This document shows, piece after piece, positions 1 to 64,000 of a stretch of DNA of 64,000 nucleotides. This DNA comes from an uncultured virus (IMG/VR IMGVR_UViG_3300027212_000008). Its lineage: Duplodnaviria > Heunggongvirae > Uroviricota > Caudoviricetes > Crassvirales. Made by a program: the position numbers and the translations under genes. The DNA lies in IMG/VR virus record IMGVR_UViG_3300027212_000008; one strand, written 5' to 3'. The notes under the pieces are model-generated. The model was not told the DNA's origin. It saw only the letters and a program-made list of their open reading frames with translations, and made no database searches. Within the stretch, counting starts at the first letter, position 1; every line of letters begins with the position of its first letter.

Positions 1-3000
1 TTGAGGAAGGTATTCCATATATGTTAGTACCTTCTGCTTATGGATTATTTCCTATGCAGATGAAGTCTCATGCTATCAAAGATACTACTGCATTTCCTTT
101 ATTAAAAAATGCTGTCAAAGCGTTACAAACATCTCCAGACATTGCAAAATTTGAGAGTAATAGAAGAAGTATAGAAAAGTTACTTTATCAAACTACCGTT
201 AATATGAAGGACGGTAAATTTGTAGTAACTCGCATTGACCCTAAAACAAAGAAACCTATAGTTTCTACTTTTAGCACAGCTGAAGAAACTAGTGCTTATC
301 TAGGCAATCTACTTTATAGATGTGACTATGAAAAGATAAACTCTATGTATCTAGGAGAAGACTATAATAGCAAGTTAGCTAAAGTAGGAGCAATCTCTAC
401 AGATTTATTTAGTGAGGACGGTAACTTTTTTAACTCTAGTTCTTTTGTTATAGAAGCTTATCAACTTTCTGAGGAAGATAAACGTACTATGCAAATAGTG
501 CTGGAAAAAGAAATGCCTAATACAGAGGCTACTATAACTTTTTCTGAAGCAGTTGCTGCTAATAAAACAGCTGCTCCTAAATCTACTAGTAATAAGAAAG
601 ATGAGGGGCCTATATTTAATACTCCAATGGATGAGGTAAATGCGGCAATGCAAGCAGTTGATGGTCAAATTATTCATGATATCGAAATAGGTAATAGTAG
701 CTATCCTACAGCAAGAGTAATTGCTTCTGTTAAAGACGGGGTAGTTTCTATAGAGTCTATACAAATGATTAAAAAGACTAGAGTAAAAAATGCTAATGAT
801 AGAATTGCTGTTTCCCCTGCTACAATAACTAGTACAGAAAAAAATAATATTACTAAAAAATTCTTTGCACTGCCTAATGTTATTGCTGCAAAAAAAGTAG
901 CGCAAGCACCTACAGCTCCAGCAACTACTAATTGGGCCTCTCTTGTTGCAGCGGCAACTTCTGGGGGAGAGTTAGATACTATTATAGATCAAATGGATAG
1001 AGCAGGTGTTAAACCTTCTCCTGATTTATTTATGGAAATTTCTGTACAAAGAGAAGTACTTCCTAAAGCAACTCCTACATCTACAGCAGGTTCTGTTATT
1101 AAAAATGCCGTTCAACAAATGGCAGATATGGGAATGACTGAAAGAATGGAAGAAGCTCCTGCTGCTGAAGAATTAGATACTTTAACAGACATGATTGCTA
1201 ATTCTAAAGTAATTGTAGCAGAAGATCCTACAGCCACTACAGAAGAAGCTACCCCAGAAGATTTTGGGAATATGTTTGACGATGACGTAGACTTAACAGG
1301 TAAATCTTTAGAAGATGACCCTGATGCAGATAAAGTTGCTTTTAGATTAACTCCTAAAGTTGATGGAACTAAATGGAATAGACAAGAAGAACTAGATAAA
1401 TTAAAAGAAATAATTGGTAATAAAAATAAAAAGCAAAAAGGTAAAATAAGAATCTTTAAGAATATTGAAGATTTACAAAATTATCTACCTGCAGAAACTT
1501 ACGAGATGCTTTTAGAAGCTCGTAGAAACGGTAAAGAACTTCACGGAGTATTTACAGAAGCTGCGTTGTATCTAAGCGCTAATGCTGATGCAGGTACTAC
1601 TTACCACGAAGCTTTTCATATTATTTTTACACTTGCTCTACCTTTAGAAACTAGAGTTAGGATTTTAAATGAGGCATTAGAAAAGTATGCTGATGAATTG
1701 CCTTTAGTAAAGTTCAAGAATAAAAAAGGAGAAGAAGAATTAAGATTCCCTACTTTCATAGAAATAGAAGAATTACTTGCTGATAAGTTTATGGACTATG
1801 TTCAAGCTAAAGGTAAAGTAGATTTTTCTGATTTTAATCTTGCAACAGGCGTTAGTGAAATTGCTAAAACTTTTAAAGGATTATATAGAATGCTGGAAGT
1901 ATTTTACAATCCAGGAAGAAGAATTGACATAGACCAATTATTTGAAGATATTAATTTAGGGGTATACAAACACTCTGTCAATTTCAAGAATACTACTCTT
2001 CCTACTCAAATTAAATTTAGACAAACTGATTATAAATACGATAATGGAGAAGAAGAACGTCAATCTTTTGTGTATATGCAAACTAGAATGGACGATATCT
2101 TCAATGTTTATCGAGGAAAAAGTATAGAAAATGAACTAAAAACTGAGAGAGAAATCATCAGTGAAATGGGTGTAGATATGTTCTATACGTTACTTTTAAG
2201 TAACATCTATGCAGATGCTAAGTTGAACAAAAATAACAGTGCAGGCCCTTATATAATGAAGTTGTATTCTGTATTAACTAATAAAGGAGAAGCAGCTTCT
2301 ACAGTTGAGATAGATGGCCAAGTTCTTAAGCAGTTTAACAGACCTACAGATTTACTAGAAAGATTCAATCATTCCTTAGTTTATCGAGGACTTCATATGA
2401 ATTATAAAGGAGTAACTCTTACTAAAAATAATTTATTAGAAGATGATGTTGACCCAATGGAAACTAACGAGGAAAACACAAAGGCCGAAGCATGGATGAA
2501 AGGGAGTATAGAAATGGACCCTAGAGATAGCATGAGTCAAAGACTTAAAAGTTTCTTTGCTACTATTCCTAAATTTACTTCTAGTAGAAAAAATGCTAAA
2601 CCATTAATGAATTCTTTTAACGTACAAGAAACTGAAAATTCCAATGAAGTATTTGGTTATTTAATTTCTCGTATTTCAGGTAGTACTTCTTCTGTGGAAT
2701 CGATGATGGATAAATTGCATGCATTAAGTAGCAAAAAGCCTTATATCAATCACATTATTAATAAGTTAAACCAAGACCCAATTCTTAAAACAGAATTATG
2801 GTTAGCTATAGGACAAAAACATTATGCTACTTTCTCTTTTGCTTATGAAAAAAATGGAGAATATACTATTGTAAATTCTAATAGAAAATCTGTAGAAAAT
2901 ATAATTAGAGATACTTTAATTGGAGAATTTTTAGTTCAAGGTAACCCTTTATTTAATAAAGATAAAACTGGAAAAACTAATTTTGAAGATATTAATCATG

Positions 3001-6000
3001 AAAAAGTAGATGAATTAAATGAAGCATTAAATATTAAAAAGGTGCAAGGAGTTGCTATTTCAAATGCTACAGATAAAAAAGCAGCAGCAGCATTATTTTT
3101 TAAAACTTTAGAAGAAACTTTAAAAAAGGCAAATATTAATATTAGCGCAGACGACATAGAAACTATTTGGAATCCTGAATCAGGTAACGCTTCTTGGAAA
3201 AATGTAGAAAATTTAATAGATACTTTAATTAAAATTACAGAAGAATTAGCTACAGATAAGAATCCTTTCTTAGCAATGAAACCTGATGAGGACGTTGTTA
3301 ATCCAAAAATTAAAGGAAATAAAAACTCTATTGAAAAATTAGGTAGATTACTACAACCTGCATTAGAAAGAGAAGTAGTATCTGTCTTTAGAAATATAGA
3401 AGGTAAAACTGTATATAACTTAATGCTTGCTAATTTCTTAAGCAAACAAGTTGATAAATTTAAAGACCCACAATTACTTCAAGAATACCTAGAAGAAGTT
3501 TCAGAAGATACTTTGATAAGTAAATTGCCGTTCCTAAAGGATTTAGCTAACGATGATTCTGATGTTAATGGTTTACTAGAAATTTCTATACTAGACGGTT
3601 TGGCTAGAAAAGGTAAAAAGAAATCAGTAAGTTACGGAGATATGTCAGACATTGAAATGACTGCTGTAGAATTAGCTATGTTTTATAACTCTGCTGATAA
3701 AAAAGGAGTTAGTCGTTTTAAATTACCTATTCCTTCAAACTCAACTACTCTACCTTTTATAACTTCAAGACGTCACTCTAAAGAAGAAATAATAGACAGA
3801 CTAGTAGATACTGCAAGAGCAGAGTTCTCTAGAATTATTAAGATAAAAAATAGTAAAGGAACAGACTTAGCTCTTGTTCCCAACTATATGGAAAGAGGTA
3901 TTAAGTATCAAATATTATCTTTTTTAGCTAATACTTTAGATACATCTAAAGGATTTAATGAGGGAATAGTAAAAGCAGAAGTTACTAAGTTTTTAGAAGG
4001 TAAATTCTTAACTGATCATATTGCAGCTTATAAAACTAAAGGAATTATCAAAAGCGTAAATCCTACTACAGGTGAGATAACATTTGCAGATAAATTAATT
4101 TCTGCCAAAGTAGCAAATAAAACAGAATTCTTTTTAGACTATTTATATAATACTTATTATATGAATACGCAGTTGACTACTCTATTAGGAGGAGACCCTG
4201 CTTTTTATAAGAACACTGTAAATTATCAAAAAAGATATAAGCAGGTAATGAGTCCAGGTACTTACACAAATACCGAAGACATAGCTGATACCTACGGAGC
4301 TATTATCTTAAATGATGAAGAATTACCTAGTGCAAAAGAAGTAGTTGATAATATAACAGAAATACTAAAAAGCTCTAATCTTCCTAAAGAAGAAGTAGCT
4401 GAATTAGTAGCTTTATGGAAAACTAAGAAACACAATCTTACTGATGGTGCTACTATTATTAGTGTTCATAGAAAAAAACAACAACTAGAAGGATTAGAAA
4501 GATGGACTCCTGAGCATGAAGAAGCATACCAAAGAGAAGTAGCAGGGCTTCCTGCTATGCCTAATGCATTAAATCTTTTCTCTCCAGAAAAACCTTTTAT
4601 CTTTTCTCAAAGAATCGTAGAAGGTACAGTAGTTCCTTTTCAAGGTAAAAACTCTGAAGTAACTCTTACTAGAGCTCTTGCTTATAAAACTGATGAAGCA
4701 GGTAATATCAAGTTTCCTAAATTAGCAGCTTTGTACGATGTATTAATGGAAGGTATAGAAGACGAAGACGGTAATATTAAAGAAGTAGGGGCAGCTATGT
4801 TTGAATCTGCTATAAAAGTAGGAGCAATAGGAAATAGTGTTGACGCTAAAGGAAAGGTAAGATTTACTGACTTTAATAAACAAAAAGACGGTACTTATAA
4901 AATATCCCCAGGAGCACAAGTAATATCTCTTAAAACAGAGGAATGGAGATTGCAGCAAGAAACTCCTGAACACTTTATTGATGCAGAAAGTAACTTTGGT
5001 ACTCAGTTAAGAAATCTTGCTATTGGAGATATGGATCTTGAAGGTACTTATACTGTCAATGGTAAAGATATGAAGGGCTACGAAGTAGCTAAATTGTATC
5101 AAGAATTAATTGCTGAAGATTTAAAAGCTTCTTTTGAAGAGTTAAAAGAAGTATTTGAAAATGAAGACGGTACTATAAACTACGAACGTTTAGCAGAAAT
5201 GCTGAGAAAAGAAGTTATTAGTAGAGATATGGGGCAAGAGTATTTAGATGCCCTAGAACCTATTCAAAAGATCGTAGATGGTAAAGAAACTATTACTACT
5301 ACTCTTCCGCTGTACCACCCACTTATTGCTTATAAGATGGGTGCAGTATTAAATTCATTCTTTAAGAACAGAGTTACTAAGCAAAAGATTGCAGGTGGAG
5401 CAGTAGTCAATGCTTCTTCTTTTGGAGTAGATGAAAGTCTTAAATTTGAAGTAGATAAAAAGCTTGGTAAAATTACTTTAGAAGCAATGATGCCTTGGAC
5501 TTCTAGAAAGTATTTTCCTTTAGATGCTAATGGAGAAGTAGATATAGAAGCTATTAAAAAAGCTTCGCCTGAATTACTCCAAATTATTGGATATAGAATT
5601 CCTAACGAAGATAAATATTCCTCTTTTAATATTAGAATAGTAGGGTTTACTCCAGAAGCAATGGGGGGTATGATGATGCTACCTAAAGAAGTAACTACTT
5701 TGGCAGGTCTGGATTTTGATATTGATAAGATGTATATGATGGCTAGGTCTTTCTATGTAGATAAACAAGGAAAACCTAAGTATATTAAGTACATAGACAA
5801 AGTAGAAACTGAGGAACAAGCACAAGAACTTGCTAAAAATATTTTTACTAATTTTCAAGATTATAAAAGATTTGTAAATAAAAATGTAGATGCCAAAAAC
5901 ATAGCTAAAATGTTAGAAGGCCGTACAGAATTATTAGATAAATTAGCTCTTGACCCTGTTATAATGGCAGATAAAGAAGAACTTAGTAAATCTATTAAAG

Positions 6001-9000
6001 AAATAAAAGAAGAGAAAAAAGCTGCTATTAAACTTCACGGAGCTGATAGTAAATTTGTACAATATATTCAAGATAGTTTAGACGAATTATACAAAGCACT
6101 TTCTGATGCAGTTCCTTTTAATGAAGTAGAGACTCCTTTAACAGCTAAACACCAAGAAGCAATTGACTTTATTGCTAAGAAATTATTGTCAGAAAACTTT
6201 AATGCTATAGAATTTAACTCTTCTAAAGCTAGAGATAATAAAAAACTAGAAATACTTCAAGGTATTTTTGAGAATAAGAACACTGCGCTGTCTATACTTA
6301 ACCCTGGAAACTTTGATTCTCTTAAAGAAGGAGCTGCTAGAATTAGATTATTACAAGCAGGTAAAACTGTAACTGGATTATCTAAGACAGAATTAATTAA
6401 AAATGCAGAGGAACTAGATAACGAAGAAGACTTTAATATTAACTATCCATCTACGCAGTTAGAGTTATTCAGAAGAAATATGACGGGTAACCAATTGATT
6501 GGTATTTTTGCTAATCATAATACTCACCATGCTAAAGCTCAATATACAGATTTGCAGTTGAAAGATCCTATTTCATTTAATGGAGAGCAGTTTTATTTAT
6601 TAAATCAAATTACTAATAATAAAGGAGTTCGTATTTCTAAATCTCTGGCTACTGATTTAGCAGCTGTAGTAGACACAGCAAGTGATCCATTAGCTTCTTT
6701 CTTGAACATGAATACTTTTACTGCTAATACTCAAGCGTTGCTAGAGAGATTAGGAGTAGATAATAGAACAGTTTTTGCATTATTAAACCAACCTATTATA
6801 ATAGAATTAACTCAAGCATACTTTAACGATAAAGGAGGTCTAGCTGATGAAAAACAATTTAGAGAAATACAGGCTAAATGGAAGAAAAAACTAGAGGATA
6901 AATTAGAAAATGCAGATATTAAAGTAGAGGATTTACTTAAAGACCTTGATTTTTCTACAAAAGAATTAGAAGATTCTGTCTATCCTAGTGGAACTTTAGA
7001 TTATTACAAAGTTCAATATAGAGCTATTGCTGCTTTCCAACAATACTACACAATAGCAACTGAACTAGGAGTAGGTATTCAAGCGGCTAAAGCAGATACA
7101 ACGGGAGTAGGACCCTCAAATGCCAATAACTATACTACTATTAACAAACAAACTAAATTAAGTAGAAAAGTTGAAGCAGGTAGTAATACTATTATAGGAT
7201 TAGAAGAAGTATATAAAACAGGTACTCGCCAAACGATGATGGCTGCCTTTAATAAATACGGTCTAGAAGGTCCTATAACTATACTCAATAAAATATTCCC
7301 ATCAATTGGGTCTATAAATGAGGACGGAGTATTAACCTACTCTTCCCTAGGGGAATTAAAGAATTGGTTTAGTGATCAAAAAGGAGATTTTTCTACATTA
7401 ACAGAGAAAGAAGCTCAGATGGTAGATATTAATTATATCAACTTTATCGCAAGTGGATTCCCGTTCTTTGACTATAGCCAGAGTAAAGATATTTTAACTA
7501 ATCTACCTGACTCTTTAGTAGCATTTAAGAAAACTCTACCTAAGAATTCACCATTTATTCCTCTATTAGACTCTCTTTATGTAGTAGATGGAGATGCTAA
7601 TTCTTCTGTTAGAAGAATAGAATTTTATACTACAGGTAAAAAACCTTTAGATTTTCAAAGAGCTACAGAAGCTTGGGAAAGAATGTTAACAGATAAAGAC
7701 CCTGCTATTAAAGAAATGGCTCTTAAGTTAGTGCAATATACTTTCTTCTCTGCAGGTTACGGATTCGGTCCTTTTACTTTCTCTAACATAGTTCCAGTTA
7801 AATTCTGGTCAGATAGTTACCAAGTAGATAACGGTATTGTAGATACTAAAGGAAGACCTTTTAATGATTTCCTTGCCGATGCTTTATACTCAGATTTTCT
7901 AAAGAATGACGAAGCTAGGTCAAATAGATTTAAGAGGCAATTTATGCAGAACCATGCAGATAGAGAGCAATTTACTAAATCTGTTAAAGTAGATGTAAAT
8001 AAAATATTTACTCCTAAAGCAGGAAGAACTGCAGAGCAAATGGACTACGACACTACAATGGCTGCTAGAAATGATAAAGGAGGTGTTATAGTAACTACTA
8101 AAGGAAACTTAATAGTTAACCGAGATAAAAATCCTCAGCTATTTCCTTTTGGTAAAAAAGCTGCTCCAATGAAATACATTAAAGTCTACAATAAAACAGG
8201 AGGAGGATATAGACTTTTTGAATATAAAGAAACAGCATTTGACCAAAAGAATAATGATTTATATGAAGGCAGGAATAAAATAGATACAGTTACGTATTTC
8301 CCTATTAATACTTTAGGAACATCTAACTTTGTATTAGAGTTTAATTTCTATGACGATATTAATGAAACTGCTGTACCTAAAAAGAAAAAGGGTGTAGCTA
8401 AAGGTCCTATAGCATATATGGAAGCAGAAATGGATAAATTATCAGATGATGCTATGATGTCAGGAATAGAACAAGATGCCCTGCAAGATTTAAGTTCTTT
8501 GAAACCTACTGTTGCTCCAACTACTCAATCATCTACTAGTGTTAAACCCACAATAAATACATCAAGACAATGGAGAGGTGATTTAGAGTCAAGAGCTGTT
8601 TATACTGCAGAAGGAGTTAATACTATGAGATCTTCTGCAGCTAATGCTATAGAAAATTTTGGTAATCCTTTTAGTGAAGCTGGATATGGAGGCACTATAA
8701 AAGTTGCTAGTATTGGAGAAGCAGTTATAGCATATAAAGAATGGTTGTTAGGTACTAAGCATCAAGATGTTAAACCACAACAAAGAAACTGGATACTTGA
8801 TCAAATCAATCAAGGTAAACTTGATGGAGTTACATTACTATATGCTGGTAAATCTGAAGCTAGAGGTCAAGGTATGCATCCTACAGCATTAGCTGAAGTA
8901 GTAGAACAATTAAGAAGTACTCAACCATCTACTAGTGTTAAACCATTAAGTCTAGCAGATATGGCAGATACAGGACTTTCAGAGAAGCAAGAAGGCACTG

Positions 9001-9212
9001 CTTCTGCAACACCAAAAACACTTACACTTGCTCAAATGGCTGATGTAAATGCAAAAGAACCTATGGGATTATTTGAAAAATTAGAATCAAATGATTTTGA
9101 AGAATACACTAGAGCTGGAGGTACAGAGTTAAGTAAAAAAGATTTCTTATCTTTAAGCCGTCAAGAGCAAGCTAATGCAATATATCAAGCTAAAAATTGT
9201 AAAAACGGTTAA
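1..9212 (+). CDS. Giant virion-packaged RNA polymerase of crAss-like phages (5' end lies outside the window)
   Basis: Frame is open upstream of the ATG at 21. YRIP motif and catalytic LDFDIDK (DFDID at 5712-5726). N-terminal zincin motif YHEAFH (1605-1619) with downstream EELLAD. Size over 3000 aa. Confidence 0.93.
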   Translation, partial: EEGIPYMLVPSAYGLFPMQMKSHAIKDTTAFPLLKNAVKALQTSPDIAKFESNRRSIEKLLYQTTVNMKDGKFVVTRIDPKTKKPIVSTFSTAEETSAYLGNLLYRCDYEKINSMYLGEDYNSKLAKVGAISTDLFSEDGNFFNSSSFVIEAYQLSEEDKRTMQIVLEKEMPNTEATITFSEAVAANKTAAPKSTSNKKDEGPIFNTPMDEVNAAMQAVDGQIIHDIEIGNSSYPTARVIASVKDGVVSIESIQMIKKTRVKNANDRIAVSPATITSTEKNNITKKFFALPNVIAAKKVAQAPTAPATTNWASLVAAATSGGELDTIIDQMDRAGVKPSPDLFMEISVQREVLPKATPTSTAGSVIKNAVQQMADMGMTERMEEAPAAEELDTLTDMIANSKVIVAEDPTATTEEATPEDFGNMFDDDVDLTGKSLEDDPDADKVAFRLTPKVDGTKWNRQEELDKLKEIIGNKNKKQKGKIRIFKNIEDLQNYLPAETYEMLLEARRNGKELHGVFTEAALYLSANADAGTTYHEAFHIIFTLALPLETRVRILNEALEKYADELPLVKFKNKKGEEELRFPTFIEIEELLADKFMDYVQAKGKVDFSDFNLATGVSEIAKTFKGLYRMLEVFYNPGRRIDIDQLFEDINLGVYKHSVNFKNTTLPTQIKFRQTDYKYDNGEEERQSFVYMQTRMDDIFNVYRGKSIENELKTEREIISEMGVDMFYTLLLSNIYADAKLNKNNSAGPYIMKLYSVLTNKGEAASTVEIDGQVLKQFNRPTDLLERFNHSLVYRGLHMNYKGVTLTKNNLLEDDVDPMETNEENTKAEAWMKGSIEMDPRDSMSQRLKSFFATIPKFTSSRKNAKPLMNSFNVQETENSNEVFGYLISRISGSTSSVESMMDKLHALSSKKPYINHIINKLNQDPILKTELWLAIGQKHYATFSFAYEKNGEYTIVNSNRKSVENIIRDTLIGEFLVQGNPLFNKDKTGKTNFEDINHEKVDELNEALNIKKVQGVAISNATDKKAAAALFFKTLEETLKKANINISADDIETIWNPESGNASWKNVENLIDTLIKITEELATDKNPFLAMKPDEDVVNPKIKGNKNSIEKLGRLLQPALEREVVSVFRNIEGKTVYNLMLANFLSKQVDKFKDPQLLQEYLEEVSEDTLISKLPFLKDLANDDSDVNGLLEISILDGLARKGKKKSVSYGDMSDIEMTAVELAMFYNSADKKGVSRFKLPIPSNSTTLPFITSRRHSKEEIIDRLVDTARAEFSRIIKIKNSKGTDLALVPNYMERGIKYQILSFLANTLDTSKGFNEGIVKAEVTKFLEGKFLTDHIAAYKTKGIIKSVNPTTGEITFADKLISAKVANKTEFFLDYLYNTYYMNTQLTTLLGGDPAFYKNTVNYQKRYKQVMSPGTYTNTEDIADTYGAIILNDEELPSAKEVVDNITEILKSSNLPKEEVAELVALWKTKKHNLTDGATIISVHRKKQQLEGLERWTPEHEEAYQREVAGLPAMPNALNLFSPEKPFIFSQRIVEGTVVPFQGKNSEVTLTRALAYKTDEAGNIKFPKLAALYDVLMEGIEDEDGNIKEVGAAMFESAIKVGAIGNSVDAKGKVRFTDFNKQKDGTYKISPGAQVISLKTEEWRLQQETPEHFIDAESNFGTQLRNLAIGDMDLEGTYTVNGKDMKGYEVAKLYQELIAEDLKASFEELKEVFENEDGTINYERLAEMLRKEVISRDMGQEYLDALEPIQKIVDGKETITTTLPLYHPLIAYKMGAVLNSFFKNRVTKQKIAGGAVVNASSFGVDESLKFEVDKKLGKITLEAMMPWTSRKYFPLDANGEVDIEAIKKASPELLQIIGYRIPNEDKYSSFNIRIVGFTPEAMGGMMMLPKEVTTLAGLDFDIDKMYMMARSFYVDKQGKPKYIKYIDKVETEEQAQELAKNIFTNFQDYKRFVNKNVDAKNIAKMLEGRTELLDKLALDPVIMADKEELSKSIKEIKEEKKAAIKLHGADSKFVQYIQDSLDELYKALSDAVPFNEVETPLTAKHQEAIDFIAKKLLSENFNAIEFNSSKARDNKKLEILQGIFENKNTALSILNPGNFDSLKEGAARIRLLQAGKTVTGLSKTELIKNAEELDNEEDFNINYPSTQLELFRRNMTGNQLIGIFANHNTHHAKAQYTDLQLKDPISFNGEQFYLLNQITNNKGVRISKSLATDLAAVVDTASDPLASFLNMNTFTANTQALLERLGVDNRTVFALLNQPIIIELTQAYFNDKGGLADEKQFREIQAKWKKKLEDKLENADIKVEDLLKDLDFSTKELEDSVYPSGTLDYYKVQYRAIAAFQQYYTIATELGVGIQAAKADTTGVGPSNANNYTTINKQTKLSRKVEAGSNTIIGLEEVYKTGTRQTMMAAFNKYGLEGPITILNKIFPSIGSINEDGVLTYSSLGELKNWFSDQKGDFSTLTEKEAQMVDINYINFIASGFPFFDYSQSKDILTNLPDSLVAFKKTLPKNSPFIPLLDSLYVVDGDANSSVRRIEFYTTGKKPLDFQRATEAWERMLTDKDPAIKEMALKLVQYTFFSAGYGFGPFTFSNIVPVKFWSDSYQVDNGIVDTKGRPFNDFLADALYSDFLKNDEARSNRFKRQFMQNHADREQFTKSVKVDVNKIFTPKAGRTAEQMDYDTTMAARNDKGGVIVTTKGNLIVNRDKNPQLFPFGKKAAPMKYIKVYNKTGGGYRLFEYKETAFDQKNNDLYEGRNKIDTVTYFPINTLGTSNFVLEFNFYDDINETAVPKKKKGVAKGPIAYMEAEMDKLSDDAMMSGIEQDALQDLSSLKPTVAPTTQSSTSVKPTINTSRQWRGDLESRAVYTAEGVNTMRSSAANAIENFGNPFSEAGYGGTIKVASIGEAVIAYKEWLLGTKHQDVKPQQRNWILDQINQGKLDGVTLLYAGKSEARGQGMHPTALAEVVEQLRSTQPSTSVKPLSLADMADTGLSEKQEGTASATPKTLTLAQMADVNAKEPMGLFEKLESNDFEEYTRAGGTELSKKDFLSLSRQEQANAIYQAKNCKNG
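8522..8944 (+). repeat. 27-bp direct repeat pair flanking a domain inside the RNAP C-terminus
   Basis: tactcaatcatctactagtgttaaacc (8522-8548) and tactcaaccatctactagtgttaaacc (8918-8944), 1 mismatch; encode TQSSTSVKP and TQPSTSVKP. Confidence 0.9.
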
Positions 9213-9214
9213 TT

Positions 9215-12200
9215 ATGTCCCATTGTATAAATACTTCCCATCCTGAATACCAAGAGTTACTACTCCAAAGTAACTTAATGCCTGCTATTTTAAAGGCTAA
9301 AATAGCTACTTGGATGGATAATAATACTGCAGATAGATTTCCTACTATAGTAGAATTACTTAATCTTGGAGAAGTAAATCAAACTTTAAGAGTGGTAGAT
9401 GCTCTTTCTAAGATTCAAAGAGGATTATTTACTCAAGATAAATTACAGGGATGGTTAAATGACTTGCAAAAACAAGGAGTTTCAAATGACCAATTAGAGA
9501 TTTTTAAAGAGGTTGCTAAACCAGGAATGTCTAAAGATGAGATAGCTACTTCTATTGCTGCTACTTATAGTTACACTGTTGAGATTAATACTGCTAAAAA
9601 ACAAAGTGGTTATAATAACAATAGTATACCATTTACTTACCAAAAAGTAAGTGAAAATAATTATGTAATTATAGACCCAAGTGGAACTGAAATACAAGAT
9701 GCAAGTAGTGAAATAGATGCTAAAAATAGAGTTGTTAAATTAAATAAAGAATTAGAAGAAGAATTAGAAACACCCACTCAACATCACTCTAATCTAACAG
9801 TACCAGGAGGTACTAATTATACAGAGAATGCTATAAGAACTGTAGGTATTGTTAATTCTATTTCAGCAGGTGGAGGTTATCATGATAATGAATTTAATCA
9901 ATCTAGAGGAGATATGGCTGGTTGGTTTAGGAGTGATGAATTAACTTCTGTTGATGTAAACGATAGAATAGAAAGGGGTGAACCTATGAATGTTTTTGAA
10001 GAATTAGCTAAAAGTGCTAATCAGTTAAAAACTCGTAGAATACTAGAAATACAATCATTTTTTCAGAAGGTTAGAAATGAAAAAGATTTAACAATTAAAC
10101 CTTATGATTTTGGTCACACTATATTTGTAAAAGATGGGAATGAATATGATAATAGTCCTAATACTAAAATTAATTATAAAGGAGTAAAAGGTAGAAAAGG
10201 TAAATTAACAGAACAATTTCCAGAATTATCTGATTTATACTTTAAAGATACTAGACCTGATTTTTCTGAAGAATTTGCAACTAAAGCAAAACTACAAGAA
10301 ATTTCTGCATTAGATTTTGAAAGAAGTAAATCAAAAGAAAAATTTAAAAACCAGTTCTTACAACTTCTAAATAAAGACAACAACTGGGTAACATTCTTTG
10401 TTAAATCTATTATCCAAGATTCTGCTAAGAAAGGTTATGAGAAAGTAATATTTCCTAGTGGTAATACAGCTAGTAAAGTTGAAGGACATACTACTTTAGA
10501 AGAGTTTAAGAAACAAAAAGAAGATAGAATTGCAAAACTTGAAGAAAAAAAGAAAAGTACTAATACAGAATTAATATACGGTGTAATTGGAGGACTTGCC
10601 AGTCAAGTTCCTGGTACACCTACATTTAGATATGAAAATAAATTTGCTTCTAAAAATGAGGCAGAATATTTTTTAAAAACTAATGAAATAGCAAGCAAAA
10701 ATAATTGGGCAATTGTTGATTTGTCAAGTAAAATAAAAGAAGAGTTACTTCCAATAGACACTGAAATAAACCAACTTAAACAAGAACTTAAAAGAGTAGA
10801 AGGTCCAGAAGGATTTGGTGCTTTAAAACCTATTTATAATTTCTATGAAAATATTGTAACTAATATTCTTAGAAAACAATACGGTAAAGAAAATGTAAAA
10901 GTTGTTACAGATGAACACGGTAATACTTGGAATGAGTTAGATATTAAAGAACAAAGAGATCAGGGAACTATTTTATATAATCTTCCTAAAGAAACCCCTT
11001 TAGCAGCTAAAGCTAGAATACTTAAAAAAGTTAATGCTACTAAAGAAGGATTTATCTCCCCTTTTAAATACAATGAATTAACTGCTTTACTTGCTGCTTA
11101 TAATAAAACTCAACCTTCAACTGCTTTAAGAATGCCTAAAGCTGCTTCAGGAAATTATTACATTAAGATTGTAGATGAAGCTATGCAGCTGAGTTCAGCT
11201 ATTAATGAAAAACCCCTAAAAGAATTAGAGGATAAATTACGTACTTGGGCAGAAACTAATGGTATAGCAATAGAAGCTATAGAAGATTTAATACAGAGAT
11301 TCGAGGGTAAATATCAAAAAGGAGCTTTAGGTATAGCAGATTTTGCTAATTTACTTATAGGTATAGCTGACGGAAGAAGTTTAGATACTTTGCCTGAAGA
11401 AATTGCCCATTTTGCTGTTAGAATATTAAAAGATAAAGGAGATATTTCTGTACTTAGAGCCTTAGATGCAGTGCATTTAACACCTGAATATGCAGAAGTA
11501 TTAGAAGAATACAAAGATGTTTATAAAACTGAAGCACAATTTAGAGAAGAAACATTAGGTAAAATTCTAGCCAAAGAAATAGTAGGTCAATATACTAAGC
11601 CTGAGATTATCAGACCAGAGACCAAAGGATTTTTTGCTTACCTAAATGCTATTAAAGAGAAGTTTATAAAATGGGCTAAAACTACTTTCAGTAAAGGAGC
11701 TAAGGCTAGAGTAGAGTTAGAGAATTTTATTAATCCTTTAGCAAAATCTATTTTAGCAAATGAAGCACTTGGAAATTTAAATAGAGAAAGCAAAGATGTT
11801 TTTTATCAACTAGAAGAAGAAGCCGAAGAAGAAGTTTTTGAGGAAGAACCTGAAGAGTTGAATGTCGACCCTGTCATAGCGCAGAAGCAAAAGTTTTTAC
11901 TAGAAGCTAAGGCGCAATTGGTAGAAAGAATGGCACTTCTTGAGAGGGGAATTAAAAATCAATCTACTATTGATCGATTAAAAGTAGAAATAGATTCTTT
12001 AGAATATAAAATAACCAAAGGAGAATTAGATGCTGCTATTGCTAGTTTTGTAAAATTAGCACAAGGAGAATTAAGTCAGATTTATAATTTACTAGAAAAA
12101 GGAATAGATAATAAAAAAATAAATCCAGGAGTAATAGTAATGTCTAAAGGATTTATGGATATGTACTCTAATTTATTTACTACTTTCTTAGCAGATATCT

Positions 12201-15004
12201 ATGAATGGGGTATTCCTAAAGAAGAGCGCGGTGAATTAGTAGATGCTATTCAATCTGCGGGAACTCTTATATCAGCAATGCATCCAATGCTTCATACATT
12301 AGCTAGAAGAGAAGGAATTAAAACCCTCATAGAAGCTAATACTGATTATAATGGTAACAAAATAGACCCAGATTTTGATGAGGCAAAAGCTTTTGATGAT
12401 ACAGAAGAAGATATGAGTGCCTACAGATTGCATGTAGGTATGTACAAAAATGCTAGTTCTATTTTAATTAAAGCCGCTACTAAAATAATATTTGAATCTA
12501 TAAGTAGAATTAAAAGATTTACTGCTCAAACTGCTAATGAAGTATTAAGAGCTCAAGAAGCAATGCTTAAGTCTGGAGGTAAAATGATGGACTTAGTAGA
12601 ACATGATGTTAATGGAAACCCTACTCAATTTTTTATTAGAGAATATAATTGGAGCAGATATTACAACGCACTTGCTACAGTTAAACAAGAAATTGCTGAA
12701 GCACTAGGAGAAGAAAATTATGATGGCATTTCTAAAGTATACTTAAACGAAGCAGATAAAAAGATTTACAACGCAATGTGGGAAGCTTTTTATATAAATC
12801 ATACTAAAAAGTTAACTACTACGGAAGAAATAGCAGGAACTAATGTAATAGTACATTCAGTTGTTCCTAATGATTCTTATAAAAATCCTAAGTATGCTGA
12901 AATGCAAAATAATCCTGCAACTAAAGCTTATTACGACCTACTTATTCAGAAAAAGCAAGAAGCAATAATGAAACTTCCTATTCAATATAGGAAAGAAAGA
13001 AATGTTTATATGCTTCCTGGGGTTCTCAAAAGTAGCCTGGATAGACTTACTAAACCAGGTGAAAGTGTTTTAACTAGAGTAGGTAAACTTGCAAGAGATT
13101 CAATGTTCTTAGACCCAGATGATACACAATTTGGTCAAGTAAGTGTGCTTAACAACAAAATGGTTCCTATTTTCTTTACAGGTTCTATAAAGAATACTAA
13201 TGATTTATCTTATGACTTAGCACGCACAGTAACTCTTTTTGCAGAAATGGCAGAAAATTATCAAGAAATGAATAAGATTTCTGGTGATTTAGGAGTTATT
13301 CAGTTGTCAATGGCAGAAAGAAACTATACTAAAGCAGGAGTTAGAAAAACAGGTAAAGAAGGTACTAATGAATTTAAGGCACTAGAAATTTTAATGGATA
13401 CCCACGTATTCGGTATTGAGAGAGCTGCTAATTTATCAGGAAAAGTTCCTTCTAATGCAGTAACAGAAAAACTAGGATTATCAGGTAAACAATTCTCTTG
13501 GACAAAAGCCAATCAATTATTTACTACTTTTATTAGAGATAATAACCTTGCCCTAGGATTTACTTCTGCTATTTCAAATTTCTTAAAAGGTTCAGGTGAT
13601 TCTGTAATAGAAGATATGGTGGGATTATACACTACTAATGAAAGTAAAAATTGGGCTAGAGTAGAATTTATGTCTAATATTGCTCAAGTATCTGCAGAAA
13701 TAGGAAAAGCTAAACAGACTAACAAAATGCATCTTATTTTACAAGAAGCACAAGTAGCAAATATTGAAAAAGCTTTACAAGATACTGCTAGAAATAGAGC
13801 AACTAGAAAATTGACTAATAAAGATTTACTATATACTCCATTTGCTACGGGAGATTATGGAATTAAAGGAAGAATAACTTTAGCTATTTATGATAATTAT
13901 AGATTATATAATAATCAGTTTATGACTAGAGCTAAATTCTATGAAAAAACTGCTAAAGAATCTGGAGTAGCTAATGATAAAGCTCATCAAAAAACTGTAG
14001 GTAAAACTTGGGAAGATCTTAGAGAAAAAAGTTTATATAATGCATACGAAGTAGTAAACGGTAACTTAGAAATTAAGCCTGAGTTTAAACAACACGTAAC
14101 AGAAGGGGTTCTCTCATCTGCTCAAGGTAAAATAGATCATGTTACTCATATGGTAGATGGTACTTTAAGTGAGACGGATAAAGGGGCCCTTGCTAGAACT
14201 TGCTTAGGAGATTATTTATTAATGCACAGGGGCTGGTTCTTTGGTATGGTGGATACTCGATTTAGAAAAGAAGGAAAACAATTTATTACTGAAGAAGAGG
14301 AAATAGGAAGTTATAGAGCTTCTGCAGATTTTATGTGGAACGGTATAGGAAAAGCAATAATAAAAGACCGTGCAGGACTAGCAGGAGCACATGCTAATTG
14401 GAAAAACTTAAGTCCTGCTAAGAAAAGAGGAGTTTATAGAACAGGTATGGATTTGTTATATTTAAATATAATCTCTATACTAGCAGCTATGGCCAATATT
14501 GCCGCAGATGAGGATGATGACGATGATTGGACTACTCAGTATACAGCTTATCAAATGAACAGATTACTCCTAGAACAAGGAGCAGCATGGTCACCTGCCG
14601 AACTTGCTCAAATGATTGACGAACCAGTAGTAGGTGCTAGAATGATTAAAGATTTATTAGATATTTCAGAAGCTTGGAATTTTAGTGAAAAATACGAAGC
14701 AGGAATGTATAAAGACGATTCTCATGCAGGCAAATGGTGGTTCCGTAAGTTGCCTATAAAGAACTTATACGAGATGCAATATCCTGAGCTAAAGAATAAC
14801 TTTATTAAGCAAATGGTAGATTCTAAAGTATATCAATTAATGTCTCCTGAACAAAAAATAAACGTTGGTACGCTAGGAACTCTTAAAAATTGGTTAATCC
14901 CTACAGGCTTAGCTAAGGATTATTCTTCTAAAGGAGACGATCCAGTGCCAGAGATAATAGAAGAATTGCAAGATGACAAAACTGTGGATAACGGATTTAA
15001 CTAA
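9215..15004 (+). CDS. Giant virion cargo/ejection protein (polyvalent)
   Basis: 1929 aa directly after the vRNAP. N-terminal domain with PGGTNY, GWFR, ILEIQS and KKGYEKV motifs. Degenerate zincin motif PEEIAH...EETLG. Long helical C-terminal half. Confidence 0.75.
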   Translation: MSHCINTSHPEYQELLLQSNLMPAILKAKIATWMDNNTADRFPTIVELLNLGEVNQTLRVVDALSKIQRGLFTQDKLQGWLNDLQKQGVSNDQLEIFKEVAKPGMSKDEIATSIAATYSYTVEINTAKKQSGYNNNSIPFTYQKVSENNYVIIDPSGTEIQDASSEIDAKNRVVKLNKELEEELETPTQHHSNLTVPGGTNYTENAIRTVGIVNSISAGGGYHDNEFNQSRGDMAGWFRSDELTSVDVNDRIERGEPMNVFEELAKSANQLKTRRILEIQSFFQKVRNEKDLTIKPYDFGHTIFVKDGNEYDNSPNTKINYKGVKGRKGKLTEQFPELSDLYFKDTRPDFSEEFATKAKLQEISALDFERSKSKEKFKNQFLQLLNKDNNWVTFFVKSIIQDSAKKGYEKVIFPSGNTASKVEGHTTLEEFKKQKEDRIAKLEEKKKSTNTELIYGVIGGLASQVPGTPTFRYENKFASKNEAEYFLKTNEIASKNNWAIVDLSSKIKEELLPIDTEINQLKQELKRVEGPEGFGALKPIYNFYENIVTNILRKQYGKENVKVVTDEHGNTWNELDIKEQRDQGTILYNLPKETPLAAKARILKKVNATKEGFISPFKYNELTALLAAYNKTQPSTALRMPKAASGNYYIKIVDEAMQLSSAINEKPLKELEDKLRTWAETNGIAIEAIEDLIQRFEGKYQKGALGIADFANLLIGIADGRSLDTLPEEIAHFAVRILKDKGDISVLRALDAVHLTPEYAEVLEEYKDVYKTEAQFREETLGKILAKEIVGQYTKPEIIRPETKGFFAYLNAIKEKFIKWAKTTFSKGAKARVELENFINPLAKSILANEALGNLNRESKDVFYQLEEEAEEEVFEEEPEELNVDPVIAQKQKFLLEAKAQLVERMALLERGIKNQSTIDRLKVEIDSLEYKITKGELDAAIASFVKLAQGELSQIYNLLEKGIDNKKINPGVIVMSKGFMDMYSNLFTTFLADIYEWGIPKEERGELVDAIQSAGTLISAMHPMLHTLARREGIKTLIEANTDYNGNKIDPDFDEAKAFDDTEEDMSAYRLHVGMYKNASSILIKAATKIIFESISRIKRFTAQTANEVLRAQEAMLKSGGKMMDLVEHDVNGNPTQFFIREYNWSRYYNALATVKQEIAEALGEENYDGISKVYLNEADKKIYNAMWEAFYINHTKKLTTTEEIAGTNVIVHSVVPNDSYKNPKYAEMQNNPATKAYYDLLIQKKQEAIMKLPIQYRKERNVYMLPGVLKSSLDRLTKPGESVLTRVGKLARDSMFLDPDDTQFGQVSVLNNKMVPIFFTGSIKNTNDLSYDLARTVTLFAEMAENYQEMNKISGDLGVIQLSMAERNYTKAGVRKTGKEGTNEFKALEILMDTHVFGIERAANLSGKVPSNAVTEKLGLSGKQFSWTKANQLFTTFIRDNNLALGFTSAISNFLKGSGDSVIEDMVGLYTTNESKNWARVEFMSNIAQVSAEIGKAKQTNKMHLILQEAQVANIEKALQDTARNRATRKLTNKDLLYTPFATGDYGIKGRITLAIYDNYRLYNNQFMTRAKFYEKTAKESGVANDKAHQKTVGKTWEDLREKSLYNAYEVVNGNLEIKPEFKQHVTEGVLSSAQGKIDHVTHMVDGTLSETDKGALARTCLGDYLLMHRGWFFGMVDTRFRKEGKQFITEEEEIGSYRASADFMWNGIGKAIIKDRAGLAGAHANWKNLSPAKKRGVYRTGMDLLYLNIISILAAMANIAADEDDDDDWTTQYTAYQMNRLLLEQGAAWSPAELAQMIDEPVVGARMIKDLLDISEAWNFSEKYEAGMYKDDSHAGKWWFRKLPIKNLYEMQYPELKNNFIKQMVDSKVYQLMSPEQKINVGTLGTLKNWLIPTGLAKDYSSKGDDPVPEIIEELQDDKTVDNGFN

Positions 15005-15031
15005 AGCAAAACGCTAAATTTTTTTTAAAGC

Positions 15032-15070
15032 AAGTCGTAAAAGAGTATACTTCTACGACTTTTTTATTTT
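15032..15070 (+). terminator. Intrinsic terminator at the convergent junction
   Basis: aagtcgtaaaag / cttctacgactt stem followed by a T-run, between convergent gene blocks. Confidence 0.7.
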
Positions 15071-15407
15071 AGATCTCTACGAGTTTATACTTACTAAAAT
15101 CTAGGCCCTCTTGTAGCATGCTGTCTATCACAGACAACGCTACATTATCAGATTTAGCTATTAGCCCAGATATTCTAGTTATAGATCTGGATAACTTCAT
15201 TGCTTGCATCTCGTCAGTCTTCCATATTGTATTTCTGTTAGCAGCATTAGAGAGATTAAGCATATTAATTGCTTCTCTTACTTTCTGTGTGACTTTCTTA
15301 TCATGCTCATAGATAGTGCCTTTTAATTCAAGTTGACAATCTAATACCACTTGAAATGCTGATAACATTGTAATGTAAGTCACAGACTCTTCACTCGGCT
15401 GGTTCAT
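15069..15407 (-). CDS. Hypothetical protein
   Basis: 112-aa ORF, last of a tightly overlapping minus-strand operon. Confidence 0.7.
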   Translation of the reverse strand: MNQPSEESVTYITMLSAFQVVLDCQLELKGTIYEHDKKVTQKVREAINMLNLSNAANRNTIWKTDEMQAMKLSRSITRISGLIAKSDNVALSVIDSMLQEGLDFSKYKLVEI

Positions 15408-15657
15408 AAAATCTTAAATTTTTCATATCATAAAATCTTAAGTATTCTGCAGAAAGCTGATAGATTAAATCTCTTAAATCCCATACGGTTATATCAGCAA
15501 ATACATCATATAACTTTATTCCGCTTATAGTGTTAACTAACTGCGAGGGATCTCCTGTGTCCTCTAATATTGCAAGTTGCTCTTCTATAGATAGAGGAGT
15601 ATCCTCTGTTGTCAAGAAAAACTCTGTAGCTCTTATTTCAAAATCTCTTATCTTCAT
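15391..15657 (-). CDS. Hypothetical protein
   Basis: 88-aa ORF overlapping both neighbours in operon fashion. Confidence 0.7.
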   Translation of the reverse strand: MKIRDFEIRATEFFLTTEDTPLSIEEQLAILEDTGDPSQLVNTISGIKLYDVFADITVWDLRDLIYQLSAEYLRFYDMKNLRFYEPAE

Positions 15658-15967
15658 AATTCTCTTCTATTAATACGGTTGCTTGTTCTTCTTCTTCTTC
15701 TTCTAGATCCTCAAATTCATCTAATTCTCTAAATCTATCTGCTCTAAACGCAGGTTCCTGATAGTCGTTTATTAGGTGTATATAGATACTACCGTTAATT
15801 ACCTCTTTAAGTACAATACCTGTTACTATATCGTTATTATCGATAATATCTCTTATAGTGTAGGTTTTACCCCTAGTCACCCATTGAGGATATGCAATCC
15901 TAACAAATTCTTCTTTGCCAGGTTTAATAGAATCATCTATACATACTACTTTTTGACCTACTTCCAT
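15638..15967 (-). CDS. Small SH3/KOW-like beta-barrel hypothetical protein
   Basis: MEVGQKVVCIDD...RGKTYTIR pattern with acidic tail. Confidence 0.6.
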   Translation of the reverse strand: MEVGQKVVCIDDSIKPGKEEFVRIAYPQWVTRGKTYTIRDIIDNNDIVTGIVLKEVINGSIYIHLINDYQEPAFRADRFRELDEFEDLEEEEEEQATVLIEENYEDKRF

Positions 15968-16584
15968 TATTTTCTTCTTTTATCAGGAGGTAACTGCGAA
16001 TTAATCATAATATCTCCTGTAACACAATGACCGTCTGCACATTGCTCAGTTTTTTCTTTTAAAATATTTAAGGAATTTATAGTGCCTAAAGCACCACAGC
16101 TTCCACAAAATGCAGAATCTTCTAAAGTATTTAGCTCAGGAGATTTAAATTTGTGGCTCTTTAATACTTTATTGTCCGAAGTACGGTAAGTTATAAATAG
16201 ACCTTTCTTATCTTTGGAGTATGTCTGTATACCTTGCTCCATGTAATACTTATAAGTTATAATAGCATCGTCCATGGTAGTGTCAGCCTTTGACATATTA
16301 CTTTCATAAATCTTTTGAATAGTTTCTAAAGGATCTATTCCAAATTCCATCATAGCTCTTACAGTGACCCATAGTAAATCTCCTAGGCCATCTTGTACTT
16401 CTGTAATATTTCTGTTATCTATAGCTTCTAAAGTTTCCATAAACTCTTCGTTTATCAAATCCATACTAAGACCTACTCTTTCCATACCAGGGAATTCCTT
16501 AGTATTTTTAATAGGTAAATCAAAAACTTCACTCCAATCTCTAATCATTGAGATTACATCGTTTGTTATATTTTCTTTTTCCAT
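15967..16584 (-). CDS. MazG-like / PRA-PH family NTP pyrophosphohydrolase
   Basis: LINEEFMET...DGLGDLLWV...ESNMSK motifs. Confidence 0.85.
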   Translation of the reverse strand: MEKENITNDVISMIRDWSEVFDLPIKNTKEFPGMERVGLSMDLINEEFMETLEAIDNRNITEVQDGLGDLLWVTVRAMMEFGIDPLETIQKIYESNMSKADTTMDDAIITYKYYMEQGIQTYSKDKKGLFITYRTSDNKVLKSHKFKSPELNTLEDSAFCGSCGALGTINSLNILKEKTEQCADGHCVTGDIMINSQLPPDKRRK

Positions 16585-16921
16585 AATTTAAATAAAAGTA
16601 TTTTTCATTACAACTAAGACTTTCCCAGTTATATTTTAGCGAATTTAATAAAAATTCTTCTGTGATATAAGTATCGTTTCTATAACCAAATTTAGTATTA
16701 GAAATAATATTACGTTTTAAAGTTCCTGCCGAGCTATTATATAATTCCTCCATAGCTAGAATAATCTTACTAGAAGTTTTAAATTTAGCAGCAATCTTAT
16801 TTAATTTTACTTTATCTTTTAATAATCCTAGGGCTTCTATTACCTCATCATAACTAAAAGATAATCTAGTATTTCCCCTATATTTAGGAGAATACTTACC
16901 ATGAAAGTTTATCGGGCCCAT
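16541..16921 (-). CDS. Hypothetical protein, possibly HTH
   Basis: 126-aa ORF in operon, LNKIAAKFKTS segment. Confidence 0.55.
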   Translation of the reverse strand: MGPINFHGKYSPKYRGNTRLSFSYDEVIEALGLLKDKVKLNKIAAKFKTSSKIILAMEELYNSSAGTLKRNIISNTKFGYRNDTYITEEFLLNSLKYNWESLSCNEKYFYLNYGKRKYNKRCNLND

Positions 16922-17576
16922 TTAATGATTCTATTAGTAAATTAATCTGTGCAAAGTTAGGACATTTCCATTCTCTGTACTCTAAGAAGGCATCTAAAGG
17001 ATGTTCCCAAGTAAATACATGTTGGTTATAAGAAAGTACGTCTGCGTATTGCTTTGCATCTTTTCCCCATAAAAGAAAGATAGTTCCTGGTTTCTCTAAT
17101 ACAATTTGCATTAGTACCATGCCGAAGAACTTTTTCCATTGCTTTTTATGCCCTTGTTGTTGTCCTTTAGGGCAACTATTACTTCTGTTGAGCATTAAGA
17201 TACCTTGTTGTGCCCAAGTTTCAAAAGTAAAATCAAAATCTAAGTTTAAAGTTTGATTGAGTTTTTCTACGCAATTTCTAATTTGCATAGCTGAAGGATT
17301 TGGAGAAATAGTAGTTATGTCTGAGAATGCAAGTGGTCCTAATCCCACTAGGGGACTAGGTTCGGTGCCGATAACAACCACTCTTAACTTTTCCCAAGGA
17401 CATAATTTAAAAGCTTTAAATAAACTTTTATAATCTTCAGGATGTACTTCCTCCAGAGCATACTGGACCATTAAAAAATTCATCAATTTCTCCATATAGG
17501 GGTCCTTAAGCAGAGGCTTTAATACCTCTACCCAACCTTCTCCAAGTTGGGAAACCCAATAGGCCTTACCGTACAT
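16896..17576 (-). CDS. Family-1 uracil-DNA glycosylase homologue with altered active site
   Basis: Ung-like framework LRVVVIG, WAQQGILMLN, IFLLWGKDAK, HP; catalytic GQDPY replaced by GTEPS. Confidence 0.85.
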   Translation of the reverse strand: MYGKAYWVSQLGEGWVEVLKPLLKDPYMEKLMNFLMVQYALEEVHPEDYKSLFKAFKLCPWEKLRVVVIGTEPSPLVGLGPLAFSDITTISPNPSAMQIRNCVEKLNQTLNLDFDFTFETWAQQGILMLNRSNSCPKGQQQGHKKQWKKFFGMVLMQIVLEKPGTIFLLWGKDAKQYADVLSYNQHVFTWEHPLDAFLEYREWKCPNFAQINLLIESLNGPDKLSW

Positions 17577-17812
17577 AGTGTCTTTATTGAAAATTCTCTT
17601 TTTAACCAGCCTTCTATTTTAACTATTTCTAGTTGGTGAAAGAACTTAATATAGCTGTTGTAGCGAACTTTAACGTTTTTACTTAATTCAGATTCTAGGT
17701 ATTTTTTGTACAATTCTCCCCCTTTTTCATACTGGGTATGGTAAGGAGTACTTTCAAAGTACGTGGAGCAATCTCGTAACGCACACACAAATAAATATTC
17801 TTCATATCTCAT
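17528..17812 (-). CDS. Hypothetical protein
   Basis: 94-aa ORF in operon orientation. Confidence 0.55.
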   Translation of the reverse strand: MRYEEYLFVCALRDCSTYFESTPYHTQYEKGGELYKKYLESELSKNVKVRYNSYIKFFHQLEIVKIEGWLKREFSIKTLCTVRPIGFPNLEKVG

Positions 17813-17839
17813 ACTATTCTAATTTTAAATTAATAAGTT

Positions 17840-17866
17840 AAAAAGCCCCTACAAAGTAAGGGCTTT
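17840..17866 (-). terminator. Intrinsic terminator
   Basis: aaagccc...gggcttt hairpin with an A-run on the + strand, i.e. a U-tail on the minus strand. Confidence 0.6.
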
Positions 17867-17963
17867 AATATATCAAAGTATTCCCAATAGCCTCTGTCAA
17901 GCATTGGGTTATCTCTGACCTTCCTTGCAATAAGGAATTTGTTGCTCAAAAATAACAGGGGAG

Positions 17964-18581
17964 TTATTCAAACTCCCCCGTTGGTTCTAGCTTCTCTGTT
18001 GAGTAAGCAAATTCTTTGAGCATATTTGCACATATAGTGTCCTTTTCTATTTCAATTATTGGCCAAACTTCTTGGTCATATAAATTAGCAATAGAATTAG
18101 GAGCACTCAGCCTATCTTCCCAGCTGTCTTTGAGCGCTTCAGATTTATTTAATATTAAAGGAAGGGTAAATGCTTTACCTGTGAAAAAGTGATTGCCTAA
18201 GATTAATCTCTTAGCATCTGCACTTATTTCTGAATATTTTCCTTTTAATAATATTTTATAATCTGGAAGTAGCTCCTCAGATAAAGAATATACTATTACA
18301 AGACAACCGTCTTTTTCGTAGTCATCTCTATAGTTGGGAAATCCTAACATTGTGGTGTAAAATGCATCAAAATCAGCATCTCTATAATTTTTTACTACTA
18401 CAAATACACAGTCTTCTCTATAAGCACTAATGCTATCATCCATTAGATAAGCATTAAGAAATCTTTGAGTAAACATAGTTTTTCCCCAAGCAGTTTTTAC
18501 ATTACATGTAAAGAGTGCTTTAGGAATTTCTAGTAATGGAAATATAAAGGTTGCAGTTTTTGTGTATTTTACTAAACTCAT
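17964..18581 (-). CDS. Hypothetical protein next to the nuclease
   Basis: 205-aa ORF, start overlaps the upstream stop (ATGA coupling). Confidence 0.75.
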   Translation of the reverse strand: MSLVKYTKTATFIFPLLEIPKALFTCNVKTAWGKTMFTQRFLNAYLMDDSISAYREDCVFVVVKNYRDADFDAFYTTMLGFPNYRDDYEKDGCLVIVYSLSEELLPDYKILLKGKYSEISADAKRLILGNHFFTGKAFTLPLILNKSEALKDSWEDRLSAPNSIANLYDQEVWPIIEIEKDTICANMLKEFAYSTEKLEPTGEFE

Positions 18582-19588
18582 ATTTCAATATTTAATTTTC
18601 CTTCATTAAGATAATACTCCATCGGAAATTTCCAATTGTTAGTATCTAATGCATATTGTAATCTAGCTAATGCACCTTTAAAACCTTCTAGTTTTTTGCC
18701 GTTGCTAAGAGTTCCTCCATGGAACCCTATTGTCATTACTTCTTCACCTACTTCAAAAATCATAGGTTCATTAAATAGATTAGTTTCAACTACAATATAC
18801 AAAAAATCTTGCACCACATAATCTTTATCTATTAATTCTTTTACTTTAGGGTGCTGAAATAATCCCCAAGAATATACAGTAGCTTGAAAATCATAGCGAT
18901 AAGTAAAGAACTCATATTGGAATCCCGTAATAGGTTTTCCTGTAGTTTTAAAATCGATAGGAGTTATAGTTTTATCTTTATGATTTATACAAACTCTATC
19001 TAATTCCCCTTTCATTGCAAATCCTTGGTAATCAAATTCTATTACAAATTTATCCCAAAATTCTACGTCTTTATCGTGTTTCTTATCTACATACGGTTTA
19101 GTAAATTCATCAGACTTAAGAGCCATTACGCATCCTACTGCCTTAGCATATTCACTTTCTGTAATAGGAGTCTTGCCCGCCATTGTTTTTAACAGCTCAA
19201 AATAATCTTTACCGTCCACTAAAATTTTATCTATTCTAGTATCGTCTTTCCAATTATTATAGTAGCCTGTATTATTACAGTGTCTAAGAATTATATTTCG
19301 GTCTATTAAAGTACTACCTAATTCTACCATCTCTGCAACAACACCGTCTACGATAGTTTTTACTGCTTCACTGCACTTAGTCTCATCAGGTATTCTAACA
19401 AACTTTTCTTCAAACTCGTCTTTAGCCCCTACCAACATTATATCAACAACACTGCCGAATACAAAATGAGGAGCAATAGATTGCTCTCCTTGTTCTTGTT
19501 TTTCTTTTGCCCTAAGATATTCTTTAGGGCTAATAAGTATCTTCTTAAGGATACTTTGATTTAACTTTTTTAATTCTCTATAACTCAT
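18578..19588 (-). CDS. PD-(D/E)xK exonuclease (RecE/exonuclease VIII-like)
   Basis: FGSVVD, KGELDRV...IDFKTT, YRYDFQATVY motifs. Confidence 0.85.
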   Translation of the reverse strand: MSYRELKKLNQSILKKILISPKEYLRAKEKQEQGEQSIAPHFVFGSVVDIMLVGAKDEFEEKFVRIPDETKCSEAVKTIVDGVVAEMVELGSTLIDRNIILRHCNNTGYYNNWKDDTRIDKILVDGKDYFELLKTMAGKTPITESEYAKAVGCVMALKSDEFTKPYVDKKHDKDVEFWDKFVIEFDYQGFAMKGELDRVCINHKDKTITPIDFKTTGKPITGFQYEFFTYRYDFQATVYSWGLFQHPKVKELIDKDYVVQDFLYIVVETNLFNEPMIFEVGEEVMTIGFHGGTLSNGKKLEGFKGALARLQYALDTNNWKFPMEYYLNEGKLNIEI

Positions 19589-19592
19589 GCTA

Positions 19593-20081
19593 TTAAATTG
19601 TTTTAAGTTTATAAACTAATTTGCGTTCTTTCAGGGTAGCCACAGGGACAAATTCATAAGTAGTTCTTTGCAAATGTTCAATAGTATCATCAGGTAATAT
19701 ACCCTTTTTAATCATCACATCATCTAGGCACTTTAGCCATATTAGAGCCAAGTTGCCTATATCCCAATTAGGTTTATAGTCTATGGGCGCTGCTTTCCAA
19801 CTTACTTTTCTTCTTCCTGTTTCTTTATCCAAAATCATTTTCATATTACCAAAATTTACAGGAGCATATACGGTGAGAATAGTCTCTATAGGCCCCTGAA
19901 TAGTCAGATTTTCAGGAATATGTTTTTCTATGTAACCGTGCATAGCAGCCACTAGGGCTGCTCTTGTTGAAAAATGCACAGAGGCATGGATTTTATTATA
20001 ACCAATCTTTATCCACACTTTTTTATTCTGCGGTATATGAGTAATAAATTCTGGAAATTCTAATTTAATTTCACTTACCAT
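19593..20081 (-). CDS. RusA-like Holliday junction resolvase
   Basis: WDIGNL...K...D...GILPDD pattern. Confidence 0.65.
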   Translation of the reverse strand: MVSEIKLEFPEFITHIPQNKKVWIKIGYNKIHASVHFSTRAALVAAMHGYIEKHIPENLTIQGPIETILTVYAPVNFGNMKMILDKETGRRKVSWKAAPIDYKPNWDIGNLALIWLKCLDDVMIKKGILPDDTIEHLQRTTYEFVPVATLKERKLVYKLKTI

Positions 20082-20091
20082 AATCGTTGTT

Positions 20092-21267
20092 TTATAGCCA
20101 TTGTAGGCTTTCGGGTGTAATAGCGGAAGTTTCCGCTACGGTTTCTTCAATTACTGTAGGAATAAATTCAGGTCTTATTCTATATTCATAGTTTGAATTA
20201 ATAGTTAAGAGTACTTCTTCGTTTACAGTAATATTTTTAACTTTAAAGAATGTGTTATCTCCACTGTTTGTAATCTCCATAGAATACTTGTCTAGTAAAA
20301 TATTTAACATTTCTTCAGTTAAAACTTGTTTTTCAATTAAACTTTTAACAATAGTATCTAAGCTACTTTGCAAAGAATAATTATCCTTGCCTAAATATGC
20401 CAGTAAACTCTTAAAGTTTACATGATTTTTAGTGTGACAATTGGAAATTTCACGATAGTGTTCCTTAAATATTAGATGCATATAGAGAAGACTTTGTTTG
20501 TAATTACTGTTAGCCATTATCTCCATAGCAAGTATATGATTATCCTCATCTGTACTTGTAAGCATTTGGTCTAACTGATCATAAACCTCAGAATTAATTA
20601 CAATTGCTTGATCTCCATTTAATTTATCTACTAAACTACCGTCACTTAAAATAACTCTACCTTCTAAATCAGATAATACCTTGTAATACTCTTCAGATAT
20701 AACCTCTAAATACTTAGAAGTTCGATTACTTTCAGCAACAATTCCAGGATTTATAATAAGTGTCTTATAAACATTTAAGTCATTATCACAAATTTTTGTA
20801 ATACTATTCCAATCTGAATGCATCCACTCTCCTGTATAAAACTCTAAAGCAGTGTCTATATTATCAATAATTCTAGAATCTAAATGAGGCTTAAGAGCTT
20901 GATAACATTCTTTAAAGTCTTCTGTTTTAAGAGAATAATACCACTTAGTAGTCATCATTTTACTAATAGAATGTTTACTACCAAATATTGCAGTAGCATC
21001 TTTGACATTTTTAACTATTGTAACATTATAATCTAGAATAAGATTTTTTAATTTTACTCTAGGAATATTTACTCCAGGTAAAAAGTATAACTTATCCCCA
21101 ATCTTAGGAATATATTCATCAGGAGAAATAGTAATGTTATTTTTAGTTGTATTATTTAATGCTACTCCTGTATCTATTTTTATTCCAAGCCTTTGTATAT
21201 CTAGATTACCTTTCCCATCGTATTGTGCTGAATAATTATCAATTTCAAATATTAAAAAATTGTCCAT
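20092..21267 (-). CDS. Hypothetical protein co-transcribed with the MoxR-vWA module
   Basis: 391-aa ORF immediately downstream of the ATPase; possible BRCT-like segment near the N-terminus (weak). Confidence 0.7.
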   Translation of the reverse strand: MDNFLIFEIDNYSAQYDGKGNLDIQRLGIKIDTGVALNNTTKNNITISPDEYIPKIGDKLYFLPGVNIPRVKLKNLILDYNVTIVKNVKDATAIFGSKHSISKMMTTKWYYSLKTEDFKECYQALKPHLDSRIIDNIDTALEFYTGEWMHSDWNSITKICDNDLNVYKTLIINPGIVAESNRTSKYLEVISEEYYKVLSDLEGRVILSDGSLVDKLNGDQAIVINSEVYDQLDQMLTSTDEDNHILAMEIMANSNYKQSLLYMHLIFKEHYREISNCHTKNHVNFKSLLAYLGKDNYSLQSSLDTIVKSLIEKQVLTEEMLNILLDKYSMEITNSGDNTFFKVKNITVNEEVLLTINSNYEYRIRPEFIPTVIEETVAETSAITPESLQWL

Positions 21268-21273
21268 ATTTTT

Positions 21274-22023
21274 TTATTTTATAGCCATTTTAGCGACTTT
21301 TGGGTTTAACATTATTTTACTGAATTTAGGCTTGTTCCCACTCAATAATTCTTTGATAATATAATATCTTAAATCATCAGTAAAAGATTTACACTCAGTA
21401 GTTATTGTAGACAATCTTTGTATAATCCCATCAGAAATAGGACCCGTAGAAGCTTTGTTTATAGAATAATTAATAATTCTAGTAGCAACTACACTTGAGA
21501 TATCTGCTCTAAACTCGTCATCTTCTCCAATCATATCCTTAAGAACACCAAATACATATCCTTCATCCTTAGTTAAAATATCTTCAGGAGAAATTATCTT
21601 ATCTAATTTATTATTGATAAACATAGTGAACATAGAACTAAAATCGTCTCCAACTGAACCTTCACCAATCATTTGAATCATCGGTAATTCATTTTCAAAC
21701 TTTTGAATAGAACTAATAGAGTTAAAGAAAGTAGTTACACTTCTTGGATTAACTTTTTGAGTTACTAATTCAGGATTCATCAACATGAAATTAATACATC
21801 TACCGTCAATGTTTACTGCTTCTGCCCAACGAGCCCATACATTTACATCATATTTTAACTCAACACTAATAAATCTAGTTTGTTGTGCAACATCTAAGCT
21901 AGTTACATTGTAATCACCATTGTCTGGATTAGTAGTCAATACTACATGCCAGTTCTTAGGTAATTTCCAAGAAACATATTCTTGTCTATCACAGATTTCC
22001 ATTACTGCTTGCATAAAGCGGTG
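21274..22023 (-). CDS. MoxR-like AAA+ ATPase, exon 2
   Basis: Begins HRFMQAVME; sensor TTNP and arginine finger QQTRF; joins exon 1 in frame. Confidence 0.9.
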   Translation of the reverse strand, partial: HRFMQAVMEICDRQEYVSWKLPKNWHVVLTTNPDNGDYNVTSLDVAQQTRFISVELKYDVNVWARWAEAVNIDGRCINFMLMNPELVTQKVNPRSVTTFFNSISSIQKFENELPMIQMIGEGSVGDDFSSMFTMFINNKLDKIISPEDILTKDEGYVFGVLKDMIGEDDEFRADISSVVATRIINYSINKASTGPISDGIIQRLSTITTECKSFTDDLRYYIIKELLSGNKPKFSKIMLNPKVAKMAIK

Positions 22024-23071
22024 CATTATTGTTAACTTATAGGCTCTTTATCCTATAATTCTGTAGTTTCTTTTAGATTATATCTACAGGTCAGACTATA
22101 TCATCACATATTTCTATGTGTCATGCGCTCTTGGTGTTTTACTGTCTGTTCTAGACTCCATACACTAGTCGTTGCACCTTCCTTATATCCCTATAAGGCT
22201 TGGCTCAGGATTGTCCATCTCTGGAGATCCCCTGAATTCACATGATTTATTGCGGACCACCCGCTTTATGCTTTTTTCCATCTATAACTTCCAGCAGTTA
22301 AGTCTTTAGATATTGCTCTATTAATATTAGAGATACCAAGTTCCTTATTTGCTTGAGTTATAGACTCCCATCTTTTGATAAAAATATTATCATTAGTATA
22401 TTGTAATACTGGTTCTAACTTATACTGTTTAGTTTTTAAAAGCACATAAGGAGCTTTATAAAAAGACCAAACAAATCCTCCAGCAGAAGTTTGTTGCAAT
22501 CTACATACTGCTTTTATACTATTAATATATTTAGTATTAATAGATTTAGCAGCCGCTGTAAAAGATTCAAAACTTTCTAAATACTCACCTTTATCAAGTG
22601 AATACTTATGGACTGGTTTAAGATTATGAGGTTTTAAACCATTTGTGTAAGCATTTTTTAATCCACTACTTATCCTATTTTTATATACTTGATCTCTCAC
22701 TATTTTTTGAGGATCTAATATATGATTTATATAAGGAGTAAGAGTATTAATATAATAAGCTTCTCTTTCAATTAAAACGTCTTCTATACATTTTTCTACA
22801 ATAGCAAAGTAAATTTTTTCTTTGCCATATTTATTGTATAAATTTTGCATTGTTCTATTATGATGTTTTTGATTGTTAAGAGACCACAAATGATGTTTTA
22901 ATCTTTGGCCAATATTACAAGAGCTACCAATGTACTCTTTATCATTAATTTTAATTTTGTAGATTCCTTTACACTTTAATGCTGTCTTAAGAGTCTGTGT
23001 ATTTAACTTTTTCATATCATAAAGATACTTAAATTATCCACACTAACACTAATAGACTACATATTTTGTTA
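22024..23071 (-). mobile_element. Group I self-splicing intron (1048 nt) carrying a homing endonuclease
   Basis: P1 GGAU|UA pairs with UAGUCU with a U.G wobble at the 5' splice site. Core elements P (22228-22238), Q (22199-22212), R GCAACGACUAG (22165-22177), S GAUAUAGUCUG (22092-22102). Terminal G at 22024. Confidence 0.93.
22266..23015 (-). CDS. Intron-encoded GIY-YIG homing endonuclease with NUMOD1-like repeats
   Basis: GIYKI...EYIGSS...R...H, ERE; two C-terminal V.QY......WES...A repeats. Confidence 0.92.
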   Translation of the reverse strand: MKKLNTQTLKTALKCKGIYKIKINDKEYIGSSCNIGQRLKHHLWSLNNQKHHNRTMQNLYNKYGKEKIYFAIVEKCIEDVLIEREAYYINTLTPYINHILDPQKIVRDQVYKNRISSGLKNAYTNGLKPHNLKPVHKYSLDKGEYLESFESFTAAAKSINTKYINSIKAVCRLQQTSAGGFVWSFYKAPYVLLKTKQYKLEPVLQYTNDNIFIKRWESITQANKELGISNINRAISKDLTAGSYRWKKA

Positions 23072-23491
23072 ATCCGCACGTGTAAAATCATCTAAGATTA
23101 AGACACCGCCTTCACCTTTGCCTTGAATCCATTCAGGAGCAGCATGCGACATTCTTTTGTCTACTACTTTATATCCTTTTTGTCCTGCCAACTCAATTTC
23201 TTGTTCAGTAATCCAGGATACTTTTCCTTCAGCATTCTTAATTTTATATTCTTTAACAGGAAAACCTATTAAATCTCCCAATTCTTCTAATTGAGACAGA
23301 TTTAGTTTTACAACATTTAATCCTAACTCTTCCCCTACTTGCAATATTGCAGAGGTTTTACCTAATCCAGCATCTCCAGCTATATTTACAGTAACTGGTA
23401 CTTTACCTTGTGCTTGGATAAACTGATTATTGCTTACAATATGCTTAACAAAATCTTTTAATTCATCTACATTTAATTTTACTTGACTCAT
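23072..23491 (-). CDS. MoxR-like AAA+ ATPase, exon 1
   Basis: Walker A GDAGLGKT and Walker B LILDD; ends RAD at the splice site; spliced product 389 aa. Confidence 0.9.
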
Positions 23492-23501
23492 ATTTAATTT
23501 T

Positions 23502-24821
23502 TTAAAGTTCTAATTTTATTACTTGACCTGGAAGACTTTCATTCAGGTTTGATCTTTCTGACAATACCCATAGTATTTTTCCTGAAGGTTTCATAGATGT
23601 ACTACATTCACCATCGGTGAAATATATTAAACTTGTAAATTGTCTATTTTCCATAAAATACTCCAACACAGGATCAAACTCTGTTCCTCCTCTACCTGAT
23701 ACTTCTAATTCAAATTTACCTTTGTAGTCTTTAACACTAGTAATTTGAGTATCACATTGCACTATAGTAATATCTACTCCAGCTTTATAGATATGATGTA
23801 TCTCATTCATGAATTCTTTAAGCTCACTATCACTTACAGATCCCGAAGTATCTATAGCTAATAACATCTTTTGCTTCATCTTAATCTTAAGGCCAGGATT
23901 ACCATCATATCTTTTATTTTCCTTTCTTCTAATTTTCTTAGTAAAAATCTTAGTAGAAACTCCTGTAAATCTTCTGATGTATCCTTTCCAATTAAATTTA
24001 GGAGGCACTAATGCATCTAATTTAATCAAAGCGTCCATTTCTCCTGGAACATGTCCTTGCTTCTTAAGAGTTTGCTCTTTAGCATTAGAAAGTAATCTTT
24101 GCGTTTGTTTTTCTATAAGCTTTTGTTCAGCTTCTGGTAAATTTTCAAACTCTTCCCAAGTACTATGGTCAGGTAAACCGTTACCCTCGCTAGCATCTCC
24201 GTCACCTTCCATTTGGTCACATAGTTTATCAAATGCATCACTGCCACTAGTACCGTTCTTATCCTTCTCTTCTTTAGCTTCTTTGAGCATATCGTAATAA
24301 TAACGACAGCCTGCTCTAGTATCAAGATTTAATTCTTCATAATCATCAATCATAATTCCTCTAAAAGGAATTTTACTAGCAATTGCTTTTATTTCTTCTA
24401 TAGGAGCATCTCTTTCTCTGGCTGCAGCTATTTCAATTATTACTTCTTCTTTGATAGCATTAACCTCTTCTTTAGTATAATTTCCTCCAGGAAGCCAAGA
24501 ATTATCAATATATTGATTGATTTCCATATCCATAGCTATATTAGCTAGTTTCCTGTCAGCAAATTTAAAAAAGATACCAAGGTGCCCAAATGCAATATGA
24601 AGTAGTTCATGCTTTAGAAGGCCTAGCCTATGTTCTTCAGATAACTCTTCCCAAAAAGTAGGATTAATAACCAATTGATAATTGATTCCTTGTTTACTAA
24701 CGCCAGCCGTGGGTACTCTTGCATTCCATAATTTATTCAGTAAAATGAGAAAGAACCCGTAATAGGGCTCTTTCATCATTAAATCTTTACTAGTTTTACT
24801 TAATGTGTCTGCTCTACTCAT
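23502..24821 (-). CDS. Metallopeptidase-like plus vWA domain protein (DUF2201-type)
   Basis: HELLH zincin motif; MIDAS DTSGS, GGT, FTDG. Confidence 0.9.
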   Translation of the reverse strand: MSRADTLSKTSKDLMMKEPYYGFFLILLNKLWNARVPTAGVSKQGINYQLVINPTFWEELSEEHRLGLLKHELLHIAFGHLGIFFKFADRKLANIAMDMEINQYIDNSWLPGGNYTKEEVNAIKEEVIIEIAAARERDAPIEEIKAIASKIPFRGIMIDDYEELNLDTRAGCRYYYDMLKEAKEEKDKNGTSGSDAFDKLCDQMEGDGDASEGNGLPDHSTWEEFENLPEAEQKLIEKQTQRLLSNAKEQTLKKQGHVPGEMDALIKLDALVPPKFNWKGYIRRFTGVSTKIFTKKIRRKENKRYDGNPGLKIKMKQKMLLAIDTSGSVSDSELKEFMNEIHHIYKAGVDITIVQCDTQITSVKDYKGKFELEVSGRGGTEFDPVLEYFMENRQFTSLIYFTDGECSTSMKPSGKILWVLSERSNLNESLPGQVIKLEL

Positions 24822-25818
24822 AGTTTTTAATTTTTAATTTGATAATATCTACTGCTTCTGTAGTACCTAGGGCCTTTACTAAGTCACTGAAGTCAGTTAC
24901 TTTAGGCATTTCAGGTACAAAGAAGTAGGGAATATTATACTTTTCAGTGAAGCTCTTAGATAATTTCTTACCAGCTTCATCATTGTCAAATAGACAAATT
25001 ACTTTCTTAAATCTAGATTTATATTCATCCATTACAGAATCCTTCATCATAACACTTTCTGACTGTAAGCCAATAGCAGCTATACCTAAACAATCGTGAA
25101 TACTCATAACGTCCTTTAAGGATTTAGTTATAATTAGTAAGTCACCTGATTCAGGAAGTTGCATGTATCCTTGATGCACAGAATAATCTGCATTGTTAAT
25201 CCATTTTTTAATCTTAATCTCTAGAGGTTGATAGATTTTATAACTAACTCTATCGTCTTTTATCTCTACATAAGCATAAGCTAACTCACTAGTTTTAACA
25301 GCAGTATCATTATAAAAAACATAATCGATAGCATGCACATTAAACTTTTCTAAAGTAGCTTTCTTAATGCCGAAGGAAGACCAATATTGCTGATCTCTCT
25401 TACTCCAAGGCCTAGTTTTAATTCCTAACTTAACTTTATCTTTATGTACTATTCTAGTATATTGTACAACTTGCTTAGAAGCATCTATATTAAAACTAGA
25501 CAATCCTAAATCATACGCTACTTTCTTTAGTGCTTCTGGATAACTCAAATTAAAGAGTCTTATTACTAATACCAAAAAATCACCACAATCTTTAGTAGCA
25601 AAATCATAGAACATTAAGATATTTCTATCAATTTTATGAAAATACAATGCAAAAGAAGGAATATTATCTTCTCGTAAAGGGCTATGAAATATACCCAAAT
25701 GTTTAATATCTTCCCCTAAATAAAAAGAATAAATCTCTTCTTGGGTTACATACTTAAGAATATCTTCTCTTGTAATTTGACTATTAAATACTATTGAATT
25801 TAGATTTATTTCTTTCAT
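24814..25818 (-). CDS. DNA primase (DnaG/TOPRIM, crAss type)
   Basis: SPLRED..PSF N-terminal domain; ITKSLKD and FDNDEAG TOPRIM motifs; DFSD. Confidence 0.85.
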   Translation of the reverse strand: MKEINLNSIVFNSQITREDILKYVTQEEIYSFYLGEDIKHLGIFHSPLREDNIPSFALYFHKIDRNILMFYDFATKDCGDFLVLVIRLFNLSYPEALKKVAYDLGLSSFNIDASKQVVQYTRIVHKDKVKLGIKTRPWSKRDQQYWSSFGIKKATLEKFNVHAIDYVFYNDTAVKTSELAYAYVEIKDDRVSYKIYQPLEIKIKKWINNADYSVHQGYMQLPESGDLLIITKSLKDVMSIHDCLGIAAIGLQSESVMMKDSVMDEYKSRFKKVICLFDNDEAGKKLSKSFTEKYNIPYFFVPEMPKVTDFSDLVKALGTTEAVDIIKLKIKNYE

Positions 25819-25851
25819 AAAAAAATGAGGGGGACATTAGAGCCCCCCTCA
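25819..25851 (-). terminator. Intrinsic terminator
   Basis: gaggggg/ccccctc stem with an A-run on the + strand, downstream of the 25870 gene. Confidence 0.75.
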
Positions 25852-25869
25852 AAATTAATTATTTTTTTC

Positions 25870-26466
25870 TCACCAGTCGTCTCCAGCAACAAGATCGTTA
25901 GCATTAGCTTTTCCATTAGCAACAAACGAATCTTCTTGAATACGTGCCATTGCATCGATATTACCTGCTTTTAAGCGAGTATCAGCAATAGCAACACTCA
26001 TTGGCTCTAAGAAAGGAACCCAACTTCTTGGTTGAATATATTTCTTAATTCCTTGAGTAGAACCATAGTTAGCAAATACTCTGAATTTAGGACCTGCAGT
26101 TAATCCTGTACGAATTAACAACATACAACCGTCTAACAATTCCTTAGCGCTGTTAAAGCCACTAGGAAATTGATAAGTATCTCCGTAAATTGCATGAATA
26201 ACATGCTTAAGAACTTTACCCTGCTTTTGCACTTGCTCTGCAATTGTAGAATACTCTGTATCTTTTTCTACATACCAGAAACTAGTGTTACAAGAACCTC
26301 CATCTGCATCTGTAAACGATAACTTGTAATCAGGAGAGTTAGGCTTATCTTCTGGCTTTTTCTTCTCTACCACCATTGATATATTTTCTGCTACTCCTGC
26401 GTTTCCACCATTGAAAACTGCTTTACCTTCTGCTGCATCGAAAGATGCGTCATTCAAATTGATCAT
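25870..26466 (-). CDS. Putative single-stranded DNA-binding protein
   Basis: Between primase and AAA_24 ATPase; beta-rich core; acidic-aromatic C-terminus (GDDW). Confidence 0.55.
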   Translation of the reverse strand: MINLNDASFDAAEGKAVFNGGNAGVAENISMVVEKKKPEDKPNSPDYKLSFTDADGGSCNTSFWYVEKDTEYSTIAEQVQKQGKVLKHVIHAIYGDTYQFPSGFNSAKELLDGCMLLIRTGLTAGPKFRVFANYGSTQGIKKYIQPRSWVPFLEPMSVAIADTRLKAGNIDAMARIQEDSFVANGKANANDLVAGDDW

Positions 26467-26499
26467 ATTTATTATTTATTTAAAATTATTAATTATTAA

Positions 26500-27129
26500 T
26501 TACCAAACTTCCTCGTCAGATTCTTCTTCTTCTAACTCTTCAATTTCCTCATCTTCGTCCTCGTCCTCGTCTTCTTCTAATACTTCTTCTAAAATAGAAT
26601 CAGGAACTTCCGTAGTAGTATCTGCCATTTCATATAAAGCTCCTCCTTGAGGCACTTCAGGAATTCTGCTTAAATCAGCGTCAAAATCCGACCCATCAGA
26701 TACTTCGCCTAAATCTGTAGTATTAAACTCTAGTACTTCTTCAGCAACTGCTGCTCTAAGAACTAATTGAGAATATCCTCCTAAAGCAATAATATCAAAA
26801 TGATTCTCTACTTCAGTGTTTAATTCTAATCTTTTAGTGATAAACTCGTAAGTTTTCTTATCACTAATAGTACACGATTGCGTTAAAGCAAATCCTTCAG
26901 TCTCTACAGTTACTTTACGGATAAAGATACTAGAACCGTCAGGAGCAAATCCGAAAGAAACTCTATCTCCTCCATCAATTCCTAAAGCAACTTGCGCAGC
27001 TTTATTAAAACTAAACTTTCTACCAGCGCCTACCTTAGCTATTGCTGATAATGTCATTGTTGGAGCAGAAAATGACTCCTCTTTTCTTTTTCTTTGTGCA
27101 GGGACTGCATCCCAAATTAAATCTTGCAT
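26500..27129 (-). CDS. Hypothetical protein with a very acidic C-terminal tail
   Basis: AbrB-like N-terminal pattern (FNKAAQVALGIDGGDRV) and poly-E/D tail. Confidence 0.75.
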   Translation of the reverse strand: MQDLIWDAVPAQRKRKEESFSAPTMTLSAIAKVGAGRKFSFNKAAQVALGIDGGDRVSFGFAPDGSSIFIRKVTVETEGFALTQSCTISDKKTYEFITKRLELNTEVENHFDIIALGGYSQLVLRAAVAEEVLEFNTTDLGEVSDGSDFDADLSRIPEVPQGGALYEMADTTTEVPDSILEEVLEEDEDEDEDEEIEELEEEESDEEVW

Positions 27130-27153
27130 TGTTTTACTTTTATTGGTTATTTA

Positions 27154-27828
27154 TTAAATTGAATAATATTCTCTTATTGCTGCGTTTACTTCCACTAGAT
27201 CATTATCGATCGCAGCTTCTTCAAACATTTCAATAGGAGTTTTGCATGTATCTGTTCCAGAATTTAAGGTTCTAAATACATGTCTGTTTGGTGCTCCAGG
27301 TGTTTTTACAATCTCTGCATAAAACACTATAGAACTAAATGACTCAGGCACAAAGCGCTCAAGCATCTTACCCTGCACTCCGATTCTCTCTGTAGAGAAT
27401 CCTCCATCATCATAATGAGTTTCTGGATGAGCAAATAGATACACGATGATATCCTCTCTTAATCTATCATTAATGATATTAATTAAGTCATATTGATTAG
27501 CGGCAAATTTACCATACTTATCAAAGCCTTTTTCAGCTCTAAAAGAAGGGCTCATTACTGCATCAGTCATAATACGACTCCATGTATCAATGATAATAGT
27601 TTTAGTCTTAGGATTACCGTGAGCTTTTTTTAAAGTAGCTATTACTTCGTGTACATCGGAAGTTTTGCAATAATTGCCTTTTTCTTCATTGTACTTTAAG
27701 TTAAACTGCTTAAACGGAAGAGCTTTCTGATCCGTATTAATGATTACTGTCTCGTCTGGATTTAGGTTCCTTAACGAGGTAGATTTTCCTGTACCTGATT
27801 TTCCAACCACGAATACTAATTGTCCCAC
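27154..27828 (-). CDS. AAA_24 / Sak4-like phage ATPase
   Basis: GKSGTGKS Walker A, IIIDT Walker B, AHPE, KTP..MF. Confidence 0.85.
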   Translation of the reverse strand: MGQLVFVVGKSGTGKSTSLRNLNPDETVIINTDQKALPFKQFNLKYNEEKGNYCKTSDVHEVIATLKKAHGNPKTKTIIIDTWSRIMTDAVMSPSFRAEKGFDKYGKFAANQYDLINIINDRLREDIIVYLFAHPETHYDDGGFSTERIGVQGKMLERFVPESFSSIVFYAEIVKTPGAPNRHVFRTLNSGTDTCKTPIEMFEEAAIDNDLVEVNAAIREYYSI

Positions 27829-27851
27829 TTTTTAAAATTTTTAAGTTAATA

Positions 27852-28382
27852 TTAAAGGTATTTATTTATTATACCTTTTGTTAGTTCGAAATTTTTTCTT
27901 GCTTGGTATGCTTCTAATTCTGTTTCATAGTAACCTAAAGAGGTACTTTTATTATTATAATGAATTGATGTATACCATTTACCCGAAAATTGATGAAAAG
28001 ATACTCCTGTAAATTTAGAAGATGATTTATTTATATTTTTTGCATGACAAGAATTTTCTCTAGATGTTACCCATTCTAAATTGAAAACATTGTTATTTAA
28101 TTTATTTTCATCTATATGATTTACATATTCTAAATTTTTAGGATTATCTATAAAAGCTTTTGCAACTAGACGATGTACTAAAAAAGATTTAGATTCTTTA
28201 TTATTCCACAATTTGACCATATTATACCCGCTGTATTTATTATAAAATTTCATAATTTTTTCAGGTAATGTGTATGGAAAATTTTTACGTACTAATACAC
28301 GGGAAATTCTTTTAATTTTTCCTAAATTACTAATTTCATAATTTGGGAAATTTTCTATAATTTTCCAACTTTCTTTCACCAT
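27852..28382 (-). CDS. Free-standing NUMOD4-HNH homing endonuclease with AP2-like C-terminus
   Basis: YEISNLG, VHRLVA, VNHIDENKLNN..NLEW, SSKFTGVS...LGYY. Confidence 0.92.
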   Translation of the reverse strand: MVKESWKIIENFPNYEISNLGKIKRISRVLVRKNFPYTLPEKIMKFYNKYSGYNMVKLWNNKESKSFLVHRLVAKAFIDNPKNLEYVNHIDENKLNNNVFNLEWVTSRENSCHAKNINKSSSKFTGVSFHQFSGKWYTSIHYNNKSTSLGYYETELEAYQARKNFELTKGIINKYL

Positions 28383-28428
28383 AAATTATTGATTTTTAAG
28401 TTATTTACTTTATTAAAGATAAGGATTT

Positions 28429-28725
28429 TTAAGTTAAATCCCTAATTTCTTGACGTATTTCTGGCTCTTTTACTGTCTTTCTTTTCTGCCATAGTGCGCC
28501 TCTTAAATGCGGATGTTCTTCTTGTACTTTACGAGAAGCTCTACCAAATGCATCCATATAAGGTATGATTCTTTTTTCCATATCCTTTAGAAACTCTTTG
28601 GTGGGCTTATCTATATCGTACCCTATTTCTAGAAGATAATGATAATATAATCTCTCGTTAGAATCTCGTAAAGCAGGATGAGCAGTTAGCTTATTTTTTA
28701 CCCAGATGTATTTGTCTTTTATCAT
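28429..28725 (-). CDS. Hypothetical protein
   Basis: 98-aa ORF coupled to the helicase stop; LRDSNERL...RASRKVQE. Confidence 0.7.
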   Translation of the reverse strand: MIKDKYIWVKNKLTAHPALRDSNERLYYHYLLEIGYDIDKPTKEFLKDMEKRIIPYMDAFGRASRKVQEEHPHLRGALWQKRKTVKEPEIRQEIRDLT

Positions 28726-29795
28726 GAATTTTTATTTTTATAATATTCATCAATTTTTCTTAATTCCTCTGGCTTACCTTGTAGCTCATCTGCTTTGGGT
28801 AATTGATAATATCCCCCATACTCGCCAATAAACAGGAAGCTGATATTTAGTTGTGCTTGTCCATCCCGATTTTTCAGAATCTTAGCTAACCTATATCTAT
28901 CCCTAAATTTACTAATATCGTATCCAAGACACTTTTCTATTCCCAAATAGAAAGGACTTGCAATCCCAATAATAGTATTAGAATCCTCTGCTACGTTACC
29001 TGTGTTTTTAATATCACTAAGCATTGGCATCCAACTGTCCCCATCGCGTCTATCCATTTGTTCCGAACCTCTATTTATCTGAGATACTACAACTGGGCTA
29101 AAATTAAACTTGTTTCTAAAGAATACTAAAGTCTTAGAGATTTTATCTATTGCTTCCTTTAAATTGCTGTATTTACCTAAATCTACTAGGCCTATGTGGT
29201 CTATGATTATTAGTGTAATTAATGCAGGATTATTAGGAATATAATCTACAATAAAATCATTCTCGTCCCTTACTACCGTACCTCTTTTTTCAGCATAGCT
29301 TATTAGGTCTTTGTATAAGAAATCAGGGTTAAGATTACTTCTATAAAATAGATACTTATCCTGAATCTCATTCATCTTTTCCTCATATTGGCCTATTAAT
29401 CCTTCTACTTCAGGAGATATTTCCATCTCACCCTTAGATTTAATTTCATCGATCGAAGTTAATATCCCGTGATTCTTCCAGATTAGCGCTGCAATATGCT
29501 TTGCTATTTGATCTTGAGGAGGAATCTCTAAGGAATAATATATAATTTCTAAATCATGAACATACCCAGGATTTGTTTGTAGATATTCTATAGCACCATA
29601 GACGTAAGTGCTGTTCACAAACGCTGTCTTGCCGATTGACGTACCTGCAAATACTAGGTCGTATCTACCTTGCTGAATATTCTTAATATGCTTACTAAGA
29701 GTTGTAAAGCCACTAAAAGGAATTCCTGTATTTAGTCCTTTCTTGCCCCTAGCAATTTCTTCTTTGAGTTTATCCCAGTATTTAATCTTCGCCAT
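28722..29795 (-). CDS. Replicative DnaB-like (SF4) helicase
   Basis: GTSIGKT, YSLE, IIIDHI, SQINR, KNRDG. Confidence 0.9.
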   Translation of the reverse strand: MAKIKYWDKLKEEIARGKKGLNTGIPFSGFTTLSKHIKNIQQGRYDLVFAGTSIGKTAFVNSTYVYGAIEYLQTNPGYVHDLEIIYYSLEIPPQDQIAKHIAALIWKNHGILTSIDEIKSKGEMEISPEVEGLIGQYEEKMNEIQDKYLFYRSNLNPDFLYKDLISYAEKRGTVVRDENDFIVDYIPNNPALITLIIIDHIGLVDLGKYSNLKEAIDKISKTLVFFRNKFNFSPVVVSQINRGSEQMDRRDGDSWMPMLSDIKNTGNVAEDSNTIIGIASPFYLGIEKCLGYDISKFRDRYRLAKILKNRDGQAQLNISFLFIGEYGGYYQLPKADELQGKPEELRKIDEYYKNKNS

Positions 29796-30012
29796 AATCT
29801 TTTTCTTTTTTCTTAAGAGGTTTTAATCCTAAGACTATACTTTGGGAATCCCAATCATCTAACAATTGCAATCTTAATTTATTTATTTGATTAAGTATTA
29901 ACAATTCTTTAGTAGTAAATACATCTACATTATAAGCAGCTGACCCCATTATTCTCATTTTAGACCAATTTCTCTTTAATGCAAAATGATGTTTAGTCAG
30001 TTTAGCATTCAT
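29782..30012 (-). CDS. Hypothetical protein (start re-called at 30012)
   Basis: ATG overlaps the stop of the upstream gene; the longer 30084 start would overlap it by 73 nt. Confidence 0.55.
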   Translation of the reverse strand: MNAKLTKHHFALKRNWSKMRIMGSAAYNVDVFTTKELLILNQINKLRLQLLDDWDSQSIVLGLKPLKKKEKDYGED

Positions 30013-30578
30013 TATATAGTCGTGCTGTTCCATTCTTCTTCCTCCTTTCCGTTTTCTTGAATAAATACTTCCCATTGTTCCCATGAACTATTGTTCATTA
30101 CAGTTTCCATATTAGGTAGAAACTCTAATTTACCACTAGACTTTTGTTTAGCTACAAACGCACTTATTGACTCTATAGCTAATTGGTGTTGTTCTGCAGT
30201 TTTAACGCGCGCTAAGTACTTCTTTTCGTGCTTAAGAGCCACCTGTGTACTAGGACCCGATGCTCTAAGCACTCTAGGACCTACTCGCACAGGGTAACAA
30301 TTATAAAATTCCCAGAAATTAATAGCATCACTACGTATTTCAAATAGTTTTTCTACTGCTTTATTACTAACGATAGTCTCTGTAAATTTTGCAGTATGAT
30401 TGCTTAATACAAACTCCGTAGTTACTATAAGTTTATTTCTAAGATTTATAGAATTAGTCTTACCAAATATTATAGCAATATCATCAAACTTTTTATAATA
30501 CAAAAGTTGTAACATCACTGCCATATCTGGAGATAATCCAGATTTCTTTAATAGCTCTAGCGTTAGTTTAATCTCCAT
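30012..30578 (-). CDS. Putative replication initiator / helicase-loader-like protein
   Basis: FWEFYNCYP...FLPNMETVMNNSSW resembles phage replication-protein C-termini; upstream of DnaB. Confidence 0.5.
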   Translation of the reverse strand: MEIKLTLELLKKSGLSPDMAVMLQLLYYKKFDDIAIIFGKTNSINLRNKLIVTTEFVLSNHTAKFTETIVSNKAVEKLFEIRSDAINFWEFYNCYPVRVGPRVLRASGPSTQVALKHEKKYLARVKTAEQHQLAIESISAFVAKQKSSGKLEFLPNMETVMNNSSWEQWEVFIQENGKEEEEWNSTTI

Positions 30579-30580
30579 AC

Positions 30581-30877
30581 TTACAACATTAATAATTCTA
30601 ACAATTCTTCTACATCATAGCAATCGTAGTCTTTCAAATTAATCTCTTCTTTGAGTATTAATTCTCCTATTTCATCTGCTATCATATCTGTTTCTAGAGC
30701 AACCATAAGATTAATTCTAGACTCATCAAACTTAACAAAATCCATAAAATCGTAGTTTATCTTCTTACGAAGTACCATTTCTGCTAGCTGTAGGAGCTTA
30801 TCTTCTTCCACTAATGCCGCAAATCTATTCTGTATAGACTTTTTCCAATCTTCTATATTATCAAATTTCATATCCAT
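30581..30877 (-). CDS. Hypothetical protein
   Basis: 98-aa ORF in operon. Confidence 0.65.
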   Translation of the reverse strand: MDMKFDNIEDWKKSIQNRFAALVEEDKLLQLAEMVLRKKINYDFMDFVKFDESRINLMVALETDMIADEIGELILKEEINLKDYDCYDVEELLELLML

Positions 30878-31953
30878 TGAATTTTAGTTTTTTCAAATCC
30901 TTGTAAAGCAGATGTCATCCATACTTCGTCTTGTGTGTCTTTAAGATATACTATGTAAATCTTAGCCTTAGACTTTCCCTGGAGATTCATTGCCCGCATG
31001 GTTTGTTGAATACATAGACTTTCTACGCTTTTCAACTGATTAAATACTGCTACTTTTAAATTAGGAATAGTAATGCCCATAGAAATCATAGATATGACAG
31101 ATAATTTATTAATCTTGCCTTCCTTAAAATCCTCCAAAGAAGACTTATCAGCTTTACTATGGAAACATCCATCGCCTATTTGATTGGCTATCTCTTGCCT
31201 ACCTGTGAAGACTAAGCATCTATCCGCCATAGAATCTACTATTTCTCTTGTAGCATTTAATTTAGCTCTAGAGTTATAAATAATTCCTGTTCTCTTAGAC
31301 ATTAAGAATCTTAGGTTTTTATACCTGCCTGCGTGTACAGCAGCCTTGTATCTACTATCCCAATAATTATAAGCATCTCTCTCTGTTTGATAGAAAGGAG
31401 TTTCTTCTGTACCCGATAGAACATGTTTGTCTATATCGTCTAGGTCCGTAGCTACACATATTATTTCATAGTCAGCAATGATCTTATCTTTTATAGCTTG
31501 TTCAAAAGTATAGGTATAGAAAGGAGCTATGTTAAGTATATTACTCAAATTAAACTCATCTTGTTGTGTTAAAGTGCCTGTTAATCCTAGGATTCTAGTA
31601 CCTTTTAACTGATGAAATCGTAATTCAGCTAATACTTTTAGATTATAACTATGACACTCGTCAGCTATAATTAAATGATAAGTATCTCTATTTTTCTTTA
31701 AACTATTACTCCACACATAATCTACTTCAACAGTGTCATTTAATCCCCAGGTAATCAGCTCTCTTTTCCAATCCTCTAGAATAGACAATTGAGGTGCTAC
31801 AATTAGCACCTTAATTGCCTTATCCACGGTATTCAATGCATCAATCGTTATTTTGCATTTACCAACACGAGGACTTACAAAGAGAACACCATTAAACCTA
31901 TTGAGTACAACAGCTTTACTAGCTTCTTTTTGTATTTTATCTCGTTTTTTCAT
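30868..31953 (-). CDS. Superfamily 2 helicase
   Basis: PRVGKC, IIADECH, GLTGT, MGITIP, QTMRAM. Confidence 0.88.
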   Translation of the reverse strand: MKKRDKIQKEASKAVVLNRFNGVLFVSPRVGKCKITIDALNTVDKAIKVLIVAPQLSILEDWKRELITWGLNDTVEVDYVWSNSLKKNRDTYHLIIADECHSYNLKVLAELRFHQLKGTRILGLTGTLTQQDEFNLSNILNIAPFYTYTFEQAIKDKIIADYEIICVATDLDDIDKHVLSGTEETPFYQTERDAYNYWDSRYKAAVHAGRYKNLRFLMSKRTGIIYNSRAKLNATREIVDSMADRCLVFTGRQEIANQIGDGCFHSKADKSSLEDFKEGKINKLSVISMISMGITIPNLKVAVFNQLKSVESLCIQQTMRAMNLQGKSKAKIYIVYLKDTQDEVWMTSALQGFEKTKIQWI

Positions 31954-32384
31954 GGTATTAATTGTTTTAATTTATATACAGTAATATGTTTCCATCCATT
32001 AAGATGAATATTAGAAGGAACTGCTTTAGTAAATGTAACTGGGCATACTTTAGTATTCATCCAATCCTTATAATTTAATGCTACTTCTTCTTTAACTTCT
32101 TTACTATTTTCTACAGTTAACAAATGCAATATAGTAGCATGATTTCTTGCTAAAGTTCTAGCAATTTCTGAAGGAGATACTCCTTTATTAATTAATTCTT
32201 TAGCTATAATCTGCCTAACTTCCACTATATAACTATTCTGATATTCAGTAGTTAATTTAAAATACTCGTATATAGGAATTAGTTCTTCTAATAATTTAAT
32301 CTCTTGTTTTAACCCTTCTATTCTTTCTTCAAAAGATTTAAAACTTCCTTTACTTTTTCTACCAACCTTCATTAATGTTTCCAA
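31950..32384 (-). CDS. HTH protein resembling DnaA domain IV
   Basis: RQI...SEIARTLARNHATILH. Confidence 0.65.
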   Translation of the reverse strand: METLMKVGRKSKGSFKSFEERIEGLKQEIKLLEELIPIYEYFKLTTEYQNSYIVEVRQIIAKELINKGVSPSEIARTLARNHATILHLLTVENSKEVKEEVALNYKDWMNTKVCPVTFTKAVPSNIHLNGWKHITVYKLKQLIP

Positions 32385-34381
32385 GTTTTAGTTATCATCG
32401 GTTCTGCCTTAAGTTTGACCACTTTACAGAATACTTCACCTGCTCTTTCCATACATTCCTGTAACACAGGAGCTATAGTACTCGCCATATCTTCTGGACA
32501 TTCTACTATCCATTCATCGTGTACTACATTCGGTAATTTTACCGTAAATACTAGATTATTAGCTACTAAATATCTAAAGAAATATACTCCCGCAAGTTTA
32601 GTAATATCTGCAGAAGAACCCTGAATAGGATAATTTAAAGACATTCTTTCGATATCTCCTTTCTTCATAAAATACTCACGAACTTTTGGTTTAAAATGGT
32701 TCATAAAGATATGGGAATTTTTAGTCTTTTCCAACTTATAACTGTCCCAAAATCCCTCAGTTTCATATATTTCTGCATGCAATCTTTTAAAATCTTCAAA
32801 GAAAGGAACAAAGCATTTTCTACCGCTGACATTGTTAAATTGAATATATCCTAATTTAAGAGCTCTAGCCTTTTCTACTTTAAAATAATTAGCTAATCCA
32901 GGGAATGCTTTAAAGTAAGCTTTATAAACTTCTTCACCTTCAGCCATAGATATGCTTAAGTTTTGAGCAATAGTCATACCTGTACCACCGTAATTGATAG
33001 CAAATCCAGCACCTTTAGCTATCTGTCTTTTGCCTTTATGATTATCTTTTATCTCATCTAGACTTAAATCTCCTAACTCAGGAAATATCTTAGACGCAAT
33101 AAAAGAATGCATATCTCCGAGACCTTTAGCATAAAACTCTAGTAAATCATCATCTAAAGATTTATTAGCAAGTACAATCTGCTCTTGCCCACTATAATCA
33201 CTTACTATTAGTACATTACCTTTCTCTGCTTGAAAACATCCTCTAGTTCTATTATCACTTGGGATATTCTGCATATTAGGCATTTGAGGCATACCTCTTT
33301 TAGGGGCCCCTTTTTGACCACTAGACAGCCTGCCCGTATTCATAATTTGCGTATAGTTACTATGAATCCTTCCTGTTACAGTACTTATATAGTTAAACCA
33401 ATTCTCACCGTAAGTACTAACTACTTTCTGATGCTCAGTATATTCTATATAATTAGAGATAAGAGAGTGTTTTTTTCTCTGGGGCCCTAAGACTTTCTTG
33501 TCTATAGAATCCTTCATCATTCCTGTGTCTTTGTCCTTAGTCAGCGTATCTACGCCTAAAGATTGCATTAAAGGAATAACTTGTTTAGAAGAAGCCCAGT
33601 TAAGTTTGCATTTAATACCCGTAGAAAATAAAGACAACTGATTATCTATATAATTAGAATATTTAGCAGGGTTTTCTAGAATAAAATCATCTAGTACTTG
33701 CTTCACAGCATCTAAATCTTTTAGATCATCGTTACATTTCTCTCTCCATTCTTGAGCATTCATAAACATACCGCAATACTCTATGTATGCTAATACTAAT
33801 ACAAACTCATTATCTAAAGTAGCAGTGCGAGTTAAATTATTCTCTAACAGAGCTACCTCTTGTTTTCTTTTAACCTGATGAAGATATTTAACATCATCAG
33901 CAGCATATTTAATAACTCTAGTAGATAGACCTTCTCGGTGTATATTGCCCCTTATAGTCTTATCTAACTCTATTTTACAATATCTATAAACAACTGCATC
34001 TAGCGATCGTCTAACGGTATCTAAACCTGTAGTTAGAATCCTTTCTACTAAGAAAGTATCAAATATTTTAGTCGGTACAATTGAATAATAATATAGAAAT
34101 CTAAGGTCAAACTTAGCATTGTGCATTATTAACACTTTGCTTTCTAATAACTCCTTATATAACTTGGGGTCTACATTAGAGCAATCAACTACATATTGTC
34201 GTTGTTCATCCCCTAATTGCATACTCAGTAAATCCTTAGTATAAGGATCCATTCCCCTAGTTTCTGTATCAAATCCAATAACTTCTAATGTTTTTAAGTA
34301 TTCTATAGACTCCTCAACAGTAGCCATAGAATAACCAGCAGCCGTAAATAACGACTGCTGGTTAGTTACTAAATAAATCAC
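32372..34381 (-). CDS. polA: Family A DNA polymerase with 3'-5' exonuclease
   Basis: FDTET, HNAKFD, YAADD exonuclease motifs; TGRLSS, DYSGQE, RQIAKGAGFAINYG, NYPIQG, VHDE. Confidence 0.95.
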   Translation of the reverse strand: MIYLVTNQQSLFTAAGYSMATVEESIEYLKTLEVIGFDTETRGMDPYTKDLLSMQLGDEQRQYVVDCSNVDPKLYKELLESKVLIMHNAKFDLRFLYYYSIVPTKIFDTFLVERILTTGLDTVRRSLDAVVYRYCKIELDKTIRGNIHREGLSTRVIKYAADDVKYLHQVKRKQEVALLENNLTRTATLDNEFVLVLAYIEYCGMFMNAQEWREKCNDDLKDLDAVKQVLDDFILENPAKYSNYIDNQLSLFSTGIKCKLNWASSKQVIPLMQSLGVDTLTKDKDTGMMKDSIDKKVLGPQRKKHSLISNYIEYTEHQKVVSTYGENWFNYISTVTGRIHSNYTQIMNTGRLSSGQKGAPKRGMPQMPNMQNIPSDNRTRGCFQAEKGNVLIVSDYSGQEQIVLANKSLDDDLLEFYAKGLGDMHSFIASKIFPELGDLSLDEIKDNHKGKRQIAKGAGFAINYGGTGMTIAQNLSISMAEGEEVYKAYFKAFPGLANYFKVEKARALKLGYIQFNNVSGRKCFVPFFEDFKRLHAEIYETEGFWDSYKLEKTKNSHIFMNHFKPKVREYFMKKGDIERMSLNYPIQGSSADITKLAGVYFFRYLVANNLVFTVKLPNVVHDEWIVECPEDMASTIAPVLQECMERAGEVFCKVVKLKAEPMITKTWKH

Positions 34382-34390
34382 TAGGAATCT

Positions 34391-34582
34391 TTATTTTTTA
34401 CCTTGAAAAGTGATATACGCTTTTGCAAAACGTCTTTGTGGGTATTCACACAAACTACCATCTTTTTTTGTACAAACAACATACAATTGGTCTCCCCAAA
34501 ATTTCCAAAAAGGTTTTTTAGTAGCAACCATCACGATAAATTTACCGTCTTTCTCCTCAATTTTAAATTCTCCGTTTTTCAT
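34391..34582 (-). CDS. Hypothetical protein
   Basis: 63-aa ORF in operon orientation. Confidence 0.6.
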   Translation of the reverse strand: MKNGEFKIEEKDGKFIVMVATKKPFWKFWGDQLYVVCTKKDGSLCEYPQRRFAKAYITFQGKK

Positions 34583-34589
34583 AGCTTAT

Positions 34590-34817
34590 TTATTTATTTG
34601 TTATTGTTTCTGTAACTCCTGTAACTCCTGTTTTACTCCCTTTAGGACTTATAACTAAACACTCAGGTACTACTTTATCTAAAATAGCTGTCCCTTTGCT
34701 AATAGATAATACCTCAACTTCTGTTTTACCTACAGATTCTAATATTGATCTTTCAATATCATTCTCTGGAATAAGTACAATCTTCGTTGTACCATTTAAT
34801 AATACTTCTACTTTCAT
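34590..34817 (-). CDS. Hypothetical protein
   Basis: 75-aa ORF in operon orientation. Confidence 0.65.
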   Translation of the reverse strand: MKVEVLLNGTTKIVLIPENDIERSILESVGKTEVEVLSISKGTAILDKVVPECLVISPKGSKTGVTGVTETITNK

Positions 34818-34835
34818 CTTTTTATTTTTAGATTG

Positions 34836-34943
34836 TTACTCATCCCGATGATCCATGTCGTCCTGGTCATCCATTACTTTTTTTACTAAGATAGCAAGAG
34901 TTATAAGACAAGCTCCTACTACTACTAAACAAATTGTTACCAT
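34836..34943 (-). CDS. Small membrane peptide (35 aa; not in the ORF track)
   Basis: MVTICLVVVGACLITLAILVKKVMDDQDD...; fills the gap between neighbours. Confidence 0.5.
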   Translation of the reverse strand: MVTICLVVVGACLITLAILVKKVMDDQDDMDHRDE

Positions 34944-34945
34944 AA

Positions 34946-35179
34946 TTACCAACTTGTGGTGTTTGTAATACAATAATGTGTACCTACATATGCACTCATC
35001 CAGTCATCAGGTGTCAATACCCAAGTCTTAAAGTTACCACTACAGTCATTCTTAATATCTACTGAATAATCAGCAGCATTATCTGACATTATCTCACCAC
35101 AATTACATGGTGTTACTTCTTTCTTCTCACATGACATTGCTAATAAAGCAACTGCCATAATCATTATTACTTTTTTCAT
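34946..35179 (-). CDS. Small Cys-rich lipoprotein
   Basis: Signal peptide with lipobox LAMSC followed by EKK; four further Cys. Confidence 0.75.
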   Translation of the reverse strand: MKKVIMIMAVALLAMSCEKKEVTPCNCGEIMSDNAADYSVDIKNDCSGNFKTWVLTPDDWMSAYVGTHYCITNTTSW

Positions 35180-35180
35180 A

Positions 35181-35264
35181 CTATTTACGTTTTTTATTAA
35201 TACTTAATCCCAATATTAAACCAGCTATAATTCCAACCATTAACATTACTGTATCTAAATTCAT
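35181..35264 (-). CDS. Small membrane peptide (27 aa; not in the ORF track)
   Basis: MNLDTVMLMVGIIAGLILGLSINKKRK; abuts both neighbours. Confidence 0.5.
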   Translation of the reverse strand: MNLDTVMLMVGIIAGLILGLSINKKRK

Positions 35265-35265
35265 C

Positions 35266-36177
35266 TTATTTTTTTTTAAATTGTTTAATAAATACATCTA
35301 AGCAAGATTTACTATAATTTTGTTCTTGTATCATAAATTTTCTAAATGTATCTAAATCTTCCTCACTATACATTCTTTCATCATACCATTTAATTATATC
35401 AATTAGTGTTTCCATATCTTCATCACTATACATTCTTTCAACTTGCCATTTAGCACCTGCTATAAAACTTTCTCTTTTAGTTCCAATAATAGGTTGTCTA
35501 ACCCATTTTTCAGCAGCTTCTTCTAGTGTTTCTTGTTTAGTAGGATATTTTTCATCCCAACACAATTCACAAATTCCACTTAGGGCTTCTTTATAAGCTC
35601 TTTTACAGTCACAATGTTCTTGTTTAGGTTCTTCTTTCCCACAATCTACACATAATCTTGGATATGGTTGATTCATTGCTTTTGAATATCTACAATTATG
35701 TTTAGGTTCTTCTTGTGGAATTACTATTTTATACTTAGACATATCTGGAAATCCATATTCTTGACCATCATCATTTAATTTCATCTTACCTTTTACAGTT
35801 TCAACTTCCTCACAAGTAGGATTCTTAACAAACCATTCTAAGAACTCATCATCAATACTCTGAACACCATCAGCAATTAAATCTGTATCTGTTGTTAGGA
35901 TGATTTTAGAACCTTCATTATTAAAATCAGTGTATAAAAGTAAATCTTCTTTAGTTATTTTATGAATCCAATCTTTATCAATGTGTTTAACAAATAGTTT
36001 AACCCAATCTCCTTCTTTAATTTCTTCATCAGAAGTGATGTAGATGTGTTGGGTATTTCTTGTATTTGAATATTCTAATTCACAAGTTTCAAGTCTTGTA
36101 CCCTTTTCATCAGTATATAAATGTAACCTACTTGGTTTGTCTGTTGGGATTACCCAGCAATTTTTTGTTTTTTCCAT
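35266..36177 (-). CDS. Mosaic hypothetical protein with repeated short modules
   Basis: EEPK twice, KQE twice, ETLEEAAE, ERMYS.ED twice, small Cys modules. Confidence 0.75.
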   Translation of the reverse strand: MEKTKNCWVIPTDKPSRLHLYTDEKGTRLETCELEYSNTRNTQHIYITSDEEIKEGDWVKLFVKHIDKDWIHKITKEDLLLYTDFNNEGSKIILTTDTDLIADGVQSIDDEFLEWFVKNPTCEEVETVKGKMKLNDDGQEYGFPDMSKYKIVIPQEEPKHNCRYSKAMNQPYPRLCVDCGKEEPKQEHCDCKRAYKEALSGICELCWDEKYPTKQETLEEAAEKWVRQPIIGTKRESFIAGAKWQVERMYSDEDMETLIDIIKWYDERMYSEEDLDTFRKFMIQEQNYSKSCLDVFIKQFKKK

Positions 36178-36179
36178 AA

Positions 36180-36314
36180 CTATTTATTTTTCCATTCTTT
36201 CCATGTGTCAAAGTCCTTGAACTTTTCTATATCTTTCATTATCAAAACTTTAAGTCTCATTGTTACAGCCCACATAATAAACATGCCTGTAAATAATCCT
36301 AATCCAAATTCCAT
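36180..36314 (-). CDS. Small membrane protein (44 aa; not in the ORF track)
   Basis: MEFGLGLFTGMFIMWAV...DFDTWKEWKNK; starts at the junction-repeat ATG. Confidence 0.6.
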   Translation of the reverse strand: MEFGLGLFTGMFIMWAVTMRLKVLIMKDIEKFKDFDTWKEWKNK

Positions 36315-36315
36315 C

Positions 36316-36492
36316 TTATTCTGATTTAGATAATTTGATTTCATCAATTCCCCATTCATTAAATCCTTTGATAAATCCTTTTATAATAATATCTTGTGAT
36401 TCATCATCAAATAGTGTAAGTAAATCATCTGCAGCATTATACCCAATATTGTAACCACTTTGCTCTAGCTCTTCTTTTTCTTCTTTTTCCAT
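36316..36492 (-). CDS. Small acidic protein (58 aa; not in the ORF track)
   Basis: Starts at one junction repeat and ends ...LSKSE* in the next. Confidence 0.65.
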   Translation of the reverse strand: MEKEEKEELEQSGYNIGYNAADDLLTLFDDESQDIIIKGFIKGFNEWGIDEIKLSKSE

Positions 36493-36503
36493 CTTATTCT
36501 GAT

Positions 36504-36575
36504 TTAATATTTACTACTAAGTCCACCAAATAATATCAGTATTCCTATTATTATTATTATTATAACTGTTTTCAT
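36504..36575 (-). CDS. 23-aa hydrophobic peptide or frameshifted cassette
   Basis: MKTVIIIIIIGILILFGGLSSKY*; lies between two junction repeats; a 1-nt shift would give ...VNIKSE*. Confidence 0.4.
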   Translation of the reverse strand: MKTVIIIIIIGILILFGGLSSKY

Positions 36576-36576
36576 C

Positions 36577-37008
36577 TTATTCTGATTTAAAGGTTATAGC
36601 TTCTCTTACTACTTTACCTAACATAGGTTTAACTAAGTTATAAACCTTGTAGCTTTCTTCTTCAGCCCAGGTAATAATTTCTTCTTCTTTAGATTCTACT
36701 GAATAACTATGCCACCATAAAGAATGATGCATCATTTCATGCATAATAAGACCCATTGTTCTTACTGGATCAGTACATCTGGATAGATTAATAAATACAA
36801 ATCTATCATCATTTGATATGTATTCACCTGAAACTTTGGGTACAAAATTACTCCATCCTGCTATGTATGCACTATCTTTTGTATTTTCATATGCTTCACA
36901 TTCTATATATGATAACCCATGCATTTCATCTACATTAAAATAATCAAATATGTCACAAGGATTATAACTCAATAAGAGTATGTATCCATTTCTAAAAATT
37001 GTTATCAT
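36577..37008 (-). CDS. Small zincin-motif protein
   Basis: IMHEMMHH...EE motif; starts and ends (TFKSE*) in junction repeats. Confidence 0.75.
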   Translation of the reverse strand: MITIFRNGYILLLSYNPCDIFDYFNVDEMHGLSYIECEAYENTKDSAYIAGWSNFVPKVSGEYISNDDRFVFINLSRCTDPVRTMGLIMHEMMHHSLWWHSYSVESKEEEIITWAEEESYKVYNLVKPMLGKVVREAITFKSE

Positions 37009-37046
37009 TTTATTCTGATTTAAATTAATTAACTGTTAAAAATAAC

Positions 37047-37251
37047 ATCTAGCTATTATATTAGCTAAATGTAAGTTATAATATTCATCTAGCTAATATA
37101 TTAGCTTTTTTCATAGTATATTATACATTTTTGTCCCAAATTTTAATAAGATTTGGGACAGATTTTTATTGCAAATATTATACATTTTGTGTTACACATT
37201 TTGTGTAATACTTTTTACATTTTACTATGTTTTTGTAAAAAGTATTACACA
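37047..37251. repeat. Cluster of palindromes and inverted repeats
   Basis: agctaatatattagct (37091-37106) and a near copy at 37051; tgtcccaaat/atttgggaca (37132-37160); perfect 18-bp IR at 37202-37219 and 37234-37251. Confidence 0.85.
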
Positions 37252-37370
37252 TTACTGTATTTCATCTTATTCTGATTTAAATTAGTGCCGTATAAAGCAC
37301 TATAGGTTATGTAATTAACTTTTTTGTAGGTTATAATATTCAAATAGGTATTATACAGCACTTTTTAATA

Positions 37371-37787
37371 TTATATTACACATTTTGTGTTATTTAGTCT
37401 ATATGCTATTTCTTTCCTAATAATATCTAAATGCCAATCAGCACCTCCATAATCAAGAACTGCTTTTAGGTAGTCATCATCCATATCACAAATTGGAATC
37501 CAAGTTAATGGTTTATCACCATCTATACCTCTACTACCTCTTGTTGCATATTTTCTTACAATTTCAAAATCATCATCATCATATACACAATGAGTTTTAA
37601 TTTTATTCATGTCTTTTGCACCATACCTTTCATAGTCAGTGCCACCGTCAACCATTGCTTCATTAGGACAACTGCAAATCTTGTAATCATGTCTATGATA
37701 ACTTACAATTGTCTCATTACACTCTTGGCAAGTGACAGAATTATATACTAGCTGTTTCATATCATTTCTATTTAATATATGTGGCAA
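37371..37787 (-). CDS. Zn-finger-containing hypothetical protein (true start probably 37760)
   Basis: CQEC...HDYKICSC...VDGG pattern. Confidence 0.75.
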   Translation of the reverse strand: MPHILNRNDMKQLVYNSVTCQECNETIVSYHRHDYKICSCPNEAMVDGGTDYERYGAKDMNKIKTHCVYDDDDFEIVRKYATRGSRGIDGDKPLTWIPICDMDDDYLKAVLDYGGADWHLDIIRKEIAYRLNNTKCVI

Positions 37788-37790
37788 TTT

Positions 37791-37997
37791 TTACCCCTTA
37801 TTATTAATTGATTTGTTATAAGTTTCATTGTAGTATTGTTCTGCTCTACCCATATTAGGGTCAAAGTTTGTACCCATAGAATCATATACTGCTTTCATTA
37901 TCTGTTGCTTAAATAACTCATTAGCTTCTGCTATATCTGAACTATGAAGTATTCCATTCTCTGCTAGTCTTTCTACTAGTAAATCTATTGGTGTCAT
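37791..37997 (-). CDS. Hypothetical protein
   Basis: 68 aa, AEQYYNETY ending; coupled to the upstream gene. Confidence 0.7.
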   Translation of the reverse strand: MTPIDLLVERLAENGILHSSDIAEANELFKQQIMKAVYDSMGTNFDPNMGRAEQYYNETYNKSINNKG

Positions 37998-38200
37998 AAT
38001 TTTAAAATTTCTTGTTTAACTTTATTCCAATACATCATTGGTTCTCTTATACCTTGTTGGTTTCCAAATTCAATTATCTCATCAACTGCTATTAAAACGC
38101 ATTGTTTTACCATATTTTCAGGATAAGAACTATCTGCACATAGTTGATAATATTTATTTACTAACTCTTTAGCTTTATCTTTTGGTGTCATATTTTTCAT
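37994..38200 (-). CDS. Hypothetical protein
   Basis: MTPKDKAKELV...IAVDEII...YWNKVKQEI. Confidence 0.7.
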   Translation of the reverse strand: MKNMTPKDKAKELVNKYYQLCADSSYPENMVKQCVLIAVDEIIEFGNQQGIREPMMYWNKVKQEILKL

Positions 38201-38334
38201 AGTAAATCGGTTTTAATCCGTTTATGTATAATTTTGTTTACACTAAATGATTTACTGTAACCTAGTATATTTATGAACTAATGCGCTTATTATTATTAAA
38301 ACTACTGCTATTGCGCATATTATTATTGCTTTGC

Positions 38335-38616
38335 TCATGGTTTTTTAAATTTAGGACTACATCCAAATAATATAGTATTCTTAAATGATTGCTTAAGAAT
38401 AACACCTTTTATTTTATAGACTTTAATAGTGTCATCTATTATTTCATCAAACTTAGATTCTTCTATCTCATAATCTAAGAAAGGTATTTCTCTTTGACCA
38501 CGATCATTTGTTGTAGAGTTTTTTAACAATTCATCAAAGGATGCTGAAGGAGTTGCATTTGCGTACAACTCCCTATAACAATGCATTAGTGCTTTATCTA
38601 TGTTTTTATTTGTCAT
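38335..38616 (-). CDS. Hypothetical protein
   Basis: 93-aa ORF overlapping the upstream stop. Confidence 0.65.
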   Translation of the reverse strand: MTNKNIDKALMHCYRELYANATPSASFDELLKNSTTNDRGQREIPFLDYEIEESKFDEIIDDTIKVYKIKGVILKQSFKNTILFGCSPKFKKP

Positions 38617-38815
38617 CTGTAATATCTTTTAATTTTTTCCATATTGTATCAGCTTGTTCTCCCCAATACATTTCACATGTAACTACACCGTCTTTTATCT
38701 TAAAAGGTGGTTCAAAGAAATAACTTTGCATAAATTCACTAGCAGTTGCTGTAAATCTATAACACTTTTCTTTTACTGGGCACCCTGTACCTGGGCACAT
38801 ACTTATATCAGCCAT
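38606..38815 (-). CDS. Small Cys-rich hypothetical protein
   Basis: MADISMC.G..CP.KE.CYRF. Confidence 0.7.
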   Translation of the reverse strand: MADISMCPGTGCPVKEKCYRFTATASEFMQSYFFEPPFKIKDGVVTCEMYWGEQADTIWKKLKDITDDK

Positions 38816-38820
38816 ACTAC

Positions 38821-39369
38821 TTACTTTTTACTTAGTTTAATTACTTTATTTACATATCCTGGATCTTCAGCATAATTAGCTTTTAGATACTGTATGTATT
38901 CTCCTTCAGTTTTAATATCTCCTAGAAATCTAGCTTGATAAAATGCATAATCTAGTACAGATTCTTTCCAATTATCAAATACAGCATGACCTCTGTTTTC
39001 ACCTTTGTTGGTAGTAGGTCTTCTAGAAGCTATCTTCATTCCAAATAAATTATTATTTTCCCTAAAGATAATTGATTTAAAATAACCTGATTCTAATTTA
39101 GCTTGAGCAAATACTATATGTGGAAACTTAATATTTAATCCAATAATATATTCTTTTAATTTAACCTCACTAAACTCATTCTCCTGGTTAATAACTAGCA
39201 TCCTAGTTTCTTCAGTAATATACTTTATACTGTTTAATTTATCTGTTTGCATATATAATGCAACTCCAAATGATAATGCAGAGCATATTAGTACAATTAA
39301 GATTACTCTTAAATAACTTCTTGTAGCTTTAACATAGTTCATCTTGTGTTTATCAAATTTATACAACAT
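38821..39369 (-). CDS. GH73 glucosaminidase/muramidase-like protein with N-terminal membrane anchor
   Basis: AQAKLESG, NNLFGMK, YAEDPGY; hydrophobic segment at about residues 20-40. Confidence 0.85.
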   Translation of the reverse strand: MLYKFDKHKMNYVKATRSYLRVILIVLICSALSFGVALYMQTDKLNSIKYITEETRMLVINQENEFSEVKLKEYIIGLNIKFPHIVFAQAKLESGYFKSIIFRENNNLFGMKIASRRPTTNKGENRGHAVFDNWKESVLDYAFYQARFLGDIKTEGEYIQYLKANYAEDPGYVNKVIKLSKK

Positions 39370-39398
39370 AATTTATGATTTAGATTATTAATAAATAG

Positions 39399-39482
39399 TA
39401 ATCAGAGGAGGACTCAAACCTCCATTCTCTCCTGGCATACACCATATTGAAATTAGGATTGTGTTAATTACACCACCTGACT
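39399..39482 (-). ncRNA. tRNA-like RNA with an aberrant anticodon arm
   Basis: Acceptor AGTCAGG/TCTGATT; D-arm GTGT/ACAC; T-arm GGAGG-TTTGAGT-CCTCC; no canonical 7-nt anticodon loop. Confidence 0.65.
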
Positions 39483-39571
39483 AATGTAAATAGATAAAGT
39501 GCCTGATCCATGTACTACTGTGGGCACTTTTAGTTTAATTAGTTACACTTCATGGTCATCTACTTACAATT

Positions 39572-40429
39572 TTAAAAAATGTATCTTATTGTATTCCAAG
39601 GAATGATTTCATCATGTATTCTTATAAAACTAGATATAAAATCTTTTTTAAGATTATGTTGATATCTTACATTTTTACCTCCATATTGAGAAGTTTTAGT
39701 TTCTTGAATACTTGGCGTCCACATTAATTCTTCTCCAGGAATATTATTAGCTAGATTATACTTGTGTTTATCTTCATTATGAGTTAAGAATATTACTTCA
39801 GCTTTTACTGTAGATTTATAATCTACATAGTCATTTAGCATATGAAATAGTTCTTCATAATCTTTTTCCCAACCTTTGTATACTACTACAGGTGAAAAGT
39901 TTACATGTACATCGTAGCCACTGTCTATAAATGCATCAATTGCTTTTATTCTATCTATTATCTTACTAGTCTTAGGCTCTAAAATATCAGATATCTTTTG
40001 AGGCATAAGACTAAATCTAATCCTAACTTTATTTTGAGGATTAAAACTTAAAAAGTTAATAGGTATAATTTTAGTAGCAAAAGTTGCTTTTGCAACTGGA
40101 TGGTCTCTGAAAAACTCAAAGATATATTCCCAATTATAATACTTAGAATGCAATGCAAAATCTTCATTACATGCTATATCATAAGTGATATACTCTTCAT
40201 CAGTTTGATTAGGCTTTTCTACATTAGAATAAAAATACGCATGATCATTAATGCTTGTAAGTATATCTCCTATATTTTTAGCAATGCTTAATCCTTCAGG
40301 TTTATGACGTTTCATATAACAATAAGAACAAGTTAATAAGCATCCGTAACCAAATGAAGGAGTAATATAATCACTTGATCTTCCTGATTCTCTAATAGTA
40401 AAAGTTTTTCTTATTACTTTTTCTAACAT
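39572..40429 (-). CDS. Spore photoproduct lyase family radical SAM protein
   Basis: GCLLTCSYCYM (CxxxCxxC), DIACNED, FATK, RIRFSL, NFSPVV. Confidence 0.85.
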   Translation of the reverse strand: MLEKVIRKTFTIRESGRSSDYITPSFGYGCLLTCSYCYMKRHKPEGLSIAKNIGDILTSINDHAYFYSNVEKPNQTDEEYITYDIACNEDFALHSKYYNWEYIFEFFRDHPVAKATFATKIIPINFLSFNPQNKVRIRFSLMPQKISDILEPKTSKIIDRIKAIDAFIDSGYDVHVNFSPVVVYKGWEKDYEELFHMLNDYVDYKSTVKAEVIFLTHNEDKHKYNLANNIPGEELMWTPSIQETKTSQYGGKNVRYQHNLKKDFISSFIRIHDEIIPWNTIRYIF

Positions 40430-40520
40430 TAATTTTAATTTTTAAGTGTTATTTAATAGGAGCACAGTCTTCTGAAGCTGTGCATGATCCATCACAATTA
40501 CATATATACATCATAATTCT

Positions 40521-40790
40521 TTAATTAAAAGGGTTTAATACTCCAAGCTGTCTAAAATATTTCTCTCTACGAGACATTAATTCATAATCATTTTCAGCTA
40601 TTAAACTATTATAATAACACATTGTTTCATATTGCTCTATATCTTCTATTAAACATATAACTGGAAAATGTTCAGTTATTAAGTCAGCCATTTCTTGGTT
40701 ATCTTTAGGCTTATAGTCTAAATGTATAGTGCGTAAATACAGTCCTATGTCTAACATAGTCACTCTAGGTTTTGCTTGAATATCTTGCAT
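40521..40790 (-). CDS. Hypothetical protein
   Basis: 89-aa ORF. Confidence 0.6.
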   Translation of the reverse strand: MQDIQAKPRVTMLDIGLYLRTIHLDYKPKDNQEMADLITEHFPVICLIEDIEQYETMCYYNSLIAENDYELMSRREKYFRQLGVLNPFN

Positions 40791-40842
40791 AATGTATTTG
40801 TTTAAAGTTCAAAACGTCAAATTTTTTAGTAATTCCTAAAAG

Positions 40843-40881
40843 AAAAAAAGGGAAATAGTCCTAAAACTATTTCCCAATTTT
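40843..40881 (-). terminator. Intrinsic terminator
   Basis: gggaaatag/ctatttccc stem with an A-run on the + strand. Confidence 0.75.
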
Positions 40882-40895
40882 TAATCTTTAAAAGA

Positions 40896-41414
40896 TTATG
40901 CTCCTAAAGCATCTGCAATAGCAGAAGAAGCATCAGTGTCAACTGCTAAACGAGTTGTATCTGCAATCAAAGTGTGCTTAGGCTCGCCAAGTACAACTGA
41001 AGTATTTACATAAATGTACATACCATTGCTCATAATGAAATCTCCATCTTTTCCTGCACGTTTAGCACGAGTCTCGAAGTTAGCTACATCATATTCAGTT
41101 CCTTTTGTTGACTCTGTAATTTGAAGATTCAAACTTCTGTCATCACCTGCAATCTTTGGATCAACCATATTGATTTCCAATTCTTCTCCTTCTGCCAATC
41201 CAGAAACGTCTATACCGAACTGTAATTGAACGTCTGAAGGTTGTGCAGATAACCAAGAATAACGAGGCTTAGATTGGTTAAATCTTTCATCAGAAGCATT
41301 TAAAATTCCTAACAAAGCTGTTGGAGTTTTTCCTGTTTCGATAATTTGTGAGAAAGTTAATTGAACTTTCCCGCCTTTAATTCCTTTTGCTGATACTAAT
41401 GTTACTTTTTTCAT
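40896..41414 (-). CDS. Hypothetical beta-rich protein
   Basis: 172-aa ORF with its own terminator. Confidence 0.8.
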   Translation of the reverse strand: MKKVTLVSAKGIKGGKVQLTFSQIIETGKTPTALLGILNASDERFNQSKPRYSWLSAQPSDVQLQFGIDVSGLAEGEELEINMVDPKIAGDDRSLNLQITESTKGTEYDVANFETRAKRAGKDGDFIMSNGMYIYVNTSVVLGEPKHTLIADTTRLAVDTDASSAIADALGA

Positions 41415-41656
41415 GATAATTTGTTTTAAAATAGTTAAAATATTTATTTATATATCTCCTATAGTACAGACTTTAAAAGTCTAAGAATTAGTAGCCTAGG
41501 ATAAACTACTATTCTTTCATTAAACCTAAATTAATGTGTAACTACCTTTTTACTGCCTAGCGGCAAATAGTTATCTATGTATGTATTAAGCTTTGTGTTT
41601 AAGAAAATAAAATAGCGGTACTTTATCCACAATTTCCCGCTATTTCCCCTTAAACT

Positions 41657-42064
41657 TTATCTTGGCAATGTTTTAAACATAAACATTTTAGTGTCGTAAG
41701 CATATCGTATTGATAATTCATCTGTTGTATTAAAATCTGCAGTTACTGTAAATGCATTTTTAATACTAGACTCATCACCTGTTGCAATATATATTAGTTT
41801 CCATTTTTCAGTTATTGGATCAAGGAAAGTAACTACATATTGATTATTTATAGGCAATATTATTTTATATTGAGTAGAAGATATTTTCACTGAAGGAATT
41901 TCTTTTTCTAACCACCAGCCAACAAAGGTTGTGTCTTCGTATATTGCTCTTCTAAGTTCCATATCTATGTTGTAAGCGGCTTTAATGTTTACAGTGAATG
42001 TCATCGTTTGCGATTGTACTCCTTGACTAATAGTCAGAAGTATCATTAAGATAAATAGTTTCAT
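41657..42064 (-). CDS. Secreted/periplasmic hypothetical protein
   Basis: Signal peptide MKLFILMILLTISQGVQSQ; terminator-like hairpin at about 41610-41645. Confidence 0.65.
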   Translation of the reverse strand: MKLFILMILLTISQGVQSQTMTFTVNIKAAYNIDMELRRAIYEDTTFVGWWLEKEIPSVKISSTQYKIILPINNQYVVTFLDPITEKWKLIYIATGDESSIKNAFTVTADFNTTDELSIRYAYDTKMFMFKTLPR

Positions 42065-42094
42065 GATAATTAAGTTTTATAGTTAGTTAATAAT

Positions 42095-42132
42095 AAAAAA
42101 CCTCTTACTCTAAGTTAATAGAATAAGAGGTT
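42095..42132 (-). terminator. Intrinsic terminator
   Basis: aacctctta/taagaggtt stem with an A-run. Confidence 0.65.
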
Positions 42133-42193
42133 ATATAATCGTAAAAGAAAATGGGCTATCCTTTGATAGCAATGCAGTTTATACTGCTCACGA

Positions 42194-42439
42194 TTAATTT
42201 TGATTGTGCATTAAAGCTTTATCAGCTAGAGCACTTATTTTCATAGACATATCTAATGTCCATAGTTTAGTAAATTTATACTTAGCTCTGTCTGGTTCTT
42301 TGTGACAGTGCTCTCTATATAACTGTTCTTCAATTTTTGTAACAGAATTATCTGATTCGGAAATAACATGTATAGTTAGTTTCTCATCTTCAGAAAAGAT
42401 AATGTCTAATCTGTACACATAGTCTTTTAAGAAATCCAT
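42194..42439 (-). CDS. Hypothetical protein
   Basis: 81-aa ORF between terminators. Confidence 0.6.
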   Translation of the reverse strand: MDFLKDYVYRLDIIFSEDEKLTIHVISESDNSVTKIEEQLYREHCHKEPDRAKYKFTKLWTLDMSMKISALADKALMHNQN

Positions 42440-42476
42440 AGTCTTTAAGTTTAAGAGTTAAAGATATTAAATAATT

Positions 42477-42507
42477 AAAAGAATCCCTAAAAAAGTTTTA
42501 GGGATTC
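42477..42507 (-). terminator. Intrinsic terminator
   Basis: gaatccctaaaa/ttttagggattc stem. Confidence 0.65.
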
Positions 42508-42523
42508 ACAGAACTATAAGTTC

Positions 42524-42718
42524 TTAGTGGAATTTATGGCCTTTACAGCCATTCCTATTAAAAGTTCTATTACAGAACTTAATAAAAGATTGGTGACGAT
42601 AATGCTTTTTGTAATTATATCCGCGTTTATTAGCAGGATAAGCACCATCATTTGTCTCTGCACTAGCAAATATACTTACTGCGATTATAGCTAATGTTAT
42701 TAATAATAGTTTCTTCAT
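42524..42718 (-). CDS. Small secreted basic protein
   Basis: Signal peptide MKKLLLITLAIIAVSIFASA. Confidence 0.65.
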   Translation of the reverse strand: MKKLLLITLAIIAVSIFASAETNDGAYPANKRGYNYKKHYRHQSFIKFCNRTFNRNGCKGHKFH

Positions 42719-42742
42719 GATATATATGTTTAATTAAAGGTT

Positions 42743-42786
42743 AAAAAAGAAATAATCCCTATCATTAAGCTATAAGATAGGGATTA
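42743..42786 (-). terminator. Intrinsic terminator
   Basis: taatccctatc/gatagggatta stem with an A-rich flank. Confidence 0.6.
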
Positions 42787-43343
42787 ACAGACTTAAAAAG
42801 TCTACCTGAACAACAGTGAGGTATAAGATTATCCGTGCTGTTATAAGTGTTATTTAGAAGAATCAAGTAATGCCATACTTGCTATTCCTCCAATTGCAGA
42901 ACATACTATTATGAAATCCCCCATGTGATTTCCTCCCATCATTAAGATAGTTCCAAATACTAGAGTCACTGCACAATACAGTGAGAATCCATAAGCTAAT
43001 GCTTTCATAATTTCTAAGTTTTAAAAAATCATTGGTAAAATGTATATTGCATCTAATGCAAGACATGTTATTACAACTGATATCCAATCAGTTGGTTTAT
43101 CTGCTTTAAAAGCAGGTAGTATACAAAGAGTTATCATAAGTTTAAATTTTAAAGGTTAATAAATACATAAGCAAATCCGCAAAAGCTTATGAGTCATCTA
43201 ATTTAACGGATCCCTTGGTAGGGTAGATGTTTCTACTAAGATGATTAATCTCTTTTAGCTAATAGATAGCGACAATACACTATATTTCAAGTGCATGTAT
43301 TTAGTCAGCTATTACAGGAATCACCCATACTGACAGAAGTATT

Positions 43344-43598
43344 TTAATATTCATCATCAGGAGCATAGTCTTCTTCAAGCATTTGCTCAATGAAGTTCTG
43401 TGCTATATCACCGTGTATCTCAAACTTAGGTTTTACAGGTGTAGCTTTTACTCTTATAGTATTATTGATAATATGTTTAAGAGTATTTCTTAAGTGTTGT
43501 ACATCCATTGTATCAACATCTATTTTTCTGCCATCTTTTGTGGTCCAATATGTCTTTTCCATTTTATAATGTTTTACGTGTACATATAATAATTGCAC
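43344..43598 (-). CDS. Hypothetical protein (start probably at MEKTYW)
   Basis: WTTKDGRKIDVDTMDVQHLRNTL motif. Confidence 0.7.
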   Translation of the reverse strand: MQLLYVHVKHYKMEKTYWTTKDGRKIDVDTMDVQHLRNTLKHIINNTIRVKATPVKPKFEIHGDIAQNFIEQMLEEDYAPDDEY

Positions 43599-43794
43599 CT
43601 GTTGTTCCCCATCCTAAAAATGACCAGTTAGCAGCCATTAATTGATCATTGCTATCAGCAATAAATAATGCTGCTAAAGATACTGTCATCATAACTAAAC
43701 ATAATATAGTTACTACTGTTGCAAGAGTTATTCTTTTCATAAGTTTAAGTTTAAGTTTATTTTTAAGTTTAATGCATAGATAGTATTCCAACAA
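43564..43794 (-). CDS. Small membrane protein (start probably 43740)
   Basis: Two hydrophobic segments. Confidence 0.55.
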   Translation of the reverse strand: MLEYYLCIKLKNKLKLKLMKRITLATVVTILCLVMMTVSLAALFIADSNDQLMAANWSFLGWGTTGAIIICTRKTL

Positions 43795-43947
43795 ATACAG
43801 TTATTAAAACTGTTTTTAAGCTGTCCCTATAAGTCATAGGTTAGAAATATTTTTCTACTAAGATTGAGATGCATTCTCTTTTGGATACTCTATACACCCA
43901 GTTACTTCTTCCATTTAACCACGGTAGTAACACCGTAGGTTCTGCAA

Positions 43948-44397
43948 TCCCTCTGCACTCAGTTGTAATAGCTCTATTGGCTAAATGAAAGCATAAGTTC
44001 ATATACAATCAATATTACAACTGCTCACCCTTGGGAAGTGAGTTGTGGTGCATTAAACTCTTTGGACCTCCTGCCTTTGCTTCAAGGTAGGCAGAACCAC
44101 AATTGAGGTCCTCAAGTATACATAAATAATTAAAAACATCACAGCAAGGTTCTCGTCCTTGCCTAATTCAACGGTAGTCCCCACCCTTATAACATTACCT
44201 CTCAGTTAAGAGTCAGTAATAGCTTTTTATACAAGTTGACCTCTTGTAATTGGACTGTGATGTTAAAACTCTCACCCATTGGATACTTATATTGCTATAA
44301 GCACAAGGTTGCAACCCTTGATACTCTTTAAGAATTGTACTATAATAATAGGTTTTTCTGACTATCTTAATGTATTATTCCTGCTTGGATGAGAGTA
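43948..44397 (-). ncRNA. Cluster of candidate structured non-coding RNAs
   Basis: Four consecutive multibranch folds, each with its own closing stem, in an ORF-free segment; strand inferred from flanking genes. Confidence 0.55.
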
Positions 44398-44821
44398 AAA
44401 ATGATTTTGTTGATGCCCCCTTGAACATACTACAGTACAAAATCTAAAACTTTGAGTAAATGAATCTCTGGTTCAAATGTGTGTCTATTTTACTACTCAA
44501 CACATTCTAGATATTTTCTTTGTTACGGTCTGTATATCACACAGCACTGAGATGTAAATACATCTAAACTACTAAGAGCAACTATAGCTCCTTGATAAAT
44601 TAAGCCATACCCTTATTAAAGGATATGACTTATCAATGCTTTAAGCATTCTCGTTACGTAACCAGCTTGGGTTAGTAACTACTCCGTTAACTATACACAT
44701 GTCTCTGAGTATTAGAACGTTAAGGGTATAAATTAAGTACGTCACGTGTACTAACGTCAAGTATATTCACCGAAAGACTGCGGCTATATTCACCGAAGGA
44801 CTCCCCGCAAAGCGGTACTCC

Positions 44822-45100
44822 TTAAAGGAGTACTGCTTTGAAGTGTGGGCTGTTAGGCTTCGCCACGAAGTCCACTCGGTTAGAGTAGTCATCGTCCATT
44901 GGCAATGCCTTAACAACTACGTCCAATGTGTGTACTGCCTGCATAAACAGTGAAGCATACGCAGCACCGCATGCCAAGCCGTTAAGGGACTTGTCCTTAC
45001 GGAACACTACGAGTACTCGAGTCTCGAACTCGCCAGTCATTGCATCATCAGCCCAAACTGGGCACTCAACTTCTTTAATTTGGTGGATTGAAATTTTCAT
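44822..45100 (-). CDS. Hypothetical protein, first gene of the minus-strand block
   Basis: 92-aa ORF, markedly GC-richer than the rest (31 of 60 GC in 44821-44880). Confidence 0.6.
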   Translation of the reverse strand: MKISIHQIKEVECPVWADDAMTGEFETRVLVVFRKDKSLNGLACGAAYASLFMQAVHTLDVVVKALPMDDDYSNRVDFVAKPNSPHFKAVLL

Positions 45101-45162
45101 GTCAATAAGTTTTAAGGGGGGATTTGTTTCCCGTCCAAGATTTAGTGGGGGTTGTTGACTGT

Positions 45163-45573
45163 GATAGAAACCACTTCTGATACATTACAATCATTATAAA
45201 TATAAAAAAAGAAAAAGGGATAGAACCACTTCTGATACCCCACAATAAAATAAAAATATAATAAGGGGGGGATTACTTACTATGTACTGTAACCACTTCC
45301 GACCAATCATACCCAAAAAAATATACAGAATAAAAAATATAAAAAATATAAAATAATATCTAAGGTAAGTGGCTAAACGTAGCTACACACGTACATACAT
45401 ACGTCCGCACCTACTGTGTAGGTTTACCTATACATAGTCCAAAAACTATATAATATTAACTATCAACTAGTTATGGTTTTTTACTACCATGTTTAGTAGG
45501 CTCTTACTACCATGTACGTGATAGTAATAACCTAACAAGCAATGGTAGTTGGACTACCACTTACATGATAGTA
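45163..45573. repeat. Iterated repeats in the divergent intergenic region
   Basis: AACCACTTC core at 45169, 45224 and 45291 separated by A-tracts; TTACTACCATGT at 45481 and 45504 with a variant at 45553. Confidence 0.8.
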
Positions 45574-45663
45574 CGTCCCATAACTATAATATTTTATAAT
45601 TCCTACACAAAAATTAATTATTTATTAACGCCTACTATTCATTAAGTGTTCGATAATAATTAG

Positions 45664-45671
45664 TACATTTG
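45664..45671 (+). promoter_or_regulatory. Bacteroidota -7 promoter element (TAnnTTTG)
   Basis: TACATTTG, 21 nt before the ATG at 45693. Confidence 0.5.
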
Positions 45672-45692
45672 GGGACACCTTTAACAGATAAG

Positions 45693-46472
45693 ATGAATAT
45701 TAGAAAAAGAATGTTCTACGATATTGAGGTTTCCTATTTTATCATCAGCGCATGGAGACTAGGATACAATCTCTCAATACAACCCCATCAAATTATTAAG
45801 TATCCTGCCATTATCTGTCTCTCCTGGAAATGGGAAGGAGAAGATACAGTACAAAATCTTAGATGGGATAAGAAACAATGTGATAAGACTCTATTAGCAA
45901 ACTTCATAAAAGAGTTAGACAAGGCCAATCAAATTGTAGCACACAATGGAGACAGATTCGATTTAAAATGGCTACGCACTAGAGCCATCCTTCACGGACT
46001 AGAAATGAAACCTAGATATGAAACTATAGATACTCTTAAGATAGCTAAGTCTCAATTCAGTTTTGCATCTAATAAATTAGACGAACTAGGTAAATTCTTA
46101 GGAGTTGGTCAGAAAATTCCTACCGACTATTCCTTATGGGATAGAATCTGTCAAGAAAAATCTCCTGAAGCGCTAGACGACATGGTCAAATATTGCGATG
46201 AAGATGTTAGATTACTAGAAAGAGTATTTGATAAGATACGACCTTACGGTAAAGCACAGTTTAACTACGGCAAACTTTATGGAGATGACAATTGGTCTTG
46301 TCCAGAATGTGGTAATTTAAAAACTACAGTTAGCAAAGCTTATACTACTGCAATGGGTACACGTAGATATTATTTACGTTGTAGAACTAATAAATGCAAT
46401 ACTAATTTCCCAGTAAGTAATAGAACCTACCTTAAAATGATGGAGTGGAAAGTGCTTAACCCTACTATTTAA
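45693..46472 (+). CDS. DEDD / RNase_H_2 family 3'-5' exonuclease with a C-terminal Zn ribbon
   Basis: YDIE, HNGDRFD, IDTL, YCDEDV; CPECG...C....C; ATG at 45693 preferred to TTG at 45669. Confidence 0.85.
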   Translation: MNIRKRMFYDIEVSYFIISAWRLGYNLSIQPHQIIKYPAIICLSWKWEGEDTVQNLRWDKKQCDKTLLANFIKELDKANQIVAHNGDRFDLKWLRTRAILHGLEMKPRYETIDTLKIAKSQFSFASNKLDELGKFLGVGQKIPTDYSLWDRICQEKSPEALDDMVKYCDEDVRLLERVFDKIRPYGKAQFNYGKLYGDDNWSCPECGNLKTTVSKAYTTAMGTRRYYLRCRTNKCNTNFPVSNRTYLKMMEWKVLNPTI

Positions 46473-46531
46473 CTATCATTTTCATATATTTTTACTATCA
46501 AATTTGGATAGTATCTATATTATTCTGATAT

Positions 46532-46864
46532 TTGTACTATCAATTATGTATATTTGCAATGTATAAGTACAAGGATAATAAAAATAGGAAAATGATAGCA
46601 GTGTATCTAGATACAAAAGAAAGTGTATTATTAAAGTCTAATGATAGGACTTTCCATGTACTATTTCACATCTTACGTCAACTAGACTTTGAGAGAAATC
46701 TGTGGTATGCAGATAAAGAAAATAAAGTAATCATCATGAACAAATTAGGAATATCACCTCCTACTTTAGACAAGCATCTAGCCTCTCTAAAGGAAAGGGA
46801 TTTAATAAGGACAGCAGAAACACGTGGAAGATATAGATTAAATCTAGAAATCTTTTCAATGTAA
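46532..46864 (+). CDS. Winged-helix DNA-binding protein (true start probably downstream)
   Basis: KLGISPPTLDKHLASLKERDLI...RGRYRLN. Confidence 0.8.
   Translation: MYYQLCIFAMYKYKDNKNRKMIAVYLDTKESVLLKSNDRTFHVLFHILRQLDFERNLWYADKENKVIIMNKLGISPPTLDKHLASLKERDLIRTAETRGRYRLNLEIFSM
46549..46556 (+). promoter_or_regulatory. Bacteroidota -7 promoter element (TAnnTTTG)
   Basis: TATATTTG upstream of the wHTH gene. Confidence 0.45.
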
Positions 46865-47091
46865 TGGCTACTGAGGATAAAATTGGAGAATTTATATCTG
46901 AGGATTTAGGAAAATTATTCAGAAGAGAGCAGGGTCTGGCAAATAGTTTTAAAGGTTACTGTGCCAAGCACAATAAAATATTTGAAACATCCATTTGCAT
47001 GTCAGCATCAGATCCTGTTTTATTCACTTTACAAATTAGAATTAAAAATAAAGATAACAATGACAACAACGGAGAAATTAACAGAAATTAA
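46864..47091 (+). CDS. Hypothetical protein
   Basis: 75 aa, coupled to the upstream stop. Confidence 0.6.
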   Translation: MATEDKIGEFISEDLGKLFRREQGLANSFKGYCAKHNKIFETSICMSASDPVLFTLQIRIKNKDNNDNNGEINRN

Positions 47092-47440
47092 AAAAGTATT
47101 AGCAACTTGTTTTATTAATGCTACGGACAAAGCTATGCAACATGGCTTACAGTTTAAATATACTTCTTACCCAGTGCCTGAAGAAACTGGATGGGCCCTA
47201 GATGTTATTGTCAAGGAAGCGGGGTACAGCGAGAGAACTATACAACAGTTTAGATATAAGAAACCTGATGATATAGATATTAAGAATATGGAGTATCATG
47301 TTATCTTAGACGTACTAGGTTCCTTAGCACAAGGTGCATTAATCACATGGTACGAAGTAGCTAAGATGCTAGCAACAGACACAGACTTACAAAAAACTAT
47401 TATAGATGAAACAAAGAAAGGTAATATCACTTCCAACTAA
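47060..47440 (+). CDS. Hypothetical protein (start re-called at MTTTEK)
   Basis: ATG at 47060 minimises overlap with the upstream gene. Confidence 0.65.
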   Translation: MTTTEKLTEIKKVLATCFINATDKAMQHGLQFKYTSYPVPEETGWALDVIVKEAGYSERTIQQFRYKKPDDIDIKNMEYHVILDVLGSLAQGALITWYEVAKMLATDTDLQKTIIDETKKGNITSN

Positions 47441-48023
47441 TGAGAGTAAGATATATCGTCAAATTCTAGCTTTCATGAATTTCATGTTAAATCTAACTCC
47501 ACAAGAACGTGATGTATTAGCTGAAATTATTAGACTAGACAATGAGTACGAAGCTCTTCCTGCGGATAAGCGCGCTAAGTTTATTCTCTCTACAGACATG
47601 CGTAAGGAGATTAGAGATAATCTAAACATTGAGGAGAAGCAATTTAATGTTATACTATCTAGACTTAAAAGCGATAAAAAATCCTTCATGGGCAAACCCC
47701 TATTAGGGGACAACAATGCACTCCATCCGCAGTTGCAATTTAAACCTGACCAAGATGGATTCCAATTTGAAGTAAATCTTATCATGACTACTATTCCTCC
47801 AACTACTAAAAAGTTTACAGAGGAATTAGACGAAGCCATTATGGAAAAGAATGAAGACGAGCATAAGTTTATAGAGGAACAAATTTGGAGTGCTCCCGTA
47901 CACGACCCTGCCATGGAACATGCTAAAGCTACTATCAATGCCGAGAATGATATTGATGCATCTAAAGTGCCCGTATTGGAAGAAGAAGAATTTGATTTTA
48001 CCATAGCACCTCCTAATGACTAA
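47406..48023 (+). CDS. HTH-like protein with an acidic tail
   Basis: LTPQERDVL...RKEIRDNLNIEEKQFNVILSRLK. Confidence 0.7.
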   Translation: MKQRKVISLPTNESKIYRQILAFMNFMLNLTPQERDVLAEIIRLDNEYEALPADKRAKFILSTDMRKEIRDNLNIEEKQFNVILSRLKSDKKSFMGKPLLGDNNALHPQLQFKPDQDGFQFEVNLIMTTIPPTTKKFTEELDEAIMEKNEDEHKFIEEQIWSAPVHDPAMEHAKATINAENDIDASKVPVLEEEEFDFTIAPPND

Positions 48024-48285
48024 ACAAAAAGAAATACTTTTAGCAATAGCCAAGCGTCACGGGTTGAACATAGGCCAGGCAGAAGAAGTGTGGAATTTAA
48101 TAGGAGGTAAAATAGCTGAGGTAATAAGTGACTTAGATAAAAAGACAGATGAATTATATGATGATAATAAGTTTCATGTAATTCACATAGATAATTTTGG
48201 TAAATTTATTCCTAATAAAAATAGAATAAGACATGCCAATCATTGCTTAAGATTAAAGATAAAAAAAGATGAACGTAACATTTGA
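48016..48285 (+). CDS. HU/IHF-like DNA-binding protein
   Basis: EILLAIAKRHGL...IHIDNFGKF; expected synteny upstream of crAss terminase. Confidence 0.7.
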   Translation: MTKQKEILLAIAKRHGLNIGQAEEVWNLIGGKIAEVISDLDKKTDELYDDNKFHVIHIDNFGKFIPNKNRIRHANHCLRLKIKKDERNI

Positions 48286-48475
48286 AGTAATTAACTCTAA
48301 AGGAATTAAAGAAAACATTACTTTCTTTACAATAGATGCCCTAGGTAAAGGTGAGCAAATAAACACTTCTACTATATACAGTAATGGAATGCAATTTACT
48401 TGTACAATGCCTCTAGGAGAACTATGGGATAAAGTAAAAAGAATTAAAGATGATGAAAGCGCAGCACGAAAATAA
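48269..48475 (+). CDS. Hypothetical protein
   Basis: 68-aa ORF overlapping both neighbours. Confidence 0.6.
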   Translation: MNVTFEVINSKGIKENITFFTIDALGKGEQINTSTIYSNGMQFTCTMPLGELWDKVKRIKDDESAARK

Positions 48476-48974
48476 TTATTGGGATTTAAACATAGAGCTA
48501 TTACTTCTAGAAGAGTTTAGTATATTTTATAATAAAGATAAATCTAAACAAAAGGAAGAAAGCTCTAGAATAATGTGGGCTATTAACTACGCGTACAATC
48601 CTGAATCTAAGTTTTTCAACTACCCTAATAAACTAGAAGTACTAGCTAAAGACTTTATAAAAATTCCTAAGTTTAAATGGGATACTGTAAAGGATGTAGT
48701 AGGAGTTTTTAAGAATCTAGTCTTATCTGACGTTGAACGTTCTCTAGTAAATTGGAATGAGATAATGGTACTGCGCGATAATTCTCTTAAGGATCTTTAC
48801 AGGGGAGCCATCAAAGCATCTGATACAGATGAGCTAGTCAAACTAGATAAGATGTTAAGCAACACTCCTAAGATGTTTGAGGATTATAAGAAGATTAGAA
48901 GAGACTACGAAGAAGAGAAAACTATTAAGAAAGGCAAATCAATTGCCTCACTGTCAGACTCAGGAGAACTATAA
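48450..48974 (+). CDS. Helical protein upstream of terminase (small terminase candidate)
   Basis: DKSKQKEESSRIMW motif; position and size only. Confidence 0.55.
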   Translation: MMKAQHENNYWDLNIELLLLEEFSIFYNKDKSKQKEESSRIMWAINYAYNPESKFFNYPNKLEVLAKDFIKIPKFKWDTVKDVVGVFKNLVLSDVERSLVNWNEIMVLRDNSLKDLYRGAIKASDTDELVKLDKMLSNTPKMFEDYKKIRRDYEEEKTIKKGKSIASLSDSGEL

Positions 48975-48976
48975 TT

Positions 48977-49231
48977 ATGCTAGCAGAAATTTGGAAACAT
49001 AGAAAAGAAATCTTAGAAGGAGTTACTAATACTGTTATAAAATCTAAGATAGTAGAAGAAATTGCCAAAGATAGAATGTCTATCTGTGATAAATGTGAGG
49101 AAAAGAAAACAGACGGTTGCGCGGCAATGATAAAAGCATGCTGTAATATCTGTGGATGTTCTTTAGAATTTAAGACAAGAAGTTTAAGTTCTTCTTGTCC
49201 AGTAAATAAATGGCCAGCTTTAGAAGAATAA
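48977..49231 (+). CDS. Small Zn-finger protein
   Basis: RMSICDKC...CNICGC...KTR....CP..KW. Confidence 0.75.
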   Translation: MLAEIWKHRKEILEGVTNTVIKSKIVEEIAKDRMSICDKCEEKKTDGCAAMIKACCNICGCSLEFKTRSLSSSCPVNKWPALEE

Positions 49232-49232
49232 T

Positions 49233-51410
49233 ATGTTAATAGAAAACTCTAATTTCCGACTTAAAGATATTCCTAATTTCCATCCGTTATTAGAGCATTA
49301 TGATCGCGTATCATTTTGGAAAGAAGAGAAACGCAAATGCATAGAAGGTTATTGGGTCTCAGGTAAATGGATGCCAGGGCCTTTATACTACTACGTTAAT
49401 TTTCACAACATACAATTTGAAGATGAGACTTCTGTAGCACAAGCATTTGGTCTGCCTTTCTTACGCGACATAGATTGGGAGTTATTTCTTATCTACGATG
49501 AGTGCAGAGGATTCTCAGGATTTGCTGATGATAAAGTATATACTTGCGACAGAAGATACGGACCTGATAAAGCTATCTCTATTACTCTTAAAAGAATAAC
49601 AGAAGCAGAGTCACAAAAAATGAAGTACATTCCTGCTAGAGAATACCTAAGAAAGAACCACGGTAAATCCCTAGGTAAGCCACTATACAAAAATGCTGCT
49701 AAACATTTTATGTCTATTCAAGCAAGGGGGTCAGGGAAGAGTTACTCTACTTCAGGAATAGTTGCCCATAACTTTCTATTTGATGGAGCAACTGACTATG
49801 ACGATTACTTAGACAGAAGAAAGCTAAAGCAATATACTTCGTCAGAAAGTATAATAGGAGCTATCGATACTAAATACTCGGAGCCTTTAGTAGCAAAGGT
49901 AAAGACTGCATTCGAGTTACTTCCAGGAGGATTTTCCCTAGGTGATGAAGAATATCCTGCACCTCTATTCTCAAGTTACTTTGGGTCTCTACAATCTAAT
50001 AAATATATTACAGCTAACTTATCTAAGTCTAAGCTGTATCATAGAACCTTTAAAGATAATCCACTAGCAGCCAATGGTACTCGTGCCAATTTAGTAGCAC
50101 TAGACGAAGTAGGTTTCATGTACAATATAAAGGAATCTTGGGGAGCCATAGAAGCGATACAAGCAGCAAAGACTAAAAAGAATCTAGTTATCTGGGCACT
50201 GGGAACAGGGGGACTTGTCTCAGGAAAAGCGGCCCTTTATGCAGAAAGTATATTTAGAAATCCACAAGATTATAATTGCGTTGAGTTTGAAGATATCTTT
50301 GAGCACAGAGGAAAGATAGGTTACTTTGTGCCTTACTCATTAGTGCAAAATGAATTTAAGAAAGGACCTAATCTAGAGACAGACGAAGCATTAGCAAGAG
50401 TTAATATAGAACACAGACGAGTCATAGCTAAAAAATCACCCGACCCTACGGTATATCAAACAGAAATCATCAACGGTCCCATGGTTCCGAGTGAAGCATT
50501 TTTAGTTCTTGAGGGCGCCTTCTTTCCCACCTTGCAGTTAAAAGAGCAACTAGCAGAAGTAGAAGGAGGTAAATATAAAAAGTACACAGAGGCATCCTTT
50601 AAGGGTCATATATCGTTTAACTCTAAGAATGAACCAGAATTCTACACACAGCAAGATGCACAACCTATTAGAAAGTTCCCACTTAATAATAACGATGACA
50701 AAAAGAGTTGCATAGAATTATGGGTAAAACCACAAAAGAATGACGAAGGAGTTGTACCTAGAGGGGTACATATCGCAGGAATTGACGTTGTAGATAAAGA
50801 TAAGTCAACTACTGATTCCCTACCGTCTATAGTCGTAATGAATCGTTTTACTCGACAAATAGTTGCCGAGTATACAGGGCGTACAGGGGAAGCAAAAGAT
50901 TTTTATGAAGTTTGCAGAAAACTACTGCTGTATTATAATGCAATAGGAATGTATGAGAAAAACCTTATTGGTCTTTACAATTACTTTGACCAAATGAAGT
51001 GCACATATCTATTGGCGGATACTCCTTATCAGCTGAGATCTACAGATACTTATAAAGCAGGAACTAATACAGCTAAAGGTATTAATGCCTCTGGTACAGT
51101 TAATGCTGAAGCAAGAAACATGATTAAATCTTGGTTACAAGAAAGAATATCAGAGAAATCTGAGACAAGAGTGTATGAAACATTATATTCTCCTGCTATG
51201 ATAACAGAGTTAGTAATGTGGAATCCTAGTGGTAACTTTGATAGGGTGTCTGCACTAGGAATGCTAATGTGGTTAGACTCTACAATGTTCAAAGAGAACG
51301 TAAGACTTAAAGAAGATGTTAAAGGTTTTATGGATAATTCTTATTGGGCAGAAATGGGTGTATTAAAAAAGAAACCTATCAATACTATTAATTCCAATTT
51401 TTATCCATAA
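49233..51410 (+). CDS. terL: Terminase large subunit
   Basis: ARGSGKS Walker A, LDEVG Walker B, GTGG, nuclease GID...D, YEKN, NFDRVSA. Confidence 0.93.
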   Translation: MLIENSNFRLKDIPNFHPLLEHYDRVSFWKEEKRKCIEGYWVSGKWMPGPLYYYVNFHNIQFEDETSVAQAFGLPFLRDIDWELFLIYDECRGFSGFADDKVYTCDRRYGPDKAISITLKRITEAESQKMKYIPAREYLRKNHGKSLGKPLYKNAAKHFMSIQARGSGKSYSTSGIVAHNFLFDGATDYDDYLDRRKLKQYTSSESIIGAIDTKYSEPLVAKVKTAFELLPGGFSLGDEEYPAPLFSSYFGSLQSNKYITANLSKSKLYHRTFKDNPLAANGTRANLVALDEVGFMYNIKESWGAIEAIQAAKTKKNLVIWALGTGGLVSGKAALYAESIFRNPQDYNCVEFEDIFEHRGKIGYFVPYSLVQNEFKKGPNLETDEALARVNIEHRRVIAKKSPDPTVYQTEIINGPMVPSEAFLVLEGAFFPTLQLKEQLAEVEGGKYKKYTEASFKGHISFNSKNEPEFYTQQDAQPIRKFPLNNNDDKKSCIELWVKPQKNDEGVVPRGVHIAGIDVVDKDKSTTDSLPSIVVMNRFTRQIVAEYTGRTGEAKDFYEVCRKLLLYYNAIGMYEKNLIGLYNYFDQMKCTYLLADTPYQLRSTDTYKAGTNTAKGINASGTVNAEARNMIKSWLQERISEKSETRVYETLYSPAMITELVMWNPSGNFDRVSALGMLMWLDSTMFKENVRLKEDVKGFMDNSYWAEMGVLKKKPINTINSNFYP

Positions 51411-51415
51411 ATTTG
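51408..51415 (+). promoter_or_regulatory. Bacteroidota -7 promoter element upstream of the portal gene
   Basis: TAAATTTG, 21 nt before the portal ATG. Confidence 0.45.
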
Positions 51416-51436
51416 TATCTTAAATAAATTATTACT

Positions 51437-53866
51437 ATGAGTTCTCCAGTTAAAATGCAAGGATATATTAGTTTCCCTAGACAGAAGCTACCTGATACCA
51501 AGAAAGATGACAATTGGTTTAAAAAGAATATAGACTTTGCAGAGCACTTGTTAACCTCTGATGTTAACCTACGCTCTAATTTTAAAAACAAAAAGAGTAA
51601 CTATAATCTTAGAGCTAACATAATTAACGTTAAAGATTTTGAAAAATATATTAATCCAGACAATCTGGACCTTGAATCATTACCTGCATCTTTTCAGCAT
51701 GTGGGCATTGAAAATTCTAAGATTAATCTTTTACTAGGAGAGTATTCTAAAAGAAAGAAAGAATTTAAAGCTTATATCTCTGCTAACGATAAAGACGGTA
51801 TCTCTAGAAAAGAAGAGCAATTGATGGAGCAGATTACTTCGGAATTAACTTCTATGATCAAGAGCACTTCTATCACTGAAGAAGAAATTAAGAAGCGCCT
51901 AGAACAATTAAATAAATACCAAACTTACGATTTTCAAGATATAGCAGAAATCACTGCTAATAAAATACTTAAGAAAGAATACAAAGAAGGAGACTTTGAT
52001 TTTACTTTCTTACGCACATTTGAAGACCTACTAGTTGGAGGTGAAGAAATAATGTATTGTGGAGTACTTGGAGGTAACCCAGTAATGCGAAGAGTAAATC
52101 CTATGAATGTCTATACAATGGGAGGTAACTCTATGTATATTGAAGATGCAGATATTATTGTCGAATACGGATATAAATCTGTTGGACAAATAATTGATGA
52201 TTATTGGGATGAAATTTCTGAGGACGATGTAGATTTCTTAGAAAGAGGAAAAACTGATGCTTCTGCAGGAGGCGGAGGTATAGGACTTAATAGAGATATC
52301 TCTGTATATGATTATTACGGAGAACAAGGAGCACTAAGTATTTTCCATCCTAATGAAATGGGAACTAGAACTTTCTCAGGAGCTTTTGACACATACGGAA
52401 ATGTAAGAGTGTTAAAAGTATGTTGGAGATCGAGAAGAAAGATTGGAGAATTAACATTCTTTGATGATGATGGACAAGAACAAAAAGATTGGGTTCCTGA
52501 AGATTACAAGATTAATAAAGACTTAGGAGAAACGGTAAAGTGGATATGGGTTAATGAATGGATGGAAGGTACTAAAATTGCTGACCATATTTATACAGTA
52601 ATGCGCCCTGTACCTTATGCAAGTAAATCTATAGTTAATAAATCTAAAGGAACCCCTCCGTATGTAGGATCTGTTAATTCTACTAACGACTATAAAGTCC
52701 AATCCTTGATGGACGTAATGAAGCCACTCACGTATTCTTACGACATCGCCTACTACAAAAGAGAATTAGCAATCGCTACATACAAGGGTTCTTTTACTGC
52801 TTTAAATTCTTCTCTTGTACCTTCAGGTTGGGACCCAAAAGAATGGATGCGATATGTTACTATAAACAAATTTGCTTGGTTAGACCCAACTAATGAAATC
52901 CTTAAAGGACCTTCTCAAGGTAAATCCGCGGGAGCTTTTAATACATTAACAGCACAACAAATACAAGTAGGCGACCCTAATGAAATAGGCATGTACACTA
53001 ATCTGATGTTGGACATAGAGAATACTCTAGGTAAAATTGCAGGTGTTACAGGCGCTAGAGAAGGCCAAATAGAAAACAGAGAAGCAGTAGGAAATGTAGA
53101 AAGAGAAGTTGCACAAACTAATCATATTACAGAAAAGTGGTTTGCAATAGATGCTAACTTCCGTAAAAGAGTTCTTACTAAGTTCTTAGAATGTTGTAAA
53201 TACTCTTATAAGAAAAATCCTAAGAAAGGGCAATTTTTACTTGACGATATGGGGCAAGTGATGATAAACAATTTTGATGAATTTGTATCTACAGAATACG
53301 ACTTACACGTATCTAATTCTACGGCAGATACGCAGTTGTATAATGACTTAAGAGCTTTAGCACAAGCAGCTATCCAAAATGGACAAGCTACTATTGCAGA
53401 CTTAGCAGCTATATCGCAATCAGAATCTGTGCAAGAAGTTGCTAGAAGACTTGATGATTCTGCTAGAAAAATCAAAGAGCAGAATGATGCAATGCAAGAA
53501 AAACAACTTGCTGCGCAACAGGAAAACGCTCAAATGCAACTGAAAGAAAAGCAAGATACTCGTGCTTTTGAAGCAGGTGAGGCAGAAAAAGATAGAGATC
53601 TTAAACGCGAAGAAATAGCTTCTAAAGAAAGAATGCATGAATTAGGCCAGTTATCTACTCACGTTAGAGAGATAGAAGGACGCGAAGACATGGACTCTGA
53701 TAGCAATGGTGTAGCAGATTATTTAGATATCAAACGCACAGACGTTGATGAAGAATATAAACAAAATCAAATTAGAATAGCCGAAGCCAAACTAGCTGAA
53801 CAGATAAGATCTAATACTGCTAAAGAAGAAATAGCAAGAGAAAAAGCAACTAAACCAACTAAATAA
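51437..53866 (+). CDS. Portal protein (crAss type)
   Basis: 809 aa after terL; FPRQKLP N-terminus, WVNEWMEG, coiled-coil C-terminus with DSDSNG. Confidence 0.9.
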   Translation: MSSPVKMQGYISFPRQKLPDTKKDDNWFKKNIDFAEHLLTSDVNLRSNFKNKKSNYNLRANIINVKDFEKYINPDNLDLESLPASFQHVGIENSKINLLLGEYSKRKKEFKAYISANDKDGISRKEEQLMEQITSELTSMIKSTSITEEEIKKRLEQLNKYQTYDFQDIAEITANKILKKEYKEGDFDFTFLRTFEDLLVGGEEIMYCGVLGGNPVMRRVNPMNVYTMGGNSMYIEDADIIVEYGYKSVGQIIDDYWDEISEDDVDFLERGKTDASAGGGGIGLNRDISVYDYYGEQGALSIFHPNEMGTRTFSGAFDTYGNVRVLKVCWRSRRKIGELTFFDDDGQEQKDWVPEDYKINKDLGETVKWIWVNEWMEGTKIADHIYTVMRPVPYASKSIVNKSKGTPPYVGSVNSTNDYKVQSLMDVMKPLTYSYDIAYYKRELAIATYKGSFTALNSSLVPSGWDPKEWMRYVTINKFAWLDPTNEILKGPSQGKSAGAFNTLTAQQIQVGDPNEIGMYTNLMLDIENTLGKIAGVTGAREGQIENREAVGNVEREVAQTNHITEKWFAIDANFRKRVLTKFLECCKYSYKKNPKKGQFLLDDMGQVMINNFDEFVSTEYDLHVSNSTADTQLYNDLRALAQAAIQNGQATIADLAAISQSESVQEVARRLDDSARKIKEQNDAMQEKQLAAQQENAQMQLKEKQDTRAFEAGEAEKDRDLKREEIASKERMHELGQLSTHVREIEGREDMDSDSNGVADYLDIKRTDVDEEYKQNQIRIAEAKLAEQIRSNTAKEEIAREKATKPTK

Positions 53867-53955
53867 AGCTATAGCCCTATAGGAGAAATCATAAAAAATA
53901 TATGGGCTATTTATAAAAATTATTTTAATATTGTAACTAATTAACGACAGCAAAT

Positions 53956-55125
53956 ATGAGTGAAGAGATTAACGACCTATTTGAAGGACTTCAAATAATG
54001 TCAGCAGCAGAATTAAATTCAGCCGTGGAATCTAAAAATGAAGACGGAGAATCTTCAAAGGAAGATGGGGAAGAATTTACTTTAACTCCAGTAGTAGCAG
54101 AAAAAGGAGATGACGATACTACTAGAGAAAATAAAACAGTAACAGCGAGAGCTGAAACTAATTCTAATTCTAGCGAGAATAAGAATGAAGTAGTTTACAA
54201 AGCCTTGATGAAGGAGCTAGTTAACTCAGGAGTTTTAACCGTTGAAGAAATGGAAAAACTAGATGAGATGCCAGGAACCTTTGATTCAATTAAAGAGTTG
54301 GTAAACAAAACAGTTGAAACAAATTTTAAAGCTAAAGAGAATAGCTGGAAAAGTAACATGTCTTCTGCAAAGAAAAGATTTTTAGAAATCGAAGATGCAT
54401 TTGACGAGACTGACCAAGCAATCTTAATGGCACAGAGATTAGAGTTCTTTGATACAGTAAGTATAGACGCAGTTAAAGCTGACGTAGGTTTGCAAAAGCA
54501 AATTTACTACGAGCAGTTGAAAGCTAAGAATTTCTCAGATGCAGATGCACTAGAAGCAATTGAAGATGCAGAGGCTATTAATAAATTAGAGGAAAAGTCT
54601 TTAAAGGCAATCCCTGAGTTAAAAGCAATGTCTCAACATGTAGTTAATCAGTCTAGAGATAACAAAGAGTTAAAAACTAAGGCAGAACAAAAAGCTCAGA
54701 TGGATGCTTTTGAAAATCTACTAGGACATATAGATTCTAGAGAAGGTTTTATAGATGGTTTAAATCTTAATAAAGTCTCTAAAGATAAGTTAAAAAGCAA
54801 CATAGTAAACCCTGTTTACACGGACCCTAAATCAGGAAAAGAGTTTAACAGTTTAATGTATAAGCAACAAAGAAACCCAGTAGAGTTTGAAATGTTGATT
54901 AACTACTATGACACATTAGGCTTATTTAACCTAGACAAAGAAGGAAAGTTTAAACCTGATATTACTAAGTTAAAGAACGTAGCAAAAACAGCAGCTATCA
55001 ATGAACTAGATAAAGTCATTGCAGCTGAAGAACAAAGAGGAGTAGGTCGTAACACATCTATGGAAACCTCACAAAAAACAGAAGGTATACTTAGTCTCCT
55101 CGAAAGAGCGACTGGTGGAAAATAA
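53956..55125 (+). CDS. Scaffolding-like protein
   Basis: Acidic helical protein between portal and MCP. Confidence 0.7.
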   Translation: MSEEINDLFEGLQIMSAAELNSAVESKNEDGESSKEDGEEFTLTPVVAEKGDDDTTRENKTVTARAETNSNSSENKNEVVYKALMKELVNSGVLTVEEMEKLDEMPGTFDSIKELVNKTVETNFKAKENSWKSNMSSAKKRFLEIEDAFDETDQAILMAQRLEFFDTVSIDAVKADVGLQKQIYYEQLKAKNFSDADALEAIEDAEAINKLEEKSLKAIPELKAMSQHVVNQSRDNKELKTKAEQKAQMDAFENLLGHIDSREGFIDGLNLNKVSKDKLKSNIVNPVYTDPKSGKEFNSLMYKQQRNPVEFEMLINYYDTLGLFNLDKEGKFKPDITKLKNVAKTAAINELDKVIAAEEQRGVGRNTSMETSQKTEGILSLLERATGGK

Positions 55126-55166
55126 AATAAATTTATTCGTTTAACAATTAATAACAAAAAACAAAA

Positions 55167-56678
55167 ATGGCTCAATTACTCCCATTACAACGGTATGAAG
55201 CTAAAGATTACAATGGTTTGGTTACTGATAACCACTTCCATTCTTTGTATCAACAAAAACCTCAGTTGATTAGTAATGTAATTAAACAAATTTACAAGAC
55301 TAACCTACAAGGTAAATTACGTGAATTCGTAGATCGTTTCCCTGTAAAAGAAGTGGAACAAGAAAACGGATTTTATAACTGGATGTTGCAAGGTCAACAC
55401 GATAAAAATCTTCCTCTAGTAGATGCTGAAACTATTGACGGACGTACTATTTCTGCAGGGACTTTCCCAGCAAACATTGGTGCTAACGGAGAACGTTTCT
55501 ACTTAATCTTTGACGAACCGTTGTTTGAAGAAACTAACGTACTTCGTGGAGAAGTTGATGATTATCACTTGTTGGTTAAGAAAGCGATGGACGCAGGTTC
55601 TCGTTACAAAGTTGAAGTTGAATTAGTAACTGATAACTCTACTAAGTCTGTTCCTTCTGAGGAATTGTCTATCGGAGGACGTTGGTCTAAATTCTATTCT
55701 CTTTCTCCTTCTACATTATCTTACCAAGGTGCTAAACCTTATTTCACTTCTCCTTGGAGAATGGAAAATCGTCCTTCTACATTACGTATGGAGTATGAGG
55801 TTGCAGGTAACACAATCAACAAAGGTAAAAACGAACCATTAGAGTTTGGATTTAACTACAAAGGACAACAAGAATCAATTTGGATTAACTACCAAGATAT
55901 GGTAGCTCATCACCAATGTGAAGAAATGTTTGCTCGTATGTTGATGTACGGTAAGAAAAACTGGACAGCTGACCACAAGTATTTGAACAAAGATGACAAG
56001 ACTAAATATGCTATCGAATCAGGTGCAGGTTTCTTTGAGCAAATTGCTCCATCTAACGTTCACTACTATAACTCTTATGACCTTGATTGGCATTTAGAAT
56101 TATTGTTAGACATGGGTGTTGGTAAAATTGAAAGAGGTAAGCGTGTAATTCACTTGTTAACAGGAGAATTCGGTGCTATTGAAATCTCTAAGCAAATCCA
56201 AGCTAAATCAGGAACAGGTAAATTTACTGTAATCTCTGATAAGTTCTTAATGAGTAACACAGACCCAGGAAACTTAGGTGGTAAAAACACTAAAGGTTTA
56301 ATGGAGCCGCAGTGGAACGTGTACGAATGGTACAATGGAGTTGTTATTATGGTTGAGATCGTTGATTTCTTCGATGATGATGTTTACTTCCCTCAACGTC
56401 ACCCAGATGGAAAAGGTCTTGTAGAATCTCACAGAATCTTAGCTCTTGATTATGGCGACAATGCAGGTATCTACCGTGTTAAGCCAAAAGGAGTTCCAGA
56501 TTACAATTGGGCATATATCCCAGGTATGAGAGACCCGTTCTCTCCTGCAGGTAAAGGTTCACCTAAAATGGTAGCTTCTCCAGTAGACGGATACTCAGTA
56601 CACTTCCAGAAGTGGGGTGGATTGATGATTGAAGATCCTACTAAAGTAGTAGATTTACGTCTTTCAGTAGAGAGATAA
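55167..56678 (+). CDS. Major capsid protein (crAss type)
   Basis: 503 aa; synteny; GAGFFEQI and TGEFG motifs; terminator downstream. Confidence 0.9.
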   Translation: MAQLLPLQRYEAKDYNGLVTDNHFHSLYQQKPQLISNVIKQIYKTNLQGKLREFVDRFPVKEVEQENGFYNWMLQGQHDKNLPLVDAETIDGRTISAGTFPANIGANGERFYLIFDEPLFEETNVLRGEVDDYHLLVKKAMDAGSRYKVEVELVTDNSTKSVPSEELSIGGRWSKFYSLSPSTLSYQGAKPYFTSPWRMENRPSTLRMEYEVAGNTINKGKNEPLEFGFNYKGQQESIWINYQDMVAHHQCEEMFARMLMYGKKNWTADHKYLNKDDKTKYAIESGAGFFEQIAPSNVHYYNSYDLDWHLELLLDMGVGKIERGKRVIHLLTGEFGAIEISKQIQAKSGTGKFTVISDKFLMSNTDPGNLGGKNTKGLMEPQWNVYEWYNGVVIMVEIVDFFDDDVYFPQRHPDGKGLVESHRILALDYGDNAGIYRVKPKGVPDYNWAYIPGMRDPFSPAGKGSPKMVASPVDGYSVHFQKWGGLMIEDPTKVVDLRLSVER

Positions 56679-56696
56679 TAAATATAAAAAATGTAT

Positions 56697-56731
56697 CCCC
56701 TTGGAGCTAATCACTCCGAGGGGGCATTTTT
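56697..56731 (+). terminator. Intrinsic terminator after the MCP gene
   Basis: ccccttggag/ctccgagggg stem followed by a T-run. Confidence 0.75.
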
Positions 56732-56763
56732 AATAAGAGAATTAATAATTGACAGCAAAATAA

Positions 56764-57702
56764 ATGGAAACAACGACAGCAGAAAAAGTGGTTTACGGTA
56801 CATTTCTACAAGATAGAATTGTTGCAGTAAAACCAGTAGAATCATCAGGGAAATGGAGTACCCTATTAGTATCTGGACAGGACAATAAAAAAGACCCGTT
56901 CATTTATAACAAAGCAAAACGAAGCTACCAATTGCCTCTTAACAATGCAAACTTAGGTGGAGGAGTTAAAGTAATTTTAGACGATCAAAAGAGAGTTAAA
57001 ATTCAAAAATACATGGAGTCTTTTCCTAACGGAATGACCCAAAAAGAGTTCTTTGAAAAAGAATTAGGAGTAAACTTAAACCCTACTCTTAAGGCTGAAG
57101 AAAACTTCTGGAGAACAGACAGAAGAGGTAGAGTAGTAATGACTAAAGAAGGTACTACACTAAATCTTAATCTTTCCCTAGACATGCTTAAGTATCTTAT
57201 ACTTATAGCTAATAAGTCACTAGTATCTCCTTCGTATGAAGATAGAACATTGAAAGCGACTTATGAGTTTATGATTGTAGACGAAAGCAAAGTAACTACT
57301 AAGAAATTAGCAGAGGCAAGTGTTAAGGCAGATGCGTTTATTAAGTATGCAGAAATTACAAATAGTAAGAAAGCTACTATTGGATTTATTAAATCCCTAG
57401 GTAGAACTATTCCTGCGACCGCAAGTGAAGAGTGGATAAAAAATGAAGTCTTAAATATTGCAGATAGTAATCCTGCATATTTCTTAGAAATTGTTAATCA
57501 TCCTCAATATAATGAGCGTATCTTTGTACAAGAAGCTGTAGAAGCTGGTGCAATTATCCGTAAAGGAGAGAAAAGATATACTTTAGATAACGGGTCTGAG
57601 TTAGGAGATATGACAGATGTTATTAACTACTTACTTAACCCTGATAATCAGGAAGTAAAACTTAGAATTAAAGCAAAAATTGATTTAGCAAAACGTAACT
57701 AA
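56764..57702 (+). CDS. Conserved crAss capsid-module protein following MCP
   Basis: 312 aa; synteny; FW...LNL motif. Confidence 0.7.
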   Translation: METTTAEKVVYGTFLQDRIVAVKPVESSGKWSTLLVSGQDNKKDPFIYNKAKRSYQLPLNNANLGGGVKVILDDQKRVKIQKYMESFPNGMTQKEFFEKELGVNLNPTLKAEENFWRTDRRGRVVMTKEGTTLNLNLSLDMLKYLILIANKSLVSPSYEDRTLKATYEFMIVDESKVTTKKLAEASVKADAFIKYAEITNSKKATIGFIKSLGRTIPATASEEWIKNEVLNIADSNPAYFLEIVNHPQYNERIFVQEAVEAGAIIRKGEKRYTLDNGSELGDMTDVINYLLNPDNQEVKLRIKAKIDLAKRN

Positions 57703-57704
57703 TT

Positions 57705-58472
57705 ATGACTGCAAACGAAATGGCTGATGCATTAGAATTAAAACTAGACAGAAGTGATAGTTTTGGTTCCCCTGGATATGAAGATTTTGAATTATCTTCT
57801 GTTCTAAGTGAAGCTAATAGTTTATATGTTAAGAAGTACTTTGATGAATTAAACAACAGAAAAGGTAAAGGCTTCCAAGAAACAGAAATTAGAGACCAAG
57901 GTTTGGGAGCGTTAATACTAGACGCTCCCTCCCTCGTTTCTTCAGCTTCACAAGTTGGTGTAATAGTCAACCCTAATGTAGTTGGAAAGTTCTTTGACTT
58001 ACCGTTGAACCATATGTATACTATCTATGAAGAATGTACAATAGATAAAATAGAATGTGGAACAGCAGAAACTAGTATAGTTGCTTATGTAACTCCAATA
58101 GCTCATACAGAAATGCAGAGATTTAATTGGAGTAAGTATAAGAAACCTTTCTATAATATTTCAGGAGACTCAAGAGTTTGGAGATCTGAATTTTCTAGAC
58201 AAGTAACTGGAATTAATCCCGCATCACCTGCAACTGCAAAGAGGCATGAGATGTTTACAGACGGTACTTTTAACATTACAGCCTATCACATGCGCTATGT
58301 TAAAAACCCTGAGAATATAGTAGTAGATAGAAATACTCCTACTAACCAACGTAACTGTGAACTAGATACTTCTACTCACATAGTTATAGTAGACATAGCA
58401 ATGAGCTTAATGTCTGATAGAATAAGAGAACAAAGAGTACAAAATATTGAGCAATTTAAAGAGCTCGAATAA
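57705..58472 (+). CDS. Putative head-tail connector/ring protein
   Basis: YHMRYVKNP...CEL...H..IVDIA pattern; synteny. Confidence 0.7.
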   Translation: MTANEMADALELKLDRSDSFGSPGYEDFELSSVLSEANSLYVKKYFDELNNRKGKGFQETEIRDQGLGALILDAPSLVSSASQVGVIVNPNVVGKFFDLPLNHMYTIYEECTIDKIECGTAETSIVAYVTPIAHTEMQRFNWSKYKKPFYNISGDSRVWRSEFSRQVTGINPASPATAKRHEMFTDGTFNITAYHMRYVKNPENIVVDRNTPTNQRNCELDTSTHIVIVDIAMSLMSDRIREQRVQNIEQFKELE

Positions 58473-58509
58473 ATAATAATATAACAATAACAATTTAAAA
58501 TTAAAAAAA

Positions 58510-59823
58510 ATGTTAAGAAAAGCAAACAATGTATTTAGCGTATTGCTAAATGACGCTTCTAAATTAACTTCAGCGTTACCAGCAACAACTGCAGGTGTAG
58601 TTGTAACTGATGCAAATCTTGAATCAGGAGCAATCGTTGTAACAGATTTAGGATTGCAGAGATTAAGTGCTGCTGAATACACAGCATTAGCTAACAGTGA
58701 CCAATTTCTTGTAGTACAAGGAAAAGGTGTTGGAAAACCTCTTATGAAGTCTCCAGTTTTAACTAAAGGTAAGATTAAGTTAACTGCAGCTCGTTTTAAA
58801 GCAGCTGTTCAACAAGTAACTACAATTGGTTATAACGGAACTACAGGAGTACTTCCTACAGCAAACAATACTTCTTATTTTATTAAAATTAGAAAAAGAG
58901 ATAATGATGCTGCTAACCGTTCTCAACCAATGAGTTTATTTGCAGGTCCAGTTAAGACTGACGCTACAGGTACTCAAGAAGAATTGGCTTTCTTGTTGGC
59001 AGTTAATGGTTTAAAGAACTTTAAAGATGAGCCTGCAAATGGTTACTTGAAATTTGAAGTAATTTCTAACGGAACTCTTGCAGCTATTGGTGCAACTACT
59101 TTAGCAGCTACTGTAGGTTCTAGATTAGTAACTTATTCTGCAGCACACTCTTTAGTAGTAGGTGATTTAATATTTATTGCTGGAGCAACTTATAAAGTAG
59201 CAGTAGTTCCTTCTGCAACTACAATAACTTTAAACTTTGCATTCCAAGGTACAACTGTAACAGCTTTAGCAACAGGTACTACTTACGCAACTACTCACGG
59301 TTTATTAACTGTGCCTACTGCTTTTGGTATCCGTCTTACAGGTAAACCAGCACCGTTTGATGTAAATCAATTCCGTGATTATTATGCTAATCGTTTTACT
59401 GCAACTTTCTCTGATAGTTCAACTTTGAATACAGCAACTACAGGAGCTCGTAACGGTAACGGTGTATGGCAACAAGTTGCTATGGATGAGTACATGAACT
59501 ATGGTTTTGAAGGTCAAAACAATCAGTTAGCTACTCCTTCTGTTCCTCGTGACCAAGTAGTTAAAATCCCTGGTGTAGGAACTGCAACAGCTTTAACTTC
59601 TAAGTATTGCGCTTTAAACATTGCTTGGGAAGAGTCAATTGGTACTCTAGTAACTATGGCAGGTGGAAAAGGTAACGTAGTAGTTTATGTTAATCTTACA
59701 GATAGTGCAGGTTTAGGAAAAATTTCTACTCCAACAACTACTACAGGAAATGAGTTTATCACAGTATTTGGAGGTCCTACTGCTTTTGGCGTAGCTGCAC
59801 TTACAGACTTGGATGAGCAATAA
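58510..59823 (+). CDS. Abundant virion structural protein (auxiliary capsid-like)
   Basis: Ala/Thr/Gly-rich, 437 aa, inserted small beta domain (HSLVVGD), followed by a strong hairpin. Confidence 0.65.
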   Translation: MLRKANNVFSVLLNDASKLTSALPATTAGVVVTDANLESGAIVVTDLGLQRLSAAEYTALANSDQFLVVQGKGVGKPLMKSPVLTKGKIKLTAARFKAAVQQVTTIGYNGTTGVLPTANNTSYFIKIRKRDNDAANRSQPMSLFAGPVKTDATGTQEELAFLLAVNGLKNFKDEPANGYLKFEVISNGTLAAIGATTLAATVGSRLVTYSAAHSLVVGDLIFIAGATYKVAVVPSATTITLNFAFQGTTVTALATGTTYATTHGLLTVPTAFGIRLTGKPAPFDVNQFRDYYANRFTATFSDSSTLNTATTGARNGNGVWQQVAMDEYMNYGFEGQNNQLATPSVPRDQVVKIPGVGTATALTSKYCALNIAWEESIGTLVTMAGGKGNVVVYVNLTDSAGLGKISTPTTTTGNEFITVFGGPTAFGVAALTDLDEQ

Positions 59824-59843
59824 AATGTAATTCTCCAACCCTC

Positions 59844-59900
59844 AGTAGCCCGTCACGAAATTTTGCTGTCGAGTGATGGGCTACTATATTTATTTTTATT
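59844..59900 (+). terminator. Terminator-like hairpin with a 16-nt loop
   Basis: 13-bp stem agtagcccgtcac/gtgatgggctact followed by a T-rich tract. Confidence 0.75.
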
Positions 59901-59923
59901 ACCTTTACTAAAATTTCAATCCT

Positions 59924-60754
59924 ATGAGTTTACTTCCTCAAATATCTTTATCATTAGGAAACAAATGTAACACTGTAACCATTGAAGAGTTAACAGGTTT
60001 ATTTGTAACTGATACCAACATAGGAGGTTGGGGAGGCCCTAATATTGATACTAGTGTTATAACTTATGCAGCAGTTAATGTATTTCCTTACACAGGAAGT
60101 GTTATTTCAGCATCGGGCACAGGAGAAATCACAGGAACTCTATTTACAGACACTACTCATATTTCAGGATTATTTCAAATAGGACAACAACTTATTGGTA
60201 CGGGAGTTCTACCTGGAACTACTATCATAGCAGTTATTACAGGCACAGGAAATAACAACGGAGGAACTTATATTGTAAACTACTCTCAAACAGTATTACC
60301 AACTACTATCGCAGGTATACCTGTATTAGCTTCTTATCCATTATTTGATGGTACAGTTGACGTATTCTCAGGATTACCTTCTGCACCAACTCCATCACCT
60401 TTTATAGCACTTCAAGACCAACCTTGGTCTAACGTTGACGGAATTTATGAAATTGTTTATACAGTCACAGACGGTGTAGATGTTTATACTAATGAAACTC
60501 AACATGAATTGTTCATTTGTAATTTATGTAATTGCAAAGATAGTTTAGTAATTAAACTTATTGATGCTTGTTCTACTATCGCTGTTAAAGCTTTAAAAGA
60601 ACAAGTTGATCAAATGGAAGTATTTATTTACGGAATCCAATCAGCATTCAGCTGTGGGGATTTTGATACTGCTGAGAATATTATCACAGCAGCAACTAAT
60701 TATTGTACAACAATATCTAACTGCAGCGGTTGTGGCTGTGGAGGAAATTGCTAA
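59924..60754 (+). CDS. Virion structural protein with a Cys-rich C-terminus
   Basis: DGIYEIVY motif; Gly/Thr-rich inserted beta segment; CSGCGCGGNC end. Confidence 0.65.
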   Translation: MSLLPQISLSLGNKCNTVTIEELTGLFVTDTNIGGWGGPNIDTSVITYAAVNVFPYTGSVISASGTGEITGTLFTDTTHISGLFQIGQQLIGTGVLPGTTIIAVITGTGNNNGGTYIVNYSQTVLPTTIAGIPVLASYPLFDGTVDVFSGLPSAPTPSPFIALQDQPWSNVDGIYEIVYTVTDGVDVYTNETQHELFICNLCNCKDSLVIKLIDACSTIAVKALKEQVDQMEVFIYGIQSAFSCGDFDTAENIITAATNYCTTISNCSGCGCGGNC

Positions 60755-60766
60755 AAATTATAAATT

Positions 60767-61297
60767 ATGGGTGGATGTAAAGATTGTAAAGGTATAACAC
60801 TTTTTAAAGGAGCTGACGGACGAGGTATTGTTTCTATTACAGATAATGGAGACGGTACTTTAACTGTGCTTTATACAGATGGGACTATTTATATTACTCC
60901 TGATTTTACAGGTCCACAAGGAATCCAAGGAATCCAAGGATTACCAGGAACTAATGGTACTAATGGTACAAACGGAACCAATGGTACTAATGGGGTAGAT
61001 GCTCCTGTTCAAGTTGTAGATATTGGTGTGTGGGATATGGATATTACAGACTCTGTAACTGTTCCACATGGATTGACTCTTTTAAGTATTAGAGCTGTTG
61101 ACGCATTAATTTATGATACTGATGGCAACTTTAAATATAGATTAGATTATCTTGATGGTGCAAATGTACAAGCAGGATCGGTAGGCGCTATAAATAGTAC
61201 TACGGTAGAATTACGCAGACTACGAGGAGGATTTTTTGATTCTATTAATTTTTCAGGAATAGGTAATAGAGGTTACCTAGTAATTAGATACGTATAA
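60767..61297 (+). CDS. Short collagen-repeat structural/fibre protein
   Basis: GPQGIQGIQGLP(GTN)5 at about 60911-60999. Confidence 0.75.
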   Translation: MGGCKDCKGITLFKGADGRGIVSITDNGDGTLTVLYTDGTIYITPDFTGPQGIQGIQGLPGTNGTNGTNGTNGTNGVDAPVQVVDIGVWDMDITDSVTVPHGLTLLSIRAVDALIYDTDGNFKYRLDYLDGANVQAGSVGAINSTTVELRRLRGGFFDSINFSGIGNRGYLVIRYV

Positions 61298-61317
61298 CTT
61301 TACTATTATAGATTTTA

Positions 61318-61599
61318 ATGTGCACTCCTACTTACATAGAAATTACAGAAGATATTAATCCAGATATTTTATGCTTCTTTAAATTAGTTTGGCAAGAACA
61401 ATGTGATTTTGCTCAATGCGTTTATAACTATGTACAATTATTACAATTTGGGGCAGCACCTTGCGATGCCTTAGACGAACTAATGAATAAAAGAAGAGCT
61501 CTAGAAATTCTTAACTGCTATGATGTTAGAGATATTCCTGATAATACTACAGATTATAATATCTTAACTTACGCACAAATTAAAAAATTATTAAATTAA
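61318..61599 (+). CDS. Hypothetical protein
   Basis: 93-aa ORF in the structural block. Confidence 0.65.
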   Translation: MCTPTYIEITEDINPDILCFFKLVWQEQCDFAQCVYNYVQLLQFGAAPCDALDELMNKRRALEILNCYDVRDIPDNTTDYNILTYAQIKKLLN

Positions 61600-61604
61600 C
61601 TACT

Positions 61605-62129
61605 ATGATAACTTACGAAATAAAAATACCAATTACTGCAGATATTAGAGAAATCTTCTTTAATAGAAATACTAATAAATTATCCTATAAAAACGATTTA
61701 GGAATTATTTTTCCTTTAGATCCTGTAGCAACAAGTACTCCTACATTACAACAAGTATTAACTGCAGGTAAAACATTAACAAATGATGCTAACTTTCAAG
61801 GAATAAATGCAGGTTTAAATAATACAGGAGTGCATATAGTAGGATTAGGAGAAAGTGCTGGTAGTGATAATACAGGTTCCTCTAATGTATTTTTAGGATG
61901 GGCAGCAGGAGCTTCTAATACAGGAAGTAATGTAGTTTCTTTAGGACTTTTTGCAGGAATAGGTAATACTCAATCAAGTAGATTTATAGTAGCTAACACA
62001 GAGATGCCCACTTTTGCTAACCATGCTGCAGCTGCTTTAGCAATTACTGTTCCTTTAGGAGCAAGTGCTGGAAGCACGTACATGTATCACAATCAGGCTA
62101 CCAACAGTATAGGAGCAGTTAGATTATAA
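61605..62129 (+). CDS. Fibre/spike-like structural protein
   Basis: TPTLQQVL and G..AG..NTG beta-helix-like repeats. Confidence 0.7.
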   Translation: MITYEIKIPITADIREIFFNRNTNKLSYKNDLGIIFPLDPVATSTPTLQQVLTAGKTLTNDANFQGINAGLNNTGVHIVGLGESAGSDNTGSSNVFLGWAAGASNTGSNVVSLGLFAGIGNTQSSRFIVANTEMPTFANHAAAALAITVPLGASAGSTYMYHNQATNSIGAVRL

Positions 62130-62155
62130 TTATTAAATAATTAATAAACAATATT

Positions 62156-62506
62156 ATGTCACAAAGAGAAGTAGCCATAACAGGTGGTCCTAGTAATACC
62201 AAAGCAATGGTAACTGGGCAAGAAGAGTTATTAGTTAAAGTTAATGCTTTAACTCTAACAGGATCTAACCTAGACGCAAAAACAAGAACTTCTAATATTC
62301 TTAGAACTACTACTACTGGAACAATTGCTGCAGGAGCTTATAGTGTTTCTTTTGCAAACACTAACACAGTAAATGCTACCGTTAAAACTGTTATTTTAAA
62401 ACCAGGAGAAACTATTAATTTTGATGCAGGAGCTATGAACAATACCTTAGATGCTATTCCTTATGTAGCAACAGGTACTGAGTTACTTATTATTTCTATT
62501 ACATAA
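62156..62506 (+). CDS. Small structural protein
   Basis: 116 aa, Thr-rich beta protein. Confidence 0.65.
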   Translation: MSQREVAITGGPSNTKAMVTGQEELLVKVNALTLTGSNLDAKTRTSNILRTTTTGTIAAGAYSVSFANTNTVNATVKTVILKPGETINFDAGAMNNTLDAIPYVATGTELLIISIT

Positions 62507-62508
62507 TA

Positions 62509-63060
62509 ATGTCTACACATATAGACATATCTCCTAACTCATTTGGGTATTTAACTAGACTATATAGTCAGACTAATTCTAGTACTCCTATAACTGCTAC
62601 CGTATCTGAACTATCATTATTAGATGGTGGAGTTGGTAGTAAGGTAATTCCTGCTAATGGATTCCAAGTAGGAGATAGTTTTAGAGCTGTACTTATTGGA
62701 CACATATCTTCAGCTAATAATGAAACATTAAGAATTAGAGTTAAGGCTGGTAGTATAGTTTTAGCAGATACCTTAGCTATGACGCTTCCTGCTACCGCTT
62801 CTAAACATTGGAAATTAGAAATAGATTTTACAATTAGAACTATTGGAGCAGCAGGAGTAGCATCTATTGCTTCAGGAGGAATGTTTACTTATTCTAAAAC
62901 AGCAAGTGCTGCATTTGAAGGAGTAGGGTTTAGTGGTATTAATAATACAACTTTTGATACTACTATTTCTAATGAATTATTTGTAACAGGACAATGGGGT
63001 AGTACCAATTCTACTAATTCTATATTCTCAGAAATATTTACTTTAACAAAAACTTACTAA
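62509..63060 (+). CDS. Structural protein
   Basis: 183 aa, beta-rich, coupled to neighbours. Confidence 0.7.
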   Translation: MSTHIDISPNSFGYLTRLYSQTNSSTPITATVSELSLLDGGVGSKVIPANGFQVGDSFRAVLIGHISSANNETLRIRVKAGSIVLADTLAMTLPATASKHWKLEIDFTIRTIGAAGVASIASGGMFTYSKTASAAFEGVGFSGINNTTFDTTISNELFVTGQWGSTNSTNSIFSEIFTLTKTY

Positions 63061-64000
63061 TGAGTACACAAATTCAGATAACTCCTGCTTCAGGTTTAAC
63101 GATAGGAACTACTGCTATTACTTCGGGAACAGTAGGGAGAATTTTGTTTGATGGAACTGGTAGTGTAGTTCAAGAAGATTCAAACTTATTTTGGGATAAC
63201 ACAAATAAACGTTTAGGAATTGGTGCAACTCCTTCAACTTCTGTAAGGTTAGATGTAAGGTCGCAAGGTGCGTTATCAACTGATATAGCTTTTAGAGTTA
63301 GGAATAGTGCGGACACAAAAAATCTTATAACCGTTAGAGGAGACAAAACGATTGAATTAATAGCCGATACACCTGCAACAAATGGAGGTATTTCTATCAC
63401 GTCAAGTGCATACAATGAGCCTATAATAAATATGTATGACTCTTTTGCAAATAAAAAATTAATCATAGACACTTCCAACGCATTAATAAATTTAGGCGGA
63501 AATGGGAATATTAAAATTGGCTCATTAACCACAGCAAATAGTTATTTAGGATTAGTTACTCCAACAACAAATAACAGATTTCTTAAGCTTGTTGATAATT
63601 TTGCCAATGAATATTTATCTTTGGGTGGAAATGCTTATGATGGTACGGGTGGAATTTCTCTAACTTTAAAAACCACTACAAACACTGGGGCTACTTTTGT
63701 AACATTCTCAAAATCCGACAACACTAATAAAGTTGTAATAACCGACCAAGCAAATGTTGGAATAGGTCAAGCAACATTCGGAACATCCTCAAAGTTTGTT
63801 TTAGCAATTGCAAATGGAACAGCCCCAACAACTTCACCAGCTGATGCTTTTCAACAATACTCAGCTGACATCGTAGCAGGAAACGCTGCCCCCCACTTTA
63901 TGACTGAAAATGGAGGAATAATTAAACTTTATCAACAAGCAACGGGAGGTACAGCTTCTACCTTTGTTGCAAACACATCATTAATAGCAAATGACACAGC
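63060..64000 (+). CDS. Tail fibre-like protein (3'-truncated; not in the ORF track)
   Basis: ATG at 63060: MSTQIQITPASGLTIGTTAITSGTVGRILFDG...LFWDNTNKRLGIG...; appears open to the window end. Confidence 0.8.
   Translation, partial: MSTQIQITPASGLTIGTTAITSGTVGRILFDGTGSVVQEDSNLFWDNTNKRLGIGATPSTSVRLDVRSQGALSTDIAFRVRNSADTKNLITVRGDKTIELIADTPATNGGISITSSAYNEPIINMYDSFANKKLIIDTSNALINLGGNGNIKIGSLTTANSYLGLVTPTTNNRFLKLVDNFANEYLSLGGNAYDGTGGISLTLKTTTNTGATFVTFSKSDNTNKVVITDQANVGIGQATFGTSSKFVLAIANGTAPTTSPADAFQQYSADIVAGNAAPHFMTENGGIIKLYQQATGGTASTFVANTSLIANDT

Follow-up and report, generated by a model that had tools for sequence, protein, structure and literature searches.

A 3' hairpin of a crass-like capsid operon, complementary to the starts of the scaffold-like and gp33-like genes, as a probable translational repressor

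In phage P22, the scaffold protein regulates its own synthesis post-transcriptionally and is thus tuned against the coat protein within one late operon. Bacterial small RNAs derived from 3'UTRs share the terminator of their mRNA and expose a short seed; those known are mostly host-encoded, chaperone-dependent and trans-acting. Most phage-encoded base-pairing RNAs whose targets are known belong to temperate phages of Proteobacteria, and c4 RNA is transcribed from the strand that also encodes its targets. In P1 and P7, two short single-stranded boxes of c4 pair with phage mRNA around the ribosome-binding site, blocking translation (PMC5320573, PMC12197685); the accessible text of the latter, a review, mentions neither capsid nor Bacteroides. 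In Staphylococcus aureus, a pyrimidine-rich motif in the icaR 3'UTR pairs with the start region of its own transcription unit and blocks initiation (PMC3868564), and CisR is given as an example of a 3'UTR-derived small RNA (PMC13250501).

The element described here, a hairpin and an adjacent box at the 3' end of a crass-like capsid operon, is akin in its proposed action to c4 RNA or the icaR 3'UTR and is a member of neither. Like c4, it has two single-stranded boxes (loop seed and box A) complementary to mRNA near a start codon; c4, however, has three stem-loops, is released by RNase P cleavage and acts in the control of immunity and lysogeny, whereas the element is one terminator-like hairpin, lacks an Rfam match and has morphogenesis genes as targets. 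Like icaR, it carries a pyrimidine-rich 3' motif complementary to a start region of what is probably the same unit; icaR involves one gene, a Shine-Dalgarno target and RNase III cleavage of the duplex, whereas the element lies in a polycistronic unit, has two targets 3.1 and 5.9 kb upstream, marked by dedicated non-Shine-Dalgarno tags, and holds its seed in a hairpin loop. A conserved single-stranded seed complementary to start regions is common to the element and the 3'UTR-derived small RNAs, from which it differs in the placement of the seed in a terminal loop, any released form of it being hypothetical. The likeness to P22 lies in a scaffold tuned against coat protein inside one late operon, the difference in a regulator that is a protein in P22, whereas here RNA-RNA pairing is indicated and a second gene is covered.

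The capsid operon and its transcript

The window, that is, the whole stretch of 64,000 nt analysed, comes from a record of 71.75 kb that is 54% complete. It was compared with 103 relatives within a large group of uncultured aquatic crass-like phages (MCP identity at least 79%; phylogeny built with FastTree); among 117 records, no cultured phage exceeds 32% MCP identity. The marks of a crassvirus are present, namely the major capsid protein (MCP, PF23898), the ring protein (PF25710) and the gp36 fold of the auxiliary capsid protein, and the gene order is terminase, portal, scaffold, MCP, gp33, ring, auxiliary capsid. The features of the operon are as follows.

53926..53933, + strand: promoter-like box TAATATTG, Bacteroidetes-type -7, upstream of the scaffold gene
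53945..53954, + strand: target tag 1 CGACAGCAAA in the scaffold leader (ATG at 53956)
53956..55125, + strand: putative scaffold gene, homologue of crAss001 gp31 (aquatic-homologue HMM against gp31, E 3e-24)
Upstream of 55167, + strand: MCP leader, A/T-only and tag-free
55167..56678, + strand: major capsid protein gene (PF23898, E 1.7e-84)
56691..56731, + strand: terminator-like hairpin after MCP
56737..56744, + strand: box A target GAGAATTA, purine-rich, in the gp33-like leader
56751..56761, + strand: target tag 2 GACAGCAAAAT in the gp33-like leader (ATG at 56764)
56764..57702, + strand: gp33-like gene, homologue of crAss001 gp33 (HMM E 2e-42)
56774..56784, + strand: second seed site CGACAGCAGAA in the first gp33-like codons (predicted duplex -16.2 kcal/mol)
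57705..58472, + strand: tail ring protein gene (PF25710, E 1e-18)
58510..59823, + strand: 437-aa auxiliary capsid protein gene, crAss001 gp36 fold
59828..59836, + strand: box A TAATTCTCC, single-stranded pyrimidine box 5' of the hairpin (opening cost 0.2 kcal/mol)
59844..59885, + strand: hairpin with a 13-bp stem and an open 16-nt loop (59857-59872), seed GCTGTC at 59865-59870
59886..59897, + strand: U-rich stretch following the stem, resembling that of an intrinsic terminator; broken up in the window, a clean run in many relatives

The scaffold label is a putative one, given to the gp31 homologue for its position. In crAss001, gp33 is annotated as a protein with a dsDNA-binding domain; a fold search with the gp33-like protein yielded nothing at E <=0.001, just sub-threshold 58-residue matches to RecA. 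PDB sequence searches with the auxiliary and gp33-like proteins found no match, and profile comparison of the 437-aa protein with gp36 was marginal (probability 1.1). The identity of the former was settled because the fold search succeeded where sequence and profile comparisons did not suffice: its model (pLDDT 90) matches chain a of 7qof over 333 aa (Foldseek E 5e-10), and by this predicted fold the product is the auxiliary capsid protein. The ring gene starts 2 nt past the gp33-like stop, and its translation is probably coupled to that of the gp33-like gene.

The scaffold promoter-like box has a match in 92 of 105 main-clade loci, the Bacteroidetes -7 consensus being TANNTTTG with a spacing of 4-5 nt (PMC6847099), and it would place the transcript start near 53938, with a leader of 17-18 nt. 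Between MCP and the gp33-like gene no promoter-like box occurs in any of 121 loci, which suggests a single transcript; the post-MCP hairpin would thus need to be read through. A sister lineage that lacks the element instead supplies the gp33-like gene with a separate promoter-like box (30/32 loci versus 0/121), a contrast that amounts to essentially one phylogenetic split. Contigs assembled from four of 10 RNA runs, which are uninformative on ends, strand and level, fall on the scaffold, MCP, gp33-like, ring and auxiliary genes, and none falls on 59675-59941. A point against the reading favoured below is that a strong post-MCP hairpin would push the auxiliary mRNA below that of MCP, which is awkward given the 1:1 need.

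A plus-strand hairpin complementary to two start regions and covarying with them

The hairpin has a stability of -22.8 kcal/mol (z -5.2) in the window, and across 38 distinct sequences 9 of the 13 stem pairs show compensatory changes, with 99.4% of cells paired. The seed, complement of GACAGC, is found in 66/66 3' regions of relatives and has a mean unpaired probability of 0.80 despite varying loop length. The strand is indicated by the GC stem followed by a U-rich tail, which may correspond to the terminator that 3'UTR-derived small RNAs share with their mRNA; furthermore, in 30 of 38 hairpins the fold is more stable on the + strand, and 31 of 38 hold G-U pairs.

The original prediction was that this loop (ATTTTGCTGTCG, 59860-59871) is antisense to the translation starts of the genes on either side of MCP, and its coordinates for the loop and both leader matches (53945-53954, 56751-56761) are all correct. 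Exact GACAGCAAA occurs three times in 64 kb, in the hairpin loop and at the two leader sites. With one mismatch allowed the 9-mer is not enriched (18 observed, 14.9 expected in 64 kb); the signal is therefore one of position, not of abundance. GACAGC indeed stands at 75/77 scaffold and 96/101 gp33-like starts of relatives, three of the five gp33-like exceptions being GGCAGC, with which G-U pairing is still possible, and at none of 341 other starts (MCP, ring, auxiliary and next gene); the absence of the motif from the MCP leader, also claimed at the outset, holds in 102 of 102 relatives. When loop pairing was ranked over the 83 ORF starts of the 71.75-kb record, the gp33-like (-17.0) and scaffold (-15.8) starts came out best. 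One relative (L100) keeps the loop although the tag is absent at both starts.

Two features had gone unmentioned, the second site at 56774-56784, coding-region copies of the seed being common among relatives, and box A, of which 59828-59835 is complementary to 56737-56744. A complement of box A of at least 7 nt is found in the gp33-like leader in 50 of 55 distinct pairs, the other five having no leader partner. Among 23 lineage representatives the match is 7.35 nt for cognate and 5.40 nt for non-cognate pairs (0/20,000 permutations), and about ten matched variants exist. On its own, box A pairs only weakly (-7.5 kcal/mol), ranks outside the top 6 of the 83 starts and is thus not specific genome-wide.

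The leader and loop surroundings diverge freely while the seed is retained, and in distant lineages it is replaced on both sides in a block pattern (UGGCAGA, covering the AUG; AGAGC), with at least three variants that change together. As the core seed is invariant in the main clade, seed covariation comes from about three lineages with few genomes; in the AGAGC clade only three loci include the 3' region, the element lies between two hairpins, some of it being base-paired in the fold predicted there, and the gp33-like match is A/T-rich. None of the main targets of the seed (GACAGC, UGGCAGA, AGAGC) is a Shine-Dalgarno sequence, only the box A target being purine-rich. That loop and leaders would covary in relatives was borne out, stem, box A and seed all changing with the leaders, which supports the proposed RNA pairing.

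The start of the ring gene, Met-Thr-Ala, avoids the seed in seed-bearing lineages: its Thr codon is ACA in 0/97 classifiable main-clade loci, while ACA makes up 41% of Thr codons. Elsewhere the ring start does use it, in 8/8 AGAGC loci and in 9/11 classifiable element-less loci.

Repression of translation and rival readings

The reading favoured with reasonable confidence is that the hairpin RNA base-pairs with the scaffold-like and gp33-like starts and represses their translation, sparing the MCP and auxiliary genes; both pairing and repression are likely from the comparative evidence. The host polymerase would start at the scaffold promoter and read through the post-MCP hairpin to the operon 3' end. 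The loop would then seed a duplex of 10-11 bp across the ribosome footprint, to which box A would add a second helix of 7-11 bp on the gp33-like leader, and ring-protein synthesis would drop along with gp33-like via coupling. The element might act while still part of the 5.9-kb mRNA, or else after release as a 3' fragment. In crAss001, MCP and auxiliary protein are present in nine copies each per asymmetric unit; tail rings have 12-24 copies. The likely purpose is to supply the shell proteins (MCP, auxiliary) in excess over assembly factors and tail rings of the same message. Pairing at the start region has been reported to reduce initiation in Bacteroidetes (PMC6847099).

Pairing might instead be stimulating or protective, the mRNA being looped closed so that 5' ends are shielded or ribosome reloading is aided on both genes. 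Shine-Dalgarno recruitment is described as absent in this host phylum (PMC7797042), and the two partners sit near opposite ends of the predicted transcript, the scaffold tag about 8-13 nt from its start and the hairpin at its end. Such a role is nonetheless improbable: in L288, L397 and L370 the AUG itself falls within the complement, which favours repression, the position of the seed sites varies between -20 and +20 relative to the start, always inside the ribosome footprint, and the ring start is kept free of seed matches.

Equally improbable is that the duplexes direct RNA processing or termination (cleavage, or read-through of the post-MCP or final hairpin) and not ribosome access. The box A target does lie 5 nt past the post-MCP hairpin, and the element is confined to loci whose gp33-like gene relies on read-through. 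Yet the tags track the start codon, frequently within the first codons, the scaffold start is tagged though no terminator precedes it, and the duplexes are short.

The original prediction had offered a protein-binding site as its alternative; GACAGC would be bound as DNA or RNA, and the hairpin would be a reversed third copy, for instance in a minus-strand RNA that acts as decoy for a translational repressor. Across the main clade the hexamer hardly varies, and the minus-strand hairpin also folds (mean -19.2 kcal/mol), but the G-U pairs and U-tail mark the + strand, tag variants tolerated by G-U pairing exist, and box A and the seed change jointly on both sides, so that this possibility is slighter still. 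A chance match inherited by common descent is hardly credible: the relatives are not independent and the one-mismatch 9-mer is at chance level in the window, but the tag counts at starts, the box A permutations and the independent seed swaps amid diverging leaders and loops contradict it.

At the gathering threshold, no Rfam family was found in the window, L220 or L370; sub-threshold matches at 59780-59950 are to families other than c4 (best, ctRNA_pT181, 29 of 56 bits). No description of the element was found in the literature covered, though either hairpin could be listed in supplements or structured-RNA catalogues.

A possible counterpart in gut Steigviridae

In gut Steigviridae, crAss001 among them, the coding sequence of the scaffold gene itself contains a covarying stem topped by a comparable antisense loop. 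It is conceivable, at slightly less than even chances, that crass-like phages share a head-assembly RNA circuit, an open antisense loop silencing both MCP-flanking genes, that was built twice, as the aquatic 3' hairpin and as the in-gene stem-loop of Steigviridae (crAss001, DAC15, phi14:2); in hosts that do not respond to Shine-Dalgarno sequences, the Shine-Dalgarno-like GGAGAA tags of these genes would then serve for antisense pairing and not for ribosome binding. Phage-encoded bS21, which could let GGAG tags act as Shine-Dalgarno, was absent from the 54%-complete record. The lead rests on position and structure, because whole-genome pattern counts of the Steigviridae complement are near control levels; covariation of their scaffold leaders is not significant (1378/20,000). 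No 3' antisense loop after the gp36-like gene was seen in 10 records of cultured or gut phages inspected, and for a comparable in-gene stem the aquatic scaffolds give mixed z-scores, some segments reaching -3.0.

The similar in-gene hairpin of cultured relatives would make the idea testable; strand-specific RNA-seq is published for one cultured Steigviridae phage, crAss001 (PMC8375218), and the natural compensatory variants are ready-made test alleles. The element offers a concrete candidate mechanism for unequal protein amounts from one crAss-like late operon, in hosts without Shine-Dalgarno control, and the Steigviridae counterpart would place this mechanism in cultured phages of the most abundant virus order of the human gut.

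Arrangement of the sites in the capsid module

The module runs in the order terminase, portal, 389-aa gene, major capsid protein (MCP) gene, 312-aa gene, ring protein gene and 437-aa gene. Profiles from aquatic homologues match the 389-aa protein to crAss001 gp31 (E 3e-24) and the 312-aa protein to crAss001 gp33 (E 2e-42), and a fold search with a predicted model matches the 437-aa protein to the auxiliary capsid protein of crAss001 (E 5e-10 to 7qof chain a); the 389-aa gene is a putative scaffold gene, so labelled from its position. Among 117 records compared, MCP identity to cultured phages stays at or below 32%. In crAss001, MCP and auxiliary protein occur in nine copies each per asymmetric unit and the rings are dodecamers, and the main text of the same source leaves gp31 and gp33 unmentioned (PMC10172136). 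The host polymerase is thought to transcribe late genes (PMC10136315).

Two side observations concern the protein labels. For the gp33-like model (56764-57702) the fold search gives numerous RecA structures, matched below threshold over 58 residues, which agrees with the crAss001 gp33 label 'dsDNA-binding domain'. The gene before MCP in ProJPt-Bp1 (L228:4808-5962), labelled as ADP-ribosylating toxin family, matches the scaffold profile (E 4e-12), and the label is probably wrong.

The 9-mer GACAGCAAA has three sites in 64 kb, within these segments:

53945-53954, before the 389-aa gene
56751-56761, before the 312-aa gene
59860-59871, reversed, in the hairpin loop after the 437-aa gene

The original prediction, that this loop is antisense to both start regions, placed the loop and the two leader matches exactly. 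With one mismatch allowed, the 9-mer stands at chance level in the window (18 vs 14.9). The hairpin has 13 bp and an open 16-nt loop (z -5.2), and when the loop was screened against 83 ORF starts of the whole record, the gp33-like and scaffold starts came out on top (-17.0 and -15.8 kcal/mol, respectively; third-best start, -13.8 kcal/mol), the computed cost of opening loop or targets being below 1 kcal/mol.

Promoter-like boxes lie on either side. The one before the scaffold gene (53926-53933) reads TAATATTG across the main clade, against the host consensus TANNTTTG, and is possibly a late-promoter variant; another, downstream of the terminal hairpin (59900-59907; by eye, TATCTTTG in many relatives), suggests that the next gene may open a new transcription unit.

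Conservation and replacement of the seed

Of 220 loci with MCP, 120 remained after redundancy was removed; in 103 the MCP is at least 79% identical to that of the window (main clade). Within -25 to +30 of the start, with denominators varying because contigs end, GACAGC occurs at 75/77 scaffold and 96/101 gp33-like starts, and at none of the MCP (0/102), ring (0/97), auxiliary (0/79) or next-gene (0/63) starts, a distribution far from chance; the noted lack of the motif in the MCP leader thus extends to relatives. GCTGTC is present in all 66 3' regions. Three of the five gp33-like starts devoid of GACAGC read GGCAGC, which pairs with the loop by wobble, and two loci (L100, L164) miss the exact tag at both starts. 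Tags range from -12 to +2 (scaffold) and from -20 to +20 (gp33-like), a second copy often lying within the first codons. Across 38 distinct sequences, scored on the structure derived from that same alignment, compensatory changes affect 9 of the 13 stem pairs and 99.4% of cells are paired; the + strand hairpin is the more stable in 30/38, G-U pairs occur in 31/38, and the U-rich tail is likewise on the + strand.

At 52-65% MCP identity the seed differs on both sides, loop and target starts having been replaced alike, which is the co-change expected by the original prediction. Four loci carry swapped seeds, at the available target starts and mirrored in the post-auxiliary hairpin loop:

L290, GGCAGAC
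L370, ATGGCAGAA
L288 and L397, (C)GATGGCA(GA)

In the AGAGC clade (L204, L206, L210), AGAGC stands at the scaffold start and its complement between two hairpins. Cross-pairing 12 lineages in a swap matrix yields blocks for the scaffold and gp33-like starts and none for the MCP and auxiliary starts; the gp33-like match of the AGAGC clade is A/T-rich and scores low. In this clade a Lys/Gly/Met-rich ORF of 77-157 aa is inserted between MCP and the gp33-like gene, and the antisense is still directed at the gp33-like gene beyond it.

The ring protein begins Met-Thr-Ala, where ACA for Thr would create a seed match; ACA is used in 0/97 classifiable main-clade loci (16 unclassified), against 41% of Thr codons, and in 8/8 AGAGC and 9/11 classifiable element-less loci.

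The single-stranded segment that precedes the stem forms a second box (box A). In 50 of 55 distinct pairs it can pair with a purine box of the gp33-like leader, and about ten matched variants occur, such as TTGGGAGA (L164), TTGAGGA (L087) and GAGAGAAAGA (L120). Here too the two sides change together: cognate complementarity is 7.35 nt vs 5.40 nt when swapped (0/20,000 permutations; 23 lineage representatives, by which relatedness is reduced, not removed). Box A is likely a helper, since alone it is weak and lacks genome-wide specificity.

In a tree of 60 rows, the lineages with the element group as a single clade (support 1.0), sister to element-less ones. At 44-52% MCP identity the hairpin is long and plain and tags are missing; 30/32 of these loci carry a Bacteroidetes promoter-like box before the gp33-like gene, found in 0/121 main-clade loci and 0/8 at 52-65% (six of these inspected for the element), a difference that amounts to about one evolutionary contrast; the AGAGC clade falls outside this count because of its intervening small ORF. 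The promoter contrast is in keeping with an element tuning genes on a shared transcript. The post-MCP hairpin (56691-56731) often has in relatives the apical motif GAG(T/G)TGA(A/T)(A/C)GCC, which could be a protein site or read-through signal; the loop in the window differs.

Steigviridae-type phages

Thirteen records were compared (crAss001, DAC15, phi14:2, frurule and nine uncultured). GGAGAA-like tags stand in most of the gp31 and gp33 leaders, MCP leaders are A/T-rich where inspected, and the inspected records showed no 3' antisense loop. The complement lies at nt 230-280 of the scaffold coding sequence, where Ser-Pro is spelled TCT-CC in 13/13 (background 44/78); phi14:2 carries another tag, GGAACTGA, which is mirrored in turn. 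The in-gene stem-loop, with a pyrimidine loop of 30-36 nt complementary to the gp33 and gp31 start regions, is located at:

L220:6989-7114 (crAss001 gp31)
L224:5014-5139
L226:3010-3135
L221:7019-7144
and in nine more records

All pairs of the 10-bp stem are intact in the 13 sequences aligned (without phi14:2, with IAS), 4 of them showing compensatory change, and the fold reaches z < -2.3 against synonymous shuffles in 10/13. Conservation at synonymous sites is highest over codons 40-115 (0.72-0.90 vs median 0.53); as it reaches upstream to codon 40, the structure may be larger than the stem-loop, and protein constraint also contributes to the signal. Covariation is significant for the gp33 leader (8.23 vs 7.31 nt, 6/20,000) and not for the scaffold leader (1378/20,000). 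In six genomes both gp31 and gp33 starts rank among the top four of 14-16 tested, and in five of the six a control start equals or outscores one or both. The structure is well supported, its putative antisense role less so. The start of a gp27-like gene (L220:4765, L224:2185, L229:3369; annotated 'lysis regulatory' in L220 and L229, assigned in L224 by the same position) is among the loop's top three partners and is a possible third target.

Proposed control of virion assembly genes

The element is real, conserved and covarying: the analysis shows a + strand seed that is exposed, target specificity for two genes, and covariation. That the pairing is functional is highly probable; that it represses is likely, with less assurance. 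Transcription would set out from the promoter-like box (53926), pass the post-MCP hairpin and reach 59886-59897, and the RNA would pair across the ribosome footprint and repress translation. Repression is favoured by the complement over the AUG in three lineages and by the start-region effect in Flavobacterium, where pairing there lowers initiation (PMC6847099). Ring synthesis would be reduced via coupling, leaving MCP and auxiliary protein high and scaffold, gp33 and ring low, possibly as a feedback that strengthens as late RNA builds up.

The element resembles c4 of P1/P7 in its two boxes and block at the start region, and works like the icaR 3'UTR; it belongs to neither, given the lack of an Rfam match at threshold, its context and its non-SD targets. 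A literature search, with supplements and motif catalogues outside its scope, found no published account. Our verdict is that the element represents a new variety of same-strand antisense control, here of the genes for virion assembly in phages whose hosts are of Bacteroidetes type.
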